Assembly (NCBI GenBank): GCA_947564645.1
Contig: CANOCU010000003.1
Location: forward strand, 3,934-67,933
DNA from: an uncultured Lachnospiraceae bacterium
GTDB lineage: Bacteria > Bacillota > Clostridia > Lachnospirales > Lachnospiraceae
DNA length: 64,000 nucleotides
Direction: 5' to 3'
Shown here: piece by piece, positions 1-64,000 of the stretch
How positions within the stretch are numbered: the first letter of the stretch is position 1
How the letters are laid out: each line of letters starts with the position of its first letter
Notes under the pieces: model-generated
Database searches by the model: none
What the model saw: only the letters and a program-made list of their open reading frames with translations
Told to the model about the DNA's origin: nothing
Program-made: the position numbers and the translations under genes

Positions 1-235
1 GGTATCCCTTATCTCCTACGAGAAGATTGCTTCCGTTTCCCAGAATAAAATATTCTTCCTCTATCTGATGCAGGTAGCGGACCATCTTCGCCAGTTCCTC
101 TTCCCGATGGATCATGATCAGGCACTCCGCCTCTCCACCCACCCGGAAAGTGGTGTATCTGCTCATCGGTTCATGAAATAAGATCCGCTCTTTTGGAATC
201 ACCGTTTTCATATAGTCATACATCGACGCGCTCAC
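1..235 (-). CDS. murB: UDP-N-acetylmuramate dehydrogenase, N-terminal part (runs off window edge)
   Basis: Manual translation, not in the ORF track: (V)SASMYDYMKTVIPKERILFHEPMSRYTTFRVGGEAEC...FILGNGSNLLVGDKGY. The TTFRVGG and GNGSNLL motifs are typical of MurB. Start is GTG at 235 or ATG at 223. Confidence 0.85.
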   Translation of the reverse strand, partial: MSASMYDYMKTVIPKERILFHEPMSRYTTFRVGGEAECLIMIHREEELAKMVRYLHQIEEEYFILGNGSNLLVGDKGY

Positions 236-430
236 TATCTATCCATCCCGTCCATTTCTCAAATCTACCGCCATGACTGACAACTTTGGAAGTCCCATCT
301 GCTATGTCGTTCCCTATCATTATTCATATTCCGGCACAGCCCTGAGTATTCAAACGAACTGTGCCTGTTTCTCTGCCTTCCTAAATAGAATCCCTGCTTT
401 ATCTTAAAATATGTATTTATCCTCTATTCT

Positions 431-1369
431 TTATTCCAGTACAAGCTTCGCCGCGCCGTAGATGCCCGCGTCGTTGCCCAGTGTGGCAAGTACGAATTTC
501 GTGTCCCTGCAGCCATGGAATACTGTGCGCTCGAAAGGCGGACGAATATAGTCAAACAACACCTCCCCGGCCTTGGAAACGCCGCCGCCGATCACAAATA
601 CTTCCGGATTGACAACGCCCGCGATCACGCCCAGGCCCTTGCCCAGGTATTCTCCGAACTGTTTCGCCACCTCGATAGCCAGCTCGTCTCCGGCCTTGAC
701 CGCATCGAATACCGTCTTGGCGGACACTTCGCCCTGCCGCAGTACGCTGTCCTTATCACAGGCTTTCAGCTTCCTGTTGGCCAGTCTGGTAATACCGGTA
801 GCGGAAGCATATTCTTCCAGGCAGCCGAAATTGCCGCAGCCGCATTCTTCCGTCTCATTGTCCTCCACATGGATATGACCGATCTCACCGCCCGAACCAT
901 TGCACCCATTCACGACTCTGCCGTTGATGATAATACCGCCGCCGACACCGGTTCCCAACGTAACCGCCACCAGAGACTTATATCCCTGGCCGCCGCCCTT
1001 CCACATCTCTCCCAGCGCAGCCACGTTGGCATCGTTGCCGCCTTCCACATGCATACCGCCGAGAAGATCCGACAGCTCTTTCTTCAGATCCATCTCAGGC
1101 CAGCCCAGATTCACTGCCTCATGGATGATACCGTTATCGTCCACCGGACCGGGCGCCCCGATGCCCACGCCTGCCACGTCGTCTTTCGCGATGGCCTTCT
1201 CTTCCATCTTAGCCTGTACGCTGGCCGCCACATCGGGCAGGATCTGAACGCCGCCGTTCTCCGTCCTGGTGGGGATCTCCCACTTATCCAACAGATTGCC
1301 GCTGATGTCAAACAGCCCCAGCTTCACGGTCGTTCCGCCTACATCCACTCCGAATACATAATTTGCCAT
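431..1369 (-). CDS. glcK: ROK-family glucokinase
   Basis: GVDVGGT ATP-binding motif, NDANVAALGE, TLGTGVGGG, and the Zn motif GEIGH...CGCGNFGCLE. Confidence 0.9.
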   Translation of the reverse strand: MANYVFGVDVGGTTVKLGLFDISGNLLDKWEIPTRTENGGVQILPDVAASVQAKMEEKAIAKDDVAGVGIGAPGPVDDNGIIHEAVNLGWPEMDLKKELSDLLGGMHVEGGNDANVAALGEMWKGGGQGYKSLVAVTLGTGVGGGIIINGRVVNGCNGSGGEIGHIHVEDNETEECGCGNFGCLEEYASATGITRLANRKLKACDKDSVLRQGEVSAKTVFDAVKAGDELAIEVAKQFGEYLGKGLGVIAGVVNPEVFVIGGGVSKAGEVLFDYIRPPFERTVFHGCRDTKFVLATLGNDAGIYGAAKLVLE

Positions 1370-1438
1370 GTTTCTTGTCCCCCTTGTTTGTAGTTTGTAT
1401 TTTGATGGTTTCTATTGTTAGCGATATTAGAAATCCCG

Positions 1439-2380
1439 CTAATTCTGTTCTTCTTCCCGTCTGGCAGCCAGAGACTTCTGTACGCGTTTATACAGCTCCT
1501 GTGCCGCGTTATAACCCATTTTCTTCTGACGATGGTTTACCGCCGCCGACTCGCAGATGATGGCCAGATTCCGGCCTGGCCTGATGGGGATGTTGTGACA
1601 CACCACCTTGTTGCCCAGATACTCGGTATACTCCTCCTCCAGACCGAGACGGTCATATTCTTTGTCCTTATCCCAGTCCTCCAAGCGGATGACCAGATCA
1701 ATATTCTGCGTATCCCTGACACTGGACGCACCGAACAGCGATTTCACATCCACAATACCGATCCCCCGCAGTTCGATAAAGTGCTTCGTGATATCCGGCG
1801 CGCTGCCCACCAGCGTATCCTCGCTGACTCTTCGGATCTCCACCACATCGTCCGTGACAAGACGATGTCCTCTCTTGATCAGCTCCAGAGCCGCCTCCGA
1901 TTTACCGATGCCGCTCTCGCCCGTGATCAGCACGCCCTCGCCGTACACATCCACCAGAACGCCGTGTACGGAAATGCAGGGCGCCAGCTTCACATTCAGC
2001 CAGCGGATCACTTCCGCCATGCAGGCCGAAGTGGCTTTCTTACTCATCAGGATCGGCACGCCGTATTTCACCGCAATCTCCCGAAACAACGGATTGGGCT
2101 GTAACTCCCTGCAGAACAGGACGCCTGGAATGGGGTTGTTGAGCAGCTTCTCGAAGATCTCCCGCTGCCGCTCCTCTTCCATGCAGTTCATATAAGAATA
2201 TTCCACAAATCCCACGATCTGCAGCCTTGTCGTCTCAAAATGTTCGAAATACCCCGCGATCTGCAAAGCCGGCCTGTTGATATCCGGCTGGATCACGCTG
2301 ATCTTGGAAATATCAATCTCCGGCGTCAGATTCTCCCATTTGAATTTCTCGATAACCTTCGTCAAACTGATGCTCGCCAT
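1439..2380 (-). CDS. hprK: HPr(Ser) kinase/phosphorylase
   Basis: INRPALQIAG, HGVLVDVYGEGVLITGESGIGKSE, LVTDD, HFIELRGIGI. Start refined to MASISL (ATG 2380) after an AAGGAGAGG RBS; the ORF track starts at 2422. Confidence 0.95.
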   Translation of the reverse strand: MASISLTKVIEKFKWENLTPEIDISKISVIQPDINRPALQIAGYFEHFETTRLQIVGFVEYSYMNCMEEERQREIFEKLLNNPIPGVLFCRELQPNPLFREIAVKYGVPILMSKKATSACMAEVIRWLNVKLAPCISVHGVLVDVYGEGVLITGESGIGKSEAALELIKRGHRLVTDDVVEIRRVSEDTLVGSAPDITKHFIELRGIGIVDVKSLFGASSVRDTQNIDLVIRLEDWDKDKEYDRLGLEEEYTEYLGNKVVCHNIPIRPGRNLAIICESAAVNHRQKKMGYNAAQELYKRVQKSLAARREEEQN

Positions 2381-2486
2381 AACCCTCTCCTTACCTCCCG
2401 TATCCTGTCTTGCCGTTCTCATACCGATTCCGTACCGCTCACATGCGCCGAACGGGAATGCCTCGATACAGATGCGGCTTCCTGTC

Positions 2487-3824
2487 CTATTTTACCATAC
2501 AAACAGAAGGTTCGCAATGAACAGAATCTGCAAGGCAGAATGCCGCATACAAGGGCAGCGCTTCCACAGAGTCCGTGCAGTAGAAATTTTCCTCCGAAAA
2601 CCGGATCGCCCGGTCCGGCTTATATTGCCGTATAAAAATGCCAAGGCTCCTTGATCTGTTATGCGTACCACGCTTGCTCTCGATCGCCGTCACATTTCCG
2701 TTGATCTGGATTACAAAATCCAGTTCTGCCTGACTGCTCTCAGGCGCCCAATAATATATGCCGTACCCCATCGATACCAATTGCACGGCCAGATAGTTCT
2801 CTGTCACGGCTCCCATAAAGGTATTCCCCTCCCCCAAAAGGATCGTCTGCTGCGACAAGCCCGATTGCGCCACCAAAAGCCCCACATCACCCATATATAA
2901 TTTAAAGGAAGAGAGATCTTCATAGACAGAGATCGGCTCCTCCCCATGCAGGATCCTCCTGCATTTGAGGACAATACCAGACTGCTCCAGCCACTCGATG
3001 GATGCGCCGAACATGGAACTGCTGGCTCCTCTCTGCACCACCTTATACTGAAATTTCCTGTTGTCCTTGGCCAACTGGGCAGGAATGGAGTGAAAAGCCG
3101 CCCGGATCCTGACCGTTTCCTCCGCGGACGCATACTTCGCCATATCCGCCACATAATTGCCCAGAATTTCATGCTGCACGTTTGGCACAAGCACCAGCTT
3201 GCCCCGGTTCACATACTCATTGACTACGGCCGGCATACCACCCACGATCAGATAATAATGATATAACTCCAATGCCTTCTCATGCAAAGCGGCCACCAAC
3301 GGACTGTGTTCCTTATAACAGGTCCTTATCTCCCCGGCCAGTGCCTGCTCTCCCACCGCCCACAGAAATTCTTCAAAGTCCAATGGATACAAAGACAGGC
3401 TCTTCACCTTTCCTACCGGAAAAGAATACTGCTGCCTGTTGATCGCCACGCCCAACAGGCTTCCGGCCGATACGATGTGATATTCCGGCGCCTGTTCACA
3501 AAAGTATTTCAAACTTGTCAGTGCTCTCTCACAAGACTGGATCTCATCCAGAAATAAGAGCGTTCTCCCGGGATGGATCTCTTCTCCGACGATCGCCTCC
3601 AACAGTGTAAGAATCCGTCCCGGCACAATATCACTCTCAAAGACAGACGCCACGGAACGATTCGTCTCCAGATTGACATAGACCACGTTCTCATAATTCT
3701 TTTCTCCGAAATCCATGAGAATAAACGTCTTGCCTACCTGCCTCGCGCCATAGAGCAGCAGAGGCATACGCCCCGCACTTTCCTTTTTCCATTGCAGCAA
3801 CTGATCTTCTATTTTTCTCCGCAT
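2487..3824 (-). CDS. AAA+ ATPase with C-terminal DUF4143-type domain
   Basis: Walker A GARQVGKT, Walker B LFLDEIQ, SAGSLLG, GGMPAVV, KLYMGDVGLL, and a C-terminal ELDFVI...AIESK nuclease-like motif. Confidence 0.85.
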   Translation of the reverse strand: MRRKIEDQLLQWKKESAGRMPLLLYGARQVGKTFILMDFGEKNYENVVYVNLETNRSVASVFESDIVPGRILTLLEAIVGEEIHPGRTLLFLDEIQSCERALTSLKYFCEQAPEYHIVSAGSLLGVAINRQQYSFPVGKVKSLSLYPLDFEEFLWAVGEQALAGEIRTCYKEHSPLVAALHEKALELYHYYLIVGGMPAVVNEYVNRGKLVLVPNVQHEILGNYVADMAKYASAEETVRIRAAFHSIPAQLAKDNRKFQYKVVQRGASSSMFGASIEWLEQSGIVLKCRRILHGEEPISVYEDLSSFKLYMGDVGLLVAQSGLSQQTILLGEGNTFMGAVTENYLAVQLVSMGYGIYYWAPESSQAELDFVIQINGNVTAIESKRGTHNRSRSLGIFIRQYKPDRAIRFSEENFYCTDSVEALPLYAAFCLADSVHCEPSVCMVK

Positions 3825-3971
3825 GATATCACCTCACAGCACAGGTTGCTTGATTCTTCATCCCCTTTTATCTTGATGATATCATCGTATGAACTTTAAG
3901 TCAACTTTATTCATCCCATACATTATTTTTTTCGACTTAATTATCATTGCACAATCTCTTTTACAAAGCTC

Positions 3972-5864
3972 TCACGACATTGGCTGTGTCTCCTCCTGCT
4001 CTCCGTCCGCCCGGAAGAACGCATGGATCTGTCGTCCGATATGCTCCGGTATCTCCGGCACCTCGCACAGCTGTTCCACCGACGCTTCCCGAACCTCATT
4101 GATGGAACCGAAATGCCGCATCAACGCCTTGCGTCTGGCCGGCCCCACGCCGGGAATCTCGTCCAGCACGGACTTCACCTGCGCCTTGGAGCGCAGCGAC
4201 CGGTGGTATTCGATGGCAAAGCGATGTGCTTCATCCTGAATCCGGGTGATCAGCTTAAACCCTTCCGAGTGGGTATCGATGGGAATCTCCACATTCCGGT
4301 AATAGAGTCCCCTGGTACGATGATTGTCGTCCTTGACCATACCGCAGACAGGAATATCCAGATGCAGCTCTTCCAACACCTGCAGCGCGATATTGACCTG
4401 TCCCCGTCCGCCGTCCATCATCAGGAGATCCGGAAACTTCGTGAAGCTTCCAAGCTCATGCCCGATCTCCTTCCTGTCCAGTTCTTCCTTCTCCTCCATC
4501 CCGTGCAGGAACCGTCTGGTCAGCACCTCCTTCATGCAGGCATAATCATCCGGCCCGGTCACTGACTGAATGCGGAATTTGCGATAATCGCTGCGCTTGG
4601 CCTTCCCCTTCTCGAAGACCACCATAGAACCGACATTGGCAAAACCGCTGATATTGGAGATGTCAAAGGCCTCCATGCGGCTCACGTGTTCCAGCTTAAG
4701 CAGGGCCGCGATCTCCTTCACTGCGCCGATGGTCCGCCCCTCCTCCCGCTTGATCCGCTCCTTATCCTGGCTGAGTACCAGATGTGCGTTCTGGGCCGCA
4801 AGTTCCACAAGCTTCTCCTTGGCCCCCTTCTTCGGCACCCGCAGATAGACCCGGCTGCCCTTGCGGCTGCTGAGCCACTTTTCCAGGATCTCCAGATCCG
4901 CGATCTCCTCCTGCAGCATCAGTTCCCGCGGGATAAACGGCGTGCCCGCGTAAAACTGTTTCACGAAATCAAGCAGGATCTGCGCCGTGTCATACCCTTC
5001 CACATGGGTCATATAGAAGTGTTCCCTGCCGATCAGCTTGCCGTCCCGCACGAAAAAGACCTGCACCACGGCATCCGTCTCGTCCTTGGCCAGTGCCAGG
5101 ATATCCTTGTCCTCCCCGTTGCTGTCCGTGATCTTCTGCTTCTGTGCCACACTTTTTACACTGTTATAGAGGTCTCTGTAGCGGATGGCCTCCTCGAACT
5201 CCAGGTTCCCGGAAGCCTGCGCCATTTTATCTTCCAGATCTTTTAACAGCGGATTATAATTACCGTTCAGGAAATCCAGCGCCTGCTCCACACGCTCCCG
5301 ATACGCCTCCTTGCCGATATATCCCTGGCAGGGCGCCAGGCACTGCTTGATATGATAATTCAGGCAGGGACGTTCCAGACCGATATCCCGTGGAAGCTTT
5401 CGATTGCATGTCTTCAACTGATACAGCTTGTTCATCAGGTCGATCGTATCCTTCACCGCCGCCGCGCTGGTATACGGGCCGAAATACTTCGAGCGGTCTT
5501 TTTTCATCTCTCTGGAAAAAAGGATCCGCGGGTATTCTTCCCCCATGGTGACCTTGATATAAGGGTACGTCTTGTCGTCCTTGAGCATCGTGTTGTATTT
5601 CGGGCTGTACTCCTTAATCAGGTTATTCTCCAGGACCAGCGCTTCCAGTTCGGAATCGGTCACGATATATTCAAAACGGGCGATCTGCTCCACCATCTTA
5701 TCGATCTGCGGCCCCCTCCCCACGATCTTGCGGAAATAGGAGCGCACCCGGCTGTGCAGGTTGACCGCCTTTCCCACATAGATAATGGTATCCCCCGCAT
5801 CATGCATCAGATAAACGCCGGGAGAATTCGGTAATTTCTTCAGTTCTTCTTCAAAATTAAACAT
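3972..5864 (-). CDS. uvrC: Excinuclease ABC subunit C
   Basis: GIY-YIG N-terminus (PGVYLM...YVGKA), UVR domain, EAFDISN RNaseH-like domain, [10 protein letters not shown], and C-terminal HhH ([10 protein letters not shown]). Confidence 0.97.
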
Positions 5865-6037
5865 GGCATGATTTCCTGACTTGATCTGTTTTTGAAAAGT
5901 TCTGCCCGAGCACAGAAACCTCTCTGAAAAGATAAGGCAAAGTCAGCTGCTGATATGACTTTGCCTCTTCCTGATTCCACCTGCTTTTGCTATGCCGTAC
6001 ACCGTAGTAATGCAAGCCGGTCCGGCTGCTTCCTGTC

Positions 6038-8473
6038 TCAGCGCTTGTGGTCGTCCCGCGGCTCGGGCGCCTGGGAAAATACGCCCCGGTTCTCCGGACG
6101 CGGCTGATGAGGCGGCGTCCACGGCTGCTCCGGTTCCTTCTGCGGCTGCGCAGCCGGTTCCTGCGATCCCGGTCCTGCCGGCTGCTGCGGTCCATGTTCC
6201 GTTCCCATCGGCTGCCCCTGCCGCACAGTGTTCGGAGCTGCTGCCGGCTGATCTGCCGACTCTTCTTGCAGACCCTGCGGAGGATTCTGCATGGGCGGCA
6301 GCGGGTTCCGGTTCTGCACCGGATTCTGCGCAGGCGATGCCGGATTCCAATCCTGCACCGGATTCTGCGCGGTCGGCGCCGGATTCCAGTTCTGCGCCTG
6401 CTGACCGGATACCGGCCGCTCGCTCATGGCCGGAGCATCTGCCACCTTGTTCTGCCTGGCCGACGCCGTATCCTTGCCATCCTTCCCGTCCTTGCCGTTC
6501 TCTCCTTCTTCCTCTTCCGGTTCCGGAATCCCCTTTTCCTTACGATAGATCTTCATAAATTCCTTACCGGTGATGGTCTCTTTCTCGATCAGATGCGCCG
6601 CCAGCTTATCCATGATCTCACGGTTTTCCTTGAGCAGCTTCTTCGCCTGCTTGTAACTGTCACGCAGCATCTTCATCACTTCCGTATCGATATCCGCCGC
6701 CGTCACGTCGGAACAGGTCAGGGAAGCCCTGCCGTCCAGATACTGGCTCTCCACCGTAGCCAGCCCCATCAGGCCGAATTTCTTGCTCATACCGAAACGG
6801 GTGATCATGTTGCGGGCAATGCTCGTCGCCTGCTCAATATCGTTGGCCGCACCCGTGGTGACCGTGTCAAAGACGATCTCCTCCGCCGCCCGGCCGCCCA
6901 GAAGCCCTACCAGGCGCTCCCGCAGTTCCGCTTCCGTGTTCAGATATTTCTCTTCCTCCGGCACATGCATGACATAGCCAAGCGCCCCCATGGTCCTGGG
7001 CACGATGGTAATCTTCTGCACCGGCTCCGAATTCTTCTGCAATGCGCTTACCAGCGCATGACCCACTTCATGATAGGATACGATCTTGCGCTCCTCCTTG
7101 CTCATAATGCGGTCTTTCTTCTCTTTCCCGACAAGCACCTGCTCCACCGCGTCGAACAGATCCTTCTGGTTCACATACTCTCTGCCCGTCTTAACGGCAT
7201 TGATGGCCGCTTCATTAATCATATTCGCCAGATCGGAGCCCACCGCGCCGGAAGTCGCCAGCGCAATCTCATTCAGATCCACCGTCTCATCCATCCGCAC
7301 ATCCTTGGCATGCACTTTCAGGATCTCCACTCGGCCCTTTAAGTCCGGCTTATCCACAATGATCCGGCGGTCAAAACGGCCCGGACGCAGAAGCGCCTTA
7401 TCCAGGATCTCCGGCCTGTTGGTAGCCGCCAGGATGATGATCCCTTTCTTGCCGTCAAAACCGTCCATCTCGGACAGCAGCTGGTTCAGTGTCTGTTCCC
7501 GCTCCTCGTTACCGCCGCCGTATTTGGAATCCCTGCTGCGGCCGATGGCATCGATCTCGTCGATAAACACGATACAGGGAGCATTCTTCTCCGCCTCTTT
7601 AAACAGGTCGCGCACGCGGGATGCACCCACGCCTACGTATAATTCGATAAAGTCCGAACCTGACAGGGAGAAAAAGGGCACATGCGCCTCTCCCGCCACC
7701 GCCTTGGCAAGCAGCGTCTTACCGGTACCGGGCGGCCCCACCAAAAGCGCACCCTTCGGCAGTCTGGCGCCGATCTTGGAATATTTGCCAGGATTATGAA
7801 GGAAATCCACGACTTCCACCAGAGACTCTTTGGCCTCGTCCTCGCCGGCCACATCCTTGAATGTGATGCCGGTCTCCTTCTGCACATAAGCCTTGGCAGT
7901 GCTCTTGCCCACGCCCATGGGGCCGCCCTTGCCGCCCATGCGCCGAAACAACAGGCTCATCAATCCCCACATCAGGAGGATGGGCAGAACATAATAGAGC
8001 AGCACCGTCATGATGATGCTTGAACTGTCGGAAGTCGGTTTCTTGATCTCGATATTTTTCTCCAGAAGACGCTTCGTCAGCGTATCATCGTCTTCCATCT
8101 TGCCCGTATAATAGGTCATCGTCCCCAAACCGTAACCATAGGCAAAAGGCGATTTGTTCTCCGCCTCTTTCGGATAGATCACTACCCGGTCGGATTCCAC
8201 CGTAACGCTCTCGATCTGTTCCTTAGCAATCATATCGATAAAAGCGTTATAGGAGATCTCCTGATTCGTAGCGCCGGTCATCATCTTCATAAACATACTG
8301 ATGCATAACAGGGTGACGATCGCCGCCACCGCCAGCATGATCAGACTCTGCTTGCGCGGATCGTTGCCGCTGCCGCCCGGACCTCCGGGTCCTGGGCCGC
8401 CCGGTCCCCCGGAGCCGCCGTTACCTCCCGGGCCTCCCGGCCCGCCTTCGTATTGATTTAAATTATCATCCAT
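6038..8473 (-). CDS. ftsH: ATP-dependent Zn metalloprotease FtsH with Gly/Pro N-tail and Pro/Gln-rich C-tail
   Basis: Two TM segments, [18 protein letters not shown] ([19 protein letters not shown]), HEVGH Zn motif. Confidence 0.97.
6301..6400 (-). repeat. 39-bp (13-aa) tandem repeat, about 3 copies, in the FtsH C-tail
   Basis: [13 protein letters not shown] / [13 protein letters not shown] / [13 protein letters not shown]; CTGCACCGGATTCTGCGC occurs at 6314 and 6353. Confidence 0.85.
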
Positions 8474-8523
8474 GAGGAATCCTCACTTTCTCTTTTCACT
8501 CTTAAAATTTTCTCCCTCTATAA

Positions 8524-8552
8524 AATATAAGATACACGCAATCATAAATCAA
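8524..8552 (-). promoter_or_regulatory. Putative sigma-A promoter of ftsH
   Basis: TTGATT-17 bp-TATATT on the minus strand, about 50 bp upstream of the ftsH start. Confidence 0.55.
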
Positions 8553-8675
8553 TAAGAGAATTATGAATTCGCGGACACAACTATTAAAGAATTATAAAAT
8601 TTATTTACAAATTTAGCAAGATTTGCCGGCGATTTTCTCATCAAAGCACTTAGCCTTATAAACCAACCGCCCTTA

Positions 8676-8704
8676 TTGCTATTATTCCGGGAATCAAGTA
8701 TAAT
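8676..8704 (+). promoter_or_regulatory. Putative sigma-A promoter upstream of the pyrG leader
   Basis: TTGCTA-17 bp-TATAAT. Confidence 0.65.
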
Positions 8705-8710
8705 GATGGC

Positions 8711-8870
8711 ATATTGAAGAACTTGTGGCTATTAATACGGCGACGCAATCGTGGAACTCGCCCTTGAAAAGAAGAACATCTTCGGAAATAGCGCCAATTT
8801 ATATAATCCGGATTTAATGAAGGAAATCATTATCAATATCAGAAGCGGTTTCACAAATTTCAAGTTCTCA
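8711..8870 (+). ncRNA. Candidate structured leader or sRNA upstream of pyrG (no family recognised)
   Basis: Nested complementary segments: 8718-25/8861-68, 8728-33/8787-92, 8739-43/8758-62, 8771-75/8779-83, 8816-20/8827-31. No ORF of 60 aa or more. Confidence 0.3.
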
Positions 8871-8954
8871 GTAGATTTTTCCGTTCCTTCCATTGTATAA
8901 TGTTTTTATATTTTTACAAAAAGCAGGACACCATATTCAGATTCACAGAAAGGC

Positions 8955-10580
8955 ATGGACAAAAGAATGGCAGTAAAATATGTATTCGTAACAGGCGGTG
9001 TTGTCTCCGGTCTCGGTAAGGGCATCACGGCTGCTTCTTTAGGAAGACTACTAAAGGCACGGGGCTATAAAGTCACGATGCAGAAATTCGATCCCTATAT
9101 CAACATCGACCCGGGTACCATGAATCCCATCCAGCACGGTGAAGTGTTTGTCACGGAGGACGGCACGGAGACGGATCTGGATCTTGGGCATTATGAGCGT
9201 TTCATCGATGAGAATCTGGGCAAGAACTCCAACGTAACCACCGGCAAGGTCTACTGGTCCGTCCTGCAGAAGGAGCGCCGCGGTGATTACGGCGGCGGCA
9301 CGGTACAGGTGATTCCGCATATCACGAACGAGATCAAAAGCCGTTTCTACCGCAATTTTACCGATGAGGATACCCGGATCGCCATTATCGAGGTGGGCGG
9401 CACGGTAGGTGACATCGAGAGCCAGCCTTTCCTGGAATCCATCCGTCAGTTCCAGCACGAAGTGGGCCGGGACAATGCGATCCTAATCCATGTGACGCTG
9501 ATCCCTTACCTGAGCGCTTCCCAGGAGATGAAAACCAAGCCTACCCAGGCTAGCGTCAAGGAACTGCAGGGTATGGGAATCCAGCCGGATATCATCGTCT
9601 GCCGCAGCGAACATCCGTTAGACCAGGGGTTGCGTGACAAGATCGCCCTGTTCTGTAACGTGCCCAGCAACCGGGTCCTGCAGAATCTGGATGTGGAACA
9701 TCTGTATGAGGCGCCTCTTGCCATGGAAAAAGAACATCTGGCCCAAGTGGCGTGCGAATGCCTGAAGCTGGACTGTCCGGAACCGGATCTGACAGACTGG
9801 ACGGCCATGGTGGAATCTCTCAGGGCGCCCACCGGCGAAGTGACCGTTGCCCTGGTCGGTAAGTATACGCAGCTACACGACGCCTATATCAGTGTGGTGG
9901 AAGCCCTGAAACACGGCGGTATCTCCAATCACTGTGTGGTAAATATCCGCTGGGTAGATTCCGAGACGGTGACAGCGGACAATGTAGAAGAACTGTTATC
10001 AGGTGTAAACGGCGTACTGGTGCCGGGCGGTTTCGGTGACAGAGGTATCGATGGCAAGATCTACGCCATCACCTACGCGAGAACGAACAAGATTCCTTTC
10101 CTCGGTCTCTGTCTCGGTATGCAGCTGGCAATCGTGGAATTTGCAAGAAATGTGCTTGCATACAATGATGCCCACAGTATAGAGTTGAATCCATCCACCA
10201 CCCATCCGGTCATCGCCCTGATGCCGGACCAGAACGGTATTGAGGATATCGGCGGTACTCTGCGTCTTGGTTCCTATCCCTGTGTGCTGGACAAGACTTC
10301 ACGCGCCTATGCACTGTACGGCGAAGAGACGATCCATGAGCGGCATAGACACCGTTATGAGGTCAACAACGATTACCGTGCGGTACTCACAGAGAAGGGC
10401 ATGAAGCTGTCGGGACTTTCTCCCGATGGCCGCATCGTAGAGATGTGCGAACTGCCGGAGCATCCGTTCTTTATCGCGACCCAGGCACATCCGGAACTGA
10501 AGTCAAGGCCCAACAGGCCACATCCGTTATTTAAGGGCTTTGTGGAAGCTGCCCTGCAGAACAAAAACGGACAGGATTGA
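8955..10580 (+). CDS. pyrG: CTP synthase
   Basis: [32 protein letters not shown], and a glutaminase domain with GLCLGMQ and HPE. Confidence 0.98.
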
Positions 10581-10607
10581 CCTGTCCATTAAACCCACGT
10601 ATCAAAA

Positions 10608-10633
10608 GAGCTGTGGCAATCCTGCCACAGCTC
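10608..10633. terminator. Hairpin terminator between the convergent pyrG and histidine kinase genes
   Basis: GAGCTGTGGCA-ATCC-TGCCACAGCTC perfect 11-bp stem; T-run follows on the minus strand. Confidence 0.75.
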
Positions 10634-10634
10634 A

Positions 10635-11879
10635 CTACCGCTTCCGAAACCGCATCTCACAGAAACTCCCTCCTTCCTCCCCGTTACCGAAGAAGATCTT
10701 CCCTCCGTGCGCCTGTACGATCTTGCAGACGATTCCCAGGCCCCGTATGTTCTGCGCCGGTCGTTTCCGCCGTCTTCCGTTCAGCCGGCGGAGCATTTCC
10801 CGGGAATAACCGATCCCGTTATCGGAAAAGGTAATGCAGCACCTATACTTCTCATCCCGCAGACTGAGTCTGATTGCCGCCGCGCCCGCCTGTTCGCTGT
10901 GACGCAGGCTGTTGTGAAAGAGATTGCGCAGCGCCCTCACAAGAAGTTTCCGGTCTGCCATCAGAACAATCTCTTCCGCCTGCCTGTCAATATCCATCTC
11001 AATCTCCAGTGTTCCCTCCTCCGCGTCGTCCAGAAAGCCTGCCGCCACTTCCCGCAGCACCGCCGCCGGGTGAACCTCCTCTTTTCCAAGCGCCTGCATG
11101 GAATATTCCAGCCTGGAAGTCAGATTCAGATCTTCCACCAGTTCTTTCATCACCAGACACTGATGCCTGATCACTGCCGCCTGCTGCCGTTCATCCTCCA
11201 TCAGCCTGTCACTGCTCTCCAGCGTGTCCGCATACCCAAGCGCAACGGAAAGCGGTGTGCGGATATCGTGGGAAATGCCGGCGATCCATTCTATCCGCGC
11301 GGCTTCCCTGCTTCTTAAAAAGCGTCTGGTAAAGACCACCGCCAGTGCCAGGATCCACAGGAAGTCAAACAACAGCAGCCAGTACCAGATCCGCTTACAG
11401 TATTCTATCCAGGATATCGGAAATTCTATGTTATATTTCCACATGGAATATCTGGGAGTACCGACCACCATGATCCTGTCGTCCCACACTCTCATATACA
11501 CCGGATAGTCTTCCAGATACCACTTGCTCATACGGGCAATCTCAGATCTGGTAAAAGAATCCCTGATCTCTGCCGGTTTCTCATAAGACCAGATCACCTC
11601 GCCCTCTTCGTTAAGGAGCATGGCCCACTGCCCCAGCTCATCCAGTCTTTCCTGCATCGCCTCATGCAGCACATAATCCTGGCCGGTCTGCGTCAATGCC
11701 CCCATCACTTCCTCGCCTGTAATGTATTCCGGCATATACTGATGATACCGCAGTGCAAGCAGAAAGAAAAGAACAAGATTGACCGCCAGCGTCAGCCAGG
11801 CAATCATTACAAACGTAAATACACTGTAGGAAAGCATACGAAGATTGACCGGTCTCAACCGCAAAGCTGATTTTTTCAT
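10635..11879 (-). CDS. Sensor histidine kinase
   Basis: Two TM helices, H-box WIAGISHDIRTPL, N-box NLFHNSLRH, DNGIG, GLGIV. Start refined to MKKSAL (11879). Confidence 0.9.
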   Translation of the reverse strand: MKKSALRLRPVNLRMLSYSVFTFVMIAWLTLAVNLVLFFLLALRYHQYMPEYITGEEVMGALTQTGQDYVLHEAMQERLDELGQWAMLLNEEGEVIWSYEKPAEIRDSFTRSEIARMSKWYLEDYPVYMRVWDDRIMVVGTPRYSMWKYNIEFPISWIEYCKRIWYWLLLFDFLWILALAVVFTRRFLRSREAARIEWIAGISHDIRTPLSVALGYADTLESSDRLMEDERQQAAVIRHQCLVMKELVEDLNLTSRLEYSMQALGKEEVHPAAVLREVAAGFLDDAEEGTLEIEMDIDRQAEEIVLMADRKLLVRALRNLFHNSLRHSEQAGAAAIRLSLRDEKYRCCITFSDNGIGYSREMLRRLNGRRRKRPAQNIRGLGIVCKIVQAHGGKIFFGNGEEGGSFCEMRFRKR

Positions 11880-11980
11880 CCTTTCTCCCCCATTCCGAAG
11901 CATCACAGATTTCTGGTCGTCTCTTTACAGATCATTCGTCACTATTCACAGCTTCCGGCTGCTCATCGTAACAATCATTT

Positions 11981-12787
11981 TCATACCAGCTTATATCCCA
12001 GCCCGCGCACGGTCAGTAAGTGCCTCGGGTGGGAAGCGTCCTGTTCCAGCTTCTCCCGCAGCCGTCTGATATGCACGATCAGGGTATTCTCATACCCGTA
12101 GTTGCCATCTTTCCATACTGCCTCGCACAGCGCATCGATAGTCACGATCTGGCCCCTGTTGGCTGCCAGCTTCTCCACGATGGCGTACTCCTTGGCAGTC
12201 AGTGTTACTTCCGCTTCCTGTAAAGAATCCGGCTCATCCCTGTCCGTTCCGGCCTGCATACCGGTTATCTGTACCTGCTCTTCTTCGGTTGCGGTCTGCC
12301 GCTGCGAAGCCCCTGGCCCGCCAGCCTGCCTGCGGATCACGCCGCTTCGCAGGTCGATCTGGCAGTCGCCAAGTGCGATCACTTTTTTATCTCCCTGATC
12401 CTCCTTAACCCGGTAAACCCGTTTCATCACTGCTGCAATCCGCAGCGCCAGTTCCCGCGGCAGAAAGGGTTTCGTCACATAGTCGTCCGCACCCAGTCCC
12501 AATCCCCGCAGCCTGTTCTCGTCCTCATCCCTGGCAGACAGGAAGATCACCGGCACTTCCGACTCCGCATGCAGTTCCTGCAGCAGCAGAAATCCGTCCC
12601 CGTCCGGCAACATCACATCCATCAGGATCAGATGCGGATGCTCCCGTCCAAATACCATTCTTGCTTCCCGGCAGCTGCCCGCCGTCACTACCTGTGCGAA
12701 TCCTTCTTTCTTCAGGAAACCGACCACCATTCTCCGCAGCGCCGGTTCGTCGTCCACGATCATGATCTTATGTTCATACAGATTCAT
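11981..12787 (-). CDS. OmpR-family response regulator with an approximately 35-aa insertion
   Basis: VDDE, LMDVMLPDGDG, GADDYVTKPF, and a wHTH ending VHIRRLREKL...TVRGLGYK. Confidence 0.92.
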   Translation of the reverse strand: MNLYEHKIMIVDDEPALRRMVVGFLKKEGFAQVVTAGSCREARMVFGREHPHLILMDVMLPDGDGFLLLQELHAESEVPVIFLSARDEDENRLRGLGLGADDYVTKPFLPRELALRIAAVMKRVYRVKEDQGDKKVIALGDCQIDLRSGVIRRQAGGPGASQRQTATEEEQVQITGMQAGTDRDEPDSLQEAEVTLTAKEYAIVEKLAANRGQIVTIDALCEAVWKDGNYGYENTLIVHIRRLREKLEQDASHPRHLLTVRGLGYKLV

Positions 12788-12893
12788 ATTTTACACCCCA
12801 ATAAAGAGTTCGGAAATTTATTTCCACACTTACCTCTACGTGCATCATAATTATACACTCTTTTTTCTCTCTTCGAAACAGCGCCCGCACAAT

Positions 12894-12948
12894 CTTAATG
12901 TAAATGTAAGGTAGTCTTCATCGACGTGTAAGGCGCCTTGTCTATGCT
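12894..12948 (+). promoter_or_regulatory. Putative response-regulator binding site and -10 box of the lanFEG-like operon
   Basis: TGTAAGG direct repeat at 12905 and 12927 (22-bp period), imperfect CTTAAT..TGTAAG inverted repeat, TATGCT at 12943-48, no good -35. Confidence 0.5.
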
Positions 12949-13006
12949 CACTTTATGGTATCGGAAATTTCAGTGCCGATCTAAATCCGCAAAAAGGAGA
13001 CGTTCT

Positions 13007-13927
13007 ATGAAAACACAGAATCTGATCGAAACAAAAAATCTTACCAAACAATATGGCGGTGTCCGCTGTGTCGATTCCCTGCACATGCAGGTGCCGCAGG
13101 GCGCCATCTACGGCTTCCTGGGGCCAAACGGCGCCGGTAAGTCCACCACCTTGAAGATGATCCTCGGACTGGCGAGGCCGACCGACGGCTCCATTACGCT
13201 CTTCGGCACGTCTGTGAATACGCGAAACCGCATCCGCCTTTTGTCCATGACCGGCTCTCTGATCGAATCGCCCAGCTATTACGGCCATCTGACCGGCGAG
13301 GAGAACCTGCACATCCTGCAGACGCTGAAGGGCTGCCCGGAAGCGGACATCGATAAAGTGCTGAAGATCGTCCGACTGGAAGAGGCCCGAAGGAAGAAGG
13401 TCAATCATTATTCCCTCGGCATGAAGCAGCGTCTCGGTCTGGCCTCGGCGCTTCTCGGCTTTCCCAAACTGCTGATCCTGGACGAACCCACCAACGGCCT
13501 GGATCCGTCCGGCATTCAGGAGATGCGGGAACTGATCTGCTCACTGCCCTCCGAATACGGCATCACCGTGGTGGTCTCCTCCCATCTGCTTGGCGAGATC
13601 GACCAGATGGCCGACCATGTGGGTATTATCCGCAAGGGGCAGATGGTTTTCCAGGATACACTGGAGGCACTGCACGCTCACGCCAGACAGCAGATTGCCC
13701 TGCGCACCGGACGCCCGACCGATACGCTGTCGCTGCTTCGCCGCAACGGACTGGAAGCGGCAAAGGAAGACGATTATCTGTTGATGCCCATGATCGATGA
13801 TGAGCGCACCGCTGCCCTCTGCCGACAGATCTGCGAACAGAACATTCCGCTTTATCGCATTGAAAAGAGAGAGAAGAGTCTGGAAGATATCTTCCTGTCA
13901 CTGACCGGAAAGGAGACGAGTCTATGA
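13007..13927 (+). CDS. Lantibiotic-immunity-type ABC ATPase (LanF/CprA-like)
   Basis: GPNGAGKST, YSLGMKQRLG signature, ILDEPTNGLDPSGIQEMR. Start refined after an AAGGAGA RBS. Confidence 0.85.
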   Translation: MKTQNLIETKNLTKQYGGVRCVDSLHMQVPQGAIYGFLGPNGAGKSTTLKMILGLARPTDGSITLFGTSVNTRNRIRLLSMTGSLIESPSYYGHLTGEENLHILQTLKGCPEADIDKVLKIVRLEEARRKKVNHYSLGMKQRLGLASALLGFPKLLILDEPTNGLDPSGIQEMRELICSLPSEYGITVVVSSHLLGEIDQMADHVGIIRKGQMVFQDTLEALHAHARQQIALRTGRPTDTLSLLRRNGLEAAKEDDYLLMPMIDDERTAALCRQICEQNIPLYRIEKREKSLEDIFLSLTGKETSL

Positions 13928-14676
13928 GAACACTGCAGTTGGAATTCTATAAGATCAGAAGAAGGAAGGTCGGCCTGACAATGGCGGCTTTTCTGGCCGC
14001 GCAATTTCTATGGGGACTGTGGGCATTTCATGATCCCACGCCGTCGGAGCAGGCCCAGGGGTTCCTGTCTCTGCTCTACTCTATTCCCATACTGGATGCG
14101 GTCATGGTTCCGCCCGTTATGGCCATGCTGGCTTCCCGGCTTGCCGACATCGAGCACAAAGGCTGTATGTACAAACAACTGGAAACCCTGCGAAAACCCG
14201 GCAGTCTCTATCACGCCAAAGCAGTCTGTGGTCTGCTCATCATCGCCGTCACGTTTGCCGCGCAGTACGCCCTTTTTATCCTGCTTGGGTACGCGATCGG
14301 CTATCAGGGCAGTCCGGATATCACATATTATCTGCTGTCCTACGGCCTGAAACTGGCCAGCAACAGCGCCCTCTTCCTGATGCAGCTGGCGCTCTCCATG
14401 CTGTTTGCCAACCAGATGATCCCTCTGGTGACAGGCCTGTGCGGTTCCCTGCTGGGGCTCCTGCTGATGTTTGTCAAGATGTACTCTTTTCTCCCCTGGG
14501 GCGGTAATCTCAACTCTGCATTGGTCATGATGGATTGGGATGCCAGGACCAGACAGGCGACTTATTATTACCGCGAATATTCCCCGGTAGAACTGGCCGC
14601 TGTCGGCATGATCTTCGTATGGTTTGTGCTTTTCTATGCGGCGGGACGGGTACTGTTCACCCGCCGGGAGAATTGA
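13924..14676 (+). CDS. Lantibiotic-immunity-type ABC permease (LanE-like)
   Basis: LEFYKIRR start, about 6 TM, ASRLADIEHKG, FLPWG; overlaps the stop of the ATPase gene. Confidence 0.75.
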   Translation: MRTLQLEFYKIRRRKVGLTMAAFLAAQFLWGLWAFHDPTPSEQAQGFLSLLYSIPILDAVMVPPVMAMLASRLADIEHKGCMYKQLETLRKPGSLYHAKAVCGLLIIAVTFAAQYALFILLGYAIGYQGSPDITYYLLSYGLKLASNSALFLMQLALSMLFANQMIPLVTGLCGSLLGLLLMFVKMYSFLPWGGNLNSALVMMDWDARTRQATYYYREYSPVELAAVGMIFVWFVLFYAAGRVLFTRREN

Positions 14677-14795
14677 GCCGTGCCAGGTCATTTTCCATAA
14701 CATGATAAAATATAAAAATGTGCATAACCGCAGTCAAATACCCCAAATCGATCTGCAAAACAACAATCAGATTCAAACGAAAGGAAGTCGAAACT

Positions 14796-15524
14796 ATGCA
14801 TTCATCCTTAATTCGAACCATCAAAGCCGAAGGCCTGAAACTAAAGCGAAGCCCCGTGTGGCTGACCTTCCTTATCCTGCCCCTTATATCTGCCTTCTTC
14901 GGCACCGGCAATTACCTGGGGAATCAGGGAATCCTGCAAAACGAGTGGTTCAGCCTCTGGTCACAGCATTCCCTGTTTCTGTGCTTTTTCTTTATGCCTG
15001 CGCTGATCGGCACCGTCTGTTCCTACCTCTGGCGTCTGGAACACCTGCGGACCAACTGGAACGCCTTTCTGACCGCACCGGTGCCGCTGCTCTGCCTTTA
15101 TCTCGGCAAGCTCTTCCAGGCGGTAAAAGTCGTTATTCTGGGAAATATCTGGATCTTTATCCTGTATTTTCTGTGTGGAAAGCTGTGCCGTCTGGAGACG
15201 GACTTTCCGCCCCAGGCTCCAGAATGGTTTCTCTGCGGCATCCTGGGCGGCATCGTGATCTGCTGTCTGCAGCTTGCCCTCTCCATGGTGATCCGCTCCT
15301 TCGCGGTTCCCATCGGCATCGGCCTGGTAGGCGGCATCGGCGGTATGCTGATCGTCAACAAAGGAGCCGGGCTATTCTATCCTTACTCCTTATACAGCGT
15401 GGGAATGCGCGCCAATAATCCGCAGATGACGATTGACCTTAAGCTCTTTGCGGTTTCCTGCGTCTGCTATGCGGTGCTGTTCTGCGGCCTGTCTGTAATA
15501 GGGTTGCGGCGGCATGAGCAGTGA
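14796..15524 (+). CDS. Lantibiotic-immunity-type ABC permease (LanG-like)
   Basis: IKAEGLKLKRS, WRLEHLRTNW, about 6 TM, FYPYS. Start refined to MHSSL. Confidence 0.75.
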   Translation: MHSSLIRTIKAEGLKLKRSPVWLTFLILPLISAFFGTGNYLGNQGILQNEWFSLWSQHSLFLCFFFMPALIGTVCSYLWRLEHLRTNWNAFLTAPVPLLCLYLGKLFQAVKVVILGNIWIFILYFLCGKLCRLETDFPPQAPEWFLCGILGGIVICCLQLALSMVIRSFAVPIGIGLVGGIGGMLIVNKGAGLFYPYSLYSVGMRANNPQMTIDLKLFAVSCVCYAVLFCGLSVIGLRRHEQ

Positions 15525-15553
15525 CGAATCCTCTAAGCATATTTTACGGTAAC

Positions 15554-15600
15554 CTAAAAGAAAGCAGTCAATATGAAAGTTACTGGCCGCTTTCTTTTAG
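15554..15600. terminator. Bidirectional terminator-like inverted repeat
   Basis: CTAAAAGAAAGC...GCTTTCTTTTAG 12-bp arms between convergent genes. Confidence 0.65.
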
Positions 15601-15609
15601 GTACTAATC

Positions 15610-16287
15610 TTATGTACTGATATACGCATATAGTTCCGGATAAGTCTCTTTGTGATCCCTGATCAACCACCTCTTAAACGCTGCAAATGGCGAACTGTCT
15701 TGTAGACACTGCTTTATGAGACACCTGAAGTCCTCTTTTTCTTCCTTCTCAGCTTCCTGATACTCCCGAACATACTCTTTAAATTCAGCAAGTTCTTTTC
15801 TCAAAAGCCTCCGTAATATTGTGGCCTCCATTTTTTTCTGCGGCGTTGATCCATAATAAACTTCCTGCAGAAGTTTAACCGTATTTTGTGTTGCTGCCTC
15901 AAAATCCAGCATATCAAACGCTAATTCTTCATCCGATCCAAAATATCCTTTTTTTTGAAAAGCAATCTTCTCCTCGACATTCTCCTGCGTACAGTCAATA
16001 ATCGGCTCGTATTTATCAAGTTTCGTATTGTTGCAATGTCCACAGGCAAGAAAAAGATTGTTCCAGTCATACTTTAGTTCTGCATTCCCTCGATGTGGAA
16101 TTAAGTGCTCGATCTGATATAAAGTGATCTGTTTATTTTCACAAAGATAACATTTTCCATAGAACATCTCTCTTAATGCAGCATTTACTTCCGGTGTATT
16201 ATAGGATTGATGCCTTTCTCTTGCCTTTTGCAGTGAATCGATTGCTTTTTGTGATTTTTCCGTAGTTCTCCGAGTGATTTTTATCAT
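15610..16287 (-). CDS. HNH endonuclease, PtuB/Septu-like
   Basis: KCYLCE...QIEHLIP...DWNNLFLACGHCNNTK; overlaps the stop of the upstream ATPase by 4 bp. Confidence 0.8.
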   Translation of the reverse strand: MIKITRRTTEKSQKAIDSLQKARERHQSYNTPEVNAALREMFYGKCYLCENKQITLYQIEHLIPHRGNAELKYDWNNLFLACGHCNNTKLDKYEPIIDCTQENVEEKIAFQKKGYFGSDEELAFDMLDFEAATQNTVKLLQEVYYGSTPQKKMEATILRRLLRKELAEFKEYVREYQEAEKEEKEDFRCLIKQCLQDSSPFAAFKRWLIRDHKETYPELYAYIST

Positions 16288-17524
16288 AAAGGCTTTCCTT
16301 CTATGTCATGAAACTTATCGGCTGCCTCCTGCGCCAACCCCTGCGGGATACTCCGCAATTCGCTCCGGAGCTTCGCTCTCTCTGCACGCTCCCGTTCCGT
16401 CAGATCTTTTCTCTCCTTTAATACCTGATACCGGTCAATCTTGTCCTTCAATTCATCCGAATAATCATCTGCTCCAAAATACTCTTCCGCAAGCCCCTCT
16501 GATGAATACAGTGATAAATTCTCCAGTTCAATACACCGCTCTAAATCAAACACCTTCGCATTGGAAATAGAATTCAGGATATACGGTGAATGGGTCGTAA
16601 CAATAAACTGAATCCGCGGGAAAAATTTAGTCAAAAAAGGCATGATCTTCTTCTGCAGTTCAATATGCAGATGTGTTTCCACTTCATCGATCAGCGCAAT
16701 ACCTTCTATATCATATTGGCTGAGCCTGTCTCCCAAAAGCCAGTTCCTGTCCATCCTCAAGATCAGATCCGACACAATATGAATCACAGACGAATATCCG
16801 TCTGAAAGTTCATCAAAGCCAAACGGCAGCCTGCCGGATTCATGGATCTTAAAATCATATTCTTTATAATCATATTCAAGGGTTACTGTGTCGTCATCCA
16901 ATAAGATACGCAGCGCATCCACAAATCGGTCAAACCATGCCTGAATCCTGTCTACGATCACTGTATCGCCTTCGTTGCGCGCATACGCCTGTTGTGTTTT
17001 GAGATGTACCATATATCTATGCAGGGATTCCCCGGGATCGGAATCAACTTCATAAACATCGTTCAGTTTGACATCCTCCGCTCCCTTTGAACGGGTAATC
17101 TGTGTTTTTCTGTTCGCTGCAAAATAAGCTGTTATAAAGTCACCATGCTTATACATATATTCCAGTTCCGCATAGTTACTGAAGGAAACCTGTATACCAT
17201 TTGCGTAGGCTCTCACATACAGCATCAAATTCTCATACTGCTGCTCAAGTTGTGCTCTTTTTTCTATTGTACATTCACAACTTAATCTCTTTTCTACTTT
17301 CCGCAATGTGGGAATTTTCTCTTCCACCAAAGTCTTGAAATGTCCATCATTTATAGCCCGCAGCCAATTACGTAACCCAAAAAGCAAAGACGTCTTCCCA
17401 GACCCATTCTTACCCGTAATGATCAAATGCTGCCTCGTATCGGGATTCAGTGAAATCGTGAAATCGTGATATCAGATAAATGTCTTAATTGTTGAATAGC
17501 AATCTCCGTAATATAATGTTCCAT
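16284..17524 (-). pseudogene. PtuA/Septu-like ABC-type AAA ATPase frameshifted by an 8-bp duplication near the 5' end
   Basis: Walker A GKNGSGKT, LSDGY signature, IDEVETHLH, FIVTTHSP. Likely true start is ATG 17524 (GAGG RBS). Removing one GTGAAATC copy joins MEHYITEIAIQQLRHLSDITISLNPDTRQH in frame to the 380-aa ORF, giving 410 aa. Confidence 0.85.
17450..17473. repeat. 8-bp tandem repeat GTGAAATC x2 + GTGATATC
   Basis: Read directly; it causes the ptuA-like frameshift. Confidence 0.95.
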
Positions 17525-17554
17525 TCTTACCTCTTCCCGAAATCCTTTGCACTT

Positions 17555-17583
17555 ATTGTATGCTACATTACATTGAGATACAA
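17555..17583 (-). promoter_or_regulatory. Putative sigma-A promoter of the Septu-like operon
   Basis: TTGTAT-17 bp-TACAAT, 30 bp upstream of ATG 17524. Confidence 0.6.
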
Positions 17584-17587
17584 GCCT

Positions 17588-17818
17588 TTATTTCTGCCGG
17601 TCCAACAGTTCCCGAAGCGCCTCGTCTCCGATACTCACCCAGGCGTCCTCCTCCTCGGCGTTCAGACCCAGATACTCCCGGAGCGTCACCGGCTCGTCGC
17701 TAAAACCCCACTCCTGGCTGTAATCGTCAATCTCCTCGAATGCGACCTCTCCTGCCAAATACTTCTCCTTAAACTTCTTCTCCATAAATCGCTTCCATCC
17801 CTTCCCGCAGATCTGCAT
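17588..17818 (-). CDS. Small acidic hypothetical protein
   Basis: 76-aa ORF coupled to the panE stop (TAATG overlap); protein-like composition. Confidence 0.65.
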   Translation of the reverse strand: MQICGKGWKRFMEKKFKEKYLAGEVAFEEIDDYSQEWGFSDEPVTLREYLGLNAEEEDAWVSIGDEALRELLDRQK

Positions 17819-18747
17819 TAACGCAATCCATCCGCCTGCGCCTTCTTCGCTATCATCTCATAGGTCGGGACCGGCACACCGTACCGCTGTCCCATCCGCA
17901 CCACCTCATAGATCAGGCCGTCAATCTCCGATCGCTTACCCGCATAGACATCCCGCTGCATGGAAGTACTCGCTTCGGGGTTGAGTGTATCAAGGATCCG
18001 CAGGTTCGTTGCCACAATATCCACCAGAAACGGTACATCCATGGCCACTGCCAACGCGTCGATCTCCCTCATCAGCTTCACAAACGTATCCCGGGGATCC
18101 CCGGTCTTCTGCACCGCTCCGGCCGACACATGATAGTACAGGCCGCAGGCCGCCATCGGCGACACATATGCGAATTTCTGCAGTGCATCCCGCCTGATGT
18201 TGTCCGAGAGCACACCGTCAATACCGCTTTCCTTCAGATCCTGCGCCACCGTAAACAACTCCGGCCGAAGTTCCTCCGGCTTCCTCACCCCGTATACGAT
18301 ACGGAAGATATCGCCCCGCAGCAGGATCGTTCCCGGCTCTTTGATCTCCCCCGCTATATAGATACAGCCATCCGTCACCAGCAGCCCGGGCAGCTGTTCC
18401 TGCATCCGGCCGCCCGTCCCATAAATATTCAGGATCGGGATCACGATCGTATCCGGCCCTGCGATCCGTCTGATAAAGGGAATCGTATCCTCCAGTGAAT
18501 AGCCCTTCACACAGACAAAAATAATGTCCGGCGTCTCCGCATAATGCTCCATATCCGCCGCCTTAACCGGCTGCACCGTATCCTTTCCTTTAGTCGGCGT
18601 CTCCATCCGCAGCCCATGCGCCTGCATCTGCTTAAGATGCTCGCCGCGCGCGATCAGCGTCACATCCTTGCCCGCCTTTGTCATATAAGCGCCGATACTG
18701 CCGCCCGTACCTCCTGCCCCGATTACCAGATATTTTAATTGCTTCAT
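17818..18747 (-). CDS. panE: 2-dehydropantoate 2-reductase
   Basis: IGAGGTGG Rossmann motif, FVCVKGY, ILN, STSMQRD, EIDGLIY. Confidence 0.88.
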   Translation of the reverse strand: MKQLKYLVIGAGGTGGSIGAYMTKAGKDVTLIARGEHLKQMQAHGLRMETPTKGKDTVQPVKAADMEHYAETPDIIFVCVKGYSLEDTIPFIRRIAGPDTIVIPILNIYGTGGRMQEQLPGLLVTDGCIYIAGEIKEPGTILLRGDIFRIVYGVRKPEELRPELFTVAQDLKESGIDGVLSDNIRRDALQKFAYVSPMAACGLYYHVSAGAVQKTGDPRDTFVKLMREIDALAVAMDVPFLVDIVATNLRILDTLNPEASTSMQRDVYAGKRSEIDGLIYEVVRMGQRYGVPVPTYEMIAKKAQADGLR

Positions 18748-18903
18748 ATGTTTTCTTCTCCTGTCATTCCTCTCGCTTCACACACTTACGCAGGTTATTT
18801 CACTATTTTATCCTAACATACGATCCGTCACATTTCAAGAAACCGATCCGGATTCCCTCCTGGCCCAATTTACACCTTCTCACGGACATTGCCAAAGCAA
18901 AGT

Positions 18904-18950
18904 CTATTTGCAGCAAGTGTAAATCCCCGGCCTGAACTGCTGCAAAATAG
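18904..18950. terminator. Inverted repeat downstream of the ABC operon
   Basis: CTATTTGCAGCA...TGCTGCAAAATAG. Confidence 0.5.
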
Positions 18951-18959
18951 CACCGGCTG

Positions 18960-18993
18960 ATAGTAAACGACATTAGAAATTTCTTTTACTATA
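18960..18993 (+). repeat. 34-bp imperfect palindrome, copy 1
   Basis: ATAGTAAACGACATTAGAAATTTCTTTTACTATA; 31/34 identical to the reverse complement of 41374-41407. Confidence 0.85.
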
Positions 18994-18995
18994 AT

Positions 18996-20828
18996 TCACG
19001 CCGACTGATAATACCCCGCCTGGGCCTCCCACAGCTTCTGATACTCGCCGCCTAGCTGAAGCAGCTGTTCATGGCTGCCCTCCTCCAACAAGACGCCGTC
19101 TTTCAGCACCAGGATCCTGTCACAAAAGCAGCAGCTTGAAAGACGATGGGATATGAAGATCATCGTCTTTTCCCCCAAAAGCGTGTTGGTCTTCTCATAC
19201 AGCTGCGCCTCCGACACCGGATCAAGAGCGGCCGAAGGTTCATCCATGACAAAGACAGGCGCATCCTTATACAGCGCCTTCGCGATCGCCAGCTTCTGCG
19301 CCTCGCCGCCGGAGAGCAGGATTCCCTGCTCGTCGTACTCCCGGTACAGATAAGAATCCATACCGGCATACATTTCCCTGACCCGCTGCGCCATCCCCAG
19401 ATCCTCCAGCGCTTTCCAAACCGCCTCTTCCCTCTTTGCGCCGCTGCCTGCGATGTTCTGCCAGAGCCGGAAGGAAAACAGCTTGAAATCCTGGAAGACC
19501 ACGGACAGCAGCCGCCAGTACTCTTTTATGTCATACTCCTGAATGTCAACCCCGTTTAAACGGATCACGCCTTTCTCCGGCCGGTACAGCCGCAGCAGAA
19601 GCCGTATGCAGGTGGTCTTGCCGGAACCGTTCTGCCCCACCATGGCAATATGGTCGCCCTGCGAGACCCGGAAGCTCACATCCTGAAGCGTCCACGCTTC
19701 CGTCCCCGGATACCGGAAATACACATGCTCGAAGGAAAGCTCCACCGACGCTGACGCCGGCAGCACTCTTTTCCTGCCGCCCCGGGCCTCTTCCGGTTCC
19801 AAGTCCAGGAATTCGTAATGCTGCCGCAGAAACGGCGCATTTCCCCGCAGATCCGCGATACCCGCCGCCACCCGGGTAAGCCCGGTAAAAAACTGCGCCA
19901 CCGCGCCGGAATACTTCACGATATTCCCTACGCTGATCAGCTTATGGTAAGCGTTCACACCCACATACAGGCAGGCAATCCCGCTCAAAAATGTATTGAC
20001 CACGGAGTTTGCCGCCTTGAAACTCCCCTCGTCTTTCCCGATGCCTTTTATAAAACCACGGTTGGCCCTCTGCACCTTCCCAAACTCTTCCACGATCAGT
20101 TCACGCTCGTCGAAAATCCGCACTTCCTTCCCATATTTATAATTCTGAAAAACATTCTGCCTGTAAAATCCGTAAAGGCGGTTCTGGGCCGTCAGCTTTC
20201 CGAACCGGGCAAAACGCTGACCGTTGTGCCGTTCCCCGTTTTTGACCGTAAGCAGTACGCCCCCGGCCGCCAACACCAAAAAGCCGCCAAACATAAAGAA
20301 TGTTTCCGGCGCACCGCTCCCTGCGGCCAGCTTCTGTGCCGCAAACCGCGCAAGATACACAAGCGCCGCCGTCACGCCAAACAGGCCGGCCAGCACGTCT
20401 CTCGTATACCGGATCAGTTTGTCAAAAGGATCGCCGTGCTGAAACCGGCCCCGTTTCAGACTGGCAGACAGCTCCTGTCCCCTGCCGCTCTCCAGAAGCT
20501 GATAGTCCATCGTCGTCATCTTTTCCAGCTGCTTTTTCATCTGCTCCACGTAAAGCCGCTGCCCGGCCTTTTCCACATAACAGCCGAGAATATGTCCTGC
20601 CGCTTCCGCCGCCAGAACCCCAAGCGACAGCCACAATGCCTGCAGCAGAACCTGCGCTTCCCCGTCGCCCCTGTACAGTCCGTCCACCACGGCCGCCGAG
20701 AAATGGAGCACGATAAATGGCCGCACTGCCAGCAGGAAATTCTCCCCCGCCAGTGCCGGGAACAGCCATGGAGATACCTCATGGAAACTATGGAACGTCT
20801 TTTTGAAAAGATCTCTGTCAAATCTCAT
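18996..20828 (-). CDS. ABC exporter, fused permease and ATPase
   Basis: N-terminal TM domain, GQNGSGKT, LSGGEAQK, VMDEPSAALDP, ISHRL. Confidence 0.9.
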   Translation of the reverse strand: MRFDRDLFKKTFHSFHEVSPWLFPALAGENFLLAVRPFIVLHFSAAVVDGLYRGDGEAQVLLQALWLSLGVLAAEAAGHILGCYVEKAGQRLYVEQMKKQLEKMTTMDYQLLESGRGQELSASLKRGRFQHGDPFDKLIRYTRDVLAGLFGVTAALVYLARFAAQKLAAGSGAPETFFMFGGFLVLAAGGVLLTVKNGERHNGQRFARFGKLTAQNRLYGFYRQNVFQNYKYGKEVRIFDERELIVEEFGKVQRANRGFIKGIGKDEGSFKAANSVVNTFLSGIACLYVGVNAYHKLISVGNIVKYSGAVAQFFTGLTRVAAGIADLRGNAPFLRQHYEFLDLEPEEARGGRKRVLPASASVELSFEHVYFRYPGTEAWTLQDVSFRVSQGDHIAMVGQNGSGKTTCIRLLLRLYRPEKGVIRLNGVDIQEYDIKEYWRLLSVVFQDFKLFSFRLWQNIAGSGAKREEAVWKALEDLGMAQRVREMYAGMDSYLYREYDEQGILLSGGEAQKLAIAKALYKDAPVFVMDEPSAALDPVSEAQLYEKTNTLLGEKTMIFISHRLSSCCFCDRILVLKDGVLLEEGSHEQLLQLGGEYQKLWEAQAGYYQSA

Positions 20829-22610
20829 CTCGTCCGCCCTCCGTATAATACCGGCTCTGTACGTTGAACATCTCCCAATAGCTCCCCTGCTTCGCCATCA
20901 ATTCCTCATGGGTGCCCTGCTCCGCGATCCGGCCGTCGTCCAGCAGGATGATCCGGTCGCAGAAGCTGGTGCTGGCAAGGCGGTGGGAAATGAAGAAAGA
21001 GGTCACGCCCTGCGTCATCTCACTGTATTTCCGGTAAATATCATTCTCCGCGATCGGATCAAGGGCTGCCGTCGGTTCGTCCAGGATCAGCAGGCTGCCG
21101 CCTTTATAGAGTGCCTTGGCAAGCATCGTCTTCTGCTGCTCGCCTCCCGACAGCTCCACAGCGTCTTCCCTGGCCGACCGTTGCAGGCAGGTGTCCGTCC
21201 CTGCAGGCAGTTTCCGCACCCTCTCACCAATCCCCGCCTGTTCCAGACTTAACATTACCCTCTGCATATCCGTTTTAGCCCGGATATGGGAAGACACATT
21301 CTCCACCATGCTCACCGGCAAAAGCTGGATATCCTGAAACACCACCGCCAGCCCGGCGAAATAAGCCTCGTCACTGTAATCTGTGATGTCCTTTCCGTCC
21401 AAAAGGATCCTGCCGCGACACGGCCGGTACAGCCCGGAAAGCAGCTTCACCAGCGTCGTCTTGCCGGCGCCGTTTTGGCCCACGATGGCCAGCTTCTCCC
21501 CCGCCCTGACCGTAAGCGTGATGTCGCGCAGGGTGTCCTCCTGTGCGCCTTCATAGCAAAAACTTACATGCTCGAAAGTCAGAGACGGCGCGTCTTCATG
21601 GTTTATCTCTTCCTCTCTCTTTTTCGACGTCTGCCCGTCGTCCCCCAGATCCAGCCACGCAAAATAGTCGTCCAGATAAAGCCCCAGACGTTTTAATTCC
21701 CCGGCATCCCCGATCAGCCCCCGCATCCAGACGGACAGCCCGGCCACCATGCCTGTCATTAGTACCAGATCCCCAATCGCGATCCGCCCGGCGACCGCCA
21801 GATGGATCAGGTAAAAATAAGTGACAAAGCTTCTGATAAACGCCAGCAGGCTCTCCCCGCTGCACACCAGCGCCTTTACGTGGGCGATCCTGTCCGTGCT
21901 CCTTGTCCGGCGTTCCATACTGCTCCGGTACAGTCCGGAAAACAGACCCGCCATGTCGTAAATCCGAAGCTCTCTTGCCGCCTGCAGGGACTGCCCCTCA
22001 TTTTCCAGATAATTCATCTTCCTGTCGCAGTCCACAAGGGTTTCCTTCTGCCGCTGCTCGCATCGCCGAAGCAGCACGGTAGCCAGATAGCCGCCGCAGG
22101 TCGTCATCGTCACCACTGCCAGGATCGCCGGGTCACACCTGCCGATGGTCAGCCCGTAGAACAGAAGCCCGCACAGGTTTACCAGGAAAGAAACGCCCCG
22201 CGTCACCACAGACTGTCCGAAGGCATATACCGCATGCAGCGCCCGCTGCCTGACCTGCTGCCCTGCTGCCCTGCCGCCCCTTCCACATTCGCATATGCCG
22301 TGGTCAGAGTTTTCTCATCCATGGGCGCCAACAGGCTGTGTACCAACAGCTTATTCTCCCACTCGGCAGTGGCCGCCGCCCACTCCTTCATGGAATTGAC
22401 TCCCATCTACAGTAAAAAAATGCTGCCAACCTCCGCCGCATACCGGTAGAGGGGATCCTGTCTCTCGATCCCTGTCACTAGCGTCCGCGTCAAAAAGATC
22501 TGCAGCCATGGTAAGAATACCTGTAACGGAAGCTGCACGGCCGAGAGCACAAGCAGCTTCCTGTTGTCGTTCCATATGGTTTGAAGAATGAATTTTATTT
22601 TTCTGCTCAT
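20818..22610 (-). pseudogene. ABC exporter (permease and ATPase) disrupted by an in-frame TAG and an 8-bp duplication frameshift
   Basis: Three consecutive ORF pieces. TAG at 22407-22409 is in frame with the next piece. CTGCTGCC is duplicated at 22255-22270; removing one copy and reading through the stop gives about 594 aa with GQNGAGKT and LSGGEQQK. Confidence 0.85.
22255..22278. repeat. 8-bp tandem repeat CTGCTGCC x2 + CTGCCGCC
   Basis: Read directly; it causes the frameshift in the ABC gene. Confidence 0.95.
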
Positions 22611-22662
22611 TTTGATACTGGATCCTATTCATAAATTGATATCGTGCACTCAAAGCTCTTTC

Positions 22663-23199
22663 TCAGACAACTTCCTCATCCAGATATACCCTCGACCCCG
22701 TCGCGCCTCGCTGACCCTGATATTTACCGCGGTAAGGATGCAGGGCGGCCTGATCCATCCGCGCAAATACCAGCTGTCCTATCCTGCGGCCGGCCTGTAA
22801 TTCGATGGCGCAGCGGTTCGCATTAAATAGCTCCAGCGTAATCTCCCCGGAAAACCCCGGATCGACCCAGCCGGCATTTTGAATAAACAATCCCATACGC
22901 CCAAGGGAACTGCGCCCCTCCACAAACGCCGTCAGATGATCGGGAAGACTGATATATTCCATGGTCGTCGCCAGAACAAACTGCCCCGGTAAAAGAAGGT
23001 ATCTGTCTGCATGTATTTCCTTGTAGACCATTTCCTGTGAGAGTGTAAGGATCGCCGCGGAAGAATCCTCCACAACGCTGAAAGTGTCTCCAAGCCTTAT
23101 GTCTACGCTGGCCGGCTGAATCTGGTTCTCCTGAAGCGGCGATATGGACAGTGTCCCTTCTTGCAGTAATGACAGAATCGTTTTATCAGATAAGATCAT
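22663..23199 (-). CDS. dcd: dCTP deaminase
   Basis: MILSDK start, [39 protein letters not shown]. Confidence 0.92.
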
Positions 23200-23384
23200 G
23201 CGGATGCTCCTTTCTTTTCTCAATCATACATTCATCTTCTTTGTTATAATGCTTTGTATTGTTATGATAAGCATATCATACCTGATGCACAAATTCCATG
23301 TCAGCGCTCCCGTTTCCACATCAAAATCATGTAAAGCAAAATTGTTCCCAACAAACTTTTACATTTTCTTATCCCCTCCCCCTC

Positions 23385-23413
23385 TTGACATTTTCCACGG
23401 ATGGATCCATAAT
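23385..23413 (+). promoter_or_regulatory. Putative sigma-A promoter of the mrp operon
   Basis: TTGACA-17 bp-CATAAT. Confidence 0.7.
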
Positions 23414-23527
23414 TGCAAAGGCTGATCTGTTTCACCCTTTTAATAAGAAGAAACAGGACAAGCTACGGAATGTTTATGCAAATCCACGGGGATCTGTGCA
23501 AGAAATCTATGTGAAGGAGCTGTACTG

Positions 23528-23992
23528 ATGTACCTTATATTTTTTCTGATATGGATCATTTTCAACGGGCAGTTCACCCTGGAGATCGCCGCCTTCGGCG
23601 TCGTGGTGTCCGGGCTGATCTACTGGTTTTTCTGCCGGTTCCTGGGCTATAAGCCAGGCGATGATATCCGGCTGTGCAAGCGTATCTTCCTGCTGGTCCA
23701 CTATATCTTCGTTCTGGTAACAGAGATCCTGAAAGCAAATATGGCAGTCTTTAAGATGATCTATTCTTCCAGGTATGAGATCGAGCCGGTAGTGATCCAT
23801 TTTAAGACGAATCTCACATCGACCTTCGCCAGAGTGCTCCTGGCCAATTCCATTACCCTGACCCCCGGCACCATCACCGTCAGTCTCAAAGACGACGAGT
23901 ATACCGTTCACTGTCTGGACAAAGATCTGGCGGCAGGCATAGATTCATCCATATTCGTGAAACTATTGGAGAGAATTGAAAGTATAACATGA
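23528..23992 (+). CDS. mrpE: Na+/H+ antiporter subunit E
   Basis: LANSITLTPGTITV motif. Confidence 0.88.
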   Translation: MYLIFFLIWIIFNGQFTLEIAAFGVVVSGLIYWFFCRFLGYKPGDDIRLCKRIFLLVHYIFVLVTEILKANMAVFKMIYSSRYEIEPVVIHFKTNLTSTFARVLLANSITLTPGTITVSLKDDEYTVHCLDKDLAAGIDSSIFVKLLERIESIT

Positions 23993-24069
23993 GTAAATTC
24001 ACAATGTGAATTAACTCGAGTAAATTCACAATGCAAATCTCGTATGGCGAACTAAAACGGAGGGACAAA

Positions 24070-24402
24070 ATGCTGTACCACAATCTCTATATTACAATAC
24101 TGGTCATTCTGGCCGTCATGCTTTTTCCCTGTCTGATCCGTGCCGTCAGGGGGCCGCGCATTGCGGACCGTCTCGTCTCGGTCAATATGATGGGCACCAT
24201 GGTGATGGTGATGATCGCCATTCTGGCGCTGATGCTGGATGAAGGGTATCTGGTGGATATCTGTCTGATCTACGCCATGATCAGTTTCCTGTCCGTGGTC
24301 GTTCTTTCCAAAGTATACATCGGTATCTATGAGGAGAAACGGCACAAGGCAGAGCATCCGGAGGATGAAACGGAAGGAGGTAAGTCTGATGGGAGTTTTT
24401 GA
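24070..24402 (+). CDS. mrpF: Na+/H+ antiporter subunit F
   Basis: GPRIADRLVSVN, 3 TM. Start refined to MLYHN. Confidence 0.85.
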   Translation: MLYHNLYITILVILAVMLFPCLIRAVRGPRIADRLVSVNMMGTMVMVMIAILALMLDEGYLVDICLIYAMISFLSVVVLSKVYIGIYEEKRHKAEHPEDETEGGKSDGSF

Positions 24403-24823
24403 ATGGCTGCGTCTGATCGCGGGATGTCTGTTCCTGCTGATCGGACTGGTAATCTTTTTTACGGAAATATTCGGCGTTTTTCATTTCCGGTATGTGTTGA
24501 ACAGGATGCATGCCACGGCCATGGGCGATACACTGGGCATCAGTTCCTGTATGATCGGGCTGATGATCTTCTCCGGGTGGAATTATACCACTCTGAAGCT
24601 GCTTTTGATCGTCGTATTCCTGTGGCTTGCTTCCCCGGTATCCTCCCACGTGCTGGCGAGGCTGGAGGTGGCGACCAATGAGAATCTGGGCGCGCACTGC
24701 ACGGTCTACCCGGAGTTAAAAACACTGGAACAGGAGCTGGCCTGTGCAAAGCCGGAAGAAGCAGACTTACAGCAAAACGGCCAGGCTGATCATGCATTTT
24801 CAACAGGAGGCGAAACCAAATGA
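24389..24823 (+). CDS. mrpG: Na+/H+ antiporter subunit G
   Basis: NRMHATAMGDTLG, SPVSSHVLA. Start refined after an AAGGAGG RBS. Confidence 0.85.
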   Translation: MGVFEWLRLIAGCLFLLIGLVIFFTEIFGVFHFRYVLNRMHATAMGDTLGISSCMIGLMIFSGWNYTTLKLLLIVVFLWLASPVSSHVLARLEVATNENLGAHCTVYPELKTLEQELACAKPEEADLQQNGQADHAFSTGGETK

Positions 24824-25119
24824 CCATTTTCCAATCGATACTGCTGGGCTTTCTGGTGGTGTGCGCGATCTCCGTCAGCTTTTCGCGCAACCTGCTAAAC
24901 TCCATCCTGATCTATATGTCCTACAGCCTGATCATGTCCATTCTCTGGGTCTGTCTGGAATCTCCGGATCTGGCCATCACGGAAGCGGCCGTGGGCGCGG
25001 GCGTGACCAGTATCCTCTTCTTCGCCACGCTTAAGAAGATCCAGGCGATCCGTATCGAGAACGAGAAGACAGCAGAGACGGCACAAAGAAACGGAAAGGC
25101 GGAAACGGCGCATGAGTAG
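24820..25119 (+). CDS. DUF4040 / MrpB-related small subunit
   Basis: SPDLAITEAAVGAGV motif. Confidence 0.82.
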   Translation: MTIFQSILLGFLVVCAISVSFSRNLLNSILIYMSYSLIMSILWVCLESPDLAITEAAVGAGVTSILFFATLKKIQAIRIENEKTAETAQRNGKAETAHE

Positions 25120-26074
25120 GCGAAAACCAAACGAAGAATACGACAAGACAATGGCCGGACGCTTTTTCGGATGGCTGTCCGGCAGCAAGGATCCTTATCT
25201 GGGCAGGGTGGAGATGCAGGCCCAGGAGGAAAAGGTCCTTCCCAGTGAGACGATCATCGAGCGTATGCGGGAAGCGCAGATGCGCCGTGATAAGGTGTAC
25301 GATCCTGAGGCCAATACACTGGCACGGCTTTTTCATAAGATCTACACCGCCAGCGCGGTTCTCTTCTGTATCGCCCTGGTAGGCGTCCTGTTGGTGACGG
25401 TGTCCTACCTGCCGCCCAGCGGCAATGCGGATAACCCGGTCAACAACGTGGTTTCCGAGCGTTACATCGAGGACGGGCTGCAGGAGACGGGCGCGCTCAA
25501 CATCGTGTCCGGCATGATCCTCACTTACAGGGCCTTCGATACCTTCGGTGAGACCAACGTACTCTTTATCGCTACCTGCTGTGTGATGATCCTGCTGATG
25601 GTGGACGATGCGATCTTAAAGAAGCAGGAGGCCATGAGCGACCGCCGTTTTGAGCCGAAAAACGATGCCATTCTGCAGGGTACCGCCTTTGTGCTCACAC
25701 CGATCATCTTTATTTTCGGTATCTATATTATCTTAAACGGCCATCTGTCGCCGGGCGGCGGTTTCTCCGGCGGCGCCATCATCGGTGCGGGACTGATCCT
25801 CTATACCAGCGCCTTCGGCTTCCATAAGACGCAGCGATTCTTCGACGAGCATATCTATAAGATCGCGAAGATCACCGCTCTTTGCATGTACGGCCTGATC
25901 GGCACTTATTTCTATGTGACCGGGGCAAACGGCATCGAGAATCATATTCCGCTCGGCATTCCGGGGCATATTCTAAGCAGCGGCATCATCCTGCCCATCA
26001 ACTTCTGCGTGGGCTTAGAGGTTGCCTGCACCATGTATGCTTTCTATGCATTATTCAGAAGAGGAGGGCTATAG
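25112..26074 (+). CDS. mrpB: MrpB/MnhB-domain subunit
   Basis: YRAFDTFGE, GHLSPGGGFSGG. Confidence 0.85.
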   Translation: MSRRKPNEEYDKTMAGRFFGWLSGSKDPYLGRVEMQAQEEKVLPSETIIERMREAQMRRDKVYDPEANTLARLFHKIYTASAVLFCIALVGVLLVTVSYLPPSGNADNPVNNVVSERYIEDGLQETGALNIVSGMILTYRAFDTFGETNVLFIATCCVMILLMVDDAILKKQEAMSDRRFEPKNDAILQGTAFVLTPIIFIFGIYIILNGHLSPGGGFSGGAIIGAGLILYTSAFGFHKTQRFFDEHIYKIAKITALCMYGLIGTYFYVTGANGIENHIPLGIPGHILSSGIILPINFCVGLEVACTMYAFYALFRRGGL

Positions 26075-26080
26075 GAGAAA

Positions 26081-26455
26081 ATGGGTCCCAATTTACTTAT
26101 CAATTACGGCGAGGCGGTTGCCATGCTCCTGTTCGGCATCGGATTCGGCAATCTGCTCCTGCAGCCGAATCTGATCAAGAAGATCATCGGCCTCAATATC
26201 ATGGATACGGCAGTCTATCTTTTTCTGGCGGAAAAAGGGTATATCGCCGGGCGGGTAGCCCCCATTATCACGGGCGGCGTGCAGGACGTGGAAGCTTACA
26301 TCAATCCCATTCCCAGCGGCCTTGTGCTGACGGGTATCGTGGTATCGGTGTCCGTGTCCGCCCTGATGCTTGCCCTGACGATCCGGCTTTACCGTCGTTA
26401 TCATACCCTGGACTTGGACGAGATCTCAAGACAGCTGAAAAAGGAGGGTCTGTAA
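26081..26455 (+). CDS. mrpC: Na+/H+ antiporter subunit C
   Basis: NLIKKIIGL, NPIPSGLVLTGIVV. Confidence 0.88.
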   Translation: MGPNLLINYGEAVAMLLFGIGFGNLLLQPNLIKKIIGLNIMDTAVYLFLAEKGYIAGRVAPIITGGVQDVEAYINPIPSGLVLTGIVVSVSVSALMLALTIRLYRRYHTLDLDEISRQLKKEGL

Positions 26456-26456
26456 G

Positions 26457-27950
26457 ATGGATTTTGTACAGAACTTTCCCTGTTTTTCCATTATCCTGTG
26501 TCTTTTCGCGGGGATCATCAGCTCCGGCTTCAAGGACAAAGCCGCCCTGCGGATCAATACCGGGCTGCTAGTGATCGTCACTTTCTTAAACGGAGCCACA
26601 CTGCTCTACACGCTGGAGACCGGGGAATCCTTCGTCTACGTGATGGGCAAATTTCCTGCCCCCTGGGGCAACGAGATCCGCGCCGGTGTACTGGAAGCCC
26701 TGACGGCGCTTTTCTTCTGCGTGATCATGCTTCTGTCCCTGTTAGGCGGCAGACACAAGTTGCTGGAAGAGGTGGAAGCGGGGAAGACGTATCTCTACTA
26801 CGTGCTGACGGACCTGCTGCTCAGCTCCCTGCTGGCGCTCGTCTACACCAACGATATGTTTACGGCCTATGTCTTCGTGGAGATCAACACCATCTCCGCC
26901 TGCGGCCTGATCATGATCAGGCAGAACGGGCGCACCATCGAGGCCGCCGTCCGCTATATGATCATGAGTCTCTTAGGTTCCGGCCTGCTGCTTCTGGGGC
27001 TGTGTATGCTCTACGACCTGACCGGCCATCTGCTCATGAGCAATATCCGGCAGTCCGTGGCGCAGATCGCCGCAAACGATGCGTATGTGATCCCTCTGAT
27101 CGTGTCGATCGTGCTGATGTCGGTGGGTATCTGCATCAAGAGCGCACTGTTCCCGTTCCACGCCTGGCTGCCGGACGCCTACGGCTATTCCACCGTATCC
27201 TCCGCCGCCATTCTCTCCAGTCTGGTGTCCAAAGGGTATATTTTTCTGCTGATCAAGATCATCTACCGGGTGATCGGTTTTGATATTTACCACGATACGA
27301 GAATCATCGACGTGCTCTTCGTCTTCGGCCTGATGGGCATGGTCTTCGGCTCCTTAAGCGCCATCAAGGAAAACGATGTCCGCCGGATGATCGCCTACTC
27401 CTCGGTGGCCCAGATCGGCTATATTTACATGGGCTTCGGCATGGGCACGGAAGCCGGCATGACTGCCAGTGTCTTCCATATCCTGTCCCACGCCGCCACC
27501 AAGTCGCTTCTGTTTATCGCCGCCATCGGCCTGACGGACGTCTCCGGCGGCAGCCGCAAGTTTATCGAGCTGACCGGAGCGGCCTACCGCAACAAATGGG
27601 CCGGCGCAGCGTTCACGGTAGGGTCCCTTTCCATGGTGGGCGTGCCGCTCTTTTCCGGCTTTATCAGCAAGCTGCTGTTCGCCCAGGCCGCCGTGCAGAA
27701 CCATACGAAAATGCTGCCTGCCCTGATCGTTCTGGGGATCAGCACGATCCTGAACGCGATCTACTTTATGAAGACCGTGATCCGCATCTACACGCCGGTA
27801 GGCTACAGCGCCTACCCGAGCATTACATTTGCCAAAATGCGGGTGTACGCCGTGACCTTAATTGCCTTTATCCTGTTGAACGTGATCCTGGGCATCAGCT
27901 CCCAGCCGGTGGTTGATATGATCCGGCAGGGGTTATCCATGTTTTCCTAA
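26457..27950 (+). CDS. MrpD-like proton-conducting subunit 1
   Basis: YVFVEI, KSALFPFHAWLPDAY, RRMIAYSS, P.FSGFISK. Confidence 0.88.
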   Translation: MDFVQNFPCFSIILCLFAGIISSGFKDKAALRINTGLLVIVTFLNGATLLYTLETGESFVYVMGKFPAPWGNEIRAGVLEALTALFFCVIMLLSLLGGRHKLLEEVEAGKTYLYYVLTDLLLSSLLALVYTNDMFTAYVFVEINTISACGLIMIRQNGRTIEAAVRYMIMSLLGSGLLLLGLCMLYDLTGHLLMSNIRQSVAQIAANDAYVIPLIVSIVLMSVGICIKSALFPFHAWLPDAYGYSTVSSAAILSSLVSKGYIFLLIKIIYRVIGFDIYHDTRIIDVLFVFGLMGMVFGSLSAIKENDVRRMIAYSSVAQIGYIYMGFGMGTEAGMTASVFHILSHAATKSLLFIAAIGLTDVSGGSRKFIELTGAAYRNKWAGAAFTVGSLSMVGVPLFSGFISKLLFAQAAVQNHTKMLPALIVLGISTILNAIYFMKTVIRIYTPVGYSAYPSITFAKMRVYAVTLIAFILLNVILGISSQPVVDMIRQGLSMFS

Positions 27951-27977
27951 GGAAAATTACCAGAGAGGGGTAACGAT

Positions 27978-29516
27978 ATGTATCTCATTCTTTTATCTGT
28001 ATTTGTACCGATACTGGCAGGCGTCCTCCTGCTGATCCTGCCCGAAAAGAACATCGCCAGGACACGGCTGCTCCCGACGGTGGGCGCGGCTTACCTTCTG
28101 ACGGCCGTGCTGGTCGTCGGCGCGCTGACCCGGGCCTATGATATGACCTTCACGCTTTTTCATCTCACCGCATCGCTGCCTGTCTGTTTTCATATCGACG
28201 AGGCCGGTGTGTTGTTCGCGGTGTTGACGCTGATTGTATTTGTGTGTGCCGGATTCTTTTCTTTTGCCTATATGCAGCATGAGTCGAAGGAAAAACGTTA
28301 TTACGGATTCTATCTGATTGTATTCGGCGTGCTGAACGCCCTCTGCTTTGCCGGGAATCTGATCACCTTCTATCTGTTCTTCGAGATGCTGACCCTCACT
28401 TCCATGCCGCTTGTGCTGCACGGCGGCAGCAGGGAAGCCATTATGGCCGGGTTAAAATATTTGTTCTACTCCCTGTGCGGGGCTTATATGGCATTGTTCG
28501 GCATTTATTTTATCTGGAAAAACAGCGCTACGCTGGCCTTCACGGCGGGCGGCGTGCTGAATATGGCACTTGGCGAAGGCGGGGATCGTCTGCTTTCCCC
28601 GGCAGTCGGCAGCGCAGGCGGCACAATAAACGCGGCAGCGGGCGCCCATGCCGGTGTCCTGTTAATCGCAGCCTTTGTCATGTTATTGGGCTTCGGCGTC
28701 AAGGCCGGCATGTTTCCGATGCACGCCTGGCTGCCTGCCGCTCATCCGGTGGCGCCCGCTCCAGCCTCCGCGGTACTCTCCGCGGTCATCGTCAAGGCTG
28801 GTGTACTGGCGGTGGTGCGCGTGGTCTATTATATCTTCGGCCCCGATTTTCTGCGGGATACCTGGGTGCAGACGGCGTGGCTTACGCTGACGCTGATCAC
28901 CGTATTTATGGGATCCATGCTGGCCTACAGAGAACCTGTGCTGAAGAAAAGACTGGCCTACTCCACGGTGAGTCAGCTCTCCTATATCCTGTTCGGCCTG
29001 GCGGTCATGAACGTCACTTCCGTCACAGGCGGGCTGCTGCATGTACTGGCCCACGGTCTGATCAAGGCCGTCCTGTTCCTTGTGGCCGGCGCGATTATCT
29101 GCACTACCGGACGGACACGGGTCGAAGAGCTGCGGGGGATCGGAAAGGAAATGCCGCTCACCATGTGGTGTTACACCATCGCTTCCCTGGGCCTGATCGG
29201 TATTCCGCCCACCGGCGGTTTTATCAGCAAATGGTATCTGGCCGTGGGCAGCCTGCAGAGCAATACGGTCTTCCGGTGGCTGGGACCGGTGGTGCTGCTT
29301 GTCAGCGCCCTTTTAACGGCGGGTTATCTGCTGCCGCTCACGATCCGGGGGTTCCTGCCGGGCGCGGATTACGATTACGCTCATCTGCAGAAGCGGGAGC
29401 CTTCGCCATGGATGACGGTTCCGATCGTAATACTGACATCGCTGTCGGTTCTGATCGGTTTATTTCCCAATGGGATCGCGGAACGGATCATGGGGTTTGT
29501 GAGTACACTCATGTGA
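27978..29516 (+). CDS. MrpD-like proton-conducting subunit 2
   Basis: YLFFEM, KAGMFPMHAWLPAAHP, KKRLAYST, GFISKWYL. Confidence 0.88.
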   Translation: MYLILLSVFVPILAGVLLLILPEKNIARTRLLPTVGAAYLLTAVLVVGALTRAYDMTFTLFHLTASLPVCFHIDEAGVLFAVLTLIVFVCAGFFSFAYMQHESKEKRYYGFYLIVFGVLNALCFAGNLITFYLFFEMLTLTSMPLVLHGGSREAIMAGLKYLFYSLCGAYMALFGIYFIWKNSATLAFTAGGVLNMALGEGGDRLLSPAVGSAGGTINAAAGAHAGVLLIAAFVMLLGFGVKAGMFPMHAWLPAAHPVAPAPASAVLSAVIVKAGVLAVVRVVYYIFGPDFLRDTWVQTAWLTLTLITVFMGSMLAYREPVLKKRLAYSTVSQLSYILFGLAVMNVTSVTGGLLHVLAHGLIKAVLFLVAGAIICTTGRTRVEELRGIGKEMPLTMWCYTIASLGLIGIPPTGGFISKWYLAVGSLQSNTVFRWLGPVVLLVSALLTAGYLLPLTIRGFLPGADYDYAHLQKREPSPWMTVPIVILTSLSVLIGLFPNGIAERIMGFVSTLM

Positions 29517-29573
29517 GAGGGACGGATCCGATTGAACGCGGCAAAGATAAGTTAACAGAAATGGAGCGCTACT

Positions 29574-31046
29574 ATGATCATACTGGTAATTCTAATTCCC
29601 ATACTTGCAGGCGCGCTGGTGCCGATACTCTCTTTTAAAAAGCGGTGGCATATGGAAGCCTTTCTGGAATGCGCAGTCATCCTGAACAGCATCCTGGTCT
29701 GGTATCTGTTGCTTCACCACTCGGACAGTACCTTCCTGCTGGCGCATTTTACAGGCGATCTGTCCGTCTGCTTCAAGGTGGACGGCATGGGTATGGTCTT
29801 CGCCGGACTCGTCTCCGCGCTGTGGCCTTTCGCCACCCTGTATGCCTTTGAATATATGACGAAAGAGGAGCATGAGAAGATCTTCTTCCTCTTCTACACC
29901 ATGACGTACGGCATTACCCTCGGTATCGCGCTGTCCGCCAATCTGCTGACCATGTATTTCTTCTACGAACTGCTGACGCTGGTGACGGTGCCGCTTGTCA
30001 TGCATACGCTGACCAGAGAGGCGATCCTGGCGAGCCGGAAATACCTGTACTATTCGCTGGGCGGCGCTGCTTTTGCCTTCATCGGACTGATCATGATCAT
30101 CATCTACGGCACCACCACCGATTTTATCCTCGGCGGCGTGCTCGACCTTTCCAGGATCGGGGAACGCACCAACATCCTGCTGTTCGTCTATGTGATGGCT
30201 TTTATGGGCTTCGGCGTCAAGGCTGCCGTGTGCCCTTTTAACGCCTGGCTGCCGCAGGCGGGTGTGGCGCCCACTCCGGTGACGGCGCTTCTGCACGCCG
30301 TGGCCGTGGTCAAATCCGGCGCCTTCGCGATCATCCGCCTGACCTATTACAGCTTCGGTGTGGACTTCTTAAAAGGCACCTGGGCGCAGACCACCGTCAT
30401 GCTGGTGGTCATGTTCACCATCGTGTACGGCTGCAGCCGCGCCGTCAAGGAGACGCATCTGAAACGGCGTCTGGCCTACTCCACCATCAGCAACCTGTCC
30501 TACATCCTGTTCGGCGTCACGATCATGACTCCTGCCGGACTGGTGGGGGCGCTGACCCACCTGATCTTCCACGCGGTGATCAAGATCTGCTCCTTCTTCT
30601 GCGCGGGCGCCGTGATCCACCAGACGGGGAAGCAGTATGTCCACGAACTGGACGGCATGGGGTACAGGATGCCCCGCGTCTTCGGCATCTTCACCGTATC
30701 TGCGCTGGCGCTGATGGGCGTGCCTGGCCTGGCCGGCTTTATCAGCAAGTGGAATCTGGCTTCTGCAGCCGTGGAAAGCGGCAATCCGGTTGCTTATTTC
30801 GGGATCGCCTGCCTGCTTGTCTCCGCCCTGTTGACCGCCATCTATATGCTGACCATCGTCGTGAGGGCCTTTTTCCCGGGAAAAGACTTTGACGCTTCCC
30901 GGATCAGGGAGGTACAGGATCCTAATTGGAAAATGCTTCTGCCGTTATTTGTGTTTGTATTCTTTATTGTCGCATTCGGACTGTATTCCCAGCCGCTCAC
31001 GGATTTCTTCCGCGATGTGGCGGCAGGGTTGTATACTTTTCAATAG
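29574..31046 (+). CDS. MrpD-like proton-conducting subunit 3
   Basis: YFFYEL, KAAVCPFNAWLP, KRRLAYST, GFISKWNL. Confidence 0.88.
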   Translation: MIILVILIPILAGALVPILSFKKRWHMEAFLECAVILNSILVWYLLLHHSDSTFLLAHFTGDLSVCFKVDGMGMVFAGLVSALWPFATLYAFEYMTKEEHEKIFFLFYTMTYGITLGIALSANLLTMYFFYELLTLVTVPLVMHTLTREAILASRKYLYYSLGGAAFAFIGLIMIIIYGTTTDFILGGVLDLSRIGERTNILLFVYVMAFMGFGVKAAVCPFNAWLPQAGVAPTPVTALLHAVAVVKSGAFAIIRLTYYSFGVDFLKGTWAQTTVMLVVMFTIVYGCSRAVKETHLKRRLAYSTISNLSYILFGVTIMTPAGLVGALTHLIFHAVIKICSFFCAGAVIHQTGKQYVHELDGMGYRMPRVFGIFTVSALALMGVPGLAGFISKWNLASAAVESGNPVAYFGIACLLVSALLTAIYMLTIVVRAFFPGKDFDASRIREVQDPNWKMLLPLFVFVFFIVAFGLYSQPLTDFFRDVAAGLYTFQ

Positions 31047-31066
31047 CGCATATGGGGAGGGTAATT

Positions 31067-33397
31067 ATGAATCCATCGATCAATCTGCTTCTATATACCG
31101 CCGTCTTCGGTCCCATGGCCGCCGGCATCCTAAGCTACGTGCTGGGCCGGTTCCAAAAGGACCTGCGCAGCCGGTTCGCCGGTCTGGCAACAGGCTTAAC
31201 CTTCGCCCTTTTCCTGTATCTGCTCCGGCAGATGCTGCCAGGGCAGAGTGTTATTGCGGGAACTTCGCTGCAGGCGGCTGTTCCCGGAATCTGCGGGATG
31301 GAACTTCATTTTACACTGGACGGGTTCCGGGCTTTGTACGGCACGATCGCCGCCTTTATGTGGTTTATGAGCACCCTTTTTTCAAAGGAATATTTAGAGC
31401 ATTATCGTAACCGCAACCGCTACTATCTGTTCCTGCTGATCACCCTCGGCGCAACGGAAGGGGTGTTCCTCTCCGCCGATTTCTATACGACTTTCATCTT
31501 CTTCGAGATCATGTCCTTCACCTCCTATGTGTGGGTGGCGCACGATGAGAAAAAGGAGTCCCTGCGCGCTGCCGCCACCTACCTCGCCGTGGCAGTGATC
31601 GGCGGGCTGGTGATGCTGATGGGTATCTTCCTGCTCTATGATGTGACGGGAACGCTGTTCTTCGACGAATTGACGGATGCTTTTCGGTGTTACAGTGCCC
31701 AGGCAGATCACACGCAAGAATCCGCCGCCCAATTCTTCACCGGCACGGTGGATTCCTCCTCTGCCGCCTTACAGCTGTGGATCGCGGGGCTCTGTCTGCT
31801 GTTCGGCTTTGGCGCCAAGGCCGGGGCTTTTCCCCTTCATATCTGGCTGCCCAAGGCTCATCCGGTGGCACCCGCTCCGGCTTCCGCCCTGCTCTCCGGC
31901 ATCCTGACCAAGGCAGGCATGTACGGCATCCTAATCCTGACCGCGTATCTTTTCCTCGGCAATACGGCCTGGGGCGGCCTGATCCTGCTGCTTGGCGTCT
32001 GCACGATGGTCGTGGGCGCGATACTGGCGCTTTTCTCGATCGATTTGAAAAGAACGCTGGCATGTTCCTCCGTCTCCCAGATCGGCTTCATCCTGGTAGG
32101 CGTCGGCATGTCCGGCCTGATGGGCGCAGCGAATCTGATCGCCGTGCGCGGCAGCCTGCTTCACATGGTCAATCACTCCCTGATCAAGCTGACGCTTTTC
32201 ATGGCCGCGGGCGTGATCTTTATGAACGTGCATACCCTGGATCTAAACGCCCTGCGCGGCTTCGGCCGTAAGAAGCCTCTGCTTCACTTCATTTTCCTGA
32301 TGGGTGCATTGGGGATCGGAGGCGTGCCGTTTTGGAACGGTTATATCAGTAAGACGCTGCTCCATGAGAGTATCGTGGAATATACGAAGATGGTCACAGA
32401 CGGATCCGTCGCTGCCGTGATCGGTGGAGCCGGCGTGGATGGCGTTTCTGCGCTGTCCGTTGCATCCGGCACGAATGGCGTTTCTGCGCTGTCCGGCGCT
32501 GGCGCAGTGTTTGGTGTCGGTGCCCTGAAAGGGATCGAATGGGCCTTCCTCATCAGCGGCGGACTGACCGTCGCTTATATGACAAAACTGTATGTGGCGC
32601 TCTTTATCGAGAAAAATGCGGACGCGGCCGTGCAGGCAAAATACGATGCCTTAAAGGGAACCTATATGAATAAAGTGAGCGCCGCCGCGTTGACGCTCAG
32701 CGCTGCCCTGCTGCCGCTGATGGGATTCTTCCCTTACGCCGTCATGGACAGACTGGCCGGCATGGGGCAGGGATTCATGAACGTGGAGGAAACGGAAGCT
32801 GCCGTCTCCTATTTCTCGATGACGAACTTACAGGGCGCCGCGATCTCACTCGCGATCGGCGCCGCAGTCTATGGGATCGTAGTCCGGCTGTGGATGATGC
32901 GTCCTGACAGGAATGCCGAAAGCACGAAAGCGCTTACGGCAGGCAGTCGCGGCCAAAAGCCGTGCCGAGAATATGTGAACCGCTGGAACAGCTATCTGGA
33001 CCTGGAAGACCGTCTCTACCGGCCGCTTCTGCTGCAGGTACTGCCCTTCGTGTTCGGCGTGATCTGCCGCGTATTGGACAGTCTTGTGGATACCGTAGTC
33101 GTCCTGCTGCGCAGGACCGTCTACCGGGACAGCAAGCTGCCGCAGGAACTGCCGGAAGGGACCGCCCTTACCCATATGTGCGCCTGCGCTGCCTCCTTCT
33201 TCCAGAATATCGCGAACCTGACTTACCGCCGGAAACGGCCTGCCCATGTGGATTATGACCATAAGTTCGCCATGATCTACGAAGAATGGTCGGAAAACAG
33301 CACGATGATCGCGCGGAGTATGTCCTTCGGACTGCTGCTGTTCTGTGTCGGGCTGATCTTTATGATCGCGTATCTGTTTGTGATGGATATCTTCTAA
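31067..33397 (+). CDS. MrpD/complex I subunit 5-like subunit 4 with extended C-terminus
   Basis: FIFFEI, KAGAFPLHIWLPKAHP, KRTLACSS, GYISK. Start refined to MNPSIN after GGGAGG. Confidence 0.85.
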   Translation: MNPSINLLLYTAVFGPMAAGILSYVLGRFQKDLRSRFAGLATGLTFALFLYLLRQMLPGQSVIAGTSLQAAVPGICGMELHFTLDGFRALYGTIAAFMWFMSTLFSKEYLEHYRNRNRYYLFLLITLGATEGVFLSADFYTTFIFFEIMSFTSYVWVAHDEKKESLRAAATYLAVAVIGGLVMLMGIFLLYDVTGTLFFDELTDAFRCYSAQADHTQESAAQFFTGTVDSSSAALQLWIAGLCLLFGFGAKAGAFPLHIWLPKAHPVAPAPASALLSGILTKAGMYGILILTAYLFLGNTAWGGLILLLGVCTMVVGAILALFSIDLKRTLACSSVSQIGFILVGVGMSGLMGAANLIAVRGSLLHMVNHSLIKLTLFMAAGVIFMNVHTLDLNALRGFGRKKPLLHFIFLMGALGIGGVPFWNGYISKTLLHESIVEYTKMVTDGSVAAVIGGAGVDGVSALSVASGTNGVSALSGAGAVFGVGALKGIEWAFLISGGLTVAYMTKLYVALFIEKNADAAVQAKYDALKGTYMNKVSAAALTLSAALLPLMGFFPYAVMDRLAGMGQGFMNVEETEAAVSYFSMTNLQGAAISLAIGAAVYGIVVRLWMMRPDRNAESTKALTAGSRGQKPCREYVNRWNSYLDLEDRLYRPLLLQVLPFVFGVICRVLDSLVDTVVVLLRRTVYRDSKLPQELPEGTALTHMCACAASFFQNIANLTYRRKRPAHVDYDHKFAMIYEEWSENSTMIARSMSFGLLLFCVGLIFMIAYLFVMDIF
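32439..32495 (+). repeat. 21-bp direct repeat with 36-bp period in a loop of the fourth MrpD-like gene
   Basis: ATGGCGTTTCTGCGCTGTCCG at 32439 and 32475 (GVSALS twice). Confidence 0.85.
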
Positions 33398-33456
33398 AAA
33401 CACTGCAGGAAACAAAGAAACTGCAAGACTTGGGCAATGCCAGACCGGGCGGCTGT

Positions 33457-34557
33457 TCACGTAAAGAACAGCCGCCCGGTATTTTCGGAAAGACATACGT
33501 TCTCCGGGATATGGCCTCTGCTGACATGCCGGATCATCCGTTCCACTTCCGGGATCATATTGACCGGCCGAACGGTAACCTGGGGATGTTCTCGTGTAAA
33601 CACCCGGAATATCTCATCCGCAAATCCCTGTCCCATCAATTCAACTCTGCTGAAATCCAAAACTACCTCCTTAAATTCATCCAGCCGGTTGCAGATCCGC
33701 CTGGCCTGTGACCGCGCTACCGGTTCTCCTGACAGACATGCCTCCTTCACCGGTATCCTCGTGCGTATAAATCCCTCATCTATATCCGTATACATGTCAA
33801 ACACCTCCGAAAGCTTCCTGGATGTTTCATTTTCCAGTGTCATCATGACCAGCGTGCCGATATCCTGCAGTCGGGAAACATATGCCAACAGCCGGTGCTC
33901 TATGACTTTCATATCCTGCCCGTATCCGAATTTATAAATTCTCGCGTCTGACCAGATCCCAAATTCTGACATTACCTTCGATGAAAAAAAGATACCTTCA
34001 CCGGAATGTCTGCTCCTGTCACTTGTAATCTTTCCTTTATACAACTCAATCAATGCATCTCCGTAATCAGGGGTATCCCATCCGTTCTCCTCCATATATT
34101 CTAATAAAGTCTGAAAGATTCCTACCCCGTTATCTGCGATCACAACGCTGCTGTTCAGCGCATTCGTCCTTACAATAATACGTATTCTGTCACCCCTTGC
34201 ATGTTCGATCGCGTTATTTAATATTTCGGCGCAGGCATATTGCCAGATTCTCCTCGCGTTCTCATTGCAGCCGCTCAGTTCCTTCTCTATATGCAGCGCA
34301 TATAAGCGATCCTCTTCCAGCCTGTTCCTTTTTAAATCTATCTGCTCTTCCTTTACATGCTCTATCAGTCGATATTGACAGTCTGCCTTCACGTCTTTCA
34401 TGATCGCTTTACATTCGATTGCTTTATCTATAAATTCCCCTACAGACTCCGGCGATATATCGAAATTATCCATCGTTTTGTCAATAAAGTCTCTATCGTT
34501 TACTGCAATCTTGCTGAGAATGTATTTCCTGATCTCTTCTCTCTTCCTATGATCCAA
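33457..34557 (-). CDS. HATPase_c + DUF4325 (STAS-like) protein
   Basis: EILNNAIEHA, DNGVGIF, GEGIFFS; C-terminal SRSQARRI...VVLDFSRVELMGQGFADEIFR. Confidence 0.75.
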   Translation of the reverse strand: MDHRKREEIRKYILSKIAVNDRDFIDKTMDNFDISPESVGEFIDKAIECKAIMKDVKADCQYRLIEHVKEEQIDLKRNRLEEDRLYALHIEKELSGCNENARRIWQYACAEILNNAIEHARGDRIRIIVRTNALNSSVVIADNGVGIFQTLLEYMEENGWDTPDYGDALIELYKGKITSDRSRHSGEGIFFSSKVMSEFGIWSDARIYKFGYGQDMKVIEHRLLAYVSRLQDIGTLVMMTLENETSRKLSEVFDMYTDIDEGFIRTRIPVKEACLSGEPVARSQARRICNRLDEFKEVVLDFSRVELMGQGFADEIFRVFTREHPQVTVRPVNMIPEVERMIRHVSRGHIPENVCLSENTGRLFFT

Positions 34558-34673
34558 AGACAGGATACCTCCTTTCTGCGCCTGCTACGTATCCTGCAGT
34601 TCTGCCTGATTTACTTTATTGAGAGAAGTATATCATATGCCAACTCTATACACAATACATTTTGCAGATATAT

Positions 34674-37600
34674 TTAAACGTTTTTTCGTGTTTTGTCGTT
34701 TTGCTCTTTTCTGTCTTTTTTCCGTTTGTTAGATTTTCTGACACACAATACAAGGACAACTACCACGACAAGAGCTGCCGGTATTCCGTAAAGCAGATAC
34801 TCCTTCAGCCGGCTGTCCTGTATACAGACTGCAATTTCCGCCTCCGTATCCTCCACCGTAAAAAGATGATAGATACCCATAAGCTTCGTATCCGCCTGCT
34901 GCCACGTCCCGTTGCGCTTCACGTAAAGCGCAACGCCTTCCGTCTGCCCCAAAGGCGCCTGGTAGCGCAGCTGATGCTGCTCACTCTCGTCTTCCGGGAT
35001 CGTGATCTGCCAGTGCTCTGTCACATTCTTAAGCGGAATAGCCGTATCATCAATGCCTGTCTCTACATTCGCATCGCCATCCTGCGCAATATCCCCGCCA
35101 TCCACGAGAAACTCTGCTTCCTGCTTAAACATACCGTCCACAAGCAGTACCGACTGCCCGTTCTCGCGAGTCTGTGCAGATGCCAGCGTCGTCAGGTAGC
35201 GCACATACTCCGCCGTCACGTCTTCATCATATAAGATCCCCGGAATCTCCCTGATATCCCAGTCCGCATAGAACCCTTCCCTGGCCGGAATGTCCGGATA
35301 CAGTTTCGACGATACATCGCTCTTATAAGGGCACTGCAGCCGTTTGACCTCTTCCTCATCGGCATAGAAGACTACCGACATCATCCGGAACCGTCCCGGC
35401 AAACCCTCTGTCTCCAACAACTCTTCATAACTGACCGGCTCCGCCTTGCCGCTGTAGCTGATGCGGTCGATCCCCGCGATCTCATCCGACACGAAATAAT
35501 TGCCCGTTAAAGTGCCGCTGCTGTCCACGTCTCCCGCAATCGCCCCGTAAAAGGCCGACGCATCCTGCACACGCACCATGGCACAGCAATGCTCCATACC
35601 GGAGCCGGAGCCAGCAATCCCCGCTACGTATTCTTCCCCGGAGACGGTACACTTGGCATATCCGTTCGTGATATTAGACAGCGACTGTCCCGCAATGCCG
35701 CCCACATAATTACCGGCTATGCTGTCGATCCTGCCGTAATTCTCGCAACGCAGGATCGTACCCATCTCCTGTAAGCCTGCGATACCGCCGGCATAACTTT
35801 TCTGTGCCGTTACATTGCCGTCATTGATATTGTGTCTGAGCACACATTTGGTCAGAAACGTGGAATTCAGCCGGGCATTCTCAATCCCCGTCACGTCGCC
35901 TTCCAGGTCAAAATCATATTCGATCGCCATCGTGCCCGCGATGCCGGACACATTCAGATCGCCCCGCACCGTTCCTGCATTGGTGCAGTCCGCGATCGTC
36001 GCATCGGTACTGCTCTCGGCATCCTCCTGAGAATTGTCCTCATAGACCGTAGAGTAATCCATATCCAGTACGCCGTCGATGGCATCCGTATACAGCCGCA
36101 TGATCATACTGAACTGATCATTGATCTTAGACAGATCCGCCAGCATCACGTCGTTTGTAGAGGACATTTCTTCATTCAGATGACCCATATTTTCGGAAAG
36201 TCCCTGTAAGTTTGCATTCAGGCTGCCTACCCGGGAGCGGTAATCACTCCCCAGCTGAGGCATCTGCAGATCCGGCATTCCGTTTACGGTGTCAAAAAGA
36301 CTCTTCACCTCACCGCCCGCCGATTCCAGATTTCCCATGGCTTCTTCCACAGACCCGACCGCACTCTGCAGTCTGGCCCGGGCCTCCTCCGACATCTTCT
36401 CCCCGGCTGTCAGCACAATAGAAGACATCGTCTGCAGGTAATCCCGCATATCCTGCTCATAACCGGGCGATGCAGGGTGCGCCGCCATATATTTTTCATC
36501 GGCATAGCTTCTTACGTCCGTCTCGATCCTGGCCGCATTGACCGGATCCGACATTTCTTTCGCCACGTCGCTTAACAGCTGTCTGTCCAGTTCCCCCTGT
36601 TCTCCGTCGTTCTGTGGAAAAGGCGTGGTCGTCTCCAGTCCGTTTGCGTCTTTACTGTAGTGCACCCAGCCGTTCATGCCTATGTAGTTCCTATAATCGC
36701 CCTTATTGGCATCCCAGGTCCAGTCTGCCCGGACAACATCGTTGAAAAGAGGCCGCAGATCTTTCTCACTTACACTTCTGCTATCCGCCGGGTTGGAACT
36801 GCCGAAAGTATCCGAGCTGTCTGATGAGCCTGTGCTGTCTGCATTCTTATCGCCGTTGTCACCGTCTATGCCCTCTTCGTCAGTGACGTTATCCGTGCTA
36901 TCACTCTCTGTACCGCTTCCTGTGCTGTCATTCCCGTCACTTCCTGCTCCGTCTCCGGTCATTCCTCCCTTGTCACCATTCCCACTACTTCCCGCGCCCG
37001 CATTATTATTCGCAATCCCGTAATCGGCGCCGTCCGGATCAGCGGCCGTCTCGTCCCTGCCATGCTCTGCACCTTCGATGCCTGTATTCACATACAGAGA
37101 AAATGCCGTACTGCGCGTATAATTCCCGTTCTCAGACCGCACCTTATCAATATAGTAATTCCGGTATGCTTCCAGAGCCTCGGCATAATCCTCCGCATAC
37201 TGCCGCGACGCGTTCTCCATCCACGCTCTGGCTTCCTCGTAACGCGCTTTTTCCTCCTCGGTCATATACTGGTAGATGTCTAGCGCTTCCACCGTATTCC
37301 CCAGCTGCGCAGCCGCGTCTCTCACATTGCCTGCCGCGTTTCTCGTCTGGTCGATAAAGCCGCCGTTCCTGCCGGTCTCATCCATGATATAGTCCACCCG
37401 GCCCATCAGATCGTTGGCAGAACTGACCATACCGTCAGTCCACTCCACCGTCCTGTCCGCCAGAAACCCGGTGTCATTTAAAGCTTTATCCACAAAGTCC
37501 CGGATCACCGTCAGCCTGGCAGAAACCGTATCGGACTCCGTGCCCGCATCGTTAAGCATCTCCCCCGTCAGATCATGCAGCTTATCAATATTTTCTGACA

Positions 37601-38738
37601 GCTGGTATGCGATATCCTCCGAGAGATCCACCGCGATATACGGTTCCGTCTGCCCGGCGATGCCGCCCACATCCTTCCGGCCATATACCGTGCCGTTATT
37701 TTCACAGGCATATACATAGCCGGACTGCCGTCCCACGATACCACCCGTGTTGTAGCCCACATGTTCATAGCCGACGGTGCCGCTGTTGCTGCAGTACTGT
37801 ATGATCCCGGTTGAAAGCCCGGCAATGCCGCCGGAATCAATGGTATTGTTGATCGCCGAAGCTTTATCCGGTTTCCCGTCGCTGCTCTCCGTCTCCAGAA
37901 GGCCCGACGCATACTGCTCCAGATTGATATCTTCCAGAGACCTGGCCTTGTCTTCATTGGAAACGTTCACATCCGCTTTATTGACACAGCCGGCGATATT
38001 TCCCGTATTTTCACCGACAATGCCGCCTGTATAGTGAGCGCCCCTGACCGTGCCGTCAGCCGTACAGTCGATCAGGATCCCGCTCTGTTCGTTAAAGCCC
38101 GTGATGCCGCCCACATAATCGCTGCCCTCCACCACGCCTTTATAGTCGCAGCTTATGATGATACCGCTGTTATCTCCCACAATACCGCCCACTACCATGG
38201 ACTTGCCAGAAGGGCTCACATTGCCCTGCACCTTAAGATTGGCGATCACGGCAGACTGCTGGGTATAGCAGAACAGCCCTGTATAAGACAGGGAATCCCT
38301 GACCACCAGGCCGCTGACCGTATGCCCCTGACCGTCAAAATACCCGCCGAACGTCGGAATCGACACGAAATCACTGCCCGAAAGATCGATGTCCTTTGTC
38401 AGATAGACCTTCTTGTTGATCGACCAGGTATCCAGCCAGCAGTCGCGGGAGAACTGCTTCATGTCCTCTGCGGAGTCCAGATAGATCTCCTCCCACTCCG
38501 TGTCCTCGTCATCATAGTCGGCTATGGTATGGTTGGCCTCCTCCACCGTCGTGATCTCCTCAGCCTGCTCCCCTGCAGGTTCCTGTGCCGGATCCTCCTG
38601 CTCCCCTTTTCCTGCTGCCTTATCCGGAGTCACTTCCCCGGCTGTCACACTCATCGCCGGCATCACTGCCAGTATCCCTGCCAAAACAAGGGAAATCACT
38701 CTCTTACCACATATCTTTATCCGTATCTGCTTACGCAT
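34674..38738 (-). CDS. Large surface or membrane protein with GLUG-type repeats
   Basis: Signal peptide, repeated YVGGI(A/V)G.N motifs at both ends, central helical and acidic low-complexity region, C-terminal TM plus basic tail. Confidence 0.75.
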   Translation of the reverse strand: MRKQIRIKICGKRVISLVLAGILAVMPAMSVTAGEVTPDKAAGKGEQEDPAQEPAGEQAEEITTVEEANHTIADYDDEDTEWEEIYLDSAEDMKQFSRDCWLDTWSINKKVYLTKDIDLSGSDFVSIPTFGGYFDGQGHTVSGLVVRDSLSYTGLFCYTQQSAVIANLKVQGNVSPSGKSMVVGGIVGDNSGIIISCDYKGVVEGSDYVGGITGFNEQSGILIDCTADGTVRGAHYTGGIVGENTGNIAGCVNKADVNVSNEDKARSLEDINLEQYASGLLETESSDGKPDKASAINNTIDSGGIAGLSTGIIQYCSNSGTVGYEHVGYNTGGIVGRQSGYVYACENNGTVYGRKDVGGIAGQTEPYIAVDLSEDIAYQLSENIDKLHDLTGEMLNDAGTESDTVSARLTVIRDFVDKALNDTGFLADRTVEWTDGMVSSANDLMGRVDYIMDETGRNGGFIDQTRNAAGNVRDAAAQLGNTVEALDIYQYMTEEEKARYEEARAWMENASRQYAEDYAEALEAYRNYYIDKVRSENGNYTRSTAFSLYVNTGIEGAEHGRDETAADPDGADYGIANNNAGAGSSGNGDKGGMTGDGAGSDGNDSTGSGTESDSTDNVTDEEGIDGDNGDKNADSTGSSDSSDTFGSSNPADSRSVSEKDLRPLFNDVVRADWTWDANKGDYRNYIGMNGWVHYSKDANGLETTTPFPQNDGEQGELDRQLLSDVAKEMSDPVNAARIETDVRSYADEKYMAAHPASPGYEQDMRDYLQTMSSIVLTAGEKMSEEARARLQSAVGSVEEAMGNLESAGGEVKSLFDTVNGMPDLQMPQLGSDYRSRVGSLNANLQGLSENMGHLNEEMSSTNDVMLADLSKINDQFSMIMRLYTDAIDGVLDMDYSTVYEDNSQEDAESSTDATIADCTNAGTVRGDLNVSGIAGTMAIEYDFDLEGDVTGIENARLNSTFLTKCVLRHNINDGNVTAQKSYAGGIAGLQEMGTILRCENYGRIDSIAGNYVGGIAGQSLSNITNGYAKCTVSGEEYVAGIAGSGSGMEHCCAMVRVQDASAFYGAIAGDVDSSGTLTGNYFVSDEIAGIDRISYSGKAEPVSYEELLETEGLPGRFRMMSVVFYADEEEVKRLQCPYKSDVSSKLYPDIPAREGFYADWDIREIPGILYDEDVTAEYVRYLTTLASAQTRENGQSVLLVDGMFKQEAEFLVDGGDIAQDGDANVETGIDDTAIPLKNVTEHWQITIPEDESEQHQLRYQAPLGQTEGVALYVKRNGTWQQADTKLMGIYHLFTVEDTEAEIAVCIQDSRLKEYLLYGIPAALVVVVVLVLCVRKSNKRKKDRKEQNDKTRKNV

Positions 38739-41241
38739 CGGCTTCCACCTCCCTGCCCTCCAATTCCGGCGACACAGCCGCCGTCATATTCCGGTATTCC
38801 TCCTCCGTCAGCTGCGTCACATCACCCGCTTCCACATAAGCGCTCACATTACCCCGTACAATGGCATTCATGGTTCCGGTCACCGTTCCCTCGATGCGGC
38901 CGCGCACGAGACCGTCCACCTTGACCAGACCCGTGGCATTCTTCGTGCGGATCGGCATATTCATGACAAAAGCCGTCTTCTCTATGATCGTATCGCCCAC
39001 CAGCAGGATCTGTGGCAGCACGAACATTGTGATAAAGATAGAGATCAGCGTTCCCCGGCCCAGGCACTTACCGATCCCGAAGATCGCCACATCCGAAGTC
39101 AGCTTCCCGATCAGCACGCCGGACACCGCCAGCATCGTCCCCGAAGTGACGATGGTCGGAAAGGACAGATTCATAGTGTCCATAATGGACTGCCGCCGCC
39201 CCATGCTCTTACGCAGCTCCGTATACCGGCTGGCAATGACGATCGCGTAATCGATATTGGCGCCCATCTGAATCGAGCTGACGATCAGATACCCCATGAA
39301 GAAAAGATTGTCGTGGGCAATGGCCGGCACGGAGAAGTTGATCCAGATACTGCCCTGGATGACTGCGATCAAAAGCACCGGCATTCCAGCCGATTTAAAG
39401 GTAAACAGTAATACCACTAGCACCACAAGGATGGACACCACATTTACCACGATGTTATCTCTGGCAAAAGTCTTCTGTAAATCGTACTGACTCACCGACT
39501 CACCGCACACGAGCACACCGCCGTCGTAATAGTGCCCGGCGATCTCATGCATTTTATCCAAAAAGGCAAAAGTCTCTTCACTCTCCTCCGGCAGCGTCAG
39601 GTACACCAGCATACGGCTGTAATTCTCACCCTGCAGCTGATTCTTCGCAAAGGTCATCTGCTTATATGCGTCATCCAGCGTCTCCTGCAGTTCCTCCTCC
39701 AGTGTCACATAGCCTTCCTCCACCTCGTCATAGACGAACAGGAACATCTCGATCAAAGGCACCTGATAATCCGCCAGTCCATTGACCACTTTCGCATAGT
39801 CCTCATCATTGACCGCGTAAGCCGCATAAACAAGTTCCGCCACCTCATAGTCCAGATCGATCAGCTCCGAAAACTGCCGGGGCGTCAGCTTATCCGTCAG
39901 ATGATAGCCATCCAGCGCCTCAATATTCGCAAGCCCCATGCTGTAATCCACCTCCGGACAGGCATCCAGATCCTGCAAAAGCGCCTTTTCCTTCTCATAA
40001 TCCCCTGCCGGCACGATCAGCGCTACCATGTTGGAATCCCCGAAATTATCTTCCTGCATTTCCTCCGCTTTCTGTACGCTGTTCTGCAGCGGCGGTGTGA
40101 CCGTACTGTAGCCAAATACATAAGGGCAGTTCTTGGATACCATATACGCCGCAATGATTGCCACCAGAAAGAGCGGCGCCACGACATAGCGGGACACATA
40201 GGCAAATTTGCCGACGATCGGGATATCCGGAATGAAATTCTTATGCTTCGTCTTTTCCATCAGATTGGAAAAAAGCATGATAACGCCCGGCATCAGCAGG
40301 AATACCGCACACAGGCTTAAGATGATCGCCTTGATCAGCACGATCCCCATATCCGGCCCCATCTTATACTGCATAAAAGTCATGGCAATCAGACCGCCGA
40401 TCGTGGTAAGCGAACTGCCCGCGATCTCCGGGATTGCCTTGCTGAGCGCGATGATCACCGCTTCCCTGGCCGGCAGCGATGCATGTTCCTCTTTATAACG
40501 ATTTAAAAGAATGACCGCATAGTCCACCGACAATGCCAGCTGCAGCACGATGGTGACCGAGTTCGACACGAAAGAGATCGTTCCAAACAGGAAATTCGTG
40601 CCCATATTGATGATCGCCGCCGACAGGAACGTGATCAGAAGGACCGGAATCTCCGCATAAGCCTGCGTTGTCAAGAGCAGTACCGATACCACCACAATGG
40701 CGACCAGTACCGTGATCGTGTTCATCTCCTGTCCGATCAGTTCCGACTGCGTATCCCCCAGGCTGGTGGTCAGATAATAATCGCAGCCCTCCAGACGCTC
40801 CTTCACGGCATTAAGCGCCTCCAGACAGGCGTCCTCCTTTTCATCATAGTCAAAAGTCACATTATAATAAGCCGAACCGTTGGTATAATGCTCCGGCGTA
40901 TCGTCAAAATCTACCGAAAAGACCCCCGGCGACTGCTCTAACCGCTCACAGATCTCCTCCGCCTGCCCGTAAGAAACGTTCGCCACCATCACATTGCAGG
41001 TGCCGTATGTAATAAACTCCTCCTCCATCAGATCCAGTCCCTGCCTGGTCTCCGTGGTTCCCGGCAGATAATGGGCCATGGAATTCTCCACCCCGACCCA
41101 GTTCCTGGAGATGGCCGAAAAAATAATCAGGAGTCCGAAGAGCAGGAAAAAGAGATTTCTCTTATCTACAATAAACCCGCATATCTTCAGCATCGCCTGA
41201 TTATCGTTCTTGTTCGTATTCAATTCTTTCTCCATCTGCAA
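38731..41241 (-). CDS. MMPL/RND-family transporter
   Basis: Two MMPL repeats with LALSVDYAVILL and GANIDYAIVI; stop overlaps the start of the GLUG gene. Confidence 0.87.
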   Translation of the reverse strand: MQMEKELNTNKNDNQAMLKICGFIVDKRNLFFLLFGLLIIFSAISRNWVGVENSMAHYLPGTTETRQGLDLMEEEFITYGTCNVMVANVSYGQAEEICERLEQSPGVFSVDFDDTPEHYTNGSAYYNVTFDYDEKEDACLEALNAVKERLEGCDYYLTTSLGDTQSELIGQEMNTITVLVAIVVVSVLLLTTQAYAEIPVLLITFLSAAIINMGTNFLFGTISFVSNSVTIVLQLALSVDYAVILLNRYKEEHASLPAREAVIIALSKAIPEIAGSSLTTIGGLIAMTFMQYKMGPDMGIVLIKAIILSLCAVFLLMPGVIMLFSNLMEKTKHKNFIPDIPIVGKFAYVSRYVVAPLFLVAIIAAYMVSKNCPYVFGYSTVTPPLQNSVQKAEEMQEDNFGDSNMVALIVPAGDYEKEKALLQDLDACPEVDYSMGLANIEALDGYHLTDKLTPRQFSELIDLDYEVAELVYAAYAVNDEDYAKVVNGLADYQVPLIEMFLFVYDEVEEGYVTLEEELQETLDDAYKQMTFAKNQLQGENYSRMLVYLTLPEESEETFAFLDKMHEIAGHYYDGGVLVCGESVSQYDLQKTFARDNIVVNVVSILVVLVVLLFTFKSAGMPVLLIAVIQGSIWINFSVPAIAHDNLFFMGYLIVSSIQMGANIDYAIVIASRYTELRKSMGRRQSIMDTMNLSFPTIVTSGTMLAVSGVLIGKLTSDVAIFGIGKCLGRGTLISIFITMFVLPQILLVGDTIIEKTAFVMNMPIRTKNATGLVKVDGLVRGRIEGTVTGTMNAIVRGNVSAYVEAGDVTQLTEEEYRNMTAAVSPELEGREVEADA

Positions 41242-41350
41242 GCGCCTCCTTCACTTGTAGTAAACAGCATTATACGTCTCTGCTTCCGGTTCCTGCTAAA
41301 GTCCTAAGCTGGGGCAATAAGCCAAAGCTTCCTGCAGGATCGAATTCGGG

Positions 41351-41407
41351 ATTTCTATAATGTTGTTTACTGTTATAGTAAACGAAATTTCTAACGTCGT
41401 TAACTAT
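41351..41407 (-). repeat. 34-bp imperfect palindrome, copy 2 (41374-41407), plus an adjacent partial copy (41351-41371)
   Basis: Reverse complement is ATAGTTAACGACGTTAGAAATTTCGTTTACTATA; the partial copy reads AGTAAACAACATTATAGAAAT. Confidence 0.8.
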
Positions 41408-41539
41408 AAGAAGGAATTATAGCACTGTAGAGGGAAGCTATCAATATCAAATGGGAATTGGGAGATATACAATTTGGAGGGATTGTATATTGCAAAGCTA
41501 CACTATAAAATCCTCCAGTTTATCATGTAGTATACAGTT

Positions 41540-42457
41540 TCAATGACTTAAGCCCTTCATTTTTATTTCAAATTCCGAAATGCTGGTTGCTGACGCTGCG
41601 CATCTGAGCCATCTGCCCAAAATATTTAAGTCCTTTTCCTGACTAATCTGCCGCATAAGTTTTGCAGGGATTTTTCCCAATTCTGCCAACAACTCCAAAA
41701 TATCTTCTATTTTCCCCTCAATTTTTCCCTCTATTTTCCCCTCAATTTTTCCTTCTGCTTTTCCCTCCTTTTTGCCTTCTTGCCTAATTCTGTCTACTAT
41801 CTCGCACATGATGTTTATCCCCTCCTTCTGCGCCTTATAAAAATTGACACGCTCGACGATTCGCGGAAACTCTTCCGTACAATAGAACGGTTCCGATTTT
41901 TTAATATACCGCAGCAGTTCATTCATTTTCTGAGAGCCTGTCGTATACTTCAGATTAAAGTATTTTTCACACACCCCATTCTCCAGGTTAGCTGCCGCAT
42001 CCGTCTTTCCTTCTACCGTTCTTCTAATTTGGTAAAATCCCTTCTTACCGCCGATGAAATCCGATTTGGTAATATACAGAATTGTCACGGAAGGCAGTTC
42101 ATCATACTCTTTCCCTTTATCCAATATGCTCATATCAATGCAGGATGTGTAATATCTGGTCCTTCGAAACGGTTCCGCTTCTTTGTACATCTGCAGCTCT
42201 ACATTGATCAGACCTCCGGTTACCGTCTCCGCCAGAATATCAAGCTGCACCGAATGGCTTATCAGGTTCCTGATCACATACTGCGTCTTCACATCCTTAA
42301 GCTGCAGGCCGGGATCCTGCATCAGAATCCGACATAGTTCCTGGCAAGCCGTCAGATCCTCAAACACTTTGCCGGCAAAAAGATCGCTTGTCAGGTTAAA
42401 CTCCTGTATCCGCTCCCGCTTCTGCTCCAATGTTTCTGTCATTGCTATTCCATCCAT
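41540..42457 (-). CDS. Rpn-family (PD-(D/E)XK) recombination-promoting nuclease, copy 1
   Basis: SDLFAGKVF, VQLDILA...INVELQ, RTRYY; C-terminal (EGKI)n repeats. Confidence 0.88.
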   Translation of the reverse strand: MDGIAMTETLEQKRERIQEFNLTSDLFAGKVFEDLTACQELCRILMQDPGLQLKDVKTQYVIRNLISHSVQLDILAETVTGGLINVELQMYKEAEPFRRTRYYTSCIDMSILDKGKEYDELPSVTILYITKSDFIGGKKGFYQIRRTVEGKTDAAANLENGVCEKYFNLKYTTGSQKMNELLRYIKKSEPFYCTEEFPRIVERVNFYKAQKEGINIMCEIVDRIRQEGKKEGKAEGKIEGKIEGKIEGKIEDILELLAELGKIPAKLMRQISQEKDLNILGRWLRCAASATSISEFEIKMKGLSH

Positions 42458-42610
42458 TGTAAACCTCCCTTATTAATTTACTGCAGGAGTCTGTTACAAT
42501 GTATGAAAAAGAGAAATTGATCCCTGATCCTTCTCTGGAATCAAACCCAATATTTTATGATAACAGTCCTGCCAAACAAATGTGAATCTTCGGCAGAACT
42601 GCCTGACTGC
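42033..42610. repeat. 578-bp direct repeat, copy 1 (5' half of rpn plus upstream region)
   Basis: Matches 45135-45712 at a constant 3102-bp offset; only 2 mismatches seen by eye. Confidence 0.92.
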
Positions 42611-42784
42611 ACTCATGATGCCGCCTATAAAACCTCATAAAACAGATGTATTTAGATTTTATGCTTCAAAACGTGCACATTAAAGAATCAAGATTTGTTT
42701 AATGAAAGAAGTATGTGAAACTGCACTGATTTACCGCAGTTTCACATACCGATTATATCAAATTACTTATGCGACAACTAGCTA

Positions 42785-43843
42785 TTATCTTTCTCTGTCA
42801 CATAATACAATTTCGGGTCTGATCGGACACCCACCCATACAATGTTTCCGGTTATCGCAGTTCGGACACGCCGTTCTGAATCTATCCCTAAAATCCTCGA
42901 ATTTCTTACTGTTCCAAGCCTCTTCGATTGTATGCGTTTTTAAATCCACCGCCCATCTCTGCTCCTGGTTGTCAAAGCTGCATGGCAGCATTTTCATATC
43001 TGCTGTGACATAGGCAGACCATCTTGCTCCTTCACATGTGTCCAAACTGTCTGTGTCAATAATACCCGGATGATTCAGTAGTGCTGGCACCGTACATGAA
43101 TCAAAACCTATCTTATAGCCGGAAGCTCCCGAACTGATATACTGTATCAGGTGGATAAACTCCTGATTATCCTGCCCAATCACATTGTCAGGAGAACCCA
43201 GTCCTACCGGCTTATGCAGTAAAAAGATAATGGCATTGATCCCCTCAGGAAAACTGTGTTCCTCCAACCTTTCCAAAGCCTCTGCAACAGTATTCTTACT
43301 TAGAACATAGTGAATGTTCGTTTTAACCCCGAATGCTGTCAGCAACTCTATTGCATGCAGTGTGTATTCACTTCTATACCAACTGACTGCAACCGCTCCG
43401 CAATAGTTACGGCATAATTTCGCAATACTTTCTGTCATACCCAGACCGGAAGTGGTAAAGTTGGCTACAATCCCCGACTCTTTACATACTGCAAGGATCT
43501 CCTCGAAATCTTCATGCTGATCCGGATCCCCACATCCTCCCAGTGCAAACTGATAGGTCCTGCCTTTACACTGCCCGGCGATCGTTTTAAAATCCTGCAG
43601 ACACATATTAGGCCGATCAGAATGCAGGCCATCCTGATAACACTCAACACCTGCCTTCATACACAACCCGCTCTTCCCATGCCTGCAATGTCCCATAATA
43701 CCCACATCCAGCAGTTCAGGAAAGGAACTCATAAAAGGGTCTTCCCCGGTATCTTTTCCTGAGATAATTATACCCGTGCGCAGATACTTCCCGGTTTTTT
43801 CATCAAAAAAGGTCATAAACTCTTTTTCTCTTCGTATTTTCAT
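42785..43843 (-). CDS. Radical SAM/SPASM-domain protein with non-canonical cluster motif
   Basis: GIMGHC-x7-C-x6-CYQ, ALGGCGDP, NFTTSG, and a SPASM-like CEGA...LPC...CPNC...CMGGC...C. Confidence 0.82.
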   Translation of the reverse strand: MKIRREKEFMTFFDEKTGKYLRTGIIISGKDTGEDPFMSSFPELLDVGIMGHCRHGKSGLCMKAGVECYQDGLHSDRPNMCLQDFKTIAGQCKGRTYQFALGGCGDPDQHEDFEEILAVCKESGIVANFTTSGLGMTESIAKLCRNYCGAVAVSWYRSEYTLHAIELLTAFGVKTNIHYVLSKNTVAEALERLEEHSFPEGINAIIFLLHKPVGLGSPDNVIGQDNQEFIHLIQYISSGASGYKIGFDSCTVPALLNHPGIIDTDSLDTCEGARWSAYVTADMKMLPCSFDNQEQRWAVDLKTHTIEEAWNSKKFEDFRDRFRTACPNCDNRKHCMGGCPIRPEIVLCDRER

Positions 43844-43851
43844 AGCCGTCT

Positions 43852-44226
43852 TTAATAGTCTAAGGATCCATCGATCGCTTCAAAGTTGTCACAGTCTGCT
43901 TCTTCCAGCTTTTTCCATAGATCAATAAACATTTCTGCCAGATCATACTCACATTCTTCAAAAATCACCTCACCATGATAAATGGCTTTCTCTTCCTTCA
44001 ATGCCTCCCTTATTTTATCCTGATCATCCTCATCAATATAATGATCTTCGAATGCCTTCTGAATTGTATCTTCATCGCTATCAGGCGTCAGCATCTTTCT
44101 GCCAAGCATATTTTCTTCAACATACTCAATAATTGCCTGCTTTTGTTTCTCTGTCAGTTCTCCTTTTCTTGCTAAAATGAAACTGCTGCTGCTCGAATTT
44201 GTCACAAAATCCGTCCTTACCTTCAT
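43852..44226 (-). CDS. Acidic protein with N-terminal MKVRTDFVTNSSSSSF poly-Ser motif
   Basis: Strong RBS AAGGAGG; 124 aa; ends 8 bp before the radical SAM gene. Confidence 0.85.
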   Translation of the reverse strand: MKVRTDFVTNSSSSSFILARKGELTEKQKQAIIEYVEENMLGRKMLTPDSDEDTIQKAFEDHYIDEDDQDKIREALKEEKAIYHGEVIFEECEYDLAEMFIDLWKKLEEADCDNFEAIDGSLDY

Positions 44227-44296
44227 GGTATATCTCCTCCTTCATGGGCCGTTATTTGGTTCTGATAAGAAGATACCACATTTTCAACTAGCTTTC

Positions 44297-44315
44297 ATTG
44301 GACTGTTAGTCCAAT
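44297..44315. promoter_or_regulatory. Perfect palindrome, candidate operator
   Basis: ATTGGACT-GTT-AGTCCAAT overlapping the HTH stop codon, next to an ATGAAA-17-TATCTT promoter with extended -10 TG (minus strand, 44270-44298). Confidence 0.6.
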
Positions 44316-44665
44316 CTGCTGCCATTATTTTGTATCATTGTCCAATAAAGGAAGAGCCTTTTTCCCGTAACGGAAATTTCCTCCTCTTCATAGGATGATT
44401 CGGGTACAATCAGCTCGTCCATGTGAACTTTCAATAGTCTGCTCAACACATACAAATGATCCAACGAAGGTAAAATGCGCCCCTTAAACCATCTGTATAT
44501 TGGCTGCGGACAAGATAACCGCAGTTTCTCCTGTATCTCTTTCACAGAATAACCCGCTGCAAAAATTTGATCCTTCAACCTCATTCCGGTTTTTACCATA
44601 TCGATATGCTGATAATCCTCTCTGTTCACAACTGCCGTCTTCCCCATTCTATCATCCCGTATCAT
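44306..44665 (-). CDS. Xre/Cro-type HTH transcriptional regulator
   Basis: SVKEIQEKLRLSCPQPIYRWFKGRILPSLDHLYVLSRLL; true start may be ATG 44647. Confidence 0.82.
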   Translation of the reverse strand: MIRDDRMGKTAVVNREDYQHIDMVKTGMRLKDQIFAAGYSVKEIQEKLRLSCPQPIYRWFKGRILPSLDHLYVLSRLLKVHMDELIVPESSYEEEEISVTGKRLFLYWTMIQNNGSRLD

Positions 44666-44704
44666 TCTGCCATGACCACTTCCATGCCAAAGCTGCTCTT
44701 TGCT

Positions 44705-45559
44705 TCACATCCTTCTCTCAAACTCCAAGATACTGGATGCAGACGCTGCACATCTGAGCCATCTGCCCAAGACCTTCAGATCCGTTTCCTGCCTAATCCG
44801 CTGTGCGATCCTTGTCGGAATTTTACCCAGTTCTTCCAGCAGATCCAAAATGTCTTCTATTTTTCCTTCTATTTTTCCTTCCTTCTTAATCCTGTCCGCT
44901 ATTTCACACATAATATCTACACCTTCCCTTTGAATCTTATAGTAGTTGACTCTCTCCACAATTCGCGGAAATAATTTCGTCTGATAGTATGGGGTTGAAT
45001 TTTCCAAATATTGCAGCAACTCATTGATTTCCTTATACCTTGTCGGATACTTCAAATTGAAGTACTTCTCGTACAATCCATTATCCAAACCCGTTCCTTC
45101 CGGATTCTTTCTGTCTGTTTTTCTTCTGATTTGATAAAATCCCTTCTTACCGCCGATGAAATCCGATTTGGTAATATACAGGATTGTCACGGAAGGCAGT
45201 TCATAATACTCTTTCCCTTTATCCAATATGCTCATATCAATGCAGGATGTGTAATATCTGGTCCTTCGAAACGGTTCCGCTTCTTTGTACATCTGCAGCT
45301 CTACATTGATCAGACCTCCGGTTACCGTCTCCGCCAGAATATCAAGCTGCACCGAATGGCTTATCAGGTTCCTGATCACATACTGCGTCTTCACATCCTT
45401 AAGCTGCAGGCCGGGATCCTGCATCAGAATCCGACATAGTTCCTGGCAAGCCGTCAGATCCTCAAACACTTTGCCGGCAAAAAGATCGCTTGTCAGGTTA
45501 AACTCCTGTATCCGCTCCCGCTTCTGCTCCAATGTTTCTGTCATTGCTATTCCATCCAT
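44705..45559 (-). CDS. Rpn-family nuclease, copy 2
   Basis: N-terminal ~140 aa identical to copy 1 except D/Y; C-terminal half diverged. Confidence 0.88.
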   Translation of the reverse strand: MDGIAMTETLEQKRERIQEFNLTSDLFAGKVFEDLTACQELCRILMQDPGLQLKDVKTQYVIRNLISHSVQLDILAETVTGGLINVELQMYKEAEPFRRTRYYTSCIDMSILDKGKEYYELPSVTILYITKSDFIGGKKGFYQIRRKTDRKNPEGTGLDNGLYEKYFNLKYPTRYKEINELLQYLENSTPYYQTKLFPRIVERVNYYKIQREGVDIMCEIADRIKKEGKIEGKIEDILDLLEELGKIPTRIAQRIRQETDLKVLGRWLRCAASASSILEFERRM

Positions 45560-45712
45560 TGTAAACCTCCCTTATTAATTTACTGCAGGAGTCTGTTACA
45601 ATGTATGAAAAAGAGAAATTGATCCCTGATCCTTCTCTGGAATCAAACCCAATATTTTATGATAACAGTCCTGCCAAACAAATGTGAATCTTCGGCAGAA
45701 CTGCCTGACTGC
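45135..45712. repeat. 578-bp direct repeat, copy 2
   Basis: See 42033-42610. Confidence 0.92.
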
Positions 45713-45878
45713 GCCGGTAATGTCCCTCGAAAAGGTAGCATGAAAAAGTGCCTTCAAATATTTATGCACCGCACGCATTTAAGAATCAAGATTTGTTTTC
45801 ATAAAAGAAGTATATCATATAACTACTTTTACCGCAATAGATTTCGCAAATAAATTTAAACGTTTTTTCGTTCTCAAA

Positions 45879-46925
45879 TCAGATGCCTTTCTCAATCATT
45901 ACTTTATTTGTGAAAATCTCTTTATCCTGCATGGCCGCCAGCCCCTCCCCCAGCTTCTCAAAGGAGTACCTCTGCGTGATCTGTCCTGAGGGTCGTATCC
46001 TGCCTGTTCGTATCGCTTCGATCACAATATGCCAGTCATCATCCGCTTCTTTGGTAAAAGATGAATTCCACATGCCACGAAGTGTAAGCTGCCGACGCAG
46101 TACCTTCCAGTATATCTGTTTATCCAACTCAATATCCCCCGCCGGATTCCCCACCAGCACTACCTGTCCACCGGCCTTGGCCGAGCTGACAGCATTGCTT
46201 ATACTTTCCACCAGTCCAACACATTCAAAGATAAGATCTACCCCTTCTGCTCCTGTCTGTTCCATGATATAACCGACCGGATCCTTGTCCCTGCAGTTGC
46301 AAAATACACACTTGGCCAATCCGGTGACCAAATCCCTCTGCTCTTTTCTGGTTCCCACCGCAAAGATCTGCGAAATCCCCATGGAAGCCAGCCATTGTAT
46401 GATCAGCGTACCAATCGTCCCACAACCATAGACTGCCACACTCTTAATATCCGTCAGATCCACCTGTCTGATCGCATGTCTGGCGACACAGGCAGGTTCC
46501 AGCATTGCGGCATCCTCGAAGCTGACTTCGGGTGGCAGCTCGATCAGATTCCAGACCGGAACCGCCACATATTCGGCAAAGCCGCCGTCTGTCCTGGATC
46601 CCAGATAATTATAAGACCGGCACATCTCATACGCCTTTGCCTTACATGACTCACACTTCATACAGGGAATCAGCGGAAATACACCAACTCTTTTTCCAAG
46701 CAGCGCTCCATGCGCTTCCGACCCGACTTCCCGTACGATCCCGGCAAATTCATGTCCGGGCACCGTCGGAAAATGATAGGTTCCGGTCTCAAAAATACGC
46801 GGAATGTCAGAACCGCAGATTCCGACATTGACCACCTCTATAAGCGCCTCGTCCTCATGAATCTGCGGTACCTGAATATCCTTATATGCCAGTTGTCCCA
46901 CTGCTTCCAATACATAAGCTTTCAT
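45879..46925 (-). CDS. Zn-dependent sugar-alcohol-phosphate dehydrogenase (galactitol-1-P DH-like)
   Basis: GICGSD, GHEFAG, structural Zn motif CMKCESC...C, LEPAC, YGCGTIG. Confidence 0.85.
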   Translation of the reverse strand: MKAYVLEAVGQLAYKDIQVPQIHEDEALIEVVNVGICGSDIPRIFETGTYHFPTVPGHEFAGIVREVGSEAHGALLGKRVGVFPLIPCMKCESCKAKAYEMCRSYNYLGSRTDGGFAEYVAVPVWNLIELPPEVSFEDAAMLEPACVARHAIRQVDLTDIKSVAVYGCGTIGTLIIQWLASMGISQIFAVGTRKEQRDLVTGLAKCVFCNCRDKDPVGYIMEQTGAEGVDLIFECVGLVESISNAVSSAKAGGQVVLVGNPAGDIELDKQIYWKVLRRQLTLRGMWNSSFTKEADDDWHIVIEAIRTGRIRPSGQITQRYSFEKLGEGLAAMQDKEIFTNKVMIEKGI

Positions 46926-46949
46926 AGCTGTCCTCTTATATTCATTGTA

Positions 46950-47636
46950 TTAGCCTCTGATCCACAATTTGCAGCGCTCCAGATCAAGCGGTGTGGTAAC
47001 CTTGAAATTCTGCTCATCTCCCGGAATCATGGCAATGTCCATTCCTGCCATGACTGCCGGTTCCGTAGAGCCATTGATCTTCTCAATAATATCCGGATTA
47101 AGCCTTTTATTCGCCCGATAATACTTAATCAGGTGAAATGCCTCCGGCGCCTGCCCCAGATAAACCTTATCCCGTTGCAAAAGGGACGTAACCCGTCTAT
47201 TCTCACCCAAATACACCGTATCCTTCATCTGCAGCACCGGCATCGCTCCCTCATGCTTCGCGCAGGCCGCCACACACGCAGAGATCAGGGATTTCGTGAC
47301 AAACGGCCTTACCGCATCATGAATAATAATAATATCCGACCCGCGCGCAGACGGCATGATAACATCCAACGCATTTATGATCGAATGCTGTCTGCTCGGT
47401 CCGGGCTTCGCAAATCCACTAAATTTCAGTAAAGCTGCCTCCGGCAGCTGCTTGTAGATCTTTTCACGCCACTGCTCGTCGGCAACAATCTGAATCGCAT
47501 CAATCTTCGGATGAGTACTGACTGCCTCCAGACAATGAGTAATGATCATCTTACCTTCTATCGATATGTATTGCTTCGGTATGTCACGCCCCAGGCGTTT
47601 TCCAATTCCCCCTGCCAGTATCAATGCAATGTTCAT
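46950..47636 (-). CDS. IspD/TarI-family cytidylyltransferase
   Basis: LAGGIGKRLG..IPKQY, IHDAVRPF, GQAPEAF, NFKVTTPLDL. Confidence 0.87.
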   Translation of the reverse strand: MNIALILAGGIGKRLGRDIPKQYISIEGKMIITHCLEAVSTHPKIDAIQIVADEQWREKIYKQLPEAALLKFSGFAKPGPSRQHSIINALDVIMPSARGSDIIIIHDAVRPFVTKSLISACVAACAKHEGAMPVLQMKDTVYLGENRRVTSLLQRDKVYLGQAPEAFHLIKYYRANKRLNPDIIEKINGSTEPAVMAGMDIAMIPGDEQNFKVTTPLDLERCKLWIRG

Positions 47637-47661
47637 AGCAGCCTCCCCCTTCGTTCTTCTT

Positions 47662-48345
47662 CTAAAACTTTAGTTTCCTGATATCCGCCAGAATCTCTCC
47701 GTAGGGCTTCTTCTTCCCAAATAGAAGCGTTGTTCCCAACACGAACCCGTCGATTCCCTTGGGAGCATAGGTGGCGATTCGGTCCGCACTGCAGGCGCCA
47801 TCCCAGTAGATCTGAAAGTTCATCTCCTCCTTCAGCGCCAACAGTCTGGTGATCTTCTCCCCGACATACGGCATAAACATCTGCCCCGCATTTCCGGGGT
47901 TTACCGTCATTACCAGAACCTTCTTCACGATCCGCAGCATCTCCATGACCGTCTCCACACTGGTGCCCGGATTGATCGCAATCCCCGGCGTCAGCCCGGC
48001 ATTGATAATCTTCTGCAGGGTTGTGGACGGATGATACTCCGCCTCCGGATGAATATAGATTGTATCCCCCTTACGAAGACGGTCTGTAAAAAGTTCTACC
48101 GTATGATTCGGATGTTCCACCATCAAATGTACATCAAGCGGCTTCTTCGTCGCAGAAGCAATATACGCCATATCATTTAATGACATGGCAAAATTTGGGA
48201 CATATCGTCCGTCCATAATGTCAATATGAAAGGAGTCGATCCCTCCCTTCTCCAAGTCCCGTACTTCCTTTTCCAGATTGCCATAATTAGCACACATCAT
48301 GGATGCCATCAGTTCAAAGCTCATACATCTCCCCTTCGCCTTCAT
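47662..48345 (-). CDS. Ribulose-phosphate 3-epimerase family protein (Rpe/AlsE-like)
   Basis: FHIDIMDGRYVPN, DVHLMV, VLVMTVNPG..GQ, WDG. Confidence 0.85.
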   Translation of the reverse strand: MKAKGRCMSFELMASMMCANYGNLEKEVRDLEKGGIDSFHIDIMDGRYVPNFAMSLNDMAYIASATKKPLDVHLMVEHPNHTVELFTDRLRKGDTIYIHPEAEYHPSTTLQKIINAGLTPGIAINPGTSVETVMEMLRIVKKVLVMTVNPGNAGQMFMPYVGEKITRLLALKEEMNFQIYWDGACSADRIATYAPKGIDGFVLGTTLLFGKKKPYGEILADIRKLKF

Positions 48346-48403
48346 AATTCAAAAAAGCCCGCTACCTAAAATGACCTACCATTAGTATAGCGGACTTTTT
48401 CGC

Positions 48404-48788
48404 TTAAGACAATCTATAACTGTGATAGACGTTACACTTTGTTCGTTTTATTTTCGTAAGCTCTTCTTCCGCCAAAAACAGATTGTACAGGCGTGTTTCA
48501 AAAATGCGGTTCGCCACCTGTATGCTCCCCTCCGTATTTACGATATATCCAAACATGAACGCCAGGCTCACTGCCGGTAAATCCGGATTATATGACACTC
48601 TTTTCCCCTGAAGTCAAATGCCTCGCGGCATTCGCCAAATACTCGTGCAAGCACGGTACTTGGCTCATTGCTCGCGGAAATAAAACTGCCTTAAGCATCT
48701 GTTTCATCTCCGAATATTCTTCTGGCTGGCGAACCATATAATGTTTCTGCGGATAGCATGCCCCTGTGATATTAAACCTACGCTTCAT
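48404..48788 (-). pseudogene. Internally deleted remnant of an AAA-like ATPase gene
   Basis: N-terminal MKRRFNITGACYPQKHYMV joined out of frame to YNPD...MFGYIVN...ANRIFETRLYNLFL; Walker motifs missing. Confidence 0.6.
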
Positions 48789-48905
48789 TTTCGTCCGTCC
48801 TTTTTGAATATTCCGTAAATCTATCGCCTGACTGTCGTTATTTATCTATTGTAGTCGATGAACAGCCGAAATACAATACAGAAATTTATAAGCGGACCTA
48901 CATCA

Positions 48906-50462
48906 TTATTGTTCCACTTTCGCAATGCCAAGCGACTCCAATATTCGCTGACAACTCTGATCATCTTGATACTTATGCATTTTCTCCCTTAACCTTCTTC
49001 TTTTATCCGCCATAATATCACACTGTCCTGCCGTCTCCTCTACAAAAGCACACACATCCTCAAATGTAAATATCTCCCTGCCCGGAAGCCAGTCCCTGAT
49101 ATTGTCAAAAACAAATCCCCGACTCTGCTCATATTCCTCTACATCTTCCAGCATAAAAGCGATTGGCCTGTCCAGAAGCATATAATCCACTGCCGCTGAG
49201 GAATAATCACTAATCAAGGCATCTGCCCAGCCAAGCAGGCGGTTGACCGGAATATCGTATTGAAAAAGGTCTTCATTTTCAAGCAAAAGGATATTACTGC
49301 AATCTTCACAATGCACCGTCTCCCTGTTCTGAAAGGGATGGAGCTTTATTAGCAACAGGATATCCTGCTCCCGTAAAATTGTATTCAACCACCTCATTTT
49401 CTCACGCGTGCTGACAACCGGCAGTCCAGTTTCCGATTCCAGCTCGTATTCATTCAGCTGTGCCAGTTTCTGCTCCGTAGAACGGAACGTCGGCAGCCAG
49501 AATAGGTACTTCTTTGCCGGCGGTATGCGAAGCTTCTGCCTGTCAGCCTCGTCCGGATGAAAAAGCCAGTCCTCCTTCGCATAACCGGTGACCAGGACCT
49601 GATCTGGCCTGAGCCCATAAATATCTGCATGAATATCCGCATATAAGTCACTGATCACCGTCGTGTACTCATAACGCTGCTCACAGCGCACAAAATTCAC
49701 CCGCGTCTTAAATCCGCAGCCATGCCAGAGCTGAACCCTGATCTGATCCTTTCTGCAGTTTCTGGCAAAGCCATAGGCATCCGTAAAAAATAGATACCTT
49801 GCAAGGCACAATGCCCGATAATAGGCATCTCTTTCTCCCTGCTTCTCAGAGACCGACCAGTCAAATGACAAGAATCTCACGTTCTCCACGGCACTGTATC
49901 TGTCAAATTCTGCCGGATCCTTGACAAACCACACCAGTTCATAGCTGTGATTAAGGCCCTCTGCAAGCGCATATTCAAACAGCGCCCTCGCATTATCCGC
50001 AAAGTCCATTCCCTTCACATAAGAGCCTGCATGCGGACCGCTGCGAAAGATGATCAGATTCTCCAACGGCCTCTTTTCGTAAATTCTCCGGTAATGCTCT
50101 TCGTATTCAGTCTCCCGATTGACGAAATAATAAATGTCCGCATCTAAGGTCCAGGCACTCTCATCCATAATTGCCGTAATCTTCTGAAATGCCTCCCGGT
50201 AGTAATCGCTGGTGATCACGATCACAGCCCGATCCTGGAAAGCCTGCCGTATGTCTATGATATCCCGTACTTCCAATACTCTGCCCCGAAACGTAAAGCA
50301 GCCCTTATTTCTCTCATTGGTGTCCACGATAAAAGAAATAGCATGCAACACATCATACCGGTCACACAACTCGGTCAGATAGGAAACAGACTTTTCGTAG
50401 AGGCAAATCTGTCTGCCTGCTATTGCCGCAATATTTTCCTCCATAAGCTTCCGTAACGTCAT
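48906..50462 (-). CDS. CDP-glycerol/ribitol glycerophosphotransferase family (TagF/TarF-like)
   Basis: VQLWHGCGFK, TGYAKEDWL, WLPTFRS, KLHP, LISDYSSAAVDYMLLDRP. Confidence 0.87.
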   Translation of the reverse strand: MTLRKLMEENIAAIAGRQICLYEKSVSYLTELCDRYDVLHAISFIVDTNERNKGCFTFRGRVLEVRDIIDIRQAFQDRAVIVITSDYYREAFQKITAIMDESAWTLDADIYYFVNRETEYEEHYRRIYEKRPLENLIIFRSGPHAGSYVKGMDFADNARALFEYALAEGLNHSYELVWFVKDPAEFDRYSAVENVRFLSFDWSVSEKQGERDAYYRALCLARYLFFTDAYGFARNCRKDQIRVQLWHGCGFKTRVNFVRCEQRYEYTTVISDLYADIHADIYGLRPDQVLVTGYAKEDWLFHPDEADRQKLRIPPAKKYLFWLPTFRSTEQKLAQLNEYELESETGLPVVSTREKMRWLNTILREQDILLLIKLHPFQNRETVHCEDCSNILLLENEDLFQYDIPVNRLLGWADALISDYSSAAVDYMLLDRPIAFMLEDVEEYEQSRGFVFDNIRDWLPGREIFTFEDVCAFVEETAGQCDIMADKRRRLREKMHKYQDDQSCQRILESLGIAKVEQ

Positions 50463-50463
50463 A

Positions 50464-51402
50464 TCAAAAACTCCCTGCTATATCATTTACGTAGATCTCA
50501 TTCTCTTTTGTTTTCGTCAGAAGCTTATACCCTCTTTGCGTAAGCAATTTCTCAATTCTGCTGCCTGCAGAAGTCTCCACGCAGATCAAATCGATCGGAT
50601 ATTTTACATGATCAAGACGACACAACAGGTTATAGTCCATTCCCTCCGTATCCAAATCCAATACATTGGGATAAGTCTCAAAATTCTCGGCAATGATCGC
50701 ATTAATGTCTTTCGTCGCTATCATTCTGACATTATGGTTCATCCCCCGCTTCTGCGCCACCTCTTCCGAGAAGGTATTCAGTCCCGGATGAAGCGGGTCA
50801 TAATAATAAGCCAACTCACCCGCACCTTCCCGGGGTAAGGCCCCCAAATTTACGACCTTGTTAAGCGGTCTGTATTCCTGTGCCAGCTCACACATCTGCA
50901 TATTTGGCTCCACCAGGATCCCGTTATGAAAACCATCCTCATAGAAAAGATAAGTATTGTTCCTAACCACCGGATGGCAGACACCGATATCCATATAGGA
51001 AAACTCCTTATATCTTTCCTTCATATAAGCAAGCATGATCAGGTCTTCTCGATCTGCGGCATAAGAAGATGCCCTGCCTTCAGCGTCAAGAAGCCGTGCC
51101 ACGATCGTGTCTGCCCCCGGCAGAAGCGCTTCCACCTGCCGCAGAATCTCCGTCTCGATATTAGGATAAATAACGATCAGCACAGAGTCTTGATTATGAT
51201 ACTGTCTGATCGCGTCAACTCCCTGCACGACTATCCCGTTTATGATCTTACCGACATTCCTGCCCTCTCCGTCTATCATATGGTCAAACTGATAAGTGGT
51301 GTGCTCATAAAATTTGCTAAATTCTACACCTGCTCCCCATCCGATCACAGTCTTGTATTGTTTTCGTAATCGTTTATAATCCTGTTTCTCTTTCAATCTC
51401 AT
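50464..51402 (-). CDS. FkbM-family methyltransferase with N-terminal Rossmann-like module
   Basis: YMDIGVCHP..NNTY, VEPN, LDLDTEGMD, ICVE. Confidence 0.78.
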   Translation of the reverse strand: MRLKEKQDYKRLRKQYKTVIGWGAGVEFSKFYEHTTYQFDHMIDGEGRNVGKIINGIVVQGVDAIRQYHNQDSVLIVIYPNIETEILRQVEALLPGADTIVARLLDAEGRASSYAADREDLIMLAYMKERYKEFSYMDIGVCHPVVRNNTYLFYEDGFHNGILVEPNMQMCELAQEYRPLNKVVNLGALPREGAGELAYYYDPLHPGLNTFSEEVAQKRGMNHNVRMIATKDINAIIAENFETYPNVLDLDTEGMDYNLLCRLDHVKYPIDLICVETSAGSRIEKLLTQRGYKLLTKTKENEIYVNDIAGSF

Positions 51403-51595
51403 AAACTGCTCCCTGGCTGACCCCTGCGACTCTCTCGTCCAAAAGTGTTTCCCAATACCGCAGATGATCCCTCATCTGACATTTTGGACAGATATCATCA
51501 TGCGCCTGCCTGCCCATACACTCCAACCGGTCTCTGTACCGATCTAAGAGCACTATCTTCCCTGCCATATCCGAAATAAAAATGTCTAAGTTCAC
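51374..51595 (-). CDS. Hypothetical 73-aa protein or gene fragment
   Basis: GTG start with AGGA RBS just outside the IS end; CPKC motif; overlaps the next gene. Confidence 0.35.
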   Translation of the reverse strand: MNLDIFISDMAGKIVLLDRYRDRLECMGRQAHDDICPKCQMRDHLRYWETLLDERVAGVSQGAVYEIERETGL

Positions 51596-51626
51596 AAATT
51601 CCTACTTAACATTTTACAAACTATTT

Positions 51627-52613
51627 GGTGTTAGTCAGAAAATAGGGTGATAAACAATTTCTGGCTAAATTAATAGTAATCCTGCTGTCTTTACATCCCG
51701 GCAGGAAAGTGTTCGTCTGATCCCACTCACTGTTAAGAGCGATGATATGATCCGATCCGCCGAAGTCTTTCTGCTGTGCATTCATATACAGCACTGAACA
51801 ATGCATTATACCTGTTCAAATAATTTATGGAAATCCCACGGTAAAATTCAAACTTCTTTCGTGACATCTTTTACAATACAGCTCTCTGTTGCTTCCGGAG
51901 TTTTATAGCTTTTGAGTCCATCACACAGAACAAGCATGTTTTCAGATATGCAGCCGCTAAAGACTTTCTGCAATTCCTGCGATATAGGTTTGTCACGGTT
52001 TACTGTTCCCGCTATCTACGCCGCCTTTACGCTATACACCAGAACAAATGCAGACGTATACGTTAAAAATCCCTCTTTTTCTGCTTTTGCACCATGTTTG
52101 CGGAGTTTATATCAAACAGAATCAGGAAGCTTCTTTCCTTTATAGGACTCCGAAACATAAGTCTCATCCATCTCAGAAACATCCTGCAAGCATGACCACT
52201 GCTCTTCCAACAGATCTGCAAAGGTGATCAGAAATTTTTGCCGTATATGAAATACAAGGTCATGAGGCAGACCAAGTCTTTTTGCAGTAAAGTCAACGGT
52301 ATCCCCGGAAAAGGAACCATCTATGACCGCTTCCCAGATCTCGCGCGACTAGCGGGAATTGGCCATCAGGGTATTTGTCGTGAAAACAAAAGTTTTCTCA
52401 CAATCTTTACAGCGGTATACCTGTTTGTCGCATTTATGGCCATTGCGGACGATTGCTTCTTCCGAAAGCTTTGCTATAATGTTGGTTGGTTTTGTTCAAG
52501 TTTCAACTGCCATATATGAACTATCTCCCTGTACGTAATACCCCATGATAGCACTTTATTTTTCTTTTAAAATGGACTTATAGAGCTTATCACCACATTT
52601 TCTGACTAACACC
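51627..52613 (-). mobile_element. IS1595-family insertion sequence with decayed transposase
   Basis: 27-bp TIRs GGTGTTAGTCAGAAAAT(AG/GT)GGTGATAA (2 mismatches); perfect 8-bp TSD AACTATTT at 51619-26 and 52614-21; transposase remnant from ATG 52513 with Zn ribbon RNGH...YRCKDCEKTF, EMDETY, LCDGLKSY, YRGISINYLNRY and several stops or frameshifts. Confidence 0.9.
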
Positions 52614-52647
52614 AACTATTTTGATCCGTCCTCTATTTTGTCTTTAA

Positions 52648-53835
52648 TCATTCTACTTTCTTCATAACAAATGTACATGAAAAATCATCTTGCCCGCTCA
52701 ACTTATCCTGATAAACTTCCATCGGAATACATTCATTTGCGTATGCTATTTCAAAAATTCTTTTCTGGGGCAATATGTGCATTTCCATTTTACCATCATG
52801 CAAACTGTCCATATATGCATTGATTTTAAACTCATACGCCTCTCTATAAGTCGGCACTTGAAATATTGCGACTCCTCCGATTTTAAGCGATCTCAGCATC
52901 TCTTGCAAAATATACTCAATAACAGGTGGAACATTATGCTGTAACACTATTATGCTATAAACCACATCCACTTTCGGCATCCTGCAATAGTCTTCCATAC
53001 ATTTATATAATTCGAATGAAACATTTGCTTCCTGAACCATCATTGAAGCAATTTCCATATTTCCTGCAGAAACATCTATTGCTATTACTTTATTAAATGC
53101 CTGTGACAAGTGTTTCGTCACCCTGCCTACTCCACATCCCACTTCTGTAATATCCATACTCTTTGCATCACGCTTATCCTTAATGATATCATTTCTGATT
53201 AATGTCTGTATAATTGCTGAAAGCTGTTCTTTTCCAGAAGCATAGAAATCGGCTAGTTCCTTTTCACCTATGTTCTCAAGCAAATATCTCTTATTTGTCA
53301 AAACAGACCAATATGGCTGACTACTGCCTAACTGTGACCATGTCTGACGCGTCATCTCGAAAATTGTTTCTCGCTGCAGGCTATCACACTCTTCAATATA
53401 AAGTTTCTCGCTACACATAGGGAAAAAGATATTATCATATTCCAAAGAAGCGATATCGCAAATTGATTTGCCTTTAAAAAATTTAAGCTGTGCCCAAAGT
53501 TCATCATAAACCTCCGCATTGCTTACCGCAAACAACACAACATAATCCTCAGCACTTATCGTTTTAATGTCATGTATGCTTAGAATGTCTTCTCGCAATT
53601 TGGACAATCCATTATCAACTATTGCAAGCTCCTGAATGCCATATTTTTTATTTAGCAAATATTTAACTCTCTTACCCCAATTACCAAACGGAAAAATAAC
53701 GAATTTATCGTTTACCAGATTCCTCTCTATTGCACAAAGAATCTTTCTATCATTTATAGTCATACTAAATTGTATTCCTCCCACTTTTTCTATCATATGT
53801 CGGCTTTTGAAACATTTTCGGCTAATATCCTCCAC
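52648..53835 (-). CDS. Class I SAM-dependent methyltransferase with N-terminal Rossmann-like module
   Basis: TEVGCGVGRV, IDVS, DVVYSIIVLQH. Confidence 0.82.
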   Translation of the reverse strand: MEDISRKCFKSRHMIEKVGGIQFSMTINDRKILCAIERNLVNDKFVIFPFGNWGKRVKYLLNKKYGIQELAIVDNGLSKLREDILSIHDIKTISAEDYVVLFAVSNAEVYDELWAQLKFFKGKSICDIASLEYDNIFFPMCSEKLYIEECDSLQRETIFEMTRQTWSQLGSSQPYWSVLTNKRYLLENIGEKELADFYASGKEQLSAIIQTLIRNDIIKDKRDAKSMDITEVGCGVGRVTKHLSQAFNKVIAIDVSAGNMEIASMMVQEANVSFELYKCMEDYCRMPKVDVVYSIIVLQHNVPPVIEYILQEMLRSLKIGGVAIFQVPTYREAYEFKINAYMDSLHDGKMEMHILPQKRIFEIAYANECIPMEVYQDKLSGQDDFSCTFVMKKVE

Positions 53836-54938
53836 CTTGTCGCTTCTTTGCGTTGATTCAAATATTCGTTAGGCTGCCACTCAGAATTAAAATGATGTAT
53901 GCCCCTTGTTTCATCACATTGCAGATAATTATATAAAAAGAAATCATCTTTAGGCGTATAAAATCTTCGTGGAAGCAAAAGCATATTATTAACTAGCTGC
54001 ATGTCACCATTTAATTTAAAACCGGCTTTGTCAAAACTATCATTAATCCACACTGGTTGGACATATTTTGTCATCTGAGGAATTCCATTCCGATCCAAGA
54101 ACTCCTCGTTTTCATATAATTTTAACAGCAAACCAATAAACATATTATATCTGACACTGCCGAATCCCGAACCTAATTCAATCATATGTCTCATCCCAAA
54201 ATTAAAAAAAGCATCAAATTGCAATAACGGAGTGAAATCCTGAAGCAATTCGACATCCATATCCAAATAAATTCCCCCATAATGATAGATTATATCAAGT
54301 CGAGCGTAATCCGATACAAATGCCCACTTCTTTTTTTCATATGCCTGCTTTATAAATAAATTTTTACCACAGTCATAGGAATCCGCATCCCATTCAACAA
54401 TCTCATAATCGGGACACACCCGCTTCCAACTGTCAATACAACTCTGATATTTGAAAGGTTTCTTTTCACCACTGAACCAGAAACAATGAATTTTCTTTTC
54501 TATTTTATTTCCTACAATTGATCTTGAACTATGTCCCTGGTTCAGCATACTTAATATCTCGGGATCATCTTTGCCATCTGAAACAAGCCAGATTAACGGC
54601 ATAATGAAACATTCTATTTCATCAGGAAGGTTTCGCGAAATAAGCTGTTCATACATTTCATCAAGATATGTCGTCCCGCACAGCAAGACGATCCCTCTTT
54701 TGATCGACTTTAAAAAATCGACTCCATAAATATCATACTCCCGTCCTAAAACATTAATTATTTCTCCCTTTCTTCCATTATCAATGTACCCCACAACTCT
54801 TTTGTGGATATTTTGATAAATAACCTTTTGGGACAATCGCCGATAGAAATCACCCACACCATATATATATATATCTTTATGCTCGATATACTTTATGAAT
54901 TCGTCAATTGGTATATTTTTTGTTATCACCAAGATCAC
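53793..54938 (-). CDS. GT32 (OCH1/CapJ-like) glycosyltransferase with N-terminal module
   Basis: IEKKIHCFWF, CIDSWKRVCPDYEI, AFVSDYARL, GGIYLDMDVE. Confidence 0.85.
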   Translation of the reverse strand: MILVITKNIPIDEFIKYIEHKDIYIYGVGDFYRRLSQKVIYQNIHKRVVGYIDNGRKGEIINVLGREYDIYGVDFLKSIKRGIVLLCGTTYLDEMYEQLISRNLPDEIECFIMPLIWLVSDGKDDPEILSMLNQGHSSRSIVGNKIEKKIHCFWFSGEKKPFKYQSCIDSWKRVCPDYEIVEWDADSYDCGKNLFIKQAYEKKKWAFVSDYARLDIIYHYGGIYLDMDVELLQDFTPLLQFDAFFNFGMRHMIELGSGFGSVRYNMFIGLLLKLYENEEFLDRNGIPQMTKYVQPVWINDSFDKAGFKLNGDMQLVNNMLLLPRRFYTPKDDFFLYNYLQCDETRGIHHFNSEWQPNEYLNQRKEATRWRILAENVSKADI

Positions 54939-55040
54939 CTGTCACTTTGCTCAGATCAATTATTTCTGCATTCATCACATCAATCAAATATCACAACCAA
55001 CTCGCCTTTCAATCATTACGCAAGAAACCTGATATATTAT

Positions 55041-55517
55041 TTATACTCCATACAGAATATCCTCCATTGATATAATTGGGCAGCCTATTTTCTTGGACAA
55101 AGCATCCTCAATCTCGTCAAAAAATGTTATCGCAGTAACAATAACTGCATCAACTTCAGGCAGTTCATCCTCCGGTCTCAATATATCAATATCCGCATAA
55201 ATTGTATCAGCATTTTTATCTATTCCGTACTTAACCTCAATGTTCGAATTTAACAATTCATCCATCAACGTTTCTCCAACATAGTTCATTCCATAGATAG
55301 CGATGGATTTGTACCCTTCTGTTTCTAAATAGAGAGCTATTGATTTATTCTCCTGTTTAACCTTTACCCACTGGTTCATCATAAGATACAGAGCAAGATG
55401 CTTCTCAGACATTTTTGATTTATAATCAACCTTGTCTTTCAAAGTTTTTCCTACCCCTGCAGCTCCTAAAGCCGCGCCCCCTACAGCAAATAATGCAGCG
55501 ATTATTCCTTTTTTCAT
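55041..55517 (-). CDS. Hypothetical membrane-anchored protein with Rossmann-like module
   Basis: N-terminal hydrophobic Gly/Ala stretch; IAIYGMNYVG...GIDK...DAVIVT. Confidence 0.7.
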   Translation of the reverse strand: MKKGIIAALFAVGGAALGAAGVGKTLKDKVDYKSKMSEKHLALYLMMNQWVKVKQENKSIALYLETEGYKSIAIYGMNYVGETLMDELLNSNIEVKYGIDKNADTIYADIDILRPEDELPEVDAVIVTAITFFDEIEDALSKKIGCPIISMEDILYGV

Positions 55518-55621
55518 ATCATTTTTCTCCTTTTTTAATTTTTTAAAAAGCGCTTAGTAAACTCACTAACCACTTAATTTTATATGGTTTTCTTACTTTC
55601 AGATAAACGATCACCAATTAC

Positions 55622-56791
55622 TTATACTTCTTCAATTAATGAACTAACATTTTCCACAACATACTGCCAGTCATAATTATTTCTCACAAATTCTAATCCG
55701 CATTCTGCCATCTGAGAATAAGCTTCTTTATTTGTGAGCATATAGTCCAATGCCCTCTCAAACTCTGTATAATTTGAATAATAAAGTCCGGCATTACTTC
55801 TTATACACTGTCCCTTTAAAACCTCACATTCCTCATTGACTAGAACCGGCCTTCCTAACGCCATACTTTCAAGAATAACTAGAGACAGGCTTTCATACAT
55901 GGAAGGCATAATCAACAATTGTGCATTTTTCATAAAAGCTATCTTATCCTCTTCCGAAACATACCCTAAATAGATAATATCATCATGATAAGCAAGTTTC
56001 TCCTCACTATCCACTCTCCCTAAGACCAATAATTTCAATTCTGTATTATGTTCCCTTTTATATTGGATAAAATATCTGTTTAACTGTCTAAAATTCTTCC
56101 CTCTTGCAACTCTTCCAACATAAATAACATAATCATGATACTGTTCATATCCTCTCGGCATCCTTGCATAGCATATATTTGGCAAATCAATTCCCACACA
56201 AGTCAACCGCCCTGGTTTGTCTCCCGTACCAAATTTATCAATTAAAAACCGTCTTTCCTCTACACTGTTATACAAAAAAGCCTTTGCAGCAAAAAATGTC
56301 CTCCGGCATATATCTTTATAAATATTTGATTCATCGTGCGCCGTAGGAATAAGGATAGTATGTTCCAGCCCTAACTGTAACCCTACAATAGTAGGATAAA
56401 AATTATACCCGAAAAAAATGACCGTTCTATACAAAGATGCCTTATTTTTTAAAGCAGTAATTAATTGAGGACAGTATGGCCCCACCTCTTCGATCCATTC
56501 CGTCTCTGCGCCTTGATCCCCTCTATTTACTCTTGCCGACAGTTCACGCACATATGCCTCATCTTTTATTTTTTCAACAGGAAATCTGTATACAGTAACG
56601 CCATTTAGCACAGACGCGCCAATAGAATAATAATTATCCCACGGCATATAATCTCTGGCACAGCTAGTAAGAACGTCCACATCATATCTCTCTAATAAAT
56701 GTTCCGCCAAAACCCGACAATGGTATTCAGCTCCGCCATTTACTTCCCTTCCATATCTTTGTACAACAAACACAATTCTATCTTTTTCCAT
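55622..56791 (-). CDS. GT4 glycosyltransferase
   Basis: FVVQRYG..VNGGAE, YVGRV, PSMYESLSLVILESMALGRPV. Confidence 0.88.
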   Translation of the reverse strand: MEKDRIVFVVQRYGREVNGGAEYHCRVLAEHLLERYDVDVLTSCARDYMPWDNYYSIGASVLNGVTVYRFPVEKIKDEAYVRELSARVNRGDQGAETEWIEEVGPYCPQLITALKNKASLYRTVIFFGYNFYPTIVGLQLGLEHTILIPTAHDESNIYKDICRRTFFAAKAFLYNSVEERRFLIDKFGTGDKPGRLTCVGIDLPNICYARMPRGYEQYHDYVIYVGRVARGKNFRQLNRYFIQYKREHNTELKLLVLGRVDSEEKLAYHDDIIYLGYVSEEDKIAFMKNAQLLIMPSMYESLSLVILESMALGRPVLVNEECEVLKGQCIRSNAGLYYSNYTEFERALDYMLTNKEAYSQMAECGLEFVRNNYDWQYVVENVSSLIEEV

Positions 56792-56839
56792 ATATTTTTA
56801 TCCACCATTCCTATAATCAAACATAAAAAATAGAATCCA

Positions 56840-57280
56840 TCATAATTTTTCTGTTAACTCCGCCAATTCCAAAACAAAAACGGAAATACTCATCGCGTCA
56901 ACCCCCATTTCCACTAGCTGTCTTAATATTTCATCTCCATATCCTTTGGGTGTTATGATATAAAATGCGTTAGGATATCTCTCAACAGCTTCCTGCGGTG
57001 ACAAAATACTGAGGTCCCCCATCTTTTCCCCTTGTCTTGCAAAACTATTGTCGCAAAAACATTTTACAGAACAAATATTTTCAATTTTTAGCATCCTATA
57101 TAAGTCCCTGCCATAATTTCCCGTACCAAATATTACAATCTCTTTCTGCTTTCGATACTCTTCTATTCTTCTTTCATAATACTCACTGGCTAAATACTGT
57201 TTCCTAACCGAAATCTTCTGATCTGTTATTTGTTGTTTAATAGATGCCATGACTTCTTCGGTACAAAACTTCTTTGACAT
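56840..57280 (-). CDS. Hypothetical protein, stand-alone Rossmann-like module
   Basis: IVIFGTGNYG...FCDN...YIIT. Confidence 0.7.
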   Translation of the reverse strand: MSKKFCTEEVMASIKQQITDQKISVRKQYLASEYYERRIEEYRKQKEIVIFGTGNYGRDLYRMLKIENICSVKCFCDNSFARQGEKMGDLSILSPQEAVERYPNAFYIITPKGYGDEILRQLVEMGVDAMSISVFVLELAELTEKL

Positions 57281-57328
57281 TTTACATTTCCTCGCTATCT
57301 GTGTTCCTAATCTACACCACCCACTCAG

Positions 57329-58456
57329 TTATTGATTCATTTCTGTTTGTTTTTTCTTAAACATTTTATATACCACTTTACTCCAGGTAAAATCAGACAT
57401 TACTCTCTCAAAGGCCTTCTCTCCCATCTTCGCTCTCACGTCGGGATTATTCAACAAGTAAGCAATATCTTCTTTCCACTTCTCAACATTATAATCATTC
57501 CTCAATATCCCATTTATCTGATGTTCAATAACAGTCTTGGGACCAGCAACATCCTTTGCAATACACGGTGTTTTGAAATACATGGCCTCTAGAAGCACCA
57601 TTCCGAATATTTCTTCATCAGATGCCAAAACAAGACAATCTGAACTCTGATAGATATCCGCCATCTGCTGGTTTTCTACTTTCCCCATAAATGAAATACG
57701 ATCCCTATAAGAAATATTGATTAATCTTAAAAGATGATTTATCTCTCTTTTATCCTTTATGCCTACGACAACAAATTTTACATCATCTCTGTCATTGCAT
57801 AAAGCCTCGAATACTTTTATAATAAATTCAACACGTTTTCGTTTCTCCGCAGTACCTACATAAAGAATATTGTGTTCTCCTATATGCTCATTAATCGTTA
57901 CCTGTCTGCGAGTTTTTGCATTTTTATCAATTTGGGAAATATCCAACCCAACTCCTACAGTTTTTACTTTTTTCAAACCTTTGCTCTTCAAAAAAGCAGT
58001 GGCATCATCTGTCTTTGAAAAAATACATTTTACAAATGTATTGCATATATGTACGGATATAAGATCATAAGCTCTCATCCTTTTATCATTTTCAAATGTA
58101 TTAAAATACGGTCCATTATATATATACACATTTCTATGAAGTAACGCCAGAAAGATACTCATAATCTGATCATACTCAGTAGAAATAACAATATCATACT
58201 TCCATAACTTAAAAGGATTTAAAAAGTCAGGATAAATTGCCCTAGTTCCAAATACTACACCCGTTCTCCATACAATTTTAATTCTGGTTTTTTCGCCTCG
58301 GAACACTATCTCTTCATAGTTCGTCTTTGAAAAATAAACAATATCACAGTCAAAGCCAAATTGGCAAAAAGCTTTGCACAAACCTATTTCCTGTGAATTG
58401 TATGTGTTTATATTCATAACATTGGCAAATGGTCTAACCAACAGTAGTTTTTTCAT
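57329..58456 (-). CDS. GT4 glycosyltransferase
   Basis: LYVG...KRV, LASDEEIFGMVLLEAM...PCI. Confidence 0.87.
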   Translation of the reverse strand: MKKLLLVRPFANVMNINTYNSQEIGLCKAFCQFGFDCDIVYFSKTNYEEIVFRGEKTRIKIVWRTGVVFGTRAIYPDFLNPFKLWKYDIVISTEYDQIMSIFLALLHRNVYIYNGPYFNTFENDKRMRAYDLISVHICNTFVKCIFSKTDDATAFLKSKGLKKVKTVGVGLDISQIDKNAKTRRQVTINEHIGEHNILYVGTAEKRKRVEFIIKVFEALCNDRDDVKFVVVGIKDKREINHLLRLINISYRDRISFMGKVENQQMADIYQSSDCLVLASDEEIFGMVLLEAMYFKTPCIAKDVAGPKTVIEHQINGILRNDYNVEKWKEDIAYLLNNPDVRAKMGEKAFERVMSDFTWSKVVYKMFKKKQTEMNQ

Positions 58457-59682
58457 TTGACACTACTCCCATATTTCTTCAAAGCCTTTTTATACACTCT
58501 TTTATATTTATCATTCATGTTGTCAGCTGAAAATGAATTTATACATCTTCTATAAGCCTTTTCCGAAATATCACTTAATCTCTCATGGTCTAATAATGCC
58601 ATTCTAATCTTTATTGCTAACTCGTTCGATAAGATTTTGTCTACCAAAAAACCCGACTCTTCATCTACCTGTTCTGCAATCCCCCCAATTCTGAATGCTA
58701 TAACCGGTGTCCCTGACGCCATAGCCTCTAAAGTCGTACAAGGAAAATTATCCTCTATACTTGGAAGAATAAATAAGTCGGCTGCTGCATATATTTCATT
58801 TAGAACCTTCTGATCTGAGATATACCCCAATCTATGCACAGGTATCCCATTTCCCGAAATTTTATGATTGGTATTCCCTATAATCAGGATCTCTAAATCT
58901 TCTATATCTTTAAGCCTCTTAACCGCATCCAGTAAATACCCCATACCTTTCTTTTTATTATCTACTGATGCCGCAATAAATAATAAATACTTTTTATTTT
59001 CGCTTAAATGCTGCTTCCTTCGCGCTGTCTTTTTATCAATTCTCGAAAAAGCTTCTATATCAACACCATTTGGGATCCAAAGCAAATTCTTTTCCCCTAT
59101 CCCGCTTTCCTTTATCATATTATAAAGCCATTTTGACGGACACACTCGATATAAATGATCTTCCTTAAATAACGCTTTCTTCTGTAAATATAACTTTTCT
59201 GGAAAATCTTCACTCGAATCCAAATGTGTTAATAAGTTCTCACAATTTCTGCATCCGTCCTTCCATTTGACGCATTTCGCTGAATACGTACAGTTCCCAG
59301 TCATAGACCACATATCATGAAGAGTCCACACGACAGGAACAAATTTCAAAAGCAATTTTATCCCTTTACAGCTTAGTAAATAATCATGTGTATTATGTAA
59401 ATGTACAACATCTATTCGTTTAACTAATATTATACGTACAATAGTTACAAATGCCAATATCCTCACCATTTTTTTTAACAAATCATACCTGATTAAATAG
59501 TCTTGTATTTCTTTAAAAACAGGTTGTGAAAATAAGCGATATGAATTCTTATCGCGATCCTTGTCTCCTGCTAATACAAAACGATAATGGTTATCTCCTT
59601 GTGAAAACTGATTATATAATAAATTACATATTTTCTCTGCTCCGCCAAACGCATCATAGAGATTTAAATATAATATATTCAC
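58453..59682 (-). CDS. GT4 glycosyltransferase (WcaC-like)
   Basis: GGAEK, VHLHN, WTLHDMW..TGNC, KKGM.YL, PSIEDNFPCTTLEAMASGTPV. Confidence 0.87.
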   Translation of the reverse strand: MNILYLNLYDAFGGAEKICNLLYNQFSQGDNHYRFVLAGDKDRDKNSYRLFSQPVFKEIQDYLIRYDLLKKMVRILAFVTIVRIILVKRIDVVHLHNTHDYLLSCKGIKLLLKFVPVVWTLHDMWSMTGNCTYSAKCVKWKDGCRNCENLLTHLDSSEDFPEKLYLQKKALFKEDHLYRVCPSKWLYNMIKESGIGEKNLLWIPNGVDIEAFSRIDKKTARRKQHLSENKKYLLFIAASVDNKKKGMGYLLDAVKRLKDIEDLEILIIGNTNHKISGNGIPVHRLGYISDQKVLNEIYAAADLFILPSIEDNFPCTTLEAMASGTPVIAFRIGGIAEQVDEESGFLVDKILSNELAIKIRMALLDHERLSDISEKAYRRCINSFSADNMNDKYKRVYKKALKKYGSSVK

Positions 59683-59685
59683 TAC

Positions 59686-60399
59686 TTAGTCCCTCTTTAA
59701 CAATGTTATTTCTTCATAAGACGCCGACACTGCAACTATATAGTAATTTGCCCTATTTAATAATCTGATCAATTTGAACAAATATAAATACTTATGCTTT
59801 CCCCAAAATCTGTAATGTATTTCAACACACAGCTGCTTAAATTTCAGCTCGCTCTTTAGAATATCCGGTATAACCTCCAATTCAGAACCTTCAATATCTA
59901 ATTTAAGAATATCTATTTCATCTATGCCAAATTCTTTCATAATCGTCGCCATGGTCTTGAATGGAATCTGAATCTTCCTGCCCGTATTCGCATTTTTCAT
60001 AAGAGACCCTGAAATATCTCTCGGATTTCTGGGTAAATAAAAGTCTTTTATTCCATCCTCGTCCGAAATTCCATATTCATAAAATTTAAAATTATTTATT
60101 TTAGCACAACATTGCTTTACCCAATTACAGGATTTTGGTGTTGGATCAAATCCATAAACTTTCATGCCCCATTTATCCATCAAATATCTATCAAATGTAA
60201 TATCTGATCCTATACCAAATGAAAATGCCTTCCCGTTATTCATTGATTTAAGCGGTACAACATAAAAGCCTCCATAAGAAGACCCTGCCCAAATAACACG
60301 CGGTACTCTAAGTTGAACTCTCAATATAAGTTTTACAATAATACATCTGGATTTTTCTTTTACATAATCAAAAAAGTGCTCCTCAATATTTACTTTCAT
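59686..60399 (-). CDS. FkbM-family methyltransferase
   Basis: SFGIGSDITFD, GFDPTP, ILKLDIEGSE, QLCVEIH. Confidence 0.83.
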   Translation of the reverse strand: MKVNIEEHFFDYVKEKSRCIIVKLILRVQLRVPRVIWAGSSYGGFYVVPLKSMNNGKAFSFGIGSDITFDRYLMDKWGMKVYGFDPTPKSCNWVKQCCAKINNFKFYEYGISDEDGIKDFYLPRNPRDISGSLMKNANTGRKIQIPFKTMATIMKEFGIDEIDILKLDIEGSELEVIPDILKSELKFKQLCVEIHYRFWGKHKYLYLFKLIRLLNRANYYIVAVSASYEEITLLKRD

Positions 60400-60418
60400 A
60401 TTAATTCATTCCTCCAAA

Positions 60419-61570
60419 TTATGAAACTATTTGAGACATTACATCTCTTACTCCTTCTATAACCCTGGCCATCTGTTTCTTTGTCAACGCCAGTCCACTT
60501 GGAATATAGAATCCCTTCCTTGCTAAATACTCAGCATTAGAATAAACATCATTTAAAAATAATCCTGCCTTTCGATACACCGGCTGCTCGTGTATACACC
60601 AGAAAAATGTTCTGGTACCTATTCCTTTTTCTGCTAAAAGTTTCTGTATTATTCTGTTATCGACTTGAATATCTTTATCCAATACCAATCCGTAAACCCA
60701 ATATATATTATCCGCATAGTCCTTTCTCTCAATCGGAAGCACTAATCCTTCTACATCCCGTAATTTTTCAGTATAATATTTCCCCATCTCTCTTTTACGT
60801 TCAACAAATTCATCCAATCTCTCTAATTGTGCAAGTCCTACCGCTGCCTGCAGATTTGTAAACCTATAGTTATCACTAATTTCATCATGTACATATCTAA
60901 TATCATGTCTAAAACACAAATTTCTAAGCAAACGACATCTCTCCGCTAACTTCTCGTCATCTGTGACAATCATGCCTCCTTCTCCAGTTGTCACATGTTT
61001 ATTTGGATAAAAACTGAATGTACTGATATTCCCAAAACTTCCACACGGTTTCGCTTTGTATGTTTGTCCATGCATTTCGGCTGCATCTTCAATGACCTTT
61101 AAATTATATTGTTCTGCCAGTTCTAATACCTTGTCCATTTCCACTGGCAAACCATACAAATGAACAATCATAATTGCCTTTGTCTTGCTCGTTATTTTGG
61201 CTTCTATTTCCCCTACATTCATATTCCATGTCGATATGTCACTGTCCACCAATACTGGCACCGCCCCAAGCTTTGTAACTGCCATCGCACAGGAAATGAT
61301 CGTGAAAGTCGGCATAATCACCTCATCACCAGTCTGAATCCCGAGTGCTTGAACAGCTACTTCTAATGCTGCAGTTCCATTTGATACTGCAATGCCGTAT
61401 TTCCTTCCAACAGTGCTGCTCATCTTCCGTTCAAACTCCTTTACAAACGGACCTTCCGAAGAAATCCAACCAGTATCAATACACTCACATAAATATTTCT
61501 TCTCGTTTCCATTTAATAATGGTTCATTTACCGGTATAAAATCCATAACAACTCCTACACAATGTCCCAA
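60419..61570 (-). CDS. DegT/DnrJ/EryC1/StrS aminotransferase, perosamine-synthase-like
   Basis: WISSEGPFV, VSNGTAAL, IEDAAE.HG, FSFYPNKHVTTGEGGM (PLP Lys), NYRFTNLQAAVG. Start may be MDFIPV at 61546. Confidence 0.88.
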   Translation of the reverse strand: MGHCVGVVMDFIPVNEPLLNGNEKKYLCECIDTGWISSEGPFVKEFERKMSSTVGRKYGIAVSNGTAALEVAVQALGIQTGDEVIMPTFTIISCAMAVTKLGAVPVLVDSDISTWNMNVGEIEAKITSKTKAIMIVHLYGLPVEMDKVLELAEQYNLKVIEDAAEMHGQTYKAKPCGSFGNISTFSFYPNKHVTTGEGGMIVTDDEKLAERCRLLRNLCFRHDIRYVHDEISDNYRFTNLQAAVGLAQLERLDEFVERKREMGKYYTEKLRDVEGLVLPIERKDYADNIYWVYGLVLDKDIQVDNRIIQKLLAEKGIGTRTFFWCIHEQPVYRKAGLFLNDVYSNAEYLARKGFYIPSGLALTKKQMARVIEGVRDVMSQIVS

Positions 61571-61582
61571 AATGCTATGTTA

Positions 61583-62026
61583 CTATTCCTTAATATTAAC
61601 TTCCTCATCCAATATTCCTGCAAAGCGCTTCTTGTCTGCCTCTCCTGAATATGGTCCCTGCTTTACCTCTATCATCTCAACTTCCTCTAACACCTGAAAA
61701 CCATGTCCGCCGGACACCAATAAAATGACATCTCCTGCATTCAAAATACGGCTTTCTATATAGTCTTCATAATCGTCATAAAAATCTACCCGCAGAATTC
61801 CCTTCTTAATGAATAGAACCTCCTGTGTAAGCACAACATTCCGATGAACCAAATTATGTATATGCGCATCAATCATCTTTCCCGCCGGATGGTGCATATA
61901 AGCTACCTGCTGTGAATATTCATTGGATGTAATAAAATCAACGCCTTCACAAGTGTAATCATTTCTAAGTATAATAGCCAACAATACTTCCTTTTTCTTT
62001 ATAAATTGTATTGCTCCCATATTCAT
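61583..62026 (-). CDS. Cupin-fold protein
   Basis: HIHN...TQEVLFI.KG...GHGF..E pattern. Confidence 0.6.
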   Translation of the reverse strand: MNMGAIQFIKKKEVLLAIILRNDYTCEGVDFITSNEYSQQVAYMHHPAGKMIDAHIHNLVHRNVVLTQEVLFIKKGILRVDFYDDYEDYIESRILNAGDVILLVSGGHGFQVLEEVEMIEVKQGPYSGEADKKRFAGILDEEVNIKE

Positions 62027-62147
62027 CCTCTTTTCTTAACATCAATATTCTCTGAATATCATATTTAGTTTCCATGTTTTCCACATAGTCTGGGAACTTA
62101 TTATGGTTCTCTAAATTATTTCTGCAAATAAATGGTTTCGTTTTCCC

Positions 62148-63287
62148 TTATTTCGTAAATTCATCTATGCATTCTAAAAATGGAAAAATAACTTTCTTAA
62201 AATCAAATATATTTCTATAAGCTATAAGCACATTCTCTCTATAGTATGAATAATTTTTCATGACGGTTTCATATGCGCCCTCCAATTCCGAAATGTTGTC
62301 AATAACAATCCCTAATCTATATCTGTTTACCACTTCTGTAATACCCGGACACCTTACAGCAATAATTGGTTGCCCTAAGCTAAGATGTTTAAACATCTTT
62401 CCAGAAGACAATCCCATACAATAATGTGCTTTATCTTCTTTTAATGGGCTATACCATACAAGACCAACAGCAAATTGACGTATATATGTTGTATATTCAG
62501 CAACCGACAATACCTGCTCTTCAAATTTTATATTCGGGTTCGTATATTTTAACTCTTTAATTTTCTGTCTGCACCAACGATCGGTGATTCCAGAAAAAGT
62601 TATAGGAACATTTTTAACAACTTTCAGATCATCAAACTGATTCAATAGAAAGTCCCTCTTAATTCCCCCTGTATAAACAATTCCGCTCAAGCCCTCAGGA
62701 ATAATCAAAGATTCATCATATACATACGAATTAGGAATCAATATTGTATTCGGATGCCAGATGTGATATTTTCTTGACAGCCTTCTTCTAAGCGAATCCT
62801 GAATCGTAAAAGTCTTAACAAATCTTGTGTACACCATTTCCCTCAGTTTATTCACAGGATATTCTATTTTATACTTCATATAATATCTAAAATTTTCTCT
62901 CTTAATATCTCTATTTAAATATGGAGTATAAATCTCCAGATTGTAATAAAAAAACGGCGTGTTCTTCATAATAATTGGCAATTTGTAAATAGCCAAAGCA
63001 TCCTCATATGTCGTTGCTATAACCGCTTGAGGATGAATGTCTGCTATTTTTCTTTGTACATCTTTATGCGACATAAACTGTGTATTGATAACATAATCTA
63101 TTGAAGGAAAATTCTTTTTGTGTTTTAATCTTAATGGCAAAAAAAGATACGTCTCATATCCACGTATACTTAATTCATCCAAAATCTGATATCGTGCAGG
63201 TGAGATTTCTATCCGCGCGTCCATCAACGACATTAATACTATTTTTTTCATAAGCGCTTTCCTCCTGTATTTCCCTAGACAAATCAC
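62148..63287 (-). CDS. Putative GT-B glycosyltransferase
   Basis: C-terminal SSGKMFKHLSLGQPII...GIVI resembles a GT4 donor-binding motif. Confidence 0.6.
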   Translation of the reverse strand: MICLGKYRRKALMKKIVLMSLMDARIEISPARYQILDELSIRGYETYLFLPLRLKHKKNFPSIDYVINTQFMSHKDVQRKIADIHPQAVIATTYEDALAIYKLPIIMKNTPFFYYNLEIYTPYLNRDIKRENFRYYMKYKIEYPVNKLREMVYTRFVKTFTIQDSLRRRLSRKYHIWHPNTILIPNSYVYDESLIIPEGLSGIVYTGGIKRDFLLNQFDDLKVVKNVPITFSGITDRWCRQKIKELKYTNPNIKFEEQVLSVAEYTTYIRQFAVGLVWYSPLKEDKAHYCMGLSSGKMFKHLSLGQPIIAVRCPGITEVVNRYRLGIVIDNISELEGAYETVMKNYSYYRENVLIAYRNIFDFKKVIFPFLECIDEFTK

Positions 63288-63300
63288 CTGATCTGCTTTA

Positions 63301-64000
63301 TTAAAAGTATGACTTCTTATGAACCCATTTCCGTATTCTTTGATAAAATATATAATATGCCAGAAGATACATTTCTCCGATAATTACATAACCCGTACTC
63401 TTTCTCAGTAATTCCCTCAAATTATTCCTAAATAGTATTATTTTAAGACATTTAAATCCATCACGATATCCACCATTTCTTAAAGCTGCATACATATAAG
63501 AGATACCATTTCTAAAATACATATATCTGATATATGTAGGGCTTACCCTCGTAACATCTATCATATGATACACCGATGCCTGTGCACAATACATAATTTT
63601 CATTCTATGTTCACGCATAAACTTCCTTACATATGTTTCACCATCTCCCCGATACATCAGTAAGTTCCGTGGCATCCCATCAGGATGGAAACCGTGGCAG
63701 GCATGTAATACCTCTTTCCTAAATACAACATTTGCTCCAACTAACAAATTCTCTTTCATTATATGTACCCGTGTATCATTTTCTGATATTCCCCTTTCCC
63801 AAAAGCAGCTTATTGCTCCCACGAACCAGTAAGAACCTATTTTTACAGCATGCTTATCCATAAACTCTTTAGTCATCAATGACATATTATACGGGATTAC
63901 ACTACCACCTACACACTTTACCTCCATATCCTCAAAAACTTTCAGCACAGCATTAATCCAATCAGGAAAAAGAATTACATCATCATCCAGATACCCTATA
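63301..64000 (-). CDS. GT2 glycosyltransferase, 5' end outside the window
   Basis: Open frame to the edge: YLDDDVILFPDWINAV, VGGSV, GANVVFRK, YRGDGE. Confidence 0.8.
   Translation of the reverse strand, partial: IGYLDDDVILFPDWINAVLKVFEDMEVKCVGGSVIPYNMSLMTKEFMDKHAVKIGSYWFVGAISCFWERGISENDTRVHIMKENLLVGANVVFRKEVLHACHGFHPDGMPRNLLMYRGDGETYVRKFMREHRMKIMYCAQASVYHMIDVTRVSPTYIRYMYFRNGISYMYAALRNGGYRDGFKCLKIILFRNNLRELLRKSTGYVIIGEMYLLAYYIFYQRIRKWVHKKSYF

What the first reader, a model, noticed from the sequence alone, without database searches (positions are those of the whole stretch)
15610..17583. Septu-like antiphage pair switched off by an 8-bp tandem duplication: possible reversible contingency locus
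Seen: an AT-richer ATPase + HNH pair with its own promoter is inserted among GC-rich genes. From the likely true start (17524) translation stops after 25 aa because GTGAAATC is duplicated. Deleting one copy restores a 410-aa PtuA-like protein, and no other lesion is visible in either gene. The ancestral site was already an imperfect tandem (GTGAAATC-GTGATATC), which favours slipped-strand gain or loss. A fallback TTG start (17426, GAGG 6 nt upstream) could give a protein lacking the first 30 aa. No retron RT is present in the window, so it looks like stand-alone Septu.
Basis: partly seen in the sequence, partly recalled or inferred. Interest (0 to 1): 0.65.

Follow-up and report, generated by a model that had tools for sequence, protein, structure and literature searches.

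The report
Septu defence pair broken by frameshift
A two-gene anti-phage system (Septu) in a mouse-gut bacterium is knocked out by a real, inherited 8-base duplication, and the evidence points to ordinary gene decay in one lineage, not a reversible on/off switch.

Summary
On the minus strand, ptuA (ATG 17524) stops after 25 codons because GTGAAATC is doubled at 17450-17465. Removing one copy gives a 410-aa protein that matches Septu PtuA end to end (PADLOC 1.2e-118). The downstream gene is PtuB (4.4e-63).

The duplication is not an assembly error. Contigs from 12 independent public gut metagenome runs carry it. Strains of the same species at the same locus carry the single-copy, intact allele.

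The contingency-switch reading is not supported:
- The two alleles separate cleanly by lineage. Every duplication-bearing contig lies in one clade (at most 0.1% divergence, three sublineages). Every single-copy contig sits on a different haplotype.
- No revertant and no mixed sample was seen, although contigs cannot show minor alleles.
- The broken locus keeps decaying: PtuA G345E and PtuB R111Q at near-invariant positions, PtuB E175K in one sublineage, and a PtuB Q13* nonsense mutation in one sample.
- A second 8-bp duplication of the same type arose 5 kb away in an already dead ABC-exporter gene. Slippage at imperfect 8-mer tandems therefore looks like a general mutational process here.

The fallback TTG product lacks two strongly conserved core β-strands.

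Verdict: a known system that became an ordinary pseudogene. Interest is low.

The parts
16284..17524 (-). ptuA, the Septu ABC-type ATPase gene, frameshifted. 410 codons once one 8-mer is removed.
   Evidence: Repaired translation: PADLOC PtuA PDLC00268, 1.2e-118, residues 1-406 on profile 1-400/411. Pfam AAA_21, AAA_15, SMC_N. PDB sequence hits are PtuA chains (8ee4, 9kjx and others) plus one weak SMC3 hit. The top 50 Foldseek hits are all PtuA chains.
17447..17524 (-). Remaining 25-codon N-terminal reading frame plus its TGA stop
   Evidence: Translation MEHYITEIAIQQLRHLSDITISRFH*
17450..17465 (.). Perfect tandem GTGAAATC GTGAAATC. The 8-bp duplication causes the frameshift.
   Evidence: Reported as 'left out 8' at 17450 in X12-X19. 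Seen as an 8-nt gap in L001/L002.
17466..17473 (.). Imperfect third unit GTGATATC (7 of 8). It is present in the ancestral single-copy allele and is the likely slippage partner.
16284..17426 (-). 380-codon ORF from fallback TTG (GAGG 6 nt upstream). This is the product recorded in public collections.
   Evidence: The exact sequence is held by NCBI/ENA as P0131. It still scores 5.7e-112 on the PADLOC PtuA model. It starts at L31, inside β3, and lacks β1-β2.
16482..16484 (-). PtuA codon 345, GAG (Glu), where relatives have Gly
   Evidence: Homologs: G 112, A 5, S 3 of 120. The single-copy alleles P0001 and P0134 have G. 16483 T>C in X17-X19. Shared by duplication-lineage contigs.
15610..16287 (-). 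ptuB, the Septu HNH nuclease gene. The ORF is intact in the window (225 aa).
   Evidence: PADLOC PtuB PDLC00331, 4.4e-63, residues 1-219 on profile 1-215/222. Pfam HNH 2.8e-06. CxxC...H...N...CxxC motifs are visible in the translation.
15955..15957 (-). PtuB codon 111, CAA (Gln), where 31 of 31 homologs and single-copy strains of the same species have Arg (CGA). The change creates an A8 run at 15949-15956.
15552..15602 (.). Hairpin (22-nt arms, 86% complementary, 7-nt loop) between the convergent ptuB and ABC2-membrane genes. Likely a bidirectional terminator.
   Evidence: inverted repeat I2. Not called by the terminator scan.
17555..17583 (-). Weak, 8 of 12 consensus positions.
   Evidence: Sequence. 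Below the threshold of the scan. An RNA-run contig spans 16831-17735 across the intergenic region, so read-through from the upstream genes is equally possible.

Best explanation
This is a stand-alone Septu defence operon (ptuA ABC-ATPase and ptuB HNH nuclease). It was acquired horizontally at the ApbA/ABC-transporter locus of a mouse-gut Lachnospiraceae-like bacterium.

In one lineage, replication slippage at a pre-existing imperfect tandem (GATATCAC-GATTTCAC on the coding strand) copied one 8-mer again. That shifted the ptuA frame after codon 22. Full-length PtuA is no longer made. At most, a 380-aa fragment without the first two β-strands of the ATPase core is produced from TTG 17426.

Published work shows that Septu defence needs both the PtuA Walker motifs and the PtuB HNH motif, and that PtuA and PtuB act as one complex. 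The system is therefore most likely off in this lineage.

The allele has since been inherited clonally and spread through laboratory mouse and rat colonies. The operon is now drifting as a pseudogene.

- Shown: the lesion, its reality, its lineage distribution, the further mutations, and the family assignment.
- Inferred: the slippage mechanism, the loss of function, and relaxed selection.
For: Family: PADLOC, Pfam, PDB and fold matches.

Acquired island: GC dip. Empty syntenic site in L048, which reads ApbA - small ORF - ABC2 membrane genes.

The lesion is real and inherited: the 2-copy allele is read in contigs of X1-X8, X10 and L055-L057, from at least 4 coded studies including rat. The 31-mer index also finds it in X24-X30.

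Intact allele at the same locus in the same species: L001/L002 (98.2% nt identity over 8.1 kb; ptuA differs by 3 nt plus the 8-mer) and X12-X19.

Strict lineage association:
- 2-copy contigs differ from the window by at most 2 SNPs in the 2.6 kb laid.
- Every 1-copy contig has at least 5 extra SNPs in the 1 kb laid.

The duplication predates a split into three sublineages:
- a: window, X7, X10.
- b: X1-X6, with 11 SNPs and 1 indel in 20 kb.
- c: L055-L057, with 3-7 SNPs in the 5.0-7.1 kb compared.

Further decay:
- PtuA G345E and PtuB R111Q sit at near-invariant positions.
- Changes inside ptuAB after the duplication are F46L, E175K (in the conserved VREY motif) and Q13* in L056. That is 3 replacement or nonsense changes and 0 synonymous.

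General mutational process: a second derived 8-bp tandem duplication sits at 22254, again next to a 7-of-8 copy. It lies in an ABC-exporter gene already killed by a CAG>TAG nonsense change.

Parallel erosion of this Septu in relatives:
- L053: 52-aa in-frame deletion in ptuA and loss of ptuB.
- L042: deletion fusing ptuA and ptuB remnants.
- L045 and L046: remnants only.

N-terminus: 119 of 120 homologs start at residue 1, and residues 1-30 are highly conserved. They form β1 (5-13) and β2 (16-22) ahead of the P-loop.

Requirement for both activities: PMC13096335. PtuAB complex: PMC12819146.
Against: - Only assembled contigs were available. A minor single-copy subpopulation (below roughly 20-30%) inside duplication-bearing samples would be invisible.
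- The 380-aa product may be translated by reinitiation 21 nt after the upstream stop. Its activity is untested.
- The counts behind 'relaxed selection' are small (3 changes after the duplication). The order of G345E and R111Q relative to the duplication is unknown.
- ptuB is still an intact ORF in most duplication-lineage samples.
- RNA-run fragments of the lineage exist (X40), so the locus is not silent.
Confidence: 0.8

Rival explanations
1. Reversible contingency (phase-variable) locus. The 8-mer tract gains and loses a unit often enough that populations hold both ON and OFF cells, and phage pressure selects revertants.
For: - A two-copy perfect tandem can lose a unit by slippage more readily than a random frameshift can revert. 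It would fall in the 'mutable' class, 1e-7 to 1e-5 per division, by analogy with Table 1 of PMC4235727.
- The ancestral imperfect tandem exists.
- Both alleles occur in the species.
- ptuB is mostly still intact, and RNA-run fragments of the lineage are present.
Against: - The alleles follow lineage with no homoplasy in 22 contig observations.
- No revertant was found on the E345/Q111 haplotype in 12 samples spanning three sublineages.
- No contig break or alternative contig appears at the site, whereas a co-occurring SNP at 17379 did break X8's contigs.
- The gain step from one copy has no repeat tract to drive it.
- The tract is below the hypermutable class.
- Extra damaging changes accumulate, including PtuB Q13*.
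- The same kind of duplication hit a dead gene nearby.
Confidence: 0.1
2. The system is still active. Ribosomes that stop at TGA 17447 reinitiate at TTG 17426, and the 380-aa PtuA lacking residues 1-30 works with PtuB.
For: - GAGG lies 6 nt upstream of TTG, and the TTG is 21 nt after the stop.
- The product keeps Walker A, Walker B, the H-loop and the C-terminal helices, and scores 5.7e-112 on the PtuA model.
Against: - Residues 1-30 are among the most conserved in 120 homologs, and none of the 119 complete ones starts later.
- In the model they form β1-β2 of the core sheet next to the P-loop, with pLDDT 83-89.
- The product would begin 4 residues before the Walker A glycine.
- The lineage shows further unconstrained changes.
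Confidence: 0.07
3. Assembly or sequencing artefact in the source genome.
For: Short tandem repeats are occasional error sites.
Against: The same 16-nt tandem is assembled independently in at least 12 runs from several studies and two host species, at depths of 5-16x. The exact 380-aa product is on record from separate assemblies.
Confidence: 0.01

Closest known systems
Septu (stand-alone PtuA/PtuB; E. coli PtuAB structures 8EE4/8EE7/8EEA; Septu Ec-B88)
   Same: - Two co-oriented overlapping genes.
- PtuA is an ABC-type ATPase with Walker A GKNGSGKT, Walker B LIDE and H-loop TTHSP.
- PtuB is a zinc-finger HNH nuclease.
- Both give full-length matches to PADLOC Septu models. The fold matches PtuA chains.
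- No reverse transcriptase is nearby.
   Different: - Only about 15-19% sequence identity to the solved E. coli proteins.
- It belongs to a gut-Firmicutes subfamily (PDLC00268/PDLC00331) with no experimental work that I found.
- In this window ptuA is frameshifted.
Type I-A retron effectors PtuA/PtuB (retron Ec78/Eco7, Ec83)
   Same: Homologous ATPase and HNH pair. These are the best PDB sequence and fold hits.
   Different: - No RT gene in the roughly 30 kb annotated around the pair, and no Rfam RNA match anywhere in the window.
- PtuA is 410 aa against about 550 aa, so it lacks the N-terminal extension that contacts the RT (PMC12819146).
- NCBIfam retron PtuA and PtuB models score far below cut-off: 108.8 vs 500 and 29.3 vs 150 bits.
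SSR-driven contingency loci (for example phase-variable restriction-modification genes of Haemophilus, Neisseria and Campylobacter)
   Same: A frameshift caused by a change in the copy number of a short tandem repeat inside the 5' part of a defence gene.
   Different: - Known loci have long tracts (more than 7 G, more than 9 tetranucleotide units, 3 or more pentamers) and switch at 1e-5 to 1e-2 per division (PMC4235727).
- In known loci, both states occur within clones.
- Here there are 2 perfect units, one evolutionary origin, no revertants and continuing decay.

Membership tests
Septu (stand-alone PtuAB) | PtuA: ABC/SMC-like ATPase recognised by Septu PtuA profiles over its full length | tested here: met
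   Repaired protein: PDLC00268, 1.2e-118, 1-406 on 1-400/411. AAA_21, AAA_15, SMC_N. Foldseek top 50 hits are all PtuA.
Septu (stand-alone PtuAB) | PtuB: HNH nuclease recognised by Septu PtuB profiles | tested here: met
   PDLC00331, 4.4e-63, full length. Pfam HNH 2.8e-06, above cut-off.
Septu (stand-alone PtuAB) | The two genes are adjacent and co-oriented in one operon | tested here: met
   The ptuA stop overlaps the ptuB ATG by 4 nt. Same arrangement in L001, L003 and L055.
Septu (stand-alone PtuAB) | Both reading frames intact | tested here: not met
   ptuA is frameshifted after codon 22 in the window. It is intact in strains of the same species L001 and X12-X19.
Septu (stand-alone PtuAB) | Protects against phage; needs the ATPase and HNH motifs | not testable with these tools
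   Shown for E. coli Septu Ec-B88 (PMC13096335). No experiment exists for this subfamily.
Type I-A retron | Reverse transcriptase gene and msr/msd ncRNA next to ptuAB | tested here: not met
   Neighbouring genes are ApbA, a 76-aa ORF, ABC transporters and a two-component system. No Rfam match in the 64 kb. Retron PtuA and PtuB NCBIfam models are below cut-off. ORFs beyond about 15 kb were not all scanned.
Contingency / phase-variable locus | Hypermutable repeat tract (many units) | tested here: not met
   Two perfect 8-mers plus one 7-of-8 copy. By the classes of PMC4235727 Table 1 this is 'mutable' at most.
Contingency / phase-variable locus | Repeated independent switching: both states scattered across closely related genomes | tested here: not met
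   All 2-copy contigs fall in one clade. All 1-copy contigs are on other haplotypes.
Contingency / phase-variable locus | Both states coexist within a clonal population or sample | not testable with these tools
   Only Logan contigs were available, which drop minor variants. No raw-read run was offered. No alternative contig was seen at the site.
Contingency / phase-variable locus | Gene otherwise kept functional in the OFF state (purifying selection continues) | tested here: not met
   G345E and R111Q at near-invariant sites, E175K, and Q13* in L056. Zero synonymous changes among the 3 changes after the duplication. The numbers are small.

The most novel reading that the evidence does not exclude
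The frameshifted allele may be a standing reserve, not a dead gene. Loss of one 8-mer at perhaps 1e-7 to 1e-5 per division would keep rare Septu-ON cells in every large gut population. The OFF state would spread in phage-poor laboratory colonies because Septu is costly, and ON revertants would sweep when a sensitive phage appears. That would be an unprogrammed but effective bet-hedging switch for a defence system, created by a single tandem duplication.
Probability: 0.1. Interest if true: 0.5.

Novelty: already known. Interest (0 to 1): 0.2.

Why it matters
There are two modest practical points.

1. The broken gene is stored in public collections as a 380-aa protein and still scores 5.7e-112 on the PADLOC PtuA model. 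An HMM-based defence census would probably count this dead Septu as complete. Frameshift-aware checks are needed.

2. The species offers natural near-isogenic Septu-intact and Septu-broken lineages in laboratory rodents. These could be used to measure the in-vivo cost and benefit of Septu.

The locus also gives a clean example of how defence islands erode. Within one species group it appears as an empty site, an intact operon, a frameshift, a nonsense mutation, an in-frame deletion, and remnants.

Tried and rejected
- **Raw reads for allele counts.** Three run searches returned only Logan contigs. Within-sample allele fractions could not be measured.
- **Island borders.** No flanking direct repeats or target-site duplication were found, so the insertion mechanism is unknown.
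- **Species identity.** The GTDB species-representative scan found no genome with this exact Septu. The best hits were 74-79% identical, in mouse Lachnospiraceae and Acetatifactor MAGs.
- **Position of G345 in the model.** The AlphaFold model has pLDDT below 50 across 334-352, so the structural role of G345 could not be judged.
- **Programmed ribosomal frameshifting.** I considered it and rejected it. An 8-nt insertion needs a +1 or -2 shift, no slippery motif sits at the site, and strains of the same species simply lack the insert.
- **P0001 identity.** I first read it as 100% identical to the repaired protein. It differs at 2 residues, A88T and E345G.

Full report
**1. The observation**

Read on the minus strand, an ORF starts at ATG 17524 with AAGAGG 5 nt upstream. 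It runs MEHYITEIAIQQLRHLSDITISRFH and stops at TGA 17449-17447. The + strand at 17450-17473 reads GTGAAATC GTGAAATC GTGATATC. Removing one perfect unit gives a single 410-codon frame that ends at 16284 and overlaps the next gene's ATG (16287) by 4 nt. TTG 17426, with GAGG 6 nt upstream, opens the 380-codon ORF that gene callers report. GC falls to 0.38-0.44 across 15600-17600, against 0.53-0.59 on both sides.

A perfect 8+8 tandem is not improbable in itself: the window has four, against 1.1 +/- 1.0 in shuffles. The case therefore rests on comparison with relatives.

**2. What the genes are**

- The repaired protein matches the PADLOC Septu PtuA model PDLC00268 end to end (1.2e-118). The downstream 225-aa protein matches PtuB model PDLC00331 (4.4e-63).
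- Pfam gives AAA_21, AAA_15 and SMC_N for the first protein and HNH for the second.
- Twelve of the 13 PDB sequence hits are PtuA chains of Septu (8ee4) and type I-A retrons. The last is a weak SMC3 hit.
- An AlphaFold model (pLDDT 77.6) has PtuA chains as all of its top 50 Foldseek hits.
- The retron-specific NCBIfam models fall far below cut-off. The protein is 410 aa, not about 550 aa, so it lacks the N-terminal extension that binds the RT in retron PtuA (PMC12819146).
- The neighbouring genes are ApbA, a 76-aa ORF, ABC transporters, a two-component system, CTP synthase, FtsH, UvrC and an Mrp antiporter. Rfam finds nothing in the 64 kb.

This is a stand-alone Septu.

Published work on E. 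coli Septu shows three things. PtuA and PtuB form one large complex. Its DNA-nicking activity falls as ATP rises. One system cleaves tRNA-Tyr on infection, and there Walker A/B or HNH mutations abolish defence (PMC12819146, PMC13096335).

**3. It is an acquired island**

- L048 is a syntenic relative (72-82% nt identity). It has ApbA, then the small ORF, then the convergent ABC2-membrane genes directly, with about 55 nt between them and no Septu.
- L003 is a closer species (ApbA 86% nt identity). It has a 77%-identical Septu at the same place.
- No flanking repeats mark the borders.

**4. The duplication is real, inherited, and confined to one clade**

Contigs assembled independently from public gut metagenomes were laid on the window.

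- **Two copies:** X1-X8 and X10 (coded studies P1-P4, mouse and rat) and L055-L057, with no gap. The k-mer index adds X24-X30, including a further study.
- **One copy:** L001 and L002 (SRR11450179 and SRR11450186) at the same locus, at 98.2% identity over 8.1 kb. In these, ptuA differs from the window by 3 nt plus the 8-mer. X12-X19 are also single-copy.

The alleles follow haplotype without exception. Two-copy contigs differ from the window by at most 2 SNPs in the 2.6 kb laid. Every single-copy contig carries at least five further SNPs in the 1 kb laid.

The two-copy clade has itself split into three sublineages, and all keep the duplication:
- a: window, X7, X10.
- b: X1-X6, 11 SNPs and 1 indel in 20 kb.
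- c: L055-L057, 3-7 SNPs in the 5.0-7.1 kb compared.

No contig break or alternative contig appears at the site. By contrast, a co-occurring SNP at 17379 did split X8's contigs. Contigs cannot reveal minor alleles and no raw-read run was available. A low-frequency revertant subpopulation is therefore not excluded.

**5. The locus is decaying**

'No other lesion' does not hold.

- The duplication clade has Glu at PtuA 345. Among 120 homologs that position is G in 112, A in 5 and S in 3, and single-copy strains of the same species have G.
- It has Gln at PtuB 111, where 31 of 31 homologs and the single-copy strains have Arg.
- After the duplication, sublineage b gained PtuA F46L. Sublineage c gained PtuB E175K in the conserved VREY motif. 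One sample (L056) gained PtuB Q13*. That is three replacement or nonsense changes and no synonymous change.

The numbers are small, but they point towards relaxed constraint.

Relatives show the same erosion:
- L053 has a 52-aa in-frame deletion in ptuA and has lost ptuB after about 64 nt.
- The GTDB representative L042 has a deletion fusing ptuA and ptuB remnants.
- L045 and L046 keep only fragments.

**6. Mechanism of the lesion**

The ancestral coding strand reads GATATCAC GATTTCAC, a 7-of-8 tandem. If the nascent GATTTCAC slips back onto the first unit and the second unit is copied again, the result is exactly the observed GATATCAC GATTTCAC GATTTCAC. This is inferred, not shown.

The process is not special to this gene. 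At 22254 the window, X7 and X10 carry a second derived 8-bp tandem duplication (CCTGCTGC x2, followed by the 7-of-8 copy CCTGCCGC). Sublineage b and the outgroup X16 lack it. It lies in an ABC-exporter gene that the whole clade had already lost to a CAG>TAG change at 22409-22407. A duplication of the same kind in a dead gene argues for neutral slippage, not a selected switch.

**7. The fallback start**

TTG 17426 lies 21 nt after the upstream stop, so reinitiation is plausible. The product would still be called PtuA by HMMs (5.7e-112). However, it starts at L31, and 119 of 120 homologs start at residue 1. M1, H3, I5, I8, I10, L13-S17, I19, I21, L23, N24, R28 and Q29 are each conserved in at least 93% of homologs. 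In the model, residues 5-13 and 16-22 are β1 and β2 of the ATPase core, immediately before β3 and the P-loop. A working protein is unlikely.

**8. Comparison with contingency loci**

Known SSR switches have long tracts and switch at 1e-5 to 1e-2 per division. Two copies of a short unit are classed as 'mutable' at 1e-7 to 1e-5, and a single copy with an imperfect neighbour is near background (PMC4235727, Table 1).

Here the OFF-to-ON step may be somewhat elevated, but the ON-to-OFF step is an ordinary rare event. Of the four defining features, three were tested: a hypermutable tract, recurrent switching, and continued constraint in the OFF state. None is met. The fourth, mixed populations, could not be tested.

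**9. Verdict**

This is a known defence system (Septu) carrying a genuine, clonally inherited frameshift that behaves as an ordinary pseudogene. The reversible-switch idea is not supported, but it is not strictly excluded at low revertant frequencies.

Interest is low. The useful by-products are a caution for HMM-based defence censuses and a natural ON/OFF strain pair for in-vivo work.

Noticed in passing
window 22254-22277 and 22407-22409 (minus-strand ABC exporter gene, about 20818-22612): A second 8-bp tandem duplication (CCTGCTGC x2, then the 7-of-8 copy CCTGCCGC). It is present in the window, X7 and X10 but absent from X1, X3, X6 and the outgroup X16. The same gene has an in-frame TAG where X13 and X16 read CAG. 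The exporter is therefore a pseudogene in the whole ptuA-duplication clade and was later hit by the same type of slippage.
   Followed up: yes
window 15949-15956 (ptuB codons 111-113): The R111Q change (CGA>CAA) lengthens an A7 run to A8 inside ptuB. Run X18, a single-copy ptuA lineage, shows a 1-nt deletion in this run at about 6.5x depth. If real, that would be an independent ptuB frameshift.
   Followed up: partly
L056 4176 (= window 16251), SRR27143730: ptuB Q13* (CAA>TAA) in one sample of the duplication clade. The gene caller there starts ptuB 40 codons late (185 aa).
   Followed up: yes
L053 8001-9137 (ERR12319725) and L054: A lineage 93% identical in nucleotide sequence has ptuA with a 52-aa in-frame deletion between two GLA-coding repeats (residues 341-392). 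ptuB is cut off after about 64 nt, followed by a LytTR response-regulator gene.
   Followed up: partly
L042 10001-10945 (Acetatifactor sp. MGBC129547); L045; L046: Species representatives that carry only remnants of this Septu subfamily. L042 has a 668-nt deletion joining ptuA to the 3' part of ptuB. Three of about 44 informative loci are degraded.
   Followed up: partly
L048 6988-9078: Empty site in a syntenic relative: ApbA, a 97-aa ORF, then the ABC2-membrane genes with no Septu. In L003 (ApbA 86% nt identity) the same site holds a 77%-identical Septu, so the site has been occupied for a long time or is a hotspot.
   Followed up: partly
window 17634-17737 (inside the 76-aa ORF 17588-17818): Short stretches of this small ORF (17634-17676 and 17702-17737) also match several other contigs with unrelated flanks in many runs. 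A conserved segment seems to recur in other genomic contexts or organisms. The ORF has no Pfam match.
   Followed up: no
window 15300-17735 in RNA-labelled runs X19, X39, X40: RNA-library contigs cover ptuA, ptuB and the upstream intergenic region. X19 is the single-copy lineage. X40, a rat gut run, carries the duplication-clade SNP 17379C. X39 shows a 23-nt deletion at 16254 at about 3x depth. This suggests transcription, possibly by read-through from the ApbA operon, but DNA carry-over cannot be excluded.
   Followed up: partly
window 39489-39504: A perfect 8-bp tandem (GACTCACC x2) inside an 839-codon stop-to-stop frame on the minus strand (38731-41250). Removing one copy breaks the frame, so this tandem is part of the functional reading frame or arose by chance.
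   Followed up: partly

What the first reader, a model, noticed from the sequence alone, without database searches (positions are those of the whole stretch)
41540..45840. Rpn genes form 578-bp direct repeats bracketing a 3.1-kb exchangeable cassette
Seen: 42033-42610 and 45135-45712 (5' half of rpn plus promoter region) differ at only about 2 positions. The 3' halves of the genes and the far-upstream DNA (e.g. AAGAATCAAGATTTGTTT at 42683 and 45781) are homologous but clearly diverged. A near-identical core inside older homology points to recent recombination or gene conversion rather than a simple duplication. Inference: crossover between the repeats would excise or amplify a 3102-bp unit carrying rpn2, HTH, the poly-Ser gene and the rSAM gene. 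The conserved rpn 5' half could therefore act as a landing pad for swapping a variable Rpn C-terminus plus cargo.
Basis: partly seen in the sequence, partly recalled or inferred. Interest (0 to 1): 0.7.

Follow-up and report, generated by a model that had tools for sequence, protein, structure and literature searches.

The report
Twin Rpn genes sharing a converted half
Two neighbouring copies of an Rpn toxin-antitoxin defence gene in a mouse-gut Lachnospiraceae have identical promoters and nuclease halves, most likely through gene conversion, while their antitoxin halves stay old and different; the three genes between them look like a fixed insert, not a cassette seen to be swapped.

Summary
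Bases 42033-42610 and 45135-45712 differ at two of 578 positions, while the flanking homologous DNA is only 60-70% identical. Both copies lie in minus-strand Rpn genes (PD-(D/E)XK nucleases with an internal RpnS antitoxin reading frame). The repeat covers a predicted promoter, the 5' UTR and codons 1-142. Synonymous divergence is 0.02 inside the repeat and about 2 in the rest of the genes. The genes are therefore old paralogues with a recent recombination patch, not a recent duplication. The patch groups with relatives of rpnA, so rpnA probably overwrote rpnB. The C-terminal halves stay distinct (six versus two four-residue repeats), as expected for two non-cross-reacting Rpn toxin-antitoxin pairs. 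Contigs from 16 mouse and rat gut metagenome runs show the same repeat-insert-repeat layout. The repeat is at about twice single-copy depth and the insert at single-copy depth. No deletion, amplification or alternative cargo was seen. The insert (HTH regulator, 124-aa protein, radical SAM/SPASM enzyme) usually occurs elsewhere without flanking rpn. Related rpn genes are solitary. Gene conversion is supported. The "exchangeable cassette / landing pad" idea is not. This is a new member of a known kind and of modest interest.

The parts
41540..42457 (-). rpnA: full-length Rpn nuclease (RpnL-type, 305 aa) with a PD-(D/E)XK core (D73, E87-x-Q89)
   Evidence: PF12784 scores 33.1 bits (cut-off 27.4). 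TIGR01784 'Rpn family recombination-promoting nuclease' scores 52.8 bits (cut-off 52.1).
41540..41809 (-). Candidate intragenic antitoxin reading frame RpnS_A (Met217 to stop, 89 aa)
   Evidence: An in-frame ATG is preceded by GAAGGAGGGG 8 nt upstream. The four-residue repeats start 10 residues after this Met, as described for RpnS in PMC10400941. Translation from this start has not been shown.
41708..41779 (-). Six 12-nt (four-residue) repeats in rpnA: EGKK EGKA EGKI x4
   Evidence: Copy number varies between strains: 12 nt fewer in X8 and X16, 24 nt fewer in X14.
42033..42610 (-). Repeat copy R1: codons 1-142 of rpnA plus 153 nt upstream
   Evidence: Two mismatches in 578 nt against R2.
42557..42586 (-). 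Predicted sigma-70-type promoter inside R1 (TTCACA, 18 nt, TG-TATCAT); its equivalent in R2 is 45659-45688
   Evidence: Consensus scan, 10 of 12 matches with an extended -10. This is a prediction only.
42561..42603 (-). Near-invariant 15-bp-stem palindrome/hairpin around the -35 box (GGCAGTTCTGCCGAA...TTTGGCAGGACTGTT); the R2 copy is 45663-45705
   Evidence: Nearly invariant across 12 distinct rpn leader sequences, which show three single-base variants. Folding gives dG -23.6 kcal/mol, z -4.3. Its function is inferred (a possible operator).
42611..42784 (-). Diverged far leader of rpnA plus a terminator-like hairpin of the upstream operon (arms 42698-42724 and 42736-42762)
   Evidence: Homology to other rpn leaders starts at about 42714.
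42785..43843 (-). Radical SAM/SPASM-fold enzyme (352 aa) with the non-canonical cysteine motif C53-x7-C61-x6-C68
   Evidence: PF13186 SPASM. AF2 model has pLDDT 78. Foldseek top hits are SuiB, PqqE and anSME at TM about 0.6. The cysteines are invariant in 31 homologues.
43852..44226 (-). 124-aa acidic protein with the N-terminal motif DFVTNSSSSSF; constant partner of the radical SAM gene
   Evidence: No family passes a curated cut-off. The family has 292 clusters. It lies directly upstream of the radical SAM gene in every locus where upstream DNA was available.
44306..44665 (-). Xre-type HTH regulator (119 aa)
   Evidence: PF01381 scores 24.4 bits (cut-off 23).
44705..45559 (-). rpnB: second Rpn nuclease (284 aa). 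RpnS_B candidate is 44705-44911 (68 aa). Two 12-nt repeats lie at 44858-44881.
   Evidence: PF12784 scores 31.8 bits. A nonsense allele (E212stop, 44926) in X8/X16/L001 leaves the RpnS_B frame intact.
45135..45712 (-). Repeat copy R2: codons 1-142 of rpnB plus 153 nt upstream
45713..45872 (-). Diverged far leader of rpnB and right-hand border of the low-GC islet
   Evidence: Homology to rpn units in L008, L010, L014 and L015 ends at 45872. X14 and X15 carry a 66-nt insertion at 45874/45875. GC is 39-45% in the islet and 48-56% in the flanks.

Best explanation
Bases 41.5-45.9 kb form a small low-GC accessory islet in a murine-gut Lachnospiraceae. It holds two old paralogues of the Rpn toxin-antitoxin defence gene, in direct orientation, on either side of an HTH / 124-aa / radical SAM-SPASM operon. 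The 578-bp near-identity is a gene-conversion tract, that is, non-reciprocal homologous recombination between the two copies 3.1 kb apart. The tract copied rpnA's proximal leader (predicted promoter, palindrome, 5' UTR) and its nuclease core (codons 1-142) over the matching part of rpnB. It ends on both sides in blocks that are conserved across the family. The middle region and the C-terminal RpnS/oligomerisation region were not converted. They keep saturated synonymous divergence and different four-residue repeat numbers (six versus two). By the published rule that RpnS only neutralises an RpnL with the same repeat number, the cell would then have two mutually insulated toxin-antitoxin pairs built on one and the same nuclease and promoter. 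Shown here: the anatomy, the divergence contrast, the family assignment, the presence of the layout in many samples, and the strain-to-strain variation in repeat number. Inferred: the conversion mechanism and its direction, RpnS translation from Met217, insulation of the two pairs, and any defence role.
For: (1) Repeat identity is 576/578, against 70% in the 3' parts and 60% in the far leader, p = 2e-60. (2) dS is 0.02 in codons 1-142 and 1.8-2.2 in codons 143 to the end, with dN 0.14-0.31. The 3' parts are therefore old and under purifying selection. (3) Other rpn pairs, including two paralogues in one sister MAG at separate loci, are 77-83% identical in the repeat-equivalent coding segment, so homogenisation is specific to this adjacent pair. 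(4) Segment incongruence: the nearest relatives of the shared N-terminal half are P0124, P0121 and P0122 in 94% of bootstraps. These are also the nearest relatives of rpnA's middle region (100%). rpnB's middle region is nearest to P0127 (78%). rpnA's far leader also groups with L014, whose rpn encodes a P0124-like protein (72% against 56-60% for other pairs). rpnA is thus a coherent unit and rpnB is the mosaic. (5) Mosaic relatives exist; for example, P0208 has a P0122-like N-terminus and a P0127-like middle region. (6) Independent samples: contigs in X2-X7, X11 and X15 break at the repeat edges. Repeat depth is 15-35 against insert depth 8-15 and flank depth 7-15. (7) Concerted evolution: in strain X11 (1.2% diverged in the insert) the repeat is a single contig at 2.0 times insert depth. 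It carries six substitutions plus small indels relative to the window, so both copies appear to share them. (8) Rpn features match PMC10400941: an internal Met with a Shine-Dalgarno sequence, four-residue repeats starting 10 residues later, and repeat number varying among strains by 12 or 24 nt.
Against: Replacement of rpnB's 5' half by DNA from another cell would leave the same pattern, so it cannot be separated from intragenomic conversion. The direction (rpnA to rpnB) rests on differences of 5-6 percentage points in identity to relatives that are themselves mosaic. Short-read de Bruijn contigs cannot phase the two copies, and bubble popping can hide a few SNPs; the collapsed repeat contig differs at 0-5 SNPs between samples with identical inserts. 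Both tract ends fall in blocks conserved family-wide, so their exact positions are uncertain by tens of bases. RpnB falls below the TIGR01784 cut-off (45.5 against 52.1 bits). No DUF4351 match was found for either C-terminus. Nuclease activity, RpnS translation and phage defence were not tested for these genes.
Confidence: 0.7

Rival explanations
1. A circular DNA carrying an rpn paralogue plus the HTH / 124-aa / radical SAM operon integrated by a single crossover in the conserved rpn 5' half. This created the two repeats. The unit can leave, amplify or be exchanged the same way.
For: Repeat-insert-repeat is exactly the product of a single crossover. Both products of a reverse crossover would carry a complete rpn gene (sequence logic). 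A 3132-nt contig (3102 + 30) closes on itself in run X8/L001. In one unrelated lineage (L021) an rpn gene and a duplicated RpnS frame also lie next to the 124-aa / radical SAM pair.
Against: The model requires rpnA's far leader and rpnA's 3' part to have come from different molecules, yet both, and the repeat itself, group with the same relatives. No other allele with this N-terminal half was found in a 5.8-billion-protein collection; the best is 84%. The insert is at single-copy depth and the arrangement and cargo are the same in all informative runs. The X8 cycle is expected from a de Bruijn graph when the two copies are identical, and X8 carries the rpnA alleles at both variable sites. The nearest copy of the cargo outside this species is only 80% identical in protein, so there is no sign of recent transfer. 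Other copies of the operon lack flanking rpn in the contexts examined.
Confidence: 0.12
2. Allelic replacement from outside the cell. The 5' half of one rpn copy was replaced by homologous recombination with imported DNA from a related strain that carried an rpnA-like allele, not by copying from the neighbouring gene.
For: rpn genes are horizontally mobile, and mosaic alleles exist among relatives. The pattern left in the sequence would be the same.
Against: A perfect donor lies 3.1 kb away in the same genome. A diverged strain (X11) again has two identical copies with its own shared changes, which would need parallel imports. No external source of this N-terminal half was found.
Confidence: 0.1
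3. A recent duplication of the whole rpn gene, followed by very fast diversifying selection on the 3' half only.
For: Rpn C-termini are reported as hypervariable and presumed to be under phage-driven selection.
Against: Synonymous sites in the 3' part are saturated (dS about 2) with dN/dS about 0.1. This indicates age plus purifying selection, not positive selection. The non-coding far leader is equally diverged at 60%.
Confidence: 0.02
4. Assembly or polishing artefact. The two copies were made artificially identical, or the insert was misjoined, in the source assembly.
For: Repeats longer than a read are classic sites of collapse or consensus homogenisation.
Against: Eight runs from six studies (mouse, rat and one run of unrecorded source) give contigs that end within 30 nt of both repeat edges. 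They give a 2578-2587-nt insert contig and repeat contigs at raised depth. The window still keeps two differences between the copies.
Confidence: 0.02

Closest known systems
Rpn (YhgA-like) recombination-promoting nucleases acting as RpnL toxin / intragenic RpnS antitoxin antiphage systems (Kingston 2017, PMC5350276; Zhong 2023, PMC10400941)
   Same: Both have an N-terminal PD-(D/E)XK domain with a D...ExQ motif, an in-frame internal start with a Shine-Dalgarno sequence, and four-residue repeats starting 10 residues after that start. Repeat number varies between strains. Genomic distribution is patchy, with no inverted repeats or target-site duplication.
   Different: These proteins match PF12784/TIGR01784, not the E. 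coli PF04754 model. No DUF4351 match was found. No activity, toxicity, RpnS translation or phage defence was tested here. Partial homogenisation of two co-resident copies is not described in those papers; 'gene conversion' occurs 0 times in each.
rpn gene arrays and extra downstream RpnS genes generated by tandem direct duplication (Zhong 2023, text and SI Fig. S1B as cited)
   Same: Two rpn genes lie in direct orientation at one locus. The authors already propose recombination as the source of such arrangements.
   Different: Here the copies are old paralogues (dS about 2), not fresh duplicates. They are separated by an unrelated three-gene operon, and only the 5' 578 bp is shared.
Concerted evolution of dispersed or tandem bacterial paralogues by RecA-dependent gene conversion, for example tufA/tufB in Salmonella (from my own knowledge, not checked here)
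   Same: A near-identical tract lies inside diverged surroundings. Within-genome copies are more alike than orthologues in other strains. Tract ends lie in well-conserved sequence.
   Different: Only part of the gene is homogenised. The unconverted part is the module that, in Rpn proteins, sets toxin-antitoxin partner specificity.
Units bounded by direct repeats that delete, circularise or amplify by homologous recombination, for example IS26-bounded translocatable units and tandem amplifications (from my own knowledge)
   Same: Two direct repeats of 578 bp bracket 2.5 kb of cargo, so RecA-mediated loss or duplication is physically possible.
   Different: The repeats are not insertion sequences and no transposase is involved. 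No circle, empty site, amplification or second genomic context was detected.
Radical SAM/SPASM protein- or peptide-modifying maturases (SuiB, PqqE, anSME)
   Same: The predicted fold of the 352-aa cargo enzyme matches them (TM about 0.6). It has a C-terminal SPASM domain and a small partner protein encoded directly upstream.
   Different: It has C-x7-C-x6-C in place of the canonical CxxxCxxC motif. The partner is 124 aa with an N-terminal Ser run and belongs to no described family. The substrate and reaction are unknown.

Membership tests
Rpn family (RpnL/RpnS toxin-antitoxin nucleases) | N-terminal PD-(D/E)XK nuclease domain recognised by the family models | tested here: met
   PF12784 scores 33.1 and 31.8 bits (cut-off 27.4) for both proteins. 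TIGR01784 scores 52.8 bits for RpnA (cut-off 52.1) but 45.5 for RpnB, which is below the cut-off.
Rpn family (RpnL/RpnS toxin-antitoxin nucleases) | Catalytic acidic residues plus an ExQ motif (D63, E82 and Q84 in E. coli RpnA; PMC5350276) | tested here: inconclusive
   D73 and E87-L-Q89 are present in both proteins within the Pfam-matched core. They were located by eye, not by alignment to E. coli RpnA (one search gives the reference residues).
Rpn family (RpnL/RpnS toxin-antitoxin nucleases) | A small RpnS protein translated from an internal start in the same frame | not testable with these tools
   Met217 has an upstream AGGAGG in rpnA and GGGAAGG in rpnB. In strain X8 a stop codon at residue 212 leaves exactly this 68-aa frame intact, and a gene caller picked it up. 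No ribosome profiling or protein data are available.
Rpn family (RpnL/RpnS toxin-antitoxin nucleases) | Four-residue repeats 8-20 residues after the RpnS start, with number varying among strains | tested here: met
   Repeats start 10 residues after Met217. There are six in rpnA and two in rpnB. rpnA has 12 nt fewer in X8/X16 and 24 nt fewer in X14.
Rpn family (RpnL/RpnS toxin-antitoxin nucleases) | Toxicity of RpnL, neutralisation by the cognate RpnS, and antiphage activity | not testable with these tools
   These need expression and phage assays.
Gene-conversion tract between paralogues | A near-identical block with sharp edges inside clearly older homology | tested here: met
   576/578 against 60-70% in the flanks. 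dS is 0.02 against about 2.
Gene-conversion tract between paralogues | Different segments of one gene have different nearest relatives | tested here: met
   rpnB: the N-terminal half is nearest the rpnA-type proteins (94% of bootstraps) and the middle region is nearest P0127 (78%).
Gene-conversion tract between paralogues | Copies within a genome co-vary across strains (concerted evolution) | tested here: inconclusive
   In X11 and X15 the repeat collapses to a contig at about 2 times single-copy depth that carries strain-specific changes. Short-read contigs cannot phase the copies, and bubble popping may hide SNPs.
Exchangeable or mobilisable cassette bounded by direct repeats | An empty site or an excised circle is detectable | tested here: not met
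   No 3102-nt skip joint was found in 16 runs. The insert is at single-copy depth. The only self-closing contig is most simply a graph cycle. This is contig-level evidence only, and no long reads were available.
Exchangeable or mobilisable cassette bounded by direct repeats | Different cargo between the same repeats, or the same cargo in other contexts, in related genomes | tested here: not met
   The cargo is the same in all strains. The closest copy elsewhere is 80% identical in protein. The 14 related rpn loci are solitary.
Radical SAM/SPASM maturases | Radical SAM barrel plus a C-terminal SPASM domain with auxiliary-cluster cysteines | tested here: met
   PF13186 scores 29.5 bits (cut-off 21.5) and TIGR04085 scores 29 bits (cut-off 27). 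Foldseek matches SuiB, PqqE and anSME at E about 1e-9, TM about 0.6.
Radical SAM/SPASM maturases | Canonical CxxxCxxC motif binding the SAM cluster | tested here: not met
   The sequence has C53-x7-C61-x6-C68 instead, invariant in 31 homologues. The PF04055 model is not matched by the window protein.

The most novel reading that the evidence does not exclude
Rpn units (a conserved ~313-nt leader with a near-invariant palindrome, plus the gene) might act as portable recombination sites. In this reading the RpnL nuclease, or a factor bound at the leader palindrome, stimulates breaks in or near rpn genes. Repair from a paralogue then spreads the promoter and nuclease half between copies but spares the antitoxin-specificity half. 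The same activity would capture and reshuffle neighbouring defence operons between rpn copies. The window would then show one step of a self-promoted way of building a defence islet.
Probability: 0.07. Interest if true: 0.75.

Novelty: new member of a known kind. Interest (0 to 1): 0.3.

Why it matters
Rpn genes were only recently recognised as toxin-antitoxin defence genes whose antitoxin is read from inside the toxin gene. How bacteria that carry several copies keep them from interfering with each other, and how the copies evolve, is still open. This locus is a natural example in which recombination has made two toxin domains and their promoters identical while the partner-specificity modules stay apart. 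Natural gut populations of the species also vary in repeat number, carry a nonsense allele that separates the N-terminal part from RpnS, and show probable insertions or deletions in one copy. That offers a compact pair for testing whether repeat number alone insulates two Rpn systems. It does not reveal a new mobile element or a new mechanism.

Tried and rejected
(1) Exact-protein look-ups of the flanking dehydrogenase and the radical SAM protein found nothing.

(2) The single genome-collection scan with RpnA returned only two loci, both from one sister MAG (MGBC154314, uncultured Lachnospiraceae). The window's own species seems absent from that collection, so no same-species genome could be compared.

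(3) The 3132-nt self-overlapping contig looked at first like a 3.1-kb circle. I rejected it as evidence. It comes from a library labelled transcriptomic, its strain carries identical alleles at both variable repeat sites, and its flanks are thinly covered. A graph cycle is therefore expected.

(4) A search with the N-terminal 146 residues alone returned only fragments of 250 aa or less, at 84% identity or less. It omitted known full-length hits, so it is only a weak test.

(5) PADLOC found no known defence system among the five proteins, apart from a weak RmrA-like match for the HTH protein. Rfam found no RNA family in 41200-46000.

(6) The single-sequence AlphaFold model of the 124-aa protein was unusable (pLDDT 48). 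PDB sequence searches were uninformative.

(7) I checked the rpn leader for a conserved small ORF. The 40/60-aa frames are broken by indels in other loci, so I rejected that idea.

(8) I looked for a clean insertion scar by comparing an rpn-occupied site (L008) with the matching empty site in the window (33398-33479). The intergenic DNA is simply different, with no target duplication or inverted repeats.

(9) No Nanopore or PacBio runs holding the locus could be listed.

(10) A Biopython bootstrap tree timed out and was replaced by a nearest-neighbour bootstrap.

Full report
**Observation**

An ungapped comparison at offset 3102 shows that 42033-42610 and 45135-45712 (578 nt) differ only at 42080/45182 and 42103/45205 (alignment). 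Outside this block homology continues but is much weaker. The gene 3' parts are 70% identical and a stretch of far leader is 60% identical. The contrast between block and flanks gives Fisher p = 2e-60. All genes are on the minus strand. They are rpnA (41540-42457, 305 aa), a radical SAM/SPASM gene (42785-43843), a 124-aa gene with a Ser run (43852-44226), an Xre-type HTH gene (44306-44665) and rpnB (44705-45559, 284 aa). The block covers codons 1-142 of each rpn gene plus 153 nt upstream. That upstream part includes a predicted promoter, TTCACA-18-TATCAT.

**Is it real DNA?**

The locus is present in many mouse and rat gut metagenomes. I laid Logan contigs of 16 runs on it. In X2-X7, X11 and X15, contigs stop within 30 nt of the repeat edges (for example ...-42062 and 45683-...). 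The DNA between the repeats forms one contig of 2578-2587 nt (42581-45164). Repeat contigs have depth 15-35, against 8-15 for the insert and 7-15 for the flanks. This is what a de Bruijn assembler gives for flank-R-U-R-flank with R present twice and U once. The layout is therefore real, and no amplification or mixed deletion is visible. No contig skips 3102 nt.

One contig (L001, from run X8) is 3132 nt long, which is 3102 plus a 30-nt self-overlap. In that strain both variable repeat sites carry the rpnA alleles, so the two copies are identical. The library is labelled transcriptomic and the flanks are thinly covered. A graph cycle is then expected, and I do not count this contig as a circle. 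No long-read runs could be found.

**What the genes are**

Both proteins match PF12784 above its cut-off. RpnA matches TIGR01784, "Rpn family recombination-promoting nuclease", just above its cut-off, while RpnB falls below it. Zhong et al. 2023 (PMC10400941) showed several things about rpn genes:
- They encode a toxic nuclease (RpnL) and, from an internal start, a small antitoxin (RpnS) that is the C-terminal part of the same frame.
- Four-residue repeats begin 8-20 residues after the RpnS start.
- Repeat number varies among strains.
- RpnS neutralises only an RpnL with the same repeat number.

Here both genes have an in-frame Met217 preceded by a Shine-Dalgarno-like sequence (AGGAGG in rpnA). 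The repeats start 10 residues later. There are six in rpnA (EGKK EGKA EGKI x4) and two in rpnB. Natural strains vary: rpnA is 12 nt shorter in X8 and X16 and 24 nt shorter in X14. In X8 and X16, rpnB has a stop at codon 212, five codons before Met217, which leaves the 68-aa RpnS frame intact. These features fit the published family. Activity and RpnS translation remain untested.

**How old are the two halves?**

Nei-Gojobori estimates give dS 0.02 and dN 0.003 for codons 1-142. They give dS 1.8-2.2 and dN 0.14-0.31 for codons 143 to the end. The 3' parts are therefore old paralogues under purifying selection, and a recent duplication with fast divergence is excluded. Other rpn pairs are 77-83% identical in the repeat-equivalent coding segment and 66-78% in the 3' segment. 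This includes two paralogues at separate loci in the sister MAG. Ordinary constraint thus cannot produce 99.5-100% identity. The block is a recent recombination patch.

**Which copy was the donor?**

Among full-length relatives, the shared N-terminal half is closest to P0124, P0121 and P0122 (80-84%). These same proteins are closest to rpnA's middle region. rpnB's middle region is closest to P0127. In a nearest-neighbour bootstrap these assignments hold in 94%, 100% and 78% of replicates. rpnA's far leader is also closest to L014, the locus of a P0124-type gene (72% against 56-60%). rpnA is thus one coherent unit and rpnB is the mosaic, so rpnA most likely overwrote rpnB. Mosaic relatives such as P0208 show that such exchanges recur in this family.

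**Is homogenisation ongoing?**

In X11 the insert differs from the window at 31 of 2584 positions. Its repeat is one 554-nt contig at 16.8 depth, against 8.4 for the insert. That contig carries six substitutions and small indels relative to the window. In X15 (48 differences in the insert) the left part of the repeat is again one contig at twice single-copy depth, with its own SNPs. Copies within a genome therefore seem to share strain-specific changes, which is the mark of concerted evolution.

Short-read contigs cannot phase the copies, however. In samples with identical inserts the collapsed repeat contig differs at 0-5 SNPs (42197, 42220, 42299, 42344, 42419). This suggests a few real differences between the copies, or strain mixtures, resolved arbitrarily by the assembler. 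I rate this point as suggestive only.

**Surroundings and relatives**

The islet (about 41.5-45.87 kb) has 39-45% GC, against 48-56% in the flanks. It lies between an MMPL transporter gene and genes that look like teichoic-acid synthesis genes (my reading of the Pfam hits and the neighbours seen).

All 14 related rpn loci hold a single rpn gene and no cassette. They are L008-L015 and L023-L026 and L028-L032. L027 matched the DNA pattern but encodes no rpn relative. Their homology to the window covers the gene plus about 313 nt of leader, ending at 45872, in quite different neighbourhoods. In L008 an rpn unit lies between a DUF4325 gene and the Mnh operon. The same junction in the window (33398-33479) is empty and shows no insertion scar. 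This agrees with the published view that rpn genes move without transposon-like ends.

**The cargo**

The 124-aa gene and the radical SAM/SPASM gene are adjacent wherever upstream DNA was available. An HTH gene precedes them in some loci. Their neighbours are often defence-like genes (AAA_21 + RloB, TIR_2, Schlafen-like, RlaP, Macro, helicase-PLD). In those loci the pair is not flanked by rpn. One lineage (L021) does have an rpn gene and a duplicated RpnS frame beside the pair.

The enzyme model (pLDDT 78) matches SuiB, PqqE and anSME. The usual CxxxCxxC motif is replaced by an invariant C-x7-C-x6-C. PADLOC does not know the module. The closest copy outside this species is 80% identical in protein, so nothing points to recent movement of this cassette.

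**Verdict on the interpretation**

Gene conversion, or an equivalent recombination patch, is well supported. Deletion or duplication of the 3102-bp unit by a crossover between the repeats is physically possible. It would leave a complete hybrid rpn gene. It was not observed.

The "landing pad" idea would need rpnA's leader and 3' part to have arrived on different molecules, although both group with the same relatives. It would also need other alleles sharing this N-terminal half, and none was found.

From general knowledge of toxin-antitoxin genes, loss of rpnB together with the insert could even be counter-selected if RpnS_B is less stable than RpnL_B. That is my inference and was not tested.

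**Comparison and novelty**

The genes belong to the known Rpn family. Tandem rpn arrangements, hypervariable C-termini and recombination-driven change are already described. Partial homogenisation of two co-resident copies that spares the specificity module is not mentioned in those papers. It is an expected outcome of ordinary homologous recombination. I class it as a new member of a known kind, with modest interest (0.3). The most novel reading still open is that Rpn units promote their own recombination and assemble defence islets. I give it about 7%.

Noticed in passing
window 42561-42603 and 45663-45705; also 42683-42700 and 45781-45798: The rpn leaders carry two modules that are nearly invariant across 12 distinct leader sequences from different species, although the genes themselves are only 65-83% identical. 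One is AAACAAATCTTGATTCTT, just after a TGnTATACT promoter-like box. The other is a 15-bp-stem palindrome/hairpin (dG -23.6, z -4.3) with the -35 box of a second predicted promoter in its loop. It could be an operator for autoregulation or a leader RNA structure. No Rfam family matches it.
   Followed up: partly
window 41373-41409: A 12-13-12 palindrome (TTATAGTAAACG...CGTTAACTATAA) lies downstream of a strong promoter-like site in front of the MMPL transporter gene. In all 12 metagenome runs laid across it, this ~36-mer has depth 50-350 (about 2000 at one position) in 6-13 contigs with unrelated flanks. It is therefore a very widespread short element in gut bacteria. It occurs once in the window and has no Rfam hit.
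   Followed up: partly
window 42785-44226 (and loci L002-L007, L016-L022): The radical SAM/SPASM-fold enzyme has an invariant C-x7-C-x6-C motif instead of CxxxCxxC. Its gene follows that of an uncharacterised 124-aa acidic protein with an N-terminal DFVTNSSSSSF motif (292 clusters). The pair often lies beside defence-type genes (AAA_21/RloB, TIR_2, Schlafen-like, RlaP, Macro, helicase-PLD) and is absent from PADLOC. It is a candidate protein-modification or defence module of unknown function.
   Followed up: partly
L021 289-1547 and 2164-3468: In an unrelated metagenome lineage, an rpn gene (309 aa, five EIGK repeats) and a duplicated RpnS-only frame (73 aa) lie divergently next to the 124-aa / radical SAM pair. 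That radical SAM protein (P0107, 434 aa) has an added C-terminal tail with four-residue-like repeats that resembles an Rpn C-terminus. No Pfam model supports the resemblance.
   Followed up: partly
window 44926 (runs X8, X16; L001 position 776): In some strains rpnB carries a nonsense change (E212stop) five codons before the internal Met217. This splits the gene into a 211-aa N-terminal product and an intact 68-aa RpnS frame.
   Followed up: yes
window 42275-42560, equivalent to 45377-45662 (runs X15, X17, X18, X19): A variant path replaces 284 nt with 24 nt (CTTCTCTGTAATCCAATCTTTTTT). The lost stretch holds the start of the -10 box, the 5' UTR, the RBS and about codons 1-60. In X15 the variant and the full path have equal depth, so probably one of the two rpn copies is 5'-truncated in that strain group. 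Which copy cannot be told from short contigs.
   Followed up: partly
window 42526-42533, equivalent to 45628-45635 (runs X3-X7): Loose contig ends read GTAAACGGTAGATAGTG... after 42533, and nearly its reverse complement before the position equivalent to 42526. These are inverted ends with an 8-bp overlap, the signature of an IS or MITE insertion with a target duplication in the 5' UTR of one rpn copy. The element is not in the window or in any fetched locus.
   Followed up: partly
window 33398-33479 compared with L008 8617-10014: In a related species an rpn unit lies between a DUF4325 gene and the Mnh antiporter operon. In the window the same junction is an 82-nt spacer with a bidirectional terminator. 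The two intergenic regions are simply different, with no scar, target duplication or inverted repeats.
   Followed up: yes
window 45874/45875 and 45800-45801: Diverged strains (X14, X15) have a 66-nt insertion exactly at the right border of the rpnB unit, just after the stop codon of the dehydrogenase gene. Several strains lack one base of the A/T run at 45800-45801 in the rpnB far leader.
   Followed up: no

What the first reader, a model, noticed from the sequence alone, without database searches (positions are those of the whole stretch)
42785..44665. Candidate new radical-SAM protein-modification system: Xre regulator + poly-Ser 'FVTNSSSSSF' protein + rSAM/SPASM
Seen: a compact unit (RBS AAGGAGG, 8-bp gap) encodes a 124-aa very acidic protein starting MKVRTDFVTNSSSSSFIL directly upstream of a radical SAM/SPASM enzyme, with an HTH gene and operator in front. 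Established: SPASM enzymes typically modify a peptide or protein encoded next door (anSME converts Ser/Cys to formylglycine; triceptide maturases crosslink aromatic-x-x motifs; epimerases). Inference: the N-terminal motif is the substrate or recognition tag. Its F-V-T triad fits an aromatic-x-x crosslink, and the Ser run fits oxidation or epimerisation. No peptidase or exporter is present, so the product may be a modified intracellular protein rather than a secreted RiPP. I recall similar MKxRxxFVxNSSSSSF N-termini on uncharacterised clostridial and phage proteins (unverified) and know of no assigned function.
Basis: partly seen in the sequence, partly recalled or inferred. Interest (0 to 1): 0.85.

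Follow-up and report, generated by a model that had tools for sequence, protein, structure and literature searches.

The report
Radical-SAM enzyme with N-terminally tagged proteins
A three-gene cassette in this gut bacterium pairs an unusual radical-SAM/SPASM enzyme with a small acidic protein whose first 16 residues (MKxRxDFVTNSSSSSF) form an almost invariant tag; the same tag heads dozens of unrelated small proteins encoded next to the same enzyme in gut phages and in cultured T4-like Klebsiella phages, pointing to an undescribed tag-directed protein-modification system.

Summary
On the minus strand lie an Xre-type HTH gene (44306-44665), a 124-aa acidic protein starting MKVRTDFVTNSSSSSF (43852-44226) and, 8 nt later, a SPASM-domain radical-SAM-like enzyme (42785-43843). 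Two Rpn nuclease paralogues bracket the unit.

The pairing is far beyond chance. In 80 bacterial genome loci the tagged protein sits next to the enzyme in 74, and 4 of the other 6 are cut by contig ends. In viral contigs the enzyme is followed on the same strand by 1-8 small ORFs that all begin with the tag. Their bodies fall into about 40 clusters, mostly unrelated by profile comparison and without Pfam matches. All six Ser codons occur at each Ser position, so selection acts on the peptide.

Cultured Slopekvirus-type phages such as Klebsiella phage Miro carry a 27%-identical enzyme and two tagged proteins. The enzyme's closest solved fold is the anaerobic sulfatase maturase anSME.

Best reading (confidence about 0.6): the disordered N-terminal tag is the enzyme's recognition and modification site. 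The chemistry, the biological role and any defence function remain untested. I found no published description.

The parts
44306..44665 (-). Xre-family helix-turn-helix regulator (119 aa), a facultative third gene of the cassette
   Evidence: Pfam HTH_3 E 3e-5. PHROG transcriptional repressor families. Homologues lie upstream or downstream of the pair in roughly a third to a half of related bacterial loci.
43852..44226 (-). Tagged protein: 124 aa, pI 4.28, an alpha/beta body with a disordered N-terminal tail
   Evidence: 185 close homologues. 1337 clusters at 50% identity match its profile. AF2 pLDDT is 78 overall, with residues 1-12 below 50. No Pfam, NCBIfam, PHROG, PADLOC, PDB-sequence or PDB-fold match.
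44176..44226 (-). The tag: codons 1-17, MKVRTDFVTNSSSSSFI. The strict core is N10-S11-S12-S13.
   Evidence: Invariant or nearly so in A1, A2 and A4. Across 41 unrelated tagged proteins the only invariant columns are M1 T9 N10 S11 S12 S13. Codon usage shows selection on the peptide.
44236..44242 (-). Ribosome-binding site AAGGAGG, 9 nt upstream of the tagged protein's ATG
   Evidence: Read directly from the sequence.
42785..43843 (-). Radical-SAM-like / SPASM enzyme (352 aa); its start codon lies 8 nt after the tagged gene's stop
   Evidence: SPASM E 9e-7. phrog_7293 E 2e-24. 4284 homologues. AF2 pTM 0.77. Best PDB folds are anSMEcpe 4k38 (E 7e-9), PqqE, CteB and SuiB.
43640..43687 (-). Expanded cluster-binding loop C53-x7-C61-x6-C68-Y69, in place of CxxxCxxC
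   Evidence: Conserved as GHCxHGKxGLCxxxGVECYQ in 40 homologues. In distant relatives the spacing varies, and one (L105) has the canonical Cx3Cx2C.
42800..43036 (-). SPASM domain with its seven-Cys pattern (C270...C288, C326-x2-C329-x5-C335-x3-C339, C348), preceded by C250
   Evidence: Pfam PF13186 matches residues 270-330 and TIGR04085 matches 272-342. The cysteines are invariant in A3.
42698..42762 (-). Hairpin (14-bp perfect stem core) just after the enzyme's stop codon; a possible operon terminator
   Evidence: Inverted repeat with 27-nt arms, 78% complementary. It was not called by the consensus terminator scan.
41540..42457 (-). Rpn-family PD-(D/E)XK nuclease / putative transposase, copy A (305 aa); downstream flank
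   Evidence: PDDEXK_2 E 6e-8 and TIGR01784 at 52.8 bits against a 52.1 cutoff. Direct repeat 41568-42714 matches 44718-45813.
44705..45559 (-). Rpn-family paralogue, copy B (284 aa); upstream flank
   Evidence: PDDEXK_2 E 1.5e-7. The N-terminal half is 97% identical in DNA to copy A. Rpn-like genes also adjoin the cassette in L265, L020 and four further loci.

Best explanation
The window carries the bacterial form of a two-component 'tag and modify' module with an optional Xre repressor. The enzyme is a radical-SAM/SPASM protein without a separate peptide-recognition (RRE) domain, built like the sulfatase maturase anSME. Its partners are small acidic cytoplasmic proteins that share only their first 16-17 residues, MK-x-R-x-D-F-V-T-N-S-S-S-S-S-F.

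I propose the following, all inferred:
1. The flexible tail is threaded into the enzyme's barrel.
2. Reductive cleavage of SAM at the expanded three-Cys [4Fe-4S] loop gives a 5'-deoxyadenosyl radical.
3. The radical abstracts a hydrogen from a residue of the invariant N10-S13 core.
4. The two SPASM auxiliary clusters take up the electron. The product would be an oxidised (formylglycine-type carbonyl), epimerised or cross-linked tag.
5. The modification gives a common property to otherwise unrelated effector bodies.

In phages one enzyme serves an operon of up to eight different tagged proteins. In bacteria it serves a single protein under HTH control.

Shown: gene order, the two-way genomic coupling, peptide-level selection on the tag, unrelated bodies, and the enzyme's fold class. 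Inferred: binding, the site, the chemistry and the biological role.
For: 1. Tag-seeded searches find the enzyme adjacent in 74 of 80 bacterial genome loci. Four of the six exceptions are contig ends. They also find it within 8 kb in 60 of 72 viral loci.
2. Enzyme-seeded searches find tagged ORFs in 18 of 19 viral loci and 74 of 80 viral loci. All 247 tagged ORFs there are on the enzyme's strand. The same holds in 3 of 3 bacterial loci.
3. No other gene is broadly conserved beside the pair.
4. 221 unique phage tagged ORFs fall into 40 body clusters. hhalign between tag-less bodies is mostly below 25% probability. No body has a Pfam match. Across 41 representatives, mean column identity is 12% and only M1 T9 N10 S11 S12 S13 are invariant.
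5. There are 274 distinct coding sequences of the tag. All six Ser codons, both AGY and TCN, occur at each Ser position. Selection is therefore on the peptide, not on a DNA or RNA element.
6. The tag is predicted to be disordered (pLDDT below 50 for residues 1-12) on a confident body.
7. The enzyme's best structural matches are anSMEcpe with bound peptide, then PqqE, CteB and SuiB. All of these modify peptides or proteins.
8. An independent, distant clade keeps the association. Slopekvirus-type phages have a 27%-identical enzyme plus two proteins starting MKIRSGFVSNSSSSSF.
9. The tag stays 14/16 identical while the enzyme drops to 27% identity. That is expected for a chemically transformed core rather than a co-evolving docking leader.
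Against: No chemical evidence exists, and nothing here shows binding or a mass change.

The enzyme lacks CxxxCxxC, and Pfam Radical_SAM does not reach significance for the window protein, so SAM cleavage is assumed. Support for that assumption comes only from relatives with Cx7Cx2C and a canonical Cx3Cx2C loop, and from PF04055 hits in close homologues.

Two bacterial orphans have a tagged gene but no enzyme within 5 kb. In Miro the tagged genes lie 20-25 kb from the enzyme. The phyletic match among cultured phages amounts to one clade, so it counts as a single event.

The structure models were built from shallow alignments (29 and 40 sequences).
Confidence: 0.6

Rival explanations
1. Docking-tag (adaptor) model. 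The tag is not modified. It anchors exchangeable specificity or regulatory subunits to the enzyme, for example by beta-strand addition to the enzyme's conserved N-terminal beta-hairpin region. The enzyme then acts on something the variable bodies recruit, such as host proteins, nucleic acid or a small molecule.
For: The same genomic coupling fits this model. One enzyme with many different bodies suits interchangeable adaptors. The enzyme has a conserved roughly 45-residue N-terminal extension with three predicted strands that anSME lacks.
Against: A docking peptide would be expected to co-evolve with its receptor. Here the tag stays nearly identical while the enzyme diverges to 27% identity, and very few residues of the N-terminal extension are invariant (G18, D35, P36, P42, D46). 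Five consecutive invariant serines are hard to explain by binding alone. The closest folds all take the peptide into the active site.
Confidence: 0.2
2. The tag has a function that does not need the enzyme, such as a targeting, packaging or stability signal comparable to the capsid-targeting sequence shared by T4 internal proteins. The rSAM gene merely travels in the same accessory module and has a different substrate, for instance a nucleotide or DNA modification.
For: Arrays of diverse small proteins sharing an N-terminal signal are known from T4-type phages (my own knowledge, not tested here). In Miro the tagged genes are 20-25 kb from the enzyme. The phage loci sit among nucleotide- and RNA-metabolism genes such as a PurZ-like enzyme, RNA ligase and PNK. 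Slopekviruses are reported to carry an unknown DNA modification (title of PMC5219037).
Against: The minimal bacterial cassette has only the tagged protein, the enzyme and sometimes an HTH, with no virion or nucleotide-metabolism genes, in many unrelated chromosomal contexts. A coupling that survives transfer between gut Firmicutes, other phyla, gut phages and enterobacterial T4-like phages is hard to explain without a direct functional link.
Confidence: 0.1
3. Scaffold model. The tag is a precursor from which a small molecule or cofactor is built and excised, as PQQ is from PqqA or mycofactocin from MftA. The bodies would be carriers.
For: PqqE and MftC models are among the weak NCBIfam and PDB hits. 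An invariant core is typical of cofactor precursors.
Against: No protease or further tailoring enzyme is conserved. Forty different carrier bodies, up to eight per phage, would be pointless for a single small product. The precursors are folded proteins of 80-260 aa.
Confidence: 0.05
4. Common-fold model. All tagged proteins are extremely diverged members of one fold, and their first strand and Ser-rich loop form a ligand-binding (for example phosphate-binding) site. The enzyme would make the ligand.
For: A strand-loop-strand pattern (DFVT - NSSSSS - FILA) is plausible. A few body clusters are distantly related: C1-C10 at 97%, and C0 to the window family at 72%.
Against: Most body pairs show no profile similarity. 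Lengths range from 46 to 262 aa and include zinc-ribbon types. The tag is modelled as disordered, and the body has no fold match.
Confidence: 0.05

Closest known systems
Anaerobic sulfatase-maturating enzyme (anSME/AtsB) and its sulfatase substrates
   Same: It is the best structural match (4k38, E 7e-9, TM 0.58). Size and architecture are the same: an rSAM core plus a SPASM domain with two auxiliary clusters and no RRE domain. anSME acts on a short conserved Ser/Cys-containing motif in full-length proteins rather than on a leader-core peptide (established knowledge).
   Different: TIGR03942 scores 13 bits against a cutoff of 349. Sequence identity is about 16%. The substrate motif here is MKxRxDFVTNSSSSSF at the extreme N-terminus, not (C/S)xPxR. 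The cluster loop is Cx7Cx6C. The partners are unrelated small acidic proteins, not sulfatases. The enzyme also has an extra N-terminal extension of about 45 residues.
HXS anti-phage system (HxsA effector matured by the rSAM enzymes HxsB and HxsC; PMC13128918)
   Same: An rSAM enzyme matures a protein effector, not a small peptide, in the context of phage-host conflict. Serine lies in the repeated motif. [quoted passage not shown]
   Different: [quoted passage not shown] Here there is one enzyme, no HxS repeats and no signal peptide, and the system is mostly phage-borne. No defence phenotype is known.
RiPP rSAM/SPASM maturases (PqqE, MftC, CteB, SuiB, triceptide and sactipeptide synthases), including leader families shared by many different cores
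   Same: The enzyme superfamily is the same. The substrate is encoded next door, and one enzyme can serve several precursors that share a recognition sequence.
   Different: There is no RRE/PqqD-like domain and no protease or exporter. Here the conserved part is very probably the modified part, and the variable part is a folded protein of 80-260 aa. In RiPPs the leader is conserved and discarded while the short core varies.
QhpD/QhpC (an rSAM/SPASM enzyme that cross-links the small subunit of quinohemoprotein amine dehydrogenase)
   Same: A SPASM enzyme modifies a small protein subunit that stays a protein (my own knowledge, not tested here).
   Different: QhpD forms Cys-Asp/Glu thioethers. 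The tag has no cysteine and there is no dehydrogenase context.
Capsid-targeting sequence of T4 internal proteins
   Same: A short conserved N-terminal sequence is shared by an array of otherwise unrelated small phage proteins (my own knowledge).
   Different: That signal is recognised by the prohead scaffold and protease, not by an rSAM enzyme. The present tag also occurs in bacterial cassettes that have no virion genes.

Membership tests
Radical SAM superfamily (PF04055) | CxxxCxxC motif binding the SAM-cleaving [4Fe-4S] cluster | tested here: not met
   The window enzyme has C53-x7-C61-x6-C68. The loop is homologous to the canonical one. In an alignment of distant relatives the first Cys and the last Cys-Tyr are invariant, while the spacing varies: Cx5Cx6C, Cx7Cx8C, Cx7Cx2C in phage Miro, and canonical Cx3Cx2C in L105.
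Radical SAM superfamily (PF04055) | Significant match to the family profile | tested here: inconclusive
   PF04055 is not reported for the window protein. It matches the 70%-identical homologue P0227 at E 5.6e-8 and is precomputed for several other homologues.
Radical SAM superfamily (PF04055) | Partial TIM-barrel fold with a GGE-like SAM-binding motif | tested here: met
   The AF2 model has pTM 0.77. 47 PDB matches have E <= 0.001, nearly all rSAM enzymes. The invariant ALGG motif at residues 100-103 aligns with the GGE position.
SPASM subfamily (PF13186 / TIGR04085) | C-terminal seven-Cys motif (Cx9-17[GD]x4C ... Cx2Cx5Cx3C ... C) for two auxiliary clusters | tested here: met
   PF13186 scores 29.5 bits against a 21.5 cutoff, and TIGR04085 scores 29 against 27. 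C270, C288, C326, C329, C335, C339 and C348 are invariant in A3.
Anaerobic sulfatase maturase (TIGR03942) | Family profile above cutoff, and a (C/S)xPxR sulfatase substrate | tested here: not met
   13 bits against a cutoff of 349. The partner protein has no such motif and there is no sulfatase gene nearby.
Classical RiPP cluster | Short precursor with leader and core, an RRE domain or PqqD partner, and a leader peptidase and/or exporter | tested here: not met
   Partners are 80-262 aa. No RRE or PqqD match was found. Only the enzyme, the tagged ORFs and sometimes an HTH are conserved.
HXS system (HxsA-D) | His-Xaa-Ser repeat effector, two rSAM enzymes and HxsD | tested here: not met
   There are no HxS repeats in the 124-aa protein. 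There is a single enzyme gene, and no Hxs family appears among the NCBIfam hits.
Known anti-phage defence systems (PADLOC-DB v2) | Match of a core gene to a defence-system model | tested here: not met
   No hit for the enzyme or the tagged protein. The HTH gives only weak RmrA-like hits.
Rpn family (TIGR01784), for the flanking genes only | Family profile above cutoff | tested here: met
   Copy A scores 52.8 bits against a 52.1 cutoff. Copy B scores 45.5, below the cutoff, but is 97% identical to A over the N-terminal half in DNA.

The most novel reading that the evidence does not exclude
A single radical-SAM/SPASM enzyme installs a so-far unknown post-translational modification on a universal 16-residue N-terminal tag. 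In this way it activates or arms dozens of unrelated small acidic effector proteins used in phage-host conflict. These would be counter-defence or host-takeover proteins in gut phages and T4-like Klebsiella phages. The bacterial Xre-controlled single-effector cassettes, as in this window, would be domesticated or defensive derivatives. The tag would then be both a new enzyme chemistry and a sequence flag that identifies a large hidden class of phage effectors.
Probability: 0.35. Interest if true: 0.9.

Novelty: new variant of a known kind. Interest (0 to 1): 0.8.

Why it matters
If the tag is modified, this would be a new radical-SAM protein modification. It has an unusual cluster-binding loop and a substrate logic unlike RiPPs: the tag is invariant and probably modified, while the folded bodies vary.

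The tag is a simple sequence handle. It marks more than 40 families of small acidic phage proteins of unknown function, about 1300 clusters at 50% identity, as one functional class. They are encoded in phage accessory regions where counter-defence genes are usually found.

The system occurs in cultured, genetically tractable T4-like phages of Klebsiella, Enterobacter, Citrobacter, Cronobacter and E. coli, so it can be tested directly.

A short tag recognised by a single enzyme could also be useful for site-specific protein modification, as the formylglycine 'aldehyde tag' has been.

Tried and rejected
- **Known-family searches for the 124-aa protein.** Pfam, NCBIfam, PHROGs and PADLOC gave only a sub-threshold BrxL_N hit (20.8 bits against 28.2), which I treat as chance. 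PDB sequence and fold searches gave nothing.
- **tblastn of the 124-aa protein against cultured phages.** No match. The likely reasons are that BLAST masks the Ser run and that the bodies differ. Six-frame regex scanning then found the tag in phage Miro.
- **C-terminal Tyr as a mycofactocin- or PQQ-like modification site** (the protein ends ...IDGSLDY). Rejected. In the wider family the last residue is Phe in several members (Tyr otherwise) and only L122 is invariant there.
- **Tag as a conserved DNA/RNA element or recombination site.** Rejected on codon diversity.
- **An operator near the HTH gene.** No inverted repeat was found, and the promoter scan was not above shuffles.
- **Extra conserved partner genes (protease, exporter, second enzyme).** None in bacterial or viral loci.
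- **C-terminal extension of about 190 aa in 530-543-aa enzyme variants.** No Pfam match even at E <= 1.
- **Literature searches** for the motif strings and for SPASM or rSAM together with phage terms found no description.
Full report
**What is in the window**

On the minus strand, in transcription order, lie five genes:
- an Rpn-family gene, 45559-44705;
- an Xre-type HTH gene, 44665-44306, 119 aa;
- a 124-aa gene, 44226-43852;
- a 352-aa gene, 43843-42785, starting 8 nt after the previous stop;
- a second Rpn gene, 42457-41540.

The 124-aa protein starts MKVRTDFVTNSSSSSFILARK and ends IDGSLDY. Its pI is 4.28. An AAGGAGG ribosome-binding site lies 9 nt upstream of its ATG.

The 352-aa protein matches the SPASM domain (Pfam E 9e-7; TIGR04085 above cutoff). 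It matches no specific NCBIfam equivalog: the best are W_rSAM_matur and PqqE at 30-34 bits against cutoffs near 380. It hits phrog_7293, of unknown function, over its full length at E 2e-24. Neither core gene matches a PADLOC defence model.

The two Rpn genes belong to a 1.1-kb direct repeat, 41568-42714 against 44718-45813. The wider neighbourhood is ordinary chromosome: an MMPL transporter, a GLUG-motif surface protein and ribitol-phosphate teichoic-acid genes. A hairpin follows the enzyme gene. I found no operator-like repeat near the HTH gene, and promoter-like sites are not above shuffled expectation.

**The small protein family**

The 124-aa protein has 185 close relatives, almost all 120-128 aa and none named. 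A profile search of 1.84 billion cluster representatives gives 1337 hits at E <= 0.001, but only 265 at E <= 1e-10. So about a thousand clusters match mainly through a short shared part.

Among relatives down to 36% identity, the N-terminus MK-x-R-x-D-F-V-T-N-S-S-S-S-x-F is invariant or nearly so. The rest averages 43% column identity. The C-terminal residue is usually Tyr but is Phe in several members. I therefore dropped a mycofactocin- or PQQ-like C-terminal site.

AlphaFold2 gives a confident alpha/beta body (pLDDT 78) with residues 1-12 below 50, that is, a free tail. The body has no PDB fold match.

**Coupling to the enzyme in bacteria**

A scan of one genome for each of 185,579 species found 228 stretches (genome loci) that encode a relative of the 124-aa protein. 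Most are Lachnospiraceae and Oscillospiraceae. Others are Selenomonadaceae, Synergistaceae, Desulfovibrionaceae, Coriobacteriales, Erysipelotrichaceae and Gastranaerophilales.

In the 80 loci retrieved, the enzyme gene is adjacent in 74, almost always directly downstream. Four of the six exceptions end at a contig edge. Two (L086, with a decayed tag, and L091) are true orphans. Some loci carry two tandem tagged paralogues.

Clustering all neighbouring ORFs shows only three recurrent families: the tagged protein, the enzyme, and an Xre HTH in roughly a third to a half of loci, either upstream or downstream. The surrounding genes differ from locus to locus.

Starting instead from three enzyme homologues, each has a tagged 124-aa ORF 9-12 nt upstream and an HTH_3 gene nearby. 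One also has a PDDEXK_2 (Rpn-like) gene next door, as in the window.

**The decisive observation: phages**

Scanning IMG/VR for FVTNSSSS found 199 stretches encoding the motif. Most lie on contigs of 35-500 kb and most match only residues 1-40 of the query.

In 60 of the 72 loci an enzyme homologue (40-61% identical in nearly all; 37% in L105) lies within 8 kb. It is followed by arrays of small ORFs, each of which begins with the same tag.

The 221 unique tagged ORFs are 46-262 aa long, with median pI 4.6; 95% are below pI 5.5. After removal of the tag they fall into 40 clusters. Profile-profile comparison of the 14 largest body clusters gives under 25% probability for nearly all pairs. The exceptions are C1-C10 at 97%, C0 to the window family at 72%, and C3 to the window family at 41%.

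No body matches Pfam. Ten of 41 representatives hit phrog_7397, of unknown function. Across the 41 representatives, mean column identity is 12% and the only invariant columns are M1, T9, N10, S11, S12 and S13.

Seeding on the enzyme gives the reverse test:
- 18 of 19 loci have a tagged ORF directly adjacent.
- 74 of 80 loci (from 153 found) have 1-8 tagged ORFs within 10 kb, all 247 on the enzyme's strand. Four of the six tag-less loci are cut just after the enzyme gene.

Apart from the enzyme and the tagged ORFs, no gene is shared by more than a lineage-specific subset of loci. One well-represented locus is clearly phage, with PurZ-like, RNA ligase, polynucleotide kinase and virion-protein PHROGs.

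**Selection acts on the peptide**

Among 421 tags there are 274 different 48-nt coding sequences. Every Ser position uses all six Ser codons, from both the AGY and TCN boxes, and Arg4 uses AGR and CGN. A conserved DNA or RNA element, or recent gene conversion, cannot explain this.

**Cultured phages**

The enzyme has 27%-identical, full-length homologues in 170 of 50,697 phage records. Nearly all (about 168) are T4-like phages of Klebsiella, Enterobacter, Cronobacter, Citrobacter, Escherichia, Raoultella and Buttiauxella.

In Klebsiella phage Miro this is CPT_Miro164, whose cluster loop is Cx7Cx2C. A six-frame scan of 49 kb around it found two proteins starting MKIRSGFVSNSSSSSF. They are CPT_Miro119 (171 aa) and CPT_Miro114 (156 aa), 20-25 kb away. 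These occur in 175 and 174 records, with the same genus breakdown as the enzyme.

That is a single clade, so it counts as one event. It is nonetheless an independent and distant recurrence of the association, and it offers an experimental system. [quoted passage not shown]

**The enzyme**

In 40 close homologues the sequence GHCxHGKxGLCxxxGVECYQ is conserved, as are the ALGG motif, the seven SPASM cysteines and C250.

In an alignment with distant relatives, the first Cys and the last Cys-Tyr are invariant while the middle Cys shifts. The spacings seen are Cx7Cx6C, Cx5Cx6C, Cx7Cx8C, Cx7Cx2C, and canonical Cx3Cx2C in L105. So this is an expanded version of the radical-SAM cluster loop. Pfam Radical_SAM reaches significance in some homologues but not in the window protein.

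The AF2 model (pTM 0.77) matches anSMEcpe best (4k38, with bound peptide, E 7e-9). PqqE, CteB, BtrN, SuiB and TigE follow. Like anSME, the enzyme has no RRE domain. Unlike anSME, it has a conserved N-terminal extension of about 45 residues with three short strands.

**Interpretation**

The tag shows several features together:
- an invariant, disordered N-terminal peptide, selected at the amino-acid level;
- attachment to unrelated folded bodies;
- two-way genomic coupling to one enzyme family across bacteria, uncultured phages and cultured T4-like phages;
- an enzyme whose nearest structural relatives thread a peptide into the active site.

The simplest reading is that the tag is the enzyme's recognition and modification site (confidence about 0.6). 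The tag remains 14/16 identical while the enzyme diverges to 27% identity. This argues that the tag is chemically transformed rather than merely bound. The strictly invariant N10-S13 is the most likely site. The type of reaction (oxidation to a carbonyl as in anSME, epimerisation or cross-linking) cannot be decided from sequence.

The rival explanations are:
- a docking tag on exchangeable adaptor subunits (0.2);
- an enzyme-independent targeting signal that merely co-travels with the enzyme (0.1);
- a scaffold for an excised small molecule (0.05);
- a single, very diverged ligand-binding fold (0.05).

**Biological role**

This remains open. The phage arrays lie in accessory regions beside RNA-repair and nucleotide-metabolism genes, and the proteins are small and acidic. 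Both features are typical of host-takeover or counter-defence proteins, but this is only an inference.

For the bacterial cassette there is no support for a defence function: there are no PADLOC hits and the contexts are not defence islands. A published precedent for an rSAM-matured protein effector in phage defence is the HXS system (PMC13128918). Its composition is different.

**Novelty**

No Pfam, NCBIfam or PADLOC family covers the tagged proteins, and the PHROG families are unannotated. Eight of my nine literature searches looked for a description, using the motif strings and combinations of SPASM or rSAM with phage terms, and found none. The library is incomplete, so an earlier description elsewhere cannot be excluded.

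I classify this as a new variant of a known kind: rSAM/SPASM maturation of genetically linked protein substrates. Three features are unusual: the expanded cluster loop, the invariant tag on variable folded bodies, and the one-enzyme-many-proteins operons in phages.

Noticed in passing
window 41540-42457 and 44705-45559; repeat 41706-41773: The two flanking Rpn paralogues differ in the number of a 12-nt tandem repeat encoding (E)GKIEGKIEGKIE near the C-terminus: four in-register copies in copy A and one in copy B. The whole 1.1-kb Rpn-plus-upstream segment is a direct repeat around the cassette. Rpn or PDDEXK-type genes also adjoin the cassette in other genomes (L265, L020, a 4-locus cluster, and an 8-locus cluster of ~565-aa proteins that I recognise by eye as PDDEXK-type; no domain search was run on it). 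They may be involved in moving it.
   Followed up: partly
proteins P0155, P0170, P0182, P0224; locus L267 4001-5632: Some bacterial enzyme homologues are 530-543 aa long. They carry a conserved C-terminal extension of about 190 aa (…VVIPHVIFKGKRSISWKEVEKYL…YDIQNIKKETRYP) that has no Pfam match even at E <= 1. By eye it resembles phage toxin-like nuclease modules, but this was not shown.
   Followed up: partly
window 43817-43843 (enzyme residues 1-9) compared with 44200-44226 (tag residues 1-9): The bacterial enzyme itself begins MKIRREKEF, resembling the start of the tag (MKVRTDF). The phage enzymes do not share this. It could be chance, or a pseudo-substrate or shared translation-start feature.
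   Followed up: no
L151 1-16153 and related viral loci: In one abundant gut-phage lineage the enzyme and tag array sit between a PurZ-like adenylosuccinate synthetase (which suggests a 2-aminoadenine genome) and an RNA ligase, nucleotidyltransferase and polynucleotide-kinase set. A LemA-like protein and a membrane protein lie between the enzyme and the array.
   Followed up: partly
tagged ORFs of L094-L164 (clusters C1, C6, C10, C11, C12, C32, C34): Many tagged proteins end in His-, Cys- or aromatic-rich C-termini (…YNHH, …ESHH, …ISRH, …GYCD, …FDYHY; the window family ends …L-x-Y/F). One large class has a CxxCG zinc-ribbon directly after the tag. A functional link between the N-terminal tag and the C-terminus is possible.
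   Followed up: no
L086 4878-5357; L091 4971-5363: Two bacterial loci carry a tagged gene with no enzyme within 5 kb. In L086 the tag has lost one serine (MIRNDYTTNSSSSF), which suggests decay after loss of the enzyme.
   Followed up: partly
L160, L162, L163, L105, L158: A tag variant with Lys at position 4 and Thr/Ala/Cys late in the Ser run (MKIK.DFVTNSSS[ST][SAC]F) occurs in some viral contigs. In L105 it accompanies the enzyme version with the canonical Cx3Cx2C loop. In L160, L162 and L163 no enzyme was detected within 8 kb.
   Followed up: partly
window 33457-34557: A 366-aa protein combines a histidine-kinase-like ATPase domain (HATPase_c_2) with a STAS-like DUF4325 domain. It is unrelated to the finding.
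   Followed up: no
window 45879-50462: A run of genes typical of ribitol-phosphate teichoic acid or capsule synthesis (zinc alcohol dehydrogenase, IspD-like cytidylyltransferase, ribulose-phosphate 3-epimerase, CDP-glycerol glycerophosphotransferase) lies immediately beside the cassette.
   Followed up: partly
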